This document shows, one piece after another, positions 1 through 34,617 of a DNA stretch of 34,617 nucleotides. Position 1 is the stretch's first letter. Each line of letters opens with the position of its first letter. Made by a program: the position numbers and the translations under genes. The stretch spans positions 1-34,617 of the forward strand of contig JAPEUG010000170.1 of assembly GCA_026025795.1 (NCBI GenBank), given 5' to 3'. A model generated the notes under the pieces. That model made no database searches and had not been told where the DNA came from. It saw only the letters and a program-made list of their open reading frames with translations. Source of the stretch: Thelocarpon superellum. Its lineage: Eukaryota.

Positions 1-1652
1 AATGCATTGACATGTAGTCAACATCGATGGAACGGTCGCCAAATCATCCACGAGCCATCGGCGATCGTAATGGATTCGGCTGAGATGTGCTACGGGCATC
101 AATGGAAAGACGCTCGCCCCGTGCACCCCGAATTTGGGCAGCCGGAGGAGTGAGGCGACACTGTTTGGGGAGATTGTTGGTAGAATGGGGCGTCCTTTGG
201 CACGTGCCGTCATAGCGCTGCACTGTGCTGGATCCATGGCTCACGCTGTACGGAACAGGGAGCGTTTGGATGCTTCCGGTCGGCATGGGACAGGAAGAGC
301 AGCGTGAGCCGACGACTCTTGCGAATGCCTGCGGAGTAGGAAGGGCAGTCCCAAGACCAAAGTCTTCCTCCGCCCAGGCCGGCCCGTCACCAGACGAGGC
401 GTCGGAGTGATGGTGGTGGAGCTGCGCGTGGTCTAACCTGAGGAGGAAGACGAGCGGTCGCGGACCCGTCTAGGAAGGAGGCCGGGCACCACCTGCTCAC
501 TACCGTGTCTCGAGGCATCCGTGGGTGCGGTGGGAGGGTACAACAGTACTGGCCGGCGGGTCGGAAACATGGGCACTACGGATAGATTGCGGGGTGCTTT
601 CGACTGGGACATACCTCGCATCATGATCAGACTCTCAGGCCCTCTTCCCAGGGCGTGGTGTCCGTGGTCGGATGGAGGGTCCAGGGCCGGGCATGTCAGA
701 TGCCAGGCACCATTGTTCGCCGCATGTCAGTCCTTCGTCCTGGCTTGTGTGGCAAGCGACCGCCACAGACACCAAGCCTGCCGCCGTAGTGCCGGCCCCA
801 CAGACGTGGCGGCCCGGGGAGTGCGACGATCCCTGTAGACGGTAATGCTACCCAGCACGGCGCCATTGGCAATCACACGGAAATCACCCGGTCGCATCGA
901 CGTGCGGCGGCTCCGGCTGCCCTGCTGCCGAGCCTATGCCATCCTCCCCGGCGCGCTCTACATCACGCTGCCTGGTGGTTACGAGTACGCACGCGAGGAT
1001 CAACGTCAGACATCCTCATCCTCCTCCACCGCACGGCCCTCGCACGCTCCCCCGCATCACGGCTCAGATTCAGATGCTGATTCGGATTTGCACGAAGCGG
1101 CGGCCTGCCGCTGCGGGCCGCTCCTCCATAGCTCAGAGCGACCTCAAACCTCCACTGCCGGGTGTCTGCAGAGCAAGATGAGGGCCGGGGTGGGAGGGAG
1201 GGGAGTCCCATGATACGGGGCAACACGTGCGTTGGGCGATTCCTTCGCCAATGCCTGGCGAGGCAAGCGTCGCTTGCCTCCCATCGGCACATCGGAGCGG
1301 TGACACCGAAGCCAAAGCAGCGCTCATCCCCGTTCATGGCGCTAGAAGGATGCGCGAGCCCGACTAGGGATTTGATACCTGCCCATCATACATCCACTAG
1401 ACCGCAGACTTGGCTTCCCCGGACGATGTGGGGAGCAGGAAGAGGAAGAAGCGGAGGAAGCGGGGCGAGGAAAGGGACCCGCACGGCGCCATGGAGGCAG
1501 ACGCTCCTGCCTCGGACCCCAGCGTCCGGGCGTGCGCTCGCCCATTCATCCCTGCGGCCCTTGCGCCGTGCCTCTTGGCCCCTGGTCGCCTGCCTCTGCA
1601 CCCTTGTGTTCCTTCCGCATGGACGCGTCGCCTGGGCCGGCCTCCCCGATCT

Positions 1653-1658
1653 TATAAG
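1653..1658 (+). promoter_or_regulatory. TATA-like element upstream of sugar transporter
   Basis: TATAAG about 100 bp upstream of ATG 1753, within otherwise GC-rich, pyrimidine-rich sequence. Confidence 0.35.
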
Positions 1659-1752
1659 CTCGGTCCTTTCCCCGCAGCCCCAGACTTGACAGTTTTGAGA
1701 GCCCGGAGACTGTCTTCTTCGTGCAGGACTGGTTCCACCGGACATCGTCGTC

Positions 1753-3481
1753 ATGTATCAGATTGGCAATCTTTACTTCATCACGGCCATCGCCATCATC
1801 GGCGGTGGCCTGTTCGGCTTCGATATCTCGTCCATGTCGGCCATCATCGGCACGACACAATACAAGTGTTACTTCAACCAAGGTCCTTCTGGCCGTCCTT
1901 TTGACAATCAGCCCGACAGCGAGTGCTCCGGCCCGTCGGCCAACGTGCAGGGTGGCATCACGGCCGCGATGCCGGGTGGGTCCTTCGTGGGGGCGCTGCT
2001 CTCCGGGTACATCTCCGACCGTCTCGGGCGGAAACGGGCGATTCAGGTTGGAGCCGTGCTTTGGTAGGAAGACGAGGGAGCTCACTTGGCACGAATGCAA
2101 CTGACATGAACAGGTGCATCGGATCCATGGTCGTGTGCGCGTCTCAAAACATCGGCATGTTGATCACGGGACGGCTCATCAACGGATTGTCGGTGGGCAT
2201 CTGCTCGGCCCAAGTGCCCGTGTACCTGTCGGAGCTGGCACCCCCTAGCAAGCGTGGCCGACTGGTGGGATCTCAGCAATGGGCCATCACGTGGGGTATC
2301 ATGATCATGTTCTACATCTCCTTTGGCGCCAGCTACATCGACGGCACGGCGGCCTTCCGCATCCCTTGGGGCCTGCAGATGGTCCCTGCCATCCTGCTCT
2401 TCATCGGCCTGCTGTTCCTCCCGGAGTCGCCGCGCTGGCTCGCCCGCAAGGATCGTTGGGAGGAGTGCCATGACGTCCTCGCCCTGGTCCACGCGCACGG
2501 CGATCGAAGCAGCCCGTTTGTCATGCGCGAACTCCGGGACATCAAGGACATGTGCGAATTTGAGCGGAACAACGCCGACGTTACCTACGCGGAACTCTTC
2601 AAGCCCAACATGATCAACCGCACGCACATTGGCATCTTCATGCAGGTCTGGTCGCAACTGACGGGGATGAATGTGATGATGTATTACATCACGTATGTCT
2701 TTGGGATGGTGAGCTACTCTCCGATTGTTCCGCCAACCTCCACCTCTGACACCCCTCCCAGGCCGGTCTCTCCGGCAACGTAAACCTCGTCTCATCCTCG
2801 ATCCAGTACGTGATCAACGTGGTCATGACCGTGCCGGCCCTGCTTTACGTCGACCGCTGGGGCCGCCGGCCAACGCTCCTCATCGGCGCGGTCCTCATGC
2901 AGACGTGGATGTATGCCAACGCCGGACTACTCGCCACCTACGGGCACTACGCGGGGCCGGGCGGGCTCAACCACACGGCGGAAGAGAGCTGGGAGATCTC
3001 GGGCCCGGCCTCCAAGGCCGTCATCGCATGCACCTATCTCTTCGTCGCGTCGTATGCGCCCACGTGGGGGCCCGTGTCGTGGATCTACCCGCCCGAGCTG
3101 TTCCCGCTCCGCGTGCGAGGCAAGGCCGTGGCGCTCGCCACGTCGGCCAACTGGATCTTCAACTTTGCGCTGTCGTACTTTGTGCCGCCGGCCTTTGTCA
3201 ACGTGCAGTGGCGCACCTACATCATCTTCGGCGTCTTCCTGACCGCCATGACCGTCCACGTCTTCTTCGTCTTCCCCGAAACGGCAGGGAAGACGCTGGA
3301 GGAAGTCGAGGATCTCTTCATGAGCGGCACTCCCGCCTGGCGCACCGGCGTGTCGACGCGACAGGTCCTGGCGCTCGAGAAGGGCGAGATTCCGCTCGAC
3401 GCCGAAGAGAAGCGAACTAGCTTCGGCACAGCCCCTGAGATTCCCGCCCGCTCCTCTGAACGCGTCAACCGCGTCTTGTGA
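1753..3481 (+). CDS. HGT1: MFS sugar porter, high-affinity glucose transporter HGT1-like (541 aa); exons 1753-2063, 2114-2708, 2762-3481
   Basis: Motifs GGLFGFDISSMS, DRLGRK, GRLINGLSVG, YLSELAP, PESPRWL, QLTGMNVMMYY, VDRWGRR, ELFPLRVR, PETAGKTLEE. Introns 2064-2113 and 2709-2761 are GT..CTGAC..CAG; spliced length 1626 nt is in frame. Confidence 0.93.
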
Positions 3482-3492
3482 TCTCGTTCTCT

Positions 3493-3521
3493 CTTCTTCT
3501 CTTCTTCTTCTTCTTCTTCTT
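3493..3521 (+). repeat. (CTT)n microsatellite just after transporter stop codon
   Basis: Seven perfect CTT units at 3501-3521 plus imperfect upstream copies. Confidence 0.9.
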
Positions 3522-3970
3522 ACTTTTTCCCACTTCCCTCCTCCCCCTGCTTTCACTTCTCCGGTCTCCTTTGTTCAACCTACGTCCTTCATCATTGTAT
3601 TCGTTACTAGCATCAAGCATCAATTTGGCACCACCACAACCATTCGTTAATGGCGTGCATTGTCTGACATGCTACTACATTGTTGGCGGCAGGACGTCGA
3701 TGAATTCCAAACAGATATCGTACCCCAAGTCAAGGGAGTTGGTTAGAATGGAAAGTACGTTTTATCACGGATCAATGAACGAGAGGGCGGACCGGGACAG
3801 TGCAACTTCTATATATTTTGGGTGAGAAAAGCGTGGGCTAGATAGTTTAGCGTTGAGCAGTCCACAGCAGGAGGGAGCAGTGCGGAATCAAGCAGTTACG
3901 AAACGACGGAAACGAGTAGCAAAAGAGAAGGGAAAATAACAAACAGAGAGGTTGCCGCCCATCCATTCAC

Positions 3971-4019
3971 CAGCCAGTCATTCATTCATTCAGCCAGTCA
4001 GTCAGTCAGTCAGTCAGTC
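3971..4019 (+). repeat. Compound tetranucleotide microsatellite (CAGC/CATT/CAGT)n
   Basis: cagccagtcattcattcattcagccagtcagtcagtcagtcagtcagtc, between two convergent genes. Confidence 0.9.
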
Positions 4020-4596
4020 GGCAAGCCAGCCACGTCTCAAATAGGTAAGCCCATCCATCCACCGGGTCGATCCGTTTGGTCATCCGACTAGAAAAGGATG
4101 GATCCATCGCTCGACTGACTTGATCCTTTCCATGCCCTGATTCCCACGCTTTTCCATTCACTCCTCGCGAAGCCTGCGGACCTTTTCTTGTCAAAGACAG
4201 CCAGTGGGCAAGGGTAAGTATGGCTGCAGCCACGGCCAAAACCAAAGCCGAGGCCAAAGACAAAGATGAGCATAAATGTAGAACTAACAAGGACGAGCTG
4301 ACGAGGAGGGAGAGACCGTTCCATGTTGGTTGTGGTTTGCCGTGGTTCCACCTCGGGGTTTGAAATGTTCCTGTTTCCGCTTCCTACTCTTCATCGCCTT
4401 CTGAAGTTTATCCGCTCAGATACTTCAGATGAATGCCTGCTTGAGTCGGGGTGTGCCACCAAATATAACGCCTCATCCAAGCATACGCTTTTCGTGTCTC
4501 GCGTCGGAAGGAAATGAAACGTGGGGAAAAGGAGGAGAAAGGGGAGGAGGAATTTGTGATGTTTTCGCGACCATGGCCATCGTTTCGGTTGGACGT

Positions 4597-7500
4597 TCAT
4601 GGCAACGTCTCAGGCTGTGCGATTGCCAAAACAGACTTCTCCGCTCGAGTGGTCATGTGAATCGCGTGAGTCTCCAAGGCCTGGGCTTTGAGGTGGGTGA
4701 CTATCGCCCCCGTCAGCACAGCAACACGTCATCAACCATGCTTCTACTCTCACCTGGCCACACTCCCGCTCGATCGAGCATCCTCGCCGTGACTCGGAGG
4801 ATCCTTGGCGCGTATCCACCGTATTCACTCGGGTTGCCCACAGCTCGCCCTTGCAGATCCAGGTTGGTCTTGGCATCAGCGCGCTGGATGATCTGCGCAA
4901 TCTTGTCCAACAGTTTGCAGTCTTCCGCCTCAAGAAGGAAGACCGCGGGAACTTGGCCATAGTCGATCGGATCTTTGCCCAGCACTCCGATGAATCGCCC
5001 CACACGTTCTTGCAGCGTCGACACCCATTCCGCCAACACTTGTGCGCAGTCAAAGGCGCACATGGCGGACTGGAGGGGTAGTTCACGCGACGTGAAGTCC
5101 CCAAATGTCACGTTCAGCTTGTCGGAGATGGACATGGAATCGGCCGCATAGCAGGCTGCCTTGCGCAAATGACGCTCGCGCTTTGATTGCACGGCGACCG
5201 GGTCGTCATGTTCGACGAGTGATGGGAGAGGGTGGTGTGGCGTCGGCGTCTTGATCACTTCAAAGGCCGGTGACGGATAGGAGGCGGCGGGCGAGCTCGA
5301 CGAGCTGACGGTGTTGTAGGAGTCTGCCAGATCAGAGACCGAGCCGACGGAGCTTGGAGAATGCTCGACATGTTGTACCACGTCCGATCCCTGTGCAAGC
5401 TCGTGCGCCATGGCGTCGAAATCGCGCTGCCAAAACGCCTCTTTGGACCGACCCAGATTCACGAACAGGCGCACGTACGCAAGATCCAGTAAGGGGACGC
5501 AGTCCGCCGACAGACCCGATCTGCCAAACGGATTTGGCCGCTCCAGACTATGGTGCGGGTCGCTCGCCCATGCGGCTTGCCACGCCTTCAGGGCCGGTTC
5601 GATATGCGCATGCATCGCCTCTGTCTCGTGCGTGGTCCACTGCCGCCCTGCATGTCGTTGCCGTGTCTCCCACAGATAGTTGTGCAACGCGTTGATCAAG
5701 ACCAGGCACCCGAACGCGCTGGGCTTGAGCATGCTCTCCGGCAAATGGTCCGACGGCAAGCCAGCGGGTGGCATCGGTCGTTGGCTGGCCGAGAGCAAGC
5801 TACCTAGCGCATTCGAGAACGTCACCGCTTTTTGTTCCGCCAATCGGGCCCCGCCCAATCCCGACCACGCCTGAGCGCTCTGCGCCGACCAGACATCTTC
5901 GTCACACGGGAGATCCAAGAGGATCTCGGAGTTGGTCAGTGCTGGTGCCCGGTTATACGCCGCCACGAGCAGGCTCGAGAGGACGAAGATGGCGTAGAAG
6001 GTTCGCTTGCGTTCTTCGGCCGTCTTCCAGTTGACCCACTCGACGTGGTCGTCCGGCATATCAAAGGCCGCACCGAGGTGCCACGAATCCGACATGCCGT
6101 CGTCGCCCATATGGAGGTCCTCACTTCCCGCGCGGTGGCTGAACGGCGACATCTGGTAGAGCGGGTGACTTTGCGTCGTGGAACCGAAGGCCAGCGGTTG
6201 CGCCAATTCGGCGGCGCGTGCTAGACTCACCAACGCGGCACAGTGTGTGCTCGCACTGTCTTGGGCAACCTTGTCGCCGCAGTTGATGCCATAGATGACA
6301 TTCAATAGCATCGCTTGCACCAGCCACAATGGTGTGTTCTGAGCCGCGTTGTTCGCGGCCACGTCAGCCTTGCGGCTCTCCTCGAGATAGATCTGGAGTA
6401 GCTGCTTAGACGCCTCAAAGAGCTCCCTGGACGCTGCAGGCTCGAATTCGTACAGTGCGCCAATGGCAGACATCGCCAGAACCAGGCACCCACCACCTCC
6501 GGTGACCCCGGAAGCAGTGCCCGAAGGGGCCCGAGCACTGTGGATGTCACTCGTGAAGGCGGGCGAATCAAAGGAGAGCGTGGCCACGTGCAAGAACGGA
6601 AGATGCGGGTGAAAGTACTGAATGTAGGCAGCAACATAGCGTTGCAAGTCTTTCGTGCTGGGAAAGGCGGTTCTGGTGTTGAGGGGAGACGTGGCAAACC
6701 CAGGGGACAACGGGAGCATGTTCGCGGCGGCGGAGTACTTTTGATGATTGTGATGAAACTGTGACGGCTGCGAGAGGCTGGCTAGCAATGCCTGCCGCGT
6801 GGCGTCCGTGATGGATTCGCTCGATACCGACGTGATGGAGCTTTGCCGCGCGCTCCCGCTTACCGAGGCCGACGAAGTGCTCGGAGTATCCGGGTTGAGC
6901 ATAGGATGAGGATGGAACGGGTGATTTGCCATTCCTGGGACGCCAGAAGGTATGGGCGGAGGCGTCGCGAAGAAATGATCCGCAGGTTCCCGCCCATGAA
7001 GACTACGGGGCGACACGGTACCGGGTGGCGAGATCATCTCGGCAAAGGCGGACGTCGGCGGCTGGGGGGAGAAGGTGGTCGAGGGCACTGGCGCCGGTGG
7101 CATCATGGCGTCCGAGGACCACATGTTTCCTTGGCTCTGCGACGGGTTGTTGGATCCATCTAACATCACTTCGCTGAGCCCGCCCTGGCTCGCGGTGCTG
7201 ATGGCCGAGGGCGAGGATTCGCCCACGGCCTGCTCGTTCGCGCCCGAGAAAGATAGCTGATTGTCGAAACCGCTCATCCAGTCAAAGTTGTCGTCGTCCT
7301 CAAAGAGGGCTGAGCCGGCGGGCATCACGGGAAAGTTGTAAAAGGGTAGATTCGAATTGACCATGGCGAAAGTCTGTGCATCGTTGAAGTGGAGCTGTGC
7401 CGGATTGATGGTTGAATTAGGGCCGCCAAAGGACAGACTATCCATCTCGAATCCGGGAGCAAAGCCTCCAAACGGTGGCGCGGTTCGCAGACCACCACCT

Positions 7501-8258
7501 AGCTCGAGGCCCAAGGGTCCTTGCGTGTCCAGCTTGGTCAGACCGTTCATGGGGCCATGTCCCATGTCATTGGACATGCCACGGAAATCGAATCCGGACG
7601 AGCCAGGCAGGCCACTGAGGCTTGCGTGGTGACTGTGCATCGGGCCCATGTTGCCGCCTCGGCCGGTCGAGGCACTCCCGGCCGAGATCATGCCCAGGGT
7701 AGATCCATCCACGTGGCTGATCGTGTTGGCCCGTGGGCGCGTCATACTGGCACTGGTCGCAGGCGGGCGGCCGACGGTACTCCCGGCCACTGAGTTCTTC
7801 CTCACGCGGCCTGGTCCACTGGCCGCGACGCTGCCAGCGCTCTCCCGTCGCCCATTGCGCGGGCGAGAGGAGGGCGTCACGTTGATGTGAAGCTTCTGCT
7901 GGTGTCGCAAGAGTAGGTCGCGCCGGGCGAAACATCGTGTGCATTCGGGACACTCAAATGGCTTCTCTTTGGTGTGTGAGCGTTCATGACGCTTCAGATG
8001 TTCCAAGCGCGCGAACGACCTCGCACACGTGCCGCACACGTGTGGCCGGGGCTTGTCTGTCTTTGGCGGAGGAAATGTGGGATGAGGCGGCGGAGCGGCG
8101 GCGGAACCTTTCGGGTTGACGGGGCGAGCTGCACGACAGTCGTCTTAGCGCTGCACGTAGACATCTCTCTGGAACGATAGAGCACCTATCGTGCGAGCTA
8201 AGGGGCGCGACTAACCGTTGCCGTTATCGAGCACCGGACTCGACTGATCAGCAGCCAT
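4597..8258 (-). CDS. amdX: C2H2 zinc-finger transcription factor with fungal TF middle domain, AmdX/Adr1/Tda9-like (~1173 aa); exons 8258-8216, 8128-4754, 4700-4597; N-terminus uncertain
   Basis: [63 protein letters not shown] (two Adr1-type fingers); [26 protein letters not shown] fungal-TF motifs. Introns 8215-8129 (GTTAGT..CTAAG..CAG) and 4753-4701 (GTGAGA..CTGAC..TAG) restore the frame. Confidence 0.88.
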
Positions 8259-8575
8259 GTCAGGGGTAGGTGTTTGTGTCGTCGTACTCTCAACGGCCGC
8301 AGGTTTCGGAGCACCACCTGCTAGTGCTTGAATCTAGAGGCACGCAAGCAAGCTTAGCAGCGTGTCCATAGTTCTTCATATGGTGTAGATGCCTCATACA
8401 TGAGATAATGATGGCGATGCTGGCGAGGACCATTCGTTCCGGGAAGTCTTGCGGCCCCAGTCGGTAGCGCAAATAATATCCTGTCTCACCGGAAGACCAC
8501 CAATGTGCCCGGACGATCGTCCGATACGTTACCGTAGAGGAGAGGGGGCAGATGCTGTCTGTCTGGAACCGGTCC

Positions 8576-8594
8576 GCGGGGTATTTTGCCCCGC
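8576..8594. promoter_or_regulatory. Inverted pair of CreA/Mig1-type SYGGRG sites
   Basis: GCGGGG-tattttg-CCCCGC upstream of the amdX ATG. Confidence 0.4.
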
Positions 8595-11276
8595 AGTAAT
8601 CCACCTCTGTCACGCCACCGAGTTTGAGGTAGGGACCAGAACTGAATCCGTAGAACAATGGCAGCAATACCCACCACGTTGGCTCGTCGGTTGTTTCTCA
8701 CGGGTGCGTTGCAGGGAAGTAATGCTCTTGAGCCTGGCGGCACAGGTTCGCAAGAAACGAGGCCGGCGCTGCCGGTGGTTGCGAAGCCTGTGTCGACAGA
8801 GCTCTCGGGCGCTGTCGTTGACTGTACGCCACGAATTAACAATGATCCCGAGACAGCTTAGAACGGGATATGTATGGAGGATGGCAAAAGGCAGGACGGA
8901 GGACAATCGGAGGCGAGCCTACCGTCGAAGAACTACCTGACCAGGCCCGGATACTCGGACGCCACTGGAGATGAGCGAAATAGATTGCGAGGTCGTCACC
9001 AGGAAGCGCAATGGAAGAGGTAATGTCTCGTTGGAGCGCGGCTCCGGGTTCAGAGGAGTGGAGAAGAAAATCAGGGGAGCAACAAGATCCGGGTCGACGA
9101 GGAAGGATCCATGGGACGGAAAACTGGTGAAGGAGCGGGCGGAGGAATGGGACTCGGGCTGAGCGTCTGAAGTTGGACGTTCAAAACGTCTAGGGTGACG
9201 AAGGTCGCCGTTCCGCGCTGCGTAAAGCTCCTCCGTCCCACTAGCTACTTCCTACGAGTACAGCTGGTGGCTCTACGTACCGCACCGAGTCCTCCGTGCG
9301 GTCATGGTGACCAGCGCCCGATGCGTCGGCCGGCCAGTCATGCTACTAGCATTATTGCGGAGGGGGGTGTGGGTGTGGTGGGCTTGAGCCAAGGTGGTAC
9401 GGTATGGTGGCATGGTACCAAGCCCTCGTACCTCTGGAGGGACTGGGGTGCTGCGCGACTGGGGTCGTGGGACCGTCACTAGTTGCGTGCAAAGGTCCGG
9501 TGCACGGACGGCAAAGGGCTATACTCCCGTTTGCCTAGGTACGCCTAGGCGGGCACACCACACGGTAGGGCCGGGCGAGCCCAGTCAGCGAGGTCGCGGT
9601 ACTCGTGGTGGTGGTAGCCGGCGACAGCGGCGCCGGTCATGGAGTCGGGCCCAGGCCAGGGTCAAAAAGCAGGCTCATGTAGCGCAGCGCAGGACCATTG
9701 TCCTCGTCGCTGCAAGCGACGCTTCCCAGCCTACTCCCCTTTCCGAGCGCGCAGGCTCTCCGGCAGGAGTGCCGTCCTCCCAGACGCGGACACGGACGGC
9801 CACCGGGGCATCAGACGCCCAGACGACCCAGGAACTTCACGGCTGGGCTATGTCGGCAACGCGGCCGGCGATTGGCTGCGGCGCCGCCCTCTCGCTTGGC
9901 TGACGGGGTATCCTCGATGGCACAAACGATCGCCGCTAAGGCGGCGCAATAATGAGATGCCTCACCTCAACCTTACCATATGTTATGTTAGTGCTACTGG
10001 GCGAGACCGACGCACGAGTCGGTGCGAAGGAAGCACCTCGTACGAAGCAAAGATGGCATCACCCGACACGTTAGCATTTGGCAGGAGCCACCGCGTCGTA
10101 CGCATTCGTGATGACGAGGAACGCTCCGCCCCGGGACCTTCGCATTCTGATGGCGGCAGGGTGGTCGCCCAACACCGACCCGGCTGAATAGCAAAGGCGG
10201 CGGGGAGCGGCCGGCAGACAGCGGCTACCACTTCGTTTCCCGTCACCTGTGCTGCACCTTCGTGTATTTCTCGCGCTCGCACCACTACGAATGCTCGTAC
10301 GAGTACTCATGACGAGGCTGCGCCGAACGCCGAACGGGCGCAGTGGAGGACCTGTGGGGCGCTTCTCATGGGCACGAGTATTGTCTACCGCGGCGCTCCG
10401 ACGCTACGCATCCCTCGGCGATCTGACATGCCTGACCAGGACCCTGTCCCGGCGCAGGCCCAGTAAGTGCTGCAGGCGCTGCGGGCTCCACGAAACGCTC
10501 CCATGTGTCTCACTCGTTTCGTGCGCCACGCCGGCACATACTCGTCCGGGTGCGTCGCTCGGTCTGACCATGCCGGCCGTCTCGCAGACTGTGGTGGAAG
10601 GCTGACGCTGCTGGGCAATGCACACCAGGGCCAGCATCGCCGCCACCCATGATGCACGTGTGATAGAGTCCTCGGCATTCGCCGCCGCGCCCTCACCACG
10701 TCCGGACGATCAGAGTGACTTTTGCGGCAAAATCATGATTTCAGACTGCAGCGCCGCCGCTAGATCCCTGTCGGGCCGATGATGAGCGAAGTAGCTCATC
10801 ATCCGTGCTCGCGCCAGGGCCATGTCTCGTCTGAAGCGGGCGCTGAGAAAATTGGAGTGGTCACGCTGTCGCGCGATGCTACGCATAATGACCCTCGCCA
10901 CACTGAGTCCTGCCGCCAGCTGCACGTCGCATCAAGGTCTACCGTCATCGTACTACTCTCGCCGTGCGGATGCGACCCTCACCATTCATACCCTTCTCCC
11001 CTTTCCCACTCAGCTATCGTCGCCGTCGCAGCCGTCCACGACCGGCCGAGCTGAGCTTGCCGCCAATTCAACACCGAGATGGACGCGGCACCGACCTGTT
11101 AATCCCATTGGGACCGCCCAATGTGCCACTTGGGCTAGAGGCCAAGAACTCGACAGGCTTTGGCGGCATGTAGAAAATCGATCGTCATCATCGTGGCTCG
11201 CTGGCCAATCCGCGTACTTCTAGAGTCGGGCAGCTGCCGGCCTCCAACTGGCCGGAGCAGGGTCCGAGGATCCACC

Positions 11277-11693
11277 TTTTCCCCAGACTTTCCGGAGAGC
11301 GAGGGCACGTCGGCACGGGCAACAAAGAAGACTCAACGGTCGACGACGGGACTGTGGCTCCACCAGTCCAGCGCTGTGGCCGAATTGGGTCCTTACTCGT
11401 TAGCTTCCCCACCGCCGTCGACGATCAGATCTGGGCCGCCCGTTCCTCCAAGGGCAGGTCCACCAAGCCGGCCGTGGCGTGGTGAGCGACGACGGCAAGG
11501 ATGATCCAGGGTCCTGGATGCCGGATAAGCCAGGACCGACTAGGCCGTCATGGTGAGCGCCGGTACCCTCGGCGGCGTTCGATGATCTGGGGAAAACTAG
11601 AGGTGCGGTCCAATAAAGGGTCAAGGACGACGATCCCGACCGCAGCCGTCTCTCCGGAGACGCAAAAATGATGTGGAAGGCGCCTGGGGAAAA
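11277..11693. promoter_or_regulatory. Three exact CTGGGGAAAA copies (CreA-type core with A-tract)
   Basis: 11277-11286 (minus), 11587-11596 (plus), 11684-11693 (plus). Confidence 0.4.
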
Positions 11694-12725
11694 TCCGGGG
11701 TCATGCGGCTTGCGCCGACTAAGGAACGCGCCGGCTTGGCATGATGTGCAGGCAAGGTCCTCCACTTCGTGAAGGAAGGGGTTTTCAGGTGGCCCGGCGG
11801 AAAGCCACGGCGAGCCATCAGAGACCGTCGTAGACTAGCAATCGGTCACGAGCGGCCATGCGGAATGACGCCGAGAAAGGTGGGACAAGCCCAGGCCTTC
11901 GGTCCACTCTCCGTCCAGGGGCCCGCGATGACCGTCTTGCCACTGAAAAGCTTGCAGCGCGTCATTGTCCCATTGGTGCTTGATGAGACCAATCAGCGCT
12001 CGACTGACTCGGCGACTTTGTCGAGAGGTCGTCCCCGGCACCCAGGCCAAGGCCCCAGCTTGGCGAGGCCCGGCTTGTCCCACGTTGGATTGGGTCCCGA
12101 GGCGGCAGCGTCATCAGGCCGGTGTTGCCTGCCACGCAACGCCAGGGCTTCGCGACCGCTACATCCGTCAGCGCCTGATGGGTGAGAGAGTGTGTTTCCA
12201 CGCAGCGCTGAACGCATGCCACGGCCGGCTCTTCTGCCGTCGCTTCGGGGCCTGGTCAGGCCTCGGGTGCGCGTTTTGCCTAAACCCCTTCATGACTCGT
12301 GACTCGGGTATCGCCTGCCGGCAACGGTTGGTCTCGACTGCGGCACGATGCGCCCGGACAAATCAAGCCAGGGGCCTCTCAGTGCGCCGGACCCGTACAG
12401 GCTGTCAGCTCCGGCGATGAACCGACGCGCAAGCGAAACGACGAGGGAGCCAACCACGATCGGCGATGCCACACGCTCATGCCACCCGCTCATGCCACCT
12501 TCGCTGCCGTCCACCGCGTACGATCACACAATGCCGTGGGCTGACCCGGTGCAAATGCGAGTAGTCCCTCTGACATTACGTCGGCCCACCCACCGGCCGC
12601 GCATTTCCTCGGTCCAACCCAAAGTCTCCAACGAGCGCCCCGTGGCTGCAGACTGACGCCCATGGCCTGGCGTCGGCGGCGACCCATCGATTGTCCGGCT
12701 GGAACTAGCACGTCAGGTCGATCTG

Positions 12726-12821
12726 GAGCTCACTACTCTGATGCAATGTCGTTGATGACAATGGAGGACCACTCGAGCTCACTACTCTAATGGAATGTCG
12801 TTGATGAAAGTGGAGGCCCAC
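12726..12821 (+). repeat. Tandem duplication of a 49-bp unit (2 copies, ~5 mismatches)
   Basis: gagctcactactctgatgcaatgtcgttgatgacaatggaggaccac at 12726 vs gagctcactactctaatggaatgtcgttgatgaaagtggaggcccac at 12775. Confidence 0.9.
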
Positions 12822-14300
12822 AGCGGGAGTCAATCAGGTCGCGACCGCGGCAACGGCCGCAGCAACGGCTGCGGCCTGGTCTGATGGATCCCGACCCAGT
12901 TCGAGGTACACGCGTGGCTACCCTATCCAGTGGGCCTAGGCAGCCGGGCGGTACCTAATCATGGGCCCGCCTGACCGCACGCGGCCGACTATTGGGTGAT
13001 TACCTGGTGCTCCTGCCGCACGTCGAATCGCCGCTGGAAGCCATCCGAGTGGAGGCTGTCAGTTGCGGCCCGTCAAGCCTGTCTACACTCCCCCACCTCT
13101 ACCAATAAGCAGCAGAAACTCTCTGTATCTTAGATAGATTCCTCTGGTACTGAAGACCTTTTTGCCGATCCAGCAGGGAGTGCACCCGATTACCTACTCC
13201 ATACTCGTTCAACAGGGAGCGTCCTAGTAGCAATGCTCGTCTGCTAGTAATGAGCGTCGTCCGTCCAGACCCCAGGAATTATGGGCAAACCAGCGTCCAC
13301 TGCTCTGTTACCAAGCCAAGTACTTACGGCGTCTTATTGCGTCCGATCTGCACGTCGGAAGCAGGCGTGACGGGGTCGGCCAATGGTAGGGAGCGGTGGG
13401 GCTCACCTGAAGAATCCCAAGAACAATCGAACCGTGGTTGGATGGCTTATCAACGAAGGGTGGTGGCATGCAGTACCTGGACCTCGTACGTACCCTGGGG
13501 GATGACCACAGCAGACGCAGCGGTAGGAAGTCAGATGCGTGAGGCCGCAGCAGCAAGGACCAGGGGCCGGCAGCGTCGACGGCGTCGTCGCTCGTCCATT
13601 GACCATTGAGCGCCGGCGAAGCTGCAGCGGCCGCCGCCGCAAGAAGGCTGCAGCCTGCGGCGGAGGGTGACGGGCGAGCTGCACATCCCACTTCGCGCGA
13701 AAAGACACCCCACTTGGCGCCCGTCGCTACGGGCACGAGTACGAGCCGGAGTTTCGAGTGGGACGAGTGTGGTAGTCATGTTACTCGTGCCCACAATTAC
13801 TGCGGATCCATTGGGTACGATCGTTTAGTGCGACGTCTGCTTTGTCGCTATCGTGCACCGCTATCGCTATCGCACATGGACAAAGCTCAATTCCCGTTCG
13901 GCCGCAACGGTCGTGGATCCCTTGCGCAACCAGAGATTCAGCTAGCTGCGACGTTGGCCGAGGTACCGTCGCAGCGAACAGCGTGCTACCTTGGACTGCG
14001 TCGTCCCTCACCCCGTCCGGAGATGACTCCCTTCCGACTCCTTGTCCGCACGGCCAACGAGCGCACGGCGGTAGCACAGGGCGACGGAGAGAGGCGGACG
14101 ACTCGCGCCACGTCATGCACGGACCGTCGCTCAATCAGCAGGCTACTGCATCGCATAGCAGCGGCTGTCGGCAATGCCTATTTCATCACGTCATGTCGGT
14201 CTGGAGCTGCAGCTGTAGCAGCGAGGTTCCGGGATGAAGGCTCGACTGGCCAGTGGCAGGACGCCTGAGTCCTCCACCCTCCTGCATCCGCCATCGAATC

Positions 14301-15128
14301 ATGTCGAGCACGAACCCTCCACGAGCGCTGTTCTTTGATGTCTTTGGCACCGTCGTCGATTGGCGAAGCTCCGTCACTGACGGTCTTCACGACGCCGCGC
14401 AGCGCCGTCTGGCATCCACCGCCCCCACCGCCAACGACGTCCCTTCCGAGGTCCGTGCTCATATCACCCGCCTCAGTCGCGAGGACTGGGCCATCTTTGC
14501 CCAGCAATGGCGCGATAATTACGTTGTTTTCACGCGGACCTTTCATCCGCAGACCGGCGGGTGGGTCAGTGTGGACACGCATCACCGGCAGTCGCTGCAG
14601 TCGCTGCTCTCGCAGTGGCAACTCGATGGATTCTACAGCGACGCAGAAATCACGGAGCTGAGCCGCATCTGGCACTTCCTCACCCCATGGCCGGACAGTC
14701 CGTCTGGCCTCACACTCCTGGGGCAGCAGGGCTTCACCACGGCCACGCTCTCCAATGGCAACGTGGAACTGCTGACTGACATGGCCGAGAAGGCTGGCTT
14801 GACGTGGACGCATGTCTTCTCGGCTGAGCACTTTGGTGCCTACAAGCCTCACCCCAGCGTCTATCGCGGGGCTGCGCAAAAGCTGGGGCTTGCAGAACAG
14901 GAGTGCGCCATGGTGGCGGCGCATCTGTTCGATCTCAAGGCCGCCAAGAGTTGTGGCCTGCAGACCATCTACGTCGAGCGCGACGGTGAAGAGGAGTGCA
15001 GTGCGGCCGAGATACAACAGGCGAGGGACGCTGGGTGGGTCGATCTGTGGATTGGGCGTGAGCAGGGAGAGGATGGCGTGTTGACGGTCGCCGAAAGGCT
15101 CGGCGATGCTCCTCGACCGCCAGGCTGA
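14301..15128 (+). CDS. Haloacid dehalogenase type II-like HAD hydrolase (275 aa, intronless)
   Basis: HAD motifs FFDVFGTVVDW, TLSNGN, YKPHPSVY, MVAAHLFDL; first in-frame ATG at 14301. Confidence 0.92.
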   Translation: MSSTNPPRALFFDVFGTVVDWRSSVTDGLHDAAQRRLASTAPTANDVPSEVRAHITRLSREDWAIFAQQWRDNYVVFTRTFHPQTGGWVSVDTHHRQSLQSLLSQWQLDGFYSDAEITELSRIWHFLTPWPDSPSGLTLLGQQGFTTATLSNGNVELLTDMAEKAGLTWTHVFSAEHFGAYKPHPSVYRGAAQKLGLAEQECAMVAAHLFDLKAAKSCGLQTIYVERDGEEECSAAEIQQARDAGWVDLWIGREQGEDGVLTVAERLGDAPRPPG

Positions 15129-15181
15129 CGGGGCGATGGAGGCGGGATGCCGTGCCATCATCCGTCTATGCTATGTACAAC

Positions 15182-16823
15182 TCAGACACTGATGGTCTTG
15201 AATAATCTGCCAGAGAATTAGCACATGTCGGACGCGCTCGTGGCCCATCGCGTGCGCGGCGAGGTTGGACCAACTCACCCAAATCCCGCGCCACCGGTGC
15301 CCATGATGCAGCCGGGGATCTGCGGATGCCAATGGGCCTCTTTGACCATCTCCATGTAATGCACGAAGAGCAGCTGGGGCGGCACGTCGGCGACACCCGC
15401 CGTCTCACGGCTCTCCTCGTCGTCCAGCTCGACGGCCAAGTCCCACAAGGTAATGGTGTTGTCGGCCGCGGCGACGGCGAGGACGGAATCATCCTGGGGA
15501 TGCCACTCAATGGAGGTGATCTGCTCGCGGTGAAAATCGAAGCTCGCCACCGCGCTGGCCTGTGGGCTCGATGGCTGCGCCTTCCACTGCCGCAGATCCC
15601 AGACCGCCCACATGCCGTCCTCGGCACCCGTGGCCAGCAGATGGGCCGTCTGGTGGGACCAGGACATGACATTGACGTCGGTGGTGGAGATGGGTACGCT
15701 CAGCGCAGCCGAGTGACTCTTGGATCGCACGTCCCAGATCTTGACGGTGCCATCACTGCTGGCTGATCCGAAGACGTTGCGCTCCGTCGGTGACCACTGA
15801 ATCTCCTCGACACTGCAGCTATGACCGGTGAAGGGACGCGTATCCGTCACCCAGCCACCACCGTCGGTCCGAGTGGTGAGGAAAATGTGGCCGTCGTTGT
15901 CGCCTGTCAGCAGTTTCCCTTGTGGTACCGTTGGCGACCAATCCAGCGCATAGCCCTCGGTGCCCTTGTGGACGCGTACAGTCGAGATGGGCCTGTTTTG
16001 TTGGGGAGTGATGATGGTGCCCGGGGTGTCGAAGGAGGTTAAATGGGGGGTGACGTCGTGGATGAGGACTTCACCTGCCTCGGTCATGGCGGCGGTGAAG
16101 GTGGTGGGGGAACGAGAGGTATCGCTCCGAGGCAGTTGGTGGGCTCGAATTCGATTGGTTGTGGATGGGAGGGGAATCGACTTGGACTCCAGGATTGGGT
16201 CAGCGTCTTCGTCATCGTCATCCTCTTCTGAATCATCTCCTTCCCGTCCTTGGTCCATGCGGCCTAATCCGCTCAGCTTCATCACCATGAGCTCGTTCTC
16301 TAGTTCCCGGCCGCTCTCTGCCTGGGTTCCTGCTACAGCGTAGAGGGTTGCAGGGTAGGTCTTCCGGTCACTCCCCAGGTTGTCGTGTATGATGTCAAAG
16401 GACAAACATGGCCAGGTGGTCGTTAGGGTATGGAGCATCTCGTAGGTCGAGGGGTCAGGCGCCAGCGTCTCGCCGGCCGCCAAATGATGTCGGGCGGGCA
16501 TGAAGGTGTCTTGATCAAGATGCATCTCGCCTGCGGTGGGGGATCAGCGTCTGGGTCGAGATGGTTACATCAGGATCAATTCTCCGTGGGCCGCTGGACG
16601 CAGTGAAGTGGGACTCACTTTCTCGCTCTTCCGCTTCTCTTTCGTCGTCCGGTCGCCCGTCGACGCCGGCTTCGAAGATTTCATCTTCGCTCTCGTACTC
16701 ATCTTCGAATTCGTCCTCAAACTCGCCCATGTTCTCATCTTCCACTTCGGGTCGAATTGGTCTCCCACCGCTTTTGAGGGCATCGATCTCGCCATCGATA
16801 GGATCCGCCGCCCGCTTGCCCAT
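15182..16823 (-). CDS. RRB1: Ribosome assembly WD40 protein Rrb1/GRWD1 (493 aa); exons 16823-16619, 16530-15279, 15206-15182
   Basis: Acidic N-terminus, DPSTYEMLH..WPCLSFD, EGYALDWS, SVEEIQWSP, PPQLLFVH, C-terminal FKTISV. Introns 16618-16531 and 15278-15207 are canonical. Confidence 0.95.
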
Positions 16824-16867
16824 CGCGACGTGCGCAGGCTCAAGCTGTTGACGGTCGTGGCGTGAGA

Positions 16868-16912
16868 AGCGGTCGTAGACCGAGCGGACGTAGACCGAGC
16901 GGACGTGGAGCC
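16868..16912 (+). repeat. 15-bp tandem repeat x3 (AGCGGACGTAGACCG) in RRB1 5' region
   Basis: Copies at 16868, 16883 and 16898 (the first has one mismatch, the last is degenerate). Confidence 0.85.
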
Positions 16913-17028
16913 GGTGACCCGTCAGAGCGTTCTGTGGTCATACCGGACAATATCGCTACTCGTACCTCGTCGTACGTGCAGTGTGGGGCAACTTTTTCCA
17001 CGTCACGTCGGCGGTCGTGTCGATCTAA

Positions 17029-17036
17029 CTCATCGC
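17029..17036 (-). promoter_or_regulatory. PAC element (GCGATGAG) upstream of RRB1
   Basis: Plus-strand CTCATCGC about 210 bp upstream of the RRB1 ATG; RRPE-like TGGAAAAAGTT (minus) at 16990-17000. Confidence 0.55.
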
Positions 17037-17280
17037 TTTACTTAGGACCCTCGCGCCGAAGCGAGATGTATCGGCGGCGGCGGCGGCCAATCAGGGCGCG
17101 CCGCCGAGACGCACCTGGGTGCCTGGGAGCGTGGCTAGAGCGCCCGCTCAGCTTCAGATGCAAAGTAGTCCTTGACAGGCTCTGGTGGGTAGGGAGTGCT
17201 CCTCCAAGAGACGAGAACGCGCCAAGTCACACCACGGATAACGGACGAGGGACGACGGGCAACGGACACTACAACGCCGT

Positions 17281-17329
17281 GATCCGTGATCCGCGATCCA
17301 TGATCCGCGATCCGCGATCCGTGATCCAT
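17281..17329 (+). repeat. Heptamer tandem repeat (GATCCRY) x7
   Basis: gatccgt gatccgc gatccat gatccgc gatccgc gatccgt gatccat in the RRB1/SPG1 divergent promoter. Confidence 0.9.
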
Positions 17330-17776
17330 CCATTCTCTTCGCCTTCCCTTTGCTCCCGTCCTGCGCCCCTCCTTATTGGCCAGGTCTGCCATCATCGTTG
17401 GCCAAGCACAGAATCCGAGATGTTTGCCCTCTGATGACGGCCGCTGTCCACTCCCCACCCACGATTGCCACACGGATACCCACCCTCACTTGCACCCCTC
17501 AGCGCCTTCGACTTGCCACGACGCACTCCTGCTGCTCCGCCTCGAGACTCGAGACGCGTGAGAATTAGATCCTCGCGTCGGCCGACCCCAGCATACGATT
17601 CGAATCTCCCATCTCGCTCGCCTAAGCATCCCCCACGCCCCACTGGTGCGGTTTACCCAGTGCGAGGGACTTCGAAACAAAGTGGTGGTGGGACTCGAGC
17701 AGAGCCAGCCTTCTGTGTGACGGAGATTCATGGTTGGTTGAAAGCGTCGCTCGGTCCTCCAGGCACCACCATTACG

Positions 17777-18896
17777 ATGGCGTCCGATCACCCGATGGAC
17801 GGGGCGGACGACAGCATCTATGCCGCGCCCAAAGGGTCTTTCAACAACGGCTATGGCAATGGGCCGTCGCAGCAAGCGCGCCATCACCCTTCGCAGGCCA
17901 GCGACTTCGGCCCGTCACATCACACCTTCTCACCGCCGCCAGAGAGCGACCCATCGGGCCGATATCCTTCGCCCAACACCTACGCGCCCTCGCAGCAGCA
18001 AGGGCTCGCACGCCCGCCATCGAGCCTGGCGGATGCGGATGACGCGCGATATGGGTACGGCTCCGGTCTCGGTGACAATCGGGGGACGGCCTACCAAGAG
18101 CAGAACGCACGGTCATCGGCCCAAGCGGCGGAGCAGGCGGCCAAGAACAAGAACAGTGTGGTGATCAAGGTCGGCATGGTCGGGGACGCACAGATTGGCA
18201 AGACCAGTCTCATGGTGAAATACGTCGAGGGCAGTTGGGATGAAGACTACATTCAGACCTTGGGTAGGCTCGGGTCCGTTGGGCCCCAGGAACGGCGGCG
18301 CTGACGCGTAGCAGGGGTGAATTTCATGGAAAAGACCATCTCCATCCGAAACACGGAGATCACCTTCTCCATCTGGGACTTGGGCGGTCAACGGGAATTC
18401 GTCAACATGCTGCCGCTCGTGTGCAACGATGCGGTCGCCATCCTCTTCATGTTTGATCTGACGCGCAAGAGCACGTTGAATTCGATCAAAGAATGGTACC
18501 GACAAGGACGAGGCTTCAACAAGACCGCCATCCCGTTTCTGGTCGGGACCAAGTACGACCAGTTCGTCAGCTTTTCTCGAGAAGAACAAGAGGAGATCTC
18601 GAATCAGGTATGCTGTGCTCTCTTGCGCCTCCGGCCTTGCCTGGCTCATCGTTTCTAGGCCCGTCGCTTTGCCAAAGCCATGAGAGCGAGCTTGATTTTC
18701 AGCAGTACCAGTCACAGCATCAACGTGCAGAAGGTACGGAGTGAGATGGAGCATGTCGCGCACACGATCCGTGGGCCCTGCTGACCACCCATAGATCTTC
18801 AAGATCGTTCTATCGAAAGCCTTCGACTTGAAGTGCACCATACCCGAGATTGAAAATGTGGGAGAGCCGCTGCTCCTCTACCAGTCCGTGGCATAG
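17777..18896 (+). CDS. SPG1: Septum-promoting/mitotic-exit GTPase Spg1/Tem1 (318 aa); exons 17777-18263, 18315-18607, 18659-18733, 18795-18896
   Basis: [10 protein letters not shown]-loop, [12 protein letters not shown] switch [31 protein letters not shown]; three canonical introns, in frame. Confidence 0.96.
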
Positions 18897-19787
18897 ATCA
18901 AGCGAGGAGGCTAGAATGGAGCGGATCCGGGAGACGTGCGCTGCTCAGCCTGCTGGTTAAGGACGAGACATCCGGCTGCCCGGCAAGCTTGTGTGGAAAG
19001 GGCGGTGTCGGAGAACGGAGGGAGATGGTCCGATGTTCATCTCAGCTCTGACTCATCTTCTGTTTGCCTACTGTCAGGCCCTGTTCCTCTCGGCCTCTCT
19101 TGCATGTCTCACTAGGTGGTACGGGAAGCAATTGCGTAGGATGGATCACGACGGGTCAGTTAAGGAGCACTTGAGGCGTCGAAGCTTCCTTTCTTCATTC
19201 TCTCTCTAGAGAGAGACGACCCCGAGCACAGAAACGAGTTTCCGCGGGTATCGGGTCAGCACGATACTTCCGTCAGGATAGTGGAACCTGCAGCAGCGCC
19301 GGCTGGTGGCGTCGAGGCGGGGAGGCGGAAGGACTGAAGGTCGGACAACTGAAAGTCTGACGACGCGGTTGCGGCGTCTACCAGCTGGCCCAGTAACGTC
19401 AGCGCCCATTCCACGCCGAATGACTCAATTTAATCTTCCGTGCCGTCTCGGCAAGGAGGATGCATCCATCCTTGAGTTTACAAGTCGAGGAAGAATCTCT
19501 TCATTTCCGTTCACGGCCCTCTTGACGCGATGGTTGACCAGCGACTCTCAGAGTGGCGCAGTTCCGACCCCACCCCGACGCTGACCAGCACCCTGGTCAA
19601 CCACACGTCGACCAGGGACTGCGGTGTCCCTCACCCTGCCATCCGACTATTCAAGCCCGAGACCTGCCCGGCATCGACGAGAATGAGGAGTAGACGGCCA
19701 TGAGCATGATCTGGGTCTGACATTCACTCGGATCCGCCGGTCGATTGTGTGCTGCCTGTCGTCGATTCTTCCATCGATCCGCGTGCA

Positions 19788-21851
19788 ATGGCGGAAGAAG
19801 CACCTCCGCCCAGGTCGATCTCGGCGCGCATCGCCGCGTTGCAGTTGGGTCAAGTGGGCCGAGCGCCCAGTGCCACGCCGGCATCTCCTTCACGCAGCCC
19901 TGCCCCACCTCGGCCGCCGACCAGACCAGCCACGGTCCGGCCGGCGCTGGACGATCGACGGAACACGACGAACAATCCTCCGATACATACGAATGGAACG
20001 ACAGGAGGACAGAGGACGGGGAACAGGCCGATTGGCGCGCGAAACAATGGTATCTTGCCACCGCCGAGCATCAATTGCACCCATGTTGAGGATGAGCAAA
20101 CCCCCAAGCCCTCCCCGCCGCAGCTACCTGCGAGGAGGGGGTCGGCGCAGCCCTCGCCCAGCCTGCCCCCCCGACGACCATCAGACCACTTGACGAGTCG
20201 GCGAGGGTCAAATGATTCCCTTTCCTCGGCCGTGTCCAATGTCTCATCGGTCTCTGCCTTGTCGATCGGTACGGGGACCACCTCCGCTTCACGATCACCG
20301 ACGACGGAGCAGACGAGCGGTCGCGTCAAAGCGCCAGTCTATAACCCGTCGACCCTCCCGGTGCTGCCGCCCAAACGGAGTGACACAGACGACGGACGGG
20401 GGCGTACTCTGCAGAAGTCGGCCCAGGCGATCATATCCGTCAAGCCTCCTCCATTACCCGCAAGAGCGTCACCTCCACCTCCCCGACTACCCGCACGTCG
20501 GGCCGAGACTGTCGACCTAGGTCGACGGCTGCCGCCGAATCAATCTGCGCCCGCACCGACACGATCTGCCCTCTCGCTGGGGCTTAACCAATCCACAGAG
20601 AAGCCTCCGCCCACGCCCGCTCGACCTAATGCCACCGCCGCCGCTCCCACCGCAGAAGAAGGCACGGCTACCCCTCCACCGATCCCCTTGGCCTCGAGGC
20701 CATCCGCTGCCCAGATGCAAGCCGGCCGACGGCCGGTAGCAGCTGAGCAAGCTACAAGCTGTCTCAGATGTCGCGATTTCTCCGGCCCAGACGCCCATGC
20801 TGCCCGCTTCCCGCGGCAGGCGGTGCAATCGTCCTCGGTCGACTGGCTGTCGCAGCAGCTGACGGCTCCGTTCCCCAGCGCCACCGATAAAGCGCGCGTC
20901 ATCTTCACCTGGCTCCACCACAACATCGAGTACGACGTGGCCAGCTTCTTTGGCAACAGCGTCGGCCCATCGACCCCGCAATCCACCATTTCCACGGGTC
21001 TAGCCGTGTGCGAGGGATACGCCGGATTGTTCTGCGCGCTGGCGGCCAAAGCGGGTCTCGAAAGCGTTGTGCTCGGAGGCCATGGCAAAGGATACGGCTT
21101 TGCGCCACCAGCTCCTGGGTCGGCTATCCCGCCGTACTCAGCAGGGCACGCGTGGAACGCGGTGAAGATCGACGACAAGACGTGGAAGCTGGTCGACCCA
21201 TGCTGGGGCGCCGGCGCCGTCAACGGACCTGACATACCGTACATCAAGGCCTTTGCACCCACCCACTTCACCATGACCAACAACGACTTCGGGCTGCGTC
21301 ACTTCCCCGAAGACCGGCGCTCCTTCTTCCGTGAAGACGGCCGGACGCCGAGCTGGGAAGCGTACATGAGCGGGGCGGACGACGACGCGGGCGGCGACCC
21401 GGTGCAAATCATGACGGCGGCACCAGGGAAGTACGGACTGAGCGAGACGAGCTTCACGCCACGACATCGCACGATTGATGTCTCCCATGCCGCCACCGCC
21501 GCCACCAACACCGCGAACTCGGCCCTGCGGTTCCAGTTCCGCAAAACCTGCGCACACTGGAACCACGCGACCATGAGCGGGGGCTTACCGTACGTTTTCG
21601 TCCTGGGAATCCAAGGGCCGGGCGGCAACAAGCCAGACTACGTCCCGTTCGCGCACCACGCGGATTACAGCGCATGGTGGTGCGACGTGCCGATGAGAGA
21701 GCTAGGGCGCGCGGGCCAAACCGTCTCCGTCAACGCCGTCACCACTATCGACGGTCGAGACGCGCGCGGCTGGTCAAGGCAGGATTATCTGGCCGCCAAG
21801 GGTCGTAAGAGTATGGCATGGGAGGGCGTGGCGGTTTGGTCTTTGGTGTAG
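19788..21851 (+). CDS. Pro-rich transglutaminase-like (kyphoscoliosis peptidase/Cyk3-type domain) protein (687 aa, intronless)
   Basis: KARVIFTWLHHNIEYD, AVCEGYA (Cys), GHAWNAV (His), LVDPCWGAG (Asp); N-terminal ~320 aa are Pro/Ser-rich. Confidence 0.88.
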   Translation: MAEEAPPPRSISARIAALQLGQVGRAPSATPASPSRSPAPPRPPTRPATVRPALDDRRNTTNNPPIHTNGTTGGQRTGNRPIGARNNGILPPPSINCTHVEDEQTPKPSPPQLPARRGSAQPSPSLPPRRPSDHLTSRRGSNDSLSSAVSNVSSVSALSIGTGTTSASRSPTTEQTSGRVKAPVYNPSTLPVLPPKRSDTDDGRGRTLQKSAQAIISVKPPPLPARASPPPPRLPARRAETVDLGRRLPPNQSAPAPTRSALSLGLNQSTEKPPPTPARPNATAAAPTAEEGTATPPPIPLASRPSAAQMQAGRRPVAAEQATSCLRCRDFSGPDAHAARFPRQAVQSSSVDWLSQQLTAPFPSATDKARVIFTWLHHNIEYDVASFFGNSVGPSTPQSTISTGLAVCEGYAGLFCALAAKAGLESVVLGGHGKGYGFAPPAPGSAIPPYSAGHAWNAVKIDDKTWKLVDPCWGAGAVNGPDIPYIKAFAPTHFTMTNNDFGLRHFPEDRRSFFREDGRTPSWEAYMSGADDDAGGDPVQIMTAAPGKYGLSETSFTPRHRTIDVSHAATAATNTANSALRFQFRKTCAHWNHATMSGGLPYVFVLGIQGPGGNKPDYVPFAHHADYSAWWCDVPMRELGRAGQTVSVNAVTTIDGRDARGWSRQDYLAAKGRKSMAWEGVAVWSLV

Positions 21852-21900
21852 GGGTGGGACGAGTCATGGCGTAACGGCCCTGGGGTAGTCGTGTCCATTC

Positions 21901-21936
21901 AGGTCCAGGTCCAGGTCCAGGTCCAGGTCCAGGTCC
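21901..21936 (+). repeat. (AGGTCC)6 hexamer microsatellite
   Basis: Six perfect units in the 194-bp gap between convergent genes. Confidence 0.95.
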
Positions 21937-22045
21937 GCGTCCGGGTCTTGGACATCCGGGGATCTCTCTAGTTTGGCGTGGCGTGGCGAACTGTGACATG
22001 CAGGCAGCGAGATTTCTCCACGATGATGGCAGTAGTATGCCGGCG

Positions 22046-23224
22046 CTACTCGACGTCCATTTCCACTGCAGTTCCGCCACCTCCACTCCCCCCTCCGCCT
22101 CCGCCTCCGCCTCCACCTCCACCAAGAGACTTCCGACGCTCGAGGACAAAGCCGACAAAGTCGTCGAGCACACCGGGCCAAGCGCCCTGCTCGTCCCACC
22201 AGCTGAGATCCTCGCCGCCTTCGACGGCCGTCTTACGATAGAATTCATACGTCATGTTCCACATGTCCCGGTTGACACTGCGCTTCCACTGCTGCTGCAG
22301 GTATTCCAGCCACCAGTCGAGCCAGGGCGTCGTGCTCGTGTTCCAGCACACGCTGCCGGAGCCGGAGAAGAGGAGGCGCCAGTACTCGAGTGCCGTGTCG
22401 AGCGCCACGGCTTTCTGGCCCGGTGATCGCGCCAGCTGGAACGTGTACCGGTAGATGCGTCGGAACAGTTCCTCGTCGTATGCGATGCTGTGTCGGAGGT
22501 GCGCGATTGTTGTCTGTTGCTTGCTGATGGAGTCGGCGCCGCTGGACAATCGGAGGGTTAGCGGGGGGGGAAGACGTGACAGGGAGGGGGGGAGTGGGGG
22601 GAAAGAAGCTGCGGTGTGGGAAGGAAAGCTCACTTCAAGGCCTTCCATCCCTTGACGAATCCGTCTCGTGTAAACTCGCCCATGCTTGGCGCTTGGAGAG
22701 CCTCTCCGACGGCCAAGACGGCAATGTCGTCCAGTTGGACCTTCAAATCATGCATGTACCGCATCGCGCCCTCGACGCCGATGAGATCCGTGTTGTCGAT
22801 CGGCGCATCTGCCCCATCCACGTCAGCCGAGCTCGAGCAGGACGACGGACGGGCCGCGTGGCGCGGGATACGCACCTCGGTATTTGTCGAAGAGCTTCCC
22901 CAGTGAGGCGGAGAGATTGCTAGAGGCGGCGGCGGCGGCGACGGCGCTGCTGCTGGTGGAATTGCCCGGACTCCGAAAGTACCTAGACCGCGTGGTGAGC
23001 CGATGCAGGAGACACATCTCGAGGTCGGGCATACGCATCCGCGGCGAGTTCTACATTCCAGTCGTTGGATTTTAAAAACTAGCAGGGGAGTGATTAGTCC
23101 AGCATGTCCGAGGCTGCCGCGGCCTCGATTGCCCAACCTTGGTTGCGAGCCGATCGCTCGCGGATGTGACGGAGGTGAATTGCACGATCTTGGCCTTCTG
23201 CTGCGCGTTGTAGATGGACGGCAT
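22046..23224 (-). CDS. DCN1: Defective in cullin neddylation protein Dcn1 (302 aa); exons 23224-23138, 23078-23035, 22982-22876, 22808-22634, 22541-22046
   Basis: UBA-like N-terminus (QFTSVT..FLKSNDWNVELAADAYF); PONY-domain motifs LFDKYR, MGEFTRDGF, FRRIYRYTF, SVNRDMW, AWPGVLDDFV; four canonical introns, in frame; poly-Gly tail. Confidence 0.93.
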
Positions 23225-23948
23225 CACGGTGGCGAGCCGGATGATGACGAGAGAAGAGGAAGATACCTAGGTCAGGGGTATCCTGCCCACACCCGCTCCC
23301 AAAATTAGAGAGGGCGAGCCCCTGCGGCAATCACCTGGGTCGGATCTTGAAGTTGGGGGAATGCGGTCGTGCACGTCACGTTTGGTCCCATCCGAGAGAT
23401 GCGGAGCACGCGAGATTCACAGAGTTTCGGTGCTTCGACCCTTGCGCTCGTGAGAGCCACGACGCTGCTTTTTGAAGTGTCACTGATGTATGTTGCACGT
23501 ACCACAGCTCCTCTCCACGTGACCGTACGTCACACCTGCGGCGGTTTACTGGCATCCACTACGGCTGACACACGATTGCTTCCCGCCCGTGATGTTGTCG
23601 TCGCGGATGTTGGAAGGGCAATCTTCGTCGGTGAAAATGCGGAACTGGAACTCGTCGGTACCGGAAGGATACTGTCCATCTTCCTCGGATTCCAAGGAGA
23701 GTAGAGTATACTTTGCATGATTCCTGCTCCCGCCCGAGAATCGACCAGTACTTGACACTCGGAAGGAGACAGATCTTGCGGATTCGTAGCTCGAGTGACA
23801 AGCGGTATCGCAACACTGGAAAGACTTCCGATATGACCTCGGGATGTCCCCCCCCGCCCATCGTCAGAGCACGACCACCTGCCGACCCGACCACGCAACA
23901 CCCGCTCTCATCCTGACCAGCAGTACACGCCACCACTTGCACCCACTC

Positions 23949-26346
23949 CTACTCTCCCAGGGGCATCCCTTCCACCTCCTCGTTCAAGGAGCGCCAGTTG
24001 TCCGCTTGAAGCTCGGCATACTTGACCCGCTCCTGGCTCCAGTCTTGATGCAAGCGACTGACGTGGTACTGCGAGTGCTGGAAGAAATTCAGCTCATCAC
24101 GCAGGCACTCCTTGATAAAGACCCCGCGCGCGTGCTGCGCCACGATGGACCGCTTATCCTGCGAGGCTGTCAACATCTGTCCGTCTCCAGTGACCCAGAC
24201 CGAGGCGCTTACCCGAATGATGGCCTCCTCCACCTTCTCAATCTCTCCCGGCTTCACCGCATCGTCGGGTCGAGCCTTCAGAGCGGCCAATCTCGTCTCG
24301 TTGTTCTGGATCTTGCGCTCCAACATCGGGATCGTGTCTTTCGACAGTCGCTCCGCGCGATCAAACATGTCCCGCACGCTGACCAGGGTATCGCGTTGTC
24401 GCTTCATATCCTCAATCACCCCTCCATCCCACGCCCGCGCTTCGTCCTCCAGCAGGCTCTGGCTGGCCGAGAGATGCTTCGCCGTCGCGTCCAGCCCGGC
24501 GTTCAGCAGCGGCACGTCGTTCGTGTCCACCGCGTACGTGCCGGCCGATGTCTCCGTGGCCGACTGCAGCGCCACCGCCACACGGAGATAGTCCGCACCC
24601 AGTCCCTCGTTGCGCTTCGCCAGCCGCTCCATCAGATTGCACAGGCTGATATAGATCTCCGACGACCGCAGCACGCCTGACCGCACCGTCTCAAAGGTCT
24701 CGGTCAGACTGGACGGGAGCGAGTCTTCCAGCGTCGGGGGTAGCGTCTTGCCAGCGAACTCTTCCTGCACGGAGATGGTCGCTTGTTTTCGCCAGACGGA
24801 TAACTCCTGCACCGAGCTCAGTCATCGCTCCGGACGATCGAGGGTGGACATACCGTAGGCACCGTCAGGAACATGGTCACGAGCTGTTCTTGATTCAAGA
24901 TTGGGTGTCGGACCAAGGCGTTGGTGAACCGGGCCAGTCCGCGCCGTCGCTTCTCGATGAACGATGCATCGGCCGAGAGGTGGTTGCCATTGACTGTGTC
25001 TGCGTAAGCCTCTCATGGAGCACCTGCCGTCCGCGTGCTTGACGTACCAGCCACGCGCTTGGGAGGAAGCAGCGGGAGCTGCCGGAACGGATATCGTTTG
25101 TGCAGGCAATCCAAGAGCCAGACAAAGTCGCTGTACCGACGCACCACTTTGCTGCCGCGGCGCGCGCTCGAGACTTGATAGTTGCGATGCTGGAAGAGGA
25201 ACATGCCCTCCTTTTCCGGGAGCACCGTCACCACCACCAGCTCCTCCACCCCCCCTCCCGTTACCCGCCCTCCTCCCAGCGATCGCACGGGCCCACCCGT
25301 CCCGTGTAGTACGTCGGGTGCGCCGCTCGGGTCGCCAAACACGTCACCCCCCAGCCCTGCATCGGCCTGACTCGAGATGTTGGCCGGCTCCGAATCTCCG
25401 TAGCTGGTCCACCCCCCGGTGACGCGCCCACGAGCCGTGACAGGTTCCTCCGCGATGCTCCCACCCGATCTTCCCCGTGACGAGGTGGTGAAATTGCTGG
25501 TGGTCCGTGAAGGCAGATCGGACGCGCCCTTGGCTCTCGATGGTGGCCCGATGGATTCGTCGTGACCATGGCCTTTATGGAGCGCGGGGCTCCCCCACGG
25601 ATCGGTCTCGGGAAAGTCCAAGGCATCTTTGCCGGCCTCCTGCGCTCGTGACGGAGACGCCTTGGCACCCGCCGCGGGCTCGGCCACAGCACGAGACGGC
25701 GGGAGGGATCCGGTCGGCGTCTCACGCCCATTCAAAGACTTGGCTGGCTCGGCCGTGACGAGCGACGGGAGTGATGGCACCGGGAGATCTGCGACGGTGG
25801 TCAGTCATCTGCCGATCGCCGGGGCCAAAGGGAGATAGTCGTACTCCGCTTTCGTTCATCGACTCCGTCAAGGGTGATTTCTTCGTGTTCCTGCGCCAAG
25901 CCGATCAACGCCATGAGGACGTGGAACTCCCCGCGCCCGATCCCTGTCGTGCCATCGTGACTCGGTGGAATGATGAGGTCGAGTATCCGTGCCTGTTCGT
26001 CCGAACTCAAGTCGCTAGCGGCGAGCACCTTCTTCGCTCCCGCTACGCTGATTCCCGCACCCTGTCGGTTGCCCGCGTCGAGGACGCTGTCATACGTGTC
26101 GATGTAGCTCTCCGGCACATCCGCCGCCGGCAGAAGGGTCTTGATGAGATCTTGTCGGGCCGCCTTCTTCGGCGTGGGCAGGTTCCATGGTGACGCGGCA
26201 TCTTCATTGCCCTCGTCGGCAAAGAGCGAGCTCTGTGAGGCCGATGCTTTGGCCCGTGTGCTCTCCTTGTCGAAGAGGGATTGCCTGGCAAGGGAGGATG
26301 GATCGGGGCTGGGTGCCGCCTCGGGCGACGTACCGAACAGCGACAT
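23949..26346 (-). CDS. MVP1: Sorting nexin Mvp1 (PX-BAR; 728 aa); exons 26346-25845, 25788-25048, 24993-24854, 24806-24213, 24158-23949
   Basis: MSLFG start; PX motifs EKEGMFLFQH, VRRYSDFVWL, YPFRQLPLLPPK, FIEKRRRGL; C-terminal coiled/BAR region; four canonical introns, in frame. Confidence 0.94.
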
Positions 26347-28240
26347 GACCGATGACGAATGGAAGAGGGGCGCAGGCCAAAGCACTTGCTCGATCGCTCG
26401 GGGTGGGAATGGTCCGGGCGACCGGTCTACGCTCCGCTAGATGAGGCGCCCCGCCGCGGATGATGGCGATTGAAGATGGCACGGGCGGGACGGAGCTCGC
26501 GTTCAAGGTTCTAGGATCACATATGGGACGAGGGAGGAGCTTAGCTGCCGACAACACGCGAGCGCCTGCGGTACGAGAGTACGAGTACTGCCTCCCGTCA
26601 TATTGACACCGTCCCCCGTTGAGCCCAGCACCCACCGTCCGCCCAGCCGCATCACGGCTTCTACATCTTTACTTTACTTTACTGCCTAGTTGCCCAAGGC
26701 GGCTTATGGATCCCTTGTCATGAGACAGAGGCCCTTCCACTGTCGTCGAATTCACAAACCTTTACGTGTCCCTGTTCGTCGAACGCGAGCCAAATGGGTG
26801 GAAGCATCACATTATCTAGCAGCTCAACGAACACCGCACCTAGTTCTAGTGGAATTCTCCGACTAGTCGTACGCGAGACAAACCACGTTCTTATGCTCTC
26901 TCGAAAATAACGACGCTCCGGGGAATCGTACCTGTGCCTGCCTGGCTTGAAGCATCAATCGTGGCAGGACATCAACCCAAGGTCTGCCAGACGAGACCCA
27001 AAGATGGTGATGCTTGGAGCCTTGCTTGTCTCCTATGCTTGCAACGGTCAAAAGACAGTCAAGCGCTAAAATGACCAAAAGCGCCCCCCGGCACCCTGGG
27101 GGTAAAAGACGGACGAAGTAGAGAGGTAGATATTCTGTTCAGATCAGGCCGTGGACAATCCCTTCCATCTTGAAGCTCCATTGCTCTTGCCTGGGCAGCG
27201 CTCCGCAAGGTAATCCGCTTAGCGGGGAGCGATCCGAGGGGCTGCCTTTACCCGTCACTATGTTACTTGTGCCGCCCGAGGGCAGCGAGACTGCGTCAGC
27301 AGCTCGAGGGCCATTCACATCGCATCTGCACAACATACCAACTACTACTCGTAGCAGAGCTAAGCTTGCTATTGGCTCGATCCTGCTTTACTCGTTCTTC
27401 CAGTTCGTTTGGTGCGGTGGCAGGCTCGCTGCAATCTATGTTAGCCATTCGCCAGACAGGCCTCGTGGATCGTCCGCCTGAACAGGTGCAAGCAGATCTC
27501 CCCCGTCCAAGTGTCGAGCTGGATAGCCCCAGGACACGAATGGGTAGACTGTGGGACGGAATACTCTCAGCTCACTCAGATGATACTGGAACGTTTGGGC
27601 CGTGTAAGGTGAATGATGGCCACCCAGATTTGAAAGCAGGTGGCGGGATCGACCGTGTTCCATGCGATTCGGCAGCAGGCCTAGACCAGGGCGCAGGCGA
27701 CCAGAATCACCGCTCCCAGCAGAAACGAACTCGGCTAAATGCGAGCTCGTCACGCTGGTGGGCGATGACAGCGTCGTGAAAGCCGATCAGCTACCGGGAG
27801 TGCCACGGGTGCGTGAGGCTGATTGGTCTCTTGCCTGCTCTCGCCTCGTTACGACTGGTTACGTACCTACAAGTGTACCTGGCGTCGATGCTGCTGCTTC
27901 CACGACGACCTCGTCTGCTCTCTGCCACCACACTTTGAGTGATCGTTGTCCACTCCACCAGCCTTTGCCAACCTTCCACCTCTTCGCGCCTCGTCTTGCG
28001 CGAGGTCGTCTGTAAGAGGCTCTCTCATCTTTCCGCTTTCCGCTTCCCAACTTTCTCTCATCGTTCTCTCTTCACTCTCCTACTTGCCACTCTGCTTGAG
28101 CCACCCAAGCTACCACCCAGGCTGCCGACCGCATCCCCCCGGCCTCGACCTCTTCCTCCCTTGCCCTCGACTCATCAACGACATACTCACATCTCCACGC
28201 GCTTCCTCCAGCCGAGTATCCCACCTCGCGGATCGTCAAC

Positions 28241-30987
<2,747 letters not shown>

Positions 30988-31590
30988 ATGACACCATCCT
31001 GCATCACGTCAAGCGCGATCGACCGTGGACGGGGAAGTGACGCACGGCGGACGGGGATAGGAGCGGGAGACGGAATGGGGATGTAGACTGGGCTGATGGG
31101 GGAAGGGGGATGGTAGTGGAGGGTGGAAAATGGAGAACGGAGAATGATCTAGGCGTGAAGAAGAAAAGAGGAGACAAGCATGACGACCGCTCTAATCAAC
31201 TCTCTCGTTTTCTCCCTCTCTCTCTCAGTTTCCGTATCTTATTGCTCTCGTCTCTATGCACACACTGGCTCGAATCATAAATGAATGAGAATCTACGTTG
31301 CAGAACCATCGATCCAACCTCACAATGGAGCATTTGGGGCCTAGAGCGGTATGACGGAGCGTGAAGATTGATTGAAGATTGATGGTGCATGAGCCACTTT
31401 CATTCTTGCCTGTCCCTCCCGCCCACCTGGTAGGTACGAAGACCCATGTCGCTGTCCTAGACTACATTCGATGCATACACGTCAATGACCGTGACCTCGA
31501 CCTCGACCTTGACCACGAGCATACTTGAGACATAGAAGGAGAATGAGCCTACGAAGAAGAAGGAGAGCGGAGACAAAGGGTGAAGAAGAG

Positions 31591-32297
31591 CTAATCAACC
31601 TCCACCACAGACAATAGAGCCTCTCTGACCACTTCGTGGCCTTCATCTACCACGCGTTTTGGTATTCGTAGCTCTTTGTCGCTTGGTCCGTTCCCATTCC
31701 CACTCCCGAGTGTACTGGAATGGGAGGTCGTAGATGTAGACGCAGTCCCATTCACCTTCTTCCCGTTCGTCATGGCCGTGTTTCCCTTCTTCCTATCCTC
31801 CTTCTCCTTCTCCTTTTCCTTCTTTCTGCTCGAGGCGTCTGCTTCGTGTCCGTCCGCATTCTCATCGCCGTCGCCGGAGCCGCGTGCCGCGCCCGGGCTC
31901 GCATTCGTATTCGCAGCCGCCACGCGCTCCTGGACGAGTTTCAAGAGCGTCGGGAACGTGTGGGCTTCGCCTGAGCGGAGCAGCGAGAGGCATAGAGTGC
32001 GGATGTTGCTCGGCCATGTCGTGCTGTGGACCGTGGAGAGGAGGTGTGCGTGGATTCTGTGGTGTGATGTGATGTGCGTTAGTGCGGGATGTGGAGCAAA
32101 GGGAAGAGGCGAGGGGCAGCGGGGCAGCGGGGGTTGCAACGGAGGTGGACGCACTTCTCAATATGCCCGCCGTCTAACAAGGCTCCGTTGATGTCGCTGC
32201 GCAGGTCGGGCGTCAAGGACGAGGGTGATGGGCTACTTCCCAGCGGGACGGGTCGGGCGTTTGACGATCCGCTCGTAGCTGCCGCCGAGGGCGCCAT
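31591..32297 (-). CDS. SUS1: Divergent Sus1/ENY2-like SAGA-DUB/TREX-2 subunit (202 aa); exons 32297-32155, 32056-31591
   Basis: LRSDINGALLDGGHIEK/IHAHLLSTVHSTTWPSNIRTL..F..LL..V..IP..VREAL..VVE follows the Sus1 helical pattern as I recall it. Intron 32154-32057 is GTGCGT..CTAAC..CAG; 609 nt in frame. Confidence 0.7.
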
Positions 32298-32588
32298 GAG
32301 GTGCGAGCGTGTTGGGGGATCGGAGAGTGGGCGGGGGACAAACCCTTCTCCCGTGGCTTCTACAAGGCGATGGCGATGAGAGGCAGACGATCCTCCTCAA
32401 GATATGACACTCTAGGTCTCGTGGATGGGGGATGAGATTGGGTCAGGTGATGCAAGCTACATCCCGCCAGAGCGGATTGGATCCATATGATATGGAGTCG
32501 ATATTGGTTGGGATTGGGAAAGCCACGGCGACGATCCGTCGGAGTGGAGAGATGTTGGTCCCGGCTCGTGCCGGGACGTCTCAGCAGG

Positions 32589-32630
32589 GAAGCGTGAAGC
32601 GTGAAGCGTGAAGCGTGAAGCGTGAAGCGT
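32589..32630 (+). repeat. (GAAGCGT)6 heptamer microsatellite
   Basis: Six perfect units upstream of the SUS1-like gene. Confidence 0.95.
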
Positions 32631-33416
32631 CCGAATGCCAGCATGTGCCGGGTTAAGTGGCGCTACATCTACGAACTCATCGTCATTCATGGCTAGGTCG
32701 TACCGACCAACGGGATGTCGCACCGTGGGTGTATAGTATTTCCTACTCATACGTCCGCTGGTAGGGCTGCTCTTCATTGGAGGTGCACCTACGCCGCCAG
32801 AGCTGCGGCGCTGCTCCACTGCTTCGCTGCTTAACTGTGGTTTAGGCGAGGCTTGGACCTGCCCGGCGCTAATGCGGGGGGGGCCGGAAGTCTAATTTTG
32901 GAAGAGAGCGGTCGCTCAGCCAAGTTCCTGTGGACGCCGTCACTCACCCTGGCGGATGGTTGCCCCATTCGATCGAGGCTGCCCCATTGACCCGATCCAG
33001 AGGCTCTACGGCGGGCCCCGGTGACAAGAATATACCAACACGCACAATACAAAATCTTCATTCACTTCTTTGACAGCCCCCGTCTAGTGGTGGATTGCTT
33101 TTCACGAAACATCGCACAAGACGTGGTCGGCGGAGGGATGACGGAAACGAGTGTGCGGGCGATTCCCCGTCGTCCTCGCACGATACACGTCGCCGGTCGC
33201 TGCCCTTCTCTCCCCGTGACGAAGGAACAGACAAGGACACGACGACGACGACAGATGTAGAAAATGGTACACATATCCAGAGAGGATGGTTCACATTACC
33301 CCAAACGTGCGAATAAACAAAGGACAACAACAAAAAGCGAGACCCCATGCTGTGCGGAGTGGCCGTGCTCCAACGCCCCAAACGCTGTCTGTCCCGGATG
33401 ATCCATGATGCTCGCC

Positions 33417-33449
33417 GCTCTCGCTCTCGCTCTCGCTCTTGCTCTCGCT
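33417..33449 (+). repeat. (GCTCTC)n hexamer repeat in STE50 3' region
   Basis: gctctcgctctcgctctcgctcttgctctcgct. Confidence 0.85.
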
Positions 33450-33477
33450 GCCTTGCTCGGTCAGAAGACGACGACGC

Positions 33478-34598
33478 TCATAGGACGCCGCCAGGTACCA
33501 AGGGAACCCCGCTCTGATACGCCGGCCCTCGCCCACCGCCGATGCTGCCCGCCGGCTGTCCCACGAAGCCCGACATGCCCACGCTCCCCGGATGCCCATC
33601 CACCGTGGGCGCAATCTTGCGCAGCATGAACATGGGCTTCTTGCCCTCGCGGTCCAGTTGCTTGAACAGGATCAACGGCTTCTCCTCCAGTTCGAGGCAT
33701 CGTTCCTCGTCCCCAAAGACAATGTACAGCGCGTATTGCTTCCAGTCCGCGTTGATGTTGTACTTCTTCAACGCGTCCGGAAGCACCTTGTAGCACGGGT
33801 CGTCCATGGAGACCCGGAACGACTTGAAGATCTCCACGCTGGGTCCTCCGCTGCTGGGCCCGTTGCTGCCGTCCGACCGAGGCGGCTCCAGTGGCGTCGG
33901 CTCCGGTCGTGATCGGGTCGACGTCGCCGTCGACGTCGTCCCGCGCGCGTCGCGCTCGATGAAGGAGGTGTGCGGGAGCGAGATCTCTTCCGACGGCGTG
34001 TGCGTGTTGCGATTGCCCGACGAGCCCGCATGCCCGAAGGTTTGAGAGGCCAGCGTCGGCCCATTCCGGTGATGCGGCGGCGACGTCGGCGACGGTAGCT
34101 GCTGCGAGTAGCTCGGCGAGAGCTGCGGCGCCCCCGTCACCGTCGCCGCCAGGTGGCTCGACGCGGCGTTGGCCGCCAGGGATGACTCCACCTTGGACGT
34201 GTCCGACATGGCCTTGTTCTCTTGAATCGCCGGAGGCACGTGCGTCGGGGACGAGTTCTTCGGTGGGCCGCCCAGACCGAGCATCATCTTGGTCGAGATC
34301 TTGCGCGTCAGGCTGCTGTTCTTCTCCGGCGCCAGCTGTGGAGGGGGCATGACGCTGCCATTCTCATGCGAGCCGCCGTGCTGGTCCAGGGTGAGTCCGG
34401 CCGGGTGCGGAGGCAGCGGGCCCTTGGCCATGGTGAAGACCGGCAGGAGTTCTCGCCGGAGCGCCCGATACTCCTCCGTCAACTTGGCCAATTCCGACTC
34501 CGCCCGGATGATGCGCTCGTCACGGAGCCGGATGGAGTCGATGATCCGAGCAATATCCGCCTGCGTCGCCGTGGCATCCTGCATGTCGGCTTCCGCCG
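33478..34598 (-). CDS. STE50: MAPK adaptor Ste50, terminal exon (coiled region + RA domain); 5' part including the SAM domain lies beyond the window
   Basis: LRDERI coiled segment; RA domain VEIFKSFRVSMDDPCYKVLPDALKKYNI..YALYIVFGDEERCL..PLILFKQLDREGKKPMFMLRK; upstream in-frame TGA inside a CTGAC branch-like site marks an intron. Confidence 0.92.
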
Positions 34599-34617
34599 CT
34601 TCACCAATGCGTCAGCC

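What the first reader, a model, noticed from the sequence alone, without database searches (positions are those of the whole stretch)
31591..32297. Cryptic Sus1/ENY2 with an ~80-aa charged insertion and apparently ancestral intron position
Seen: no single ORF in the track shows this gene; it appears only after splicing. It aligns without gaps to S. cerevisiae Sus1 as I recall it (LKSQIQQYLVESGNYELISNELKARLLQEGWVDKVKDL vs LRSDINGALLDGGHIEKIHAHLLSTVHSTTWPSNIRTL), and the last helix IREFLEEIVD matches VREALLSVVE. Its phase-2 intron falls in the codon after G-x-x-E, where I recall yeast SUS1 intron 1 lies (exon 1 = 71 nt). An ~80-aa low-complexity insert with RKKEKEKEKEDRKK (NLS-like) splits the last two helices, doubling the protein size and hiding it from BLAST. 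From memory, Sus1 was regarded as missing from Aspergillus SAGA. Inference: filamentous ascomycetes carry a disguised Sus1 and possibly a remodelled DUB/TREX-2 module.
Basis: partly seen in the sequence, partly recalled or inferred. Interest (0 to 1): 0.72.

Follow-up and report, generated by a model that had tools for sequence, protein, structure and literature searches.

The report
Fungal Sus1 with a floppy loop
This two-exon gene encodes Sus1, a small adaptor for mRNA export and histone deubiquitination, in the loop-bearing form already crystallised from another filamentous fungus, so it is an ordinary member of a known family that several papers overlooked.

Summary
A minus-strand gene (exon 1 32297-32155, 98-nt phase-2 intron, exon 2 32056-31591) encodes 202 aa. 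Exon 2 matches Chaetomium Sus1 (PDB 4WPX, E 1e-9). A profile of relatives reaches yeast Sus1 and human ENY2, and a model of exon 2 superposes on Sus1/ENY2 structures at 1.2-2.1 A. The intron sits in the same codon and phase as yeast SUS1 intron 1.

The novelty is mostly not there. Dimitrova 2015 found Pezizomycotina Sus1, saw its disordered loop and crystallised it on Sac3; Cuenca-Bono 2011 already called intron 1 ancestral. The insert is not a conserved charged or NLS module: it is 6-91 aa in 17 relatives, has net charge zero here, and a basic motif occurs in 3 of 17.

What remains: five papers say filamentous fungi lack Sus1, yet this genome encodes Sus1, Sgf11, Ubp8, Sgf73 and a Sac3 CID. 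Failed splicing in gene models (20 of 44 relatives) helps hide the family. Whether the DUB module assembles on SAGA is open. New member of a known kind; interest 0.27.

The parts
32155..32297 (-). Exon 1, 143 nt: Pro/Ser-rich N-terminal extension, then Sus1 helix 1 (about 32213-32172) and the turn into helix 2
   Evidence: weak single-exon match to 4wpx_C, E 0.077; matches relative P0010 and P0004
32057..32154 (-). Intron, 98 nt, phase 2, GTGCGT...CAG; same codon and phase as yeast SUS1 intron 1
   Evidence: same acceptor position inferred in relatives
32078..32082 (-). Branch-point motif CTAAC
31591..32056 (-). Exon 2: helices 2-4, insert, helix 5, stop codon
31672..31920 (-). 83-aa low-complexity insert between helix 4 and helix 5 (spliced residues 94-176); predicted disordered; length and sequence not conserved
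31786..31827 (-). Alternating Lys/Glu run within the insert; lies on a 6-nt tandem repeat of 4.3 copies (31798-31823)
31606..31659 (-). Helix 5 (exon-2 residues 133-150)

Best explanation
This is the genome's Sus1/ENY2 gene, of the Pezizomycotina type. After removal of the one intron (inferred from signals and homology), the five helices fold into the Sus1 clamp and the 83-aa insert loops out as a disordered linker between helices 4 and 5 (predicted here; shown by missing density in Chaetomium). The clamp wraps the long helix of the Sac3 CID in TREX-2, probably one copy per Sac3, helping tether mRNA export to the nuclear pore (shown for the Chaetomium orthologue, inferred here). It probably also wraps the N-terminal helix of Sgf11 in a Ubp8-Sgf11-Sus1-Sgf73 module that removes ubiquitin from histone H2B (established in yeast; inferred here from gene content; about 0.65 on its own). 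The insert is tolerated, freely varying sequence with no conserved job.
For: Exon 2 hits 4wpx_C at E 1.1e-9 in two stretches, one covering helices 2-4 and one helix 5; the paper identifies that entry as the Sac3 CID:Sus1:Cdc31 complex. Profile A1 (19 rows, two from this window) hits 4wpx 5.9e-48, yeast Sus1 8.5e-5, human ENY2 1.8e-4, and a fourth Sus1 chain (6tbm_P) 0.03; these are the only 4 hits to E 1. Model of exon 2 against 48,161 chains: 5 of the top 6 rows are Sus1/ENY2, rmsd 1.2-2.1 A over 66-81 residues, Z 9.0-5.6. Pfam EnY2 at E<=0.1 in 18 of 44 relatives, 5 over the cut-off, and in 13 of the 14 with an intact helix 1. Only this locus matches in the assembly. Partners in the same genome: Sac3 (3e-73) with a CID matching 4wpx_B (1.2e-5); Sgf11 over cut-off with an N-terminal helix aligning weakly to yeast Sgf11; Sgf73; Ubp8, best six hits Ubp8-type chains. 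Insert 6-91 aa in 17 relatives, identity 0-20% against 29-58% in the helices.
Against: Exon 2 alone has no Pfam EnY2 match and the six-frame genome search with EnY2 found nothing; the spliced protein itself was not scanned against Pfam. Foldseek gave only E 0.15-0.19, though both rows were 4WPX. Z values of 5.6-9 are within the range that helical bundles reach by chance, as warns; helix 1 was not in the model. For the SAGA role: purified A. nidulans SAGA lacked Ubp8 (PMC3676421) and loss of Sgf73 did not raise H2B ubiquitination in F. graminearum (PMC10602907).
Confidence: 0.88

Rival explanations
1. It is Sus1 but serves TREX-2 only, or a Ubp8-Sgf11-Sus1 module that works apart from SAGA and Sgf73, in filamentous ascomycetes.
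For: A. nidulans SAGA purification recovered no Ubp8; F. graminearum Sgf73 deletion left H2B ubiquitination unchanged while Ubp8 deletion raised it; the Chaetomium work tested only TREX-2; the Sgf11 of these fungi is about 300-540 aa with an extra conserved Cys/His cluster.
Against: Sgf11 keeps a conserved N-terminal helix, the Sus1-binding part in yeast; Sgf73 keeps an N-terminal Cys/His finger. That the DUB module is loosely tethered and can be lost in purification is recalled knowledge, not from a call.
Confidence: 0.3
2. The insert is a functional module, a nuclear localisation signal or charged interaction surface.
For: It holds one K-K/R-x-K/R match; so do 3 of 17 relatives, including the close P0004. 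Most relatives keep some insert (median 52 aa).
Against: 14 of 17 relatives lack the motif; two have inserts of only 6 and 9 aa; net charge is zero; the run lies on a hexamer repeat that suggests slippage; the Chaetomium loop gave no density.
Confidence: 0.08
3. The locus is not a spliced Sus1 gene: another intron is used, or it is a pseudogene or chance helical match.
For: No direct Pfam match; the word-index protein search with exon 2 returned no hit.
Against: Best of 92 intron models by 20 bits; open frame, canonical splice signals and GC3 0.69; sequence, profile and fold all point to Sus1.
Confidence: 0.03

Closest known systems
Chaetomium thermophilum Sus1 (CTHT_0027270; PDB 4WPX; PMC4509546)
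   Same: Five-helix fold, N-terminal extension, disordered loop before the last helix (residues 99-139 unseen in the crystal), missed by ordinary BLAST and found by secondary-structure pattern; model rmsd 1.2 A over 81 residues, 37% identity.
   Different: Loop here is 83 aa against about 46 between the same anchors (counted by hand) and has a Lys/Glu run; helix 2-3 turn is two residues shorter.
Saccharomyces cerevisiae Sus1 (PDB 3FWB, 3MHH)
   Same: Helices 1-4 align without gaps; intron in the same codon and phase as intron 1; rmsd 1.9 A over 71 residues.
   Different: 96 aa with no insert; two introns; intron 1 has non-consensus GUAUGA and UACUGAC and is regulated by retention, whereas this intron has GTGCGT and CTAAC and no unusual structure (z -1.18). 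Yeast Sac3 binds two Sus1, Chaetomium one.
Metazoan ENY2 / e(y)2 (PDB 4DHX, 9JUA; Pfam PF10163)
   Same: Profile hit E 1.8e-4; rmsd 1.9-2.1 A over 66-68 residues.
   Different: 101 aa, no insert, about 15% identity in the structural alignment.

Membership tests
Sus1/ENY2 | Sequence homology to proven members | tested here: met
   4wpx_C E 1.1e-9 pairwise; profile reaches yeast and human chains
Sus1/ENY2 | Five-helix clamp fold | tested here: met
   Helices 2-5 modelled and superposed at 1.2-2.1 A on five family structures; helix 1 by sequence alignment only
Sus1/ENY2 | Pfam PF10163 EnY2 over the 27-bit cut-off | tested here: inconclusive
   No match for either exon alone or in six frames; spliced protein not scanned; 5 of 44 relatives pass the cut-off, 18 of 44 match at E<=0.1
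Sus1/ENY2 | Intron at the position of SUS1 intron 1 | tested here: met
   Phase 2, same profile column as yeast codon 24
TREX-2 subunit | Binds the Sac3 CID helix | not testable with these tools
   Needs a binding assay. The own Sac3 has a CID like that of 4WPX; binding is shown for the Chaetomium orthologue
SAGA DUB-module subunit | Ubp8, Sgf11 and Sgf73 encoded in the same genome | tested here: met
   G000 C24, C451, C3
SAGA DUB-module subunit | Binds Sgf11, co-purifies with SAGA and is needed for H2B deubiquitination | not testable with these tools
   Needs co-purification and H2B-ubiquitin assays
Splicing-regulated SUS1 of Saccharomycotina | Two introns with a non-consensus 5' site and branch site in intron 1 | tested here: not met
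   One intron in the coding region, GTGCGT and CTAAC, against the yeast signals
Classical NLS-bearing insert | Basic motif conserved among orthologues | tested here: not met
   K-K/R-x-K/R in 3 of 17 relatives' inserts

The most novel reading that the evidence does not exclude
Filamentous ascomycetes keep a complete but disguised DUB module (loop-bearing Sus1, an enlarged Sgf11 with a second conserved Cys/His cluster, Ubp8, Sgf73) that is remodelled and works largely apart from the SAGA core. This would reconcile the gene content seen here with reports that A. nidulans SAGA purifies without Ubp8 and that Sgf73 is dispensable for H2B deubiquitination in Fusarium.
Probability: 0.25. Interest if true: 0.6.

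Novelty: new member of a known kind. Interest (0 to 1): 0.27.

Why it matters
The gene itself is ordinary. Its use is as a correction. Five papers read here (PMC3676421, PMC6109063, PMC8905346, PMC9676040, PMC10602907) report no Sus1 in filamentous ascomycetes; one infers loss in the Pezizomycotina ancestor and others infer a different way of deubiquitinating H2B. The 2015 crystal structure and the relatives found here contradict the loss. Two causes of the miss can be named: the insert cuts off helix 5, and gene models often fail at the conserved intron. With Sus1 and Sgf11 identifiable, whether these fungi have a SAGA-bound DUB module becomes directly testable.

Tried and rejected
Complex prediction of exon 2, an exon-1 piece and the Sgf11 N-terminal helix: no verdict (0.30 and 0.04, mark 0.34; alignments not used; Sus1 in two chains); no evidence either way. 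RNA runs: no RNA holder was listed, so no reads were laid. Word-index search with exon 2: 75 candidates, none scored. Pfam EnY2 on single exons and on the genome: nothing; the 14 control genomes gave nothing either. Foldseek: only weak 4WPX rows. zf-UBP search found three other proteins and not Ubp8; Ubp8 came from the UCH family. Three regex classifications of relatives were faulty and were replaced. Atlas: EnY2-bearing clusters at 0.84-0.89, a lead only; its structure search gave nothing. No record named Aspergillus turned up among 30 looked up or 14 profile hits; AN7253 and AN8685 occur relevantly only in PMC3676421. Earlier scan findings: none. Supplements of PMC4509546 (Fig. S1E alignment) and Table S2 of PMC3201862 (intron positions) could not be read; both may already hold the insert comparison and the intron conservation. 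Intron RNA structure: not significant. NLS reading rejected.

Full report
Observation. The region holds two minus-strand frames and no single ORF for the gene. Splicing 32154-32057 (98 nt, GTGCGT, CTAAC at -26, CAG) gives 202 aa with the intron in phase 2 of codon 48. I tested all 92 single-intron models that keep the frame open against a profile of 17 relatives (the 17 non-window rows of A1, picked by hand from 44 hits for having all helices). The proposed model was best, 164.2 bits against 144.7, with no gap at the junction. The relatives were found with exon 2, so the profile is independent evidence mainly for exon 1 and the junction. A search of the 19.2-Mb, 797-contig assembly with relative P0004 found only these two exons; the assembly may be incomplete.

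Identity. Exon 2 matches chain C of PDB 4WPX at E 1.1e-9 in two stretches, helices 2-4 and helix 5. PMC4509546 (passages and section 7 read; supplements not readable) describes that entry as Chaetomium Sac3 CID:Sus1:Cdc31. Its Sus1 was found by screening Pezizomycotina genomes for small five-helix ORFs; residues 99-139 and the longer termini had no density; the helices and the Sac3 interface were conserved; one Sus1 bound per Sac3. Profile A1 hits four PDB sequences to E 1, all Sus1/ENY2. An AlphaFold2 model of exon 2 (39 rows, mean pLDDT 71) has confident helices and a low-confidence loop. Five of its top six structural matches among 48,161 chains are Sus1/ENY2, at rmsd 1.2-2.1 A; the channel helices ranked among and just below them (ranks 4 and 7-13) have rmsd 4.4-7.1 A. 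The Z values are modest, and Foldseek alone was weak. Against: neither exon alone matches Pfam EnY2.

Range. HMMER over 1.84 billion representatives gave 44 hits, one of them a repeat artefact (P0008). Named ones among 30 looked up, and among 14 profile hits, include Thelocarpon, Xylona, Sarea, Sclerophora, Sarcosagium, Trapelia, Sordaria, Sodiomyces, Berkeleyomyces, Thermoascus, Uncinocarpus and Coccidioides; every named one is labelled hypothetical, uncharacterized or predicted protein. The Thermoascus protein matches 4wpx_C at 3.1e-5 and EnY2 at 0.001. That these genera span several Pezizomycotina classes is my own knowledge. No Aspergillus record was seen, so Aspergillus itself is untested.

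The insert. Between fixed anchors it is 83 aa here, with 13 basic and 13 acidic residues, and 6-91 aa (median 52) in 17 relatives; 3 of 17 reach 80 aa. Identity to this protein is 0-20% in the insert and 29-58% in the helices; a K-K/R-x-K/R motif occurs in 3 of 17. The Lys/Glu run lies on a hexamer repeat. This fits a tolerated loop, not a conserved signal. It does appear to lower detectability: P0038 (6-aa insert) finds human and yeast chains pairwise (1.6e-4, 8.9e-4), while P0004 (60 aa) and P0047 do not at E 10. That is three proteins, and core divergence is confounded.

The intron. [quoted passage not shown] That is codon 24, phase 2, and yeast residue 24 aligns to the column of residue 48 here. 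Among the 44 relatives, 20 lack or displace helix 1, and 20 of 20 have Arg just before helix 2, as reading through a phase-2 AG acceptor gives; 6 of 14 intact records do (Fisher p 1.7e-4, overstated because the records are related; 10 rows set aside: 5 start inside helix 2, 4 have a divergent helix 1, 1 is the artefact). In 4 of 4 records that keep both exons apart, exon 1 is followed by Tyr or Cys, as a phase-2 GT donor gives. So the intron is probably widespread and often missed by gene callers. EnY2 matched 1 of those 20 but 13 of the 14 intact ones. Recalled and unchecked: human ENY2 also has a phase-2 intron in codon 28, which is this column. The regulated, non-consensus signals of yeast intron 1 are absent here.

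Partners. The genome encodes Sac3 with a CID like that of 4WPX, Sgf11 over the Pfam cut-off, Sgf73 and Ubp8. Sgf11 had 78 relatives; in 40 aligned, the N-terminal helix and the zinc finger are conserved and both align to yeast Sgf11, the helix only weakly.

Mechanism. Shown here: gene structure, homology, fold of helices 2-5, partner genes. Shown in an orthologue: wrapping of the Sac3 CID helix with the loop disordered. Inferred: the same TREX-2 role here (about 0.9), and a role in the Ubp8 module through the Sgf11 helix (about 0.65). Against the latter as a SAGA-bound module: A. nidulans SAGA purified without Ubp8, and Sgf73 loss did not change H2B ubiquitination in F. graminearum.

Literature. 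Passages of five papers report no Sus1 in filamentous fungi: PMC3676421, PMC9676040, which infers loss in the Pezizomycotina ancestor, PMC10602907, PMC8905346 and PMC6109063. A table in PMC3032688 lists no Sus1 call for several species (passages). Other papers were seen as search listings only. Nine searches showed no paper that places a Pezizomycotina Sus1 in a DUB module; the library lacks most subscription papers, and PDB entries 9YNU and kin hold an Sgf73-like chain whose paper I did not see.

Verdict. The kind of protein, its loop and the old intron are already in print. It is a new member of a known kind. The residual value is the correction of a repeated claim of loss and a testable question about the DUB module. 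Interest 0.27.

Noticed in passing
L001:801-2202 (G000 C451); alignment A3: The Sgf11 of these fungi is about 300-540 aa and has, between the N-terminal helix and the Sgf11 finger, a second cluster with three invariant Cys in 40 of 40 aligned rows and a consensus His, possibly a second zinc site; yeast Sgf11 is 99 aa. Several records carry a POP1 name that looks like a mislabel.
   Followed up: partly
P0014, P0017, P0022, P0043, P0046-P0055: A Eurotiomycete-like group of Sus1 relatives (Thermoascus, Onygenales among the named) has a divergent helix 1 and a long charged C-terminal tail; this may be the form that Aspergillus studies missed.
   Followed up: partly
L010:1860-2339 minus (G000 C3): The Sgf73 N-terminus matches a 1273-aa SCA7-domain chain in PDB 9YNU, 9YNW, 9YOL, 9YOQ (E 1.2e-11). 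No chain of those entries appeared in the Sus1, Sgf11 or Ubp8 searches.
   Followed up: no
window 28745-30987 +: Spliced AAA ATPase gene with two AAA domains, CDC48-like by my recall of its sequence, converging on the Sus1 gene.
   Followed up: no
window 33478-34611 -: ORF with a Ras-association domain (E 1.5e-12), Ste50-like by recall.
   Followed up: no
window 32589-32630: Perfect 7-nt tandem repeat, 6 copies, about 300 nt upstream of the Sus1 start codon.
   Followed up: no
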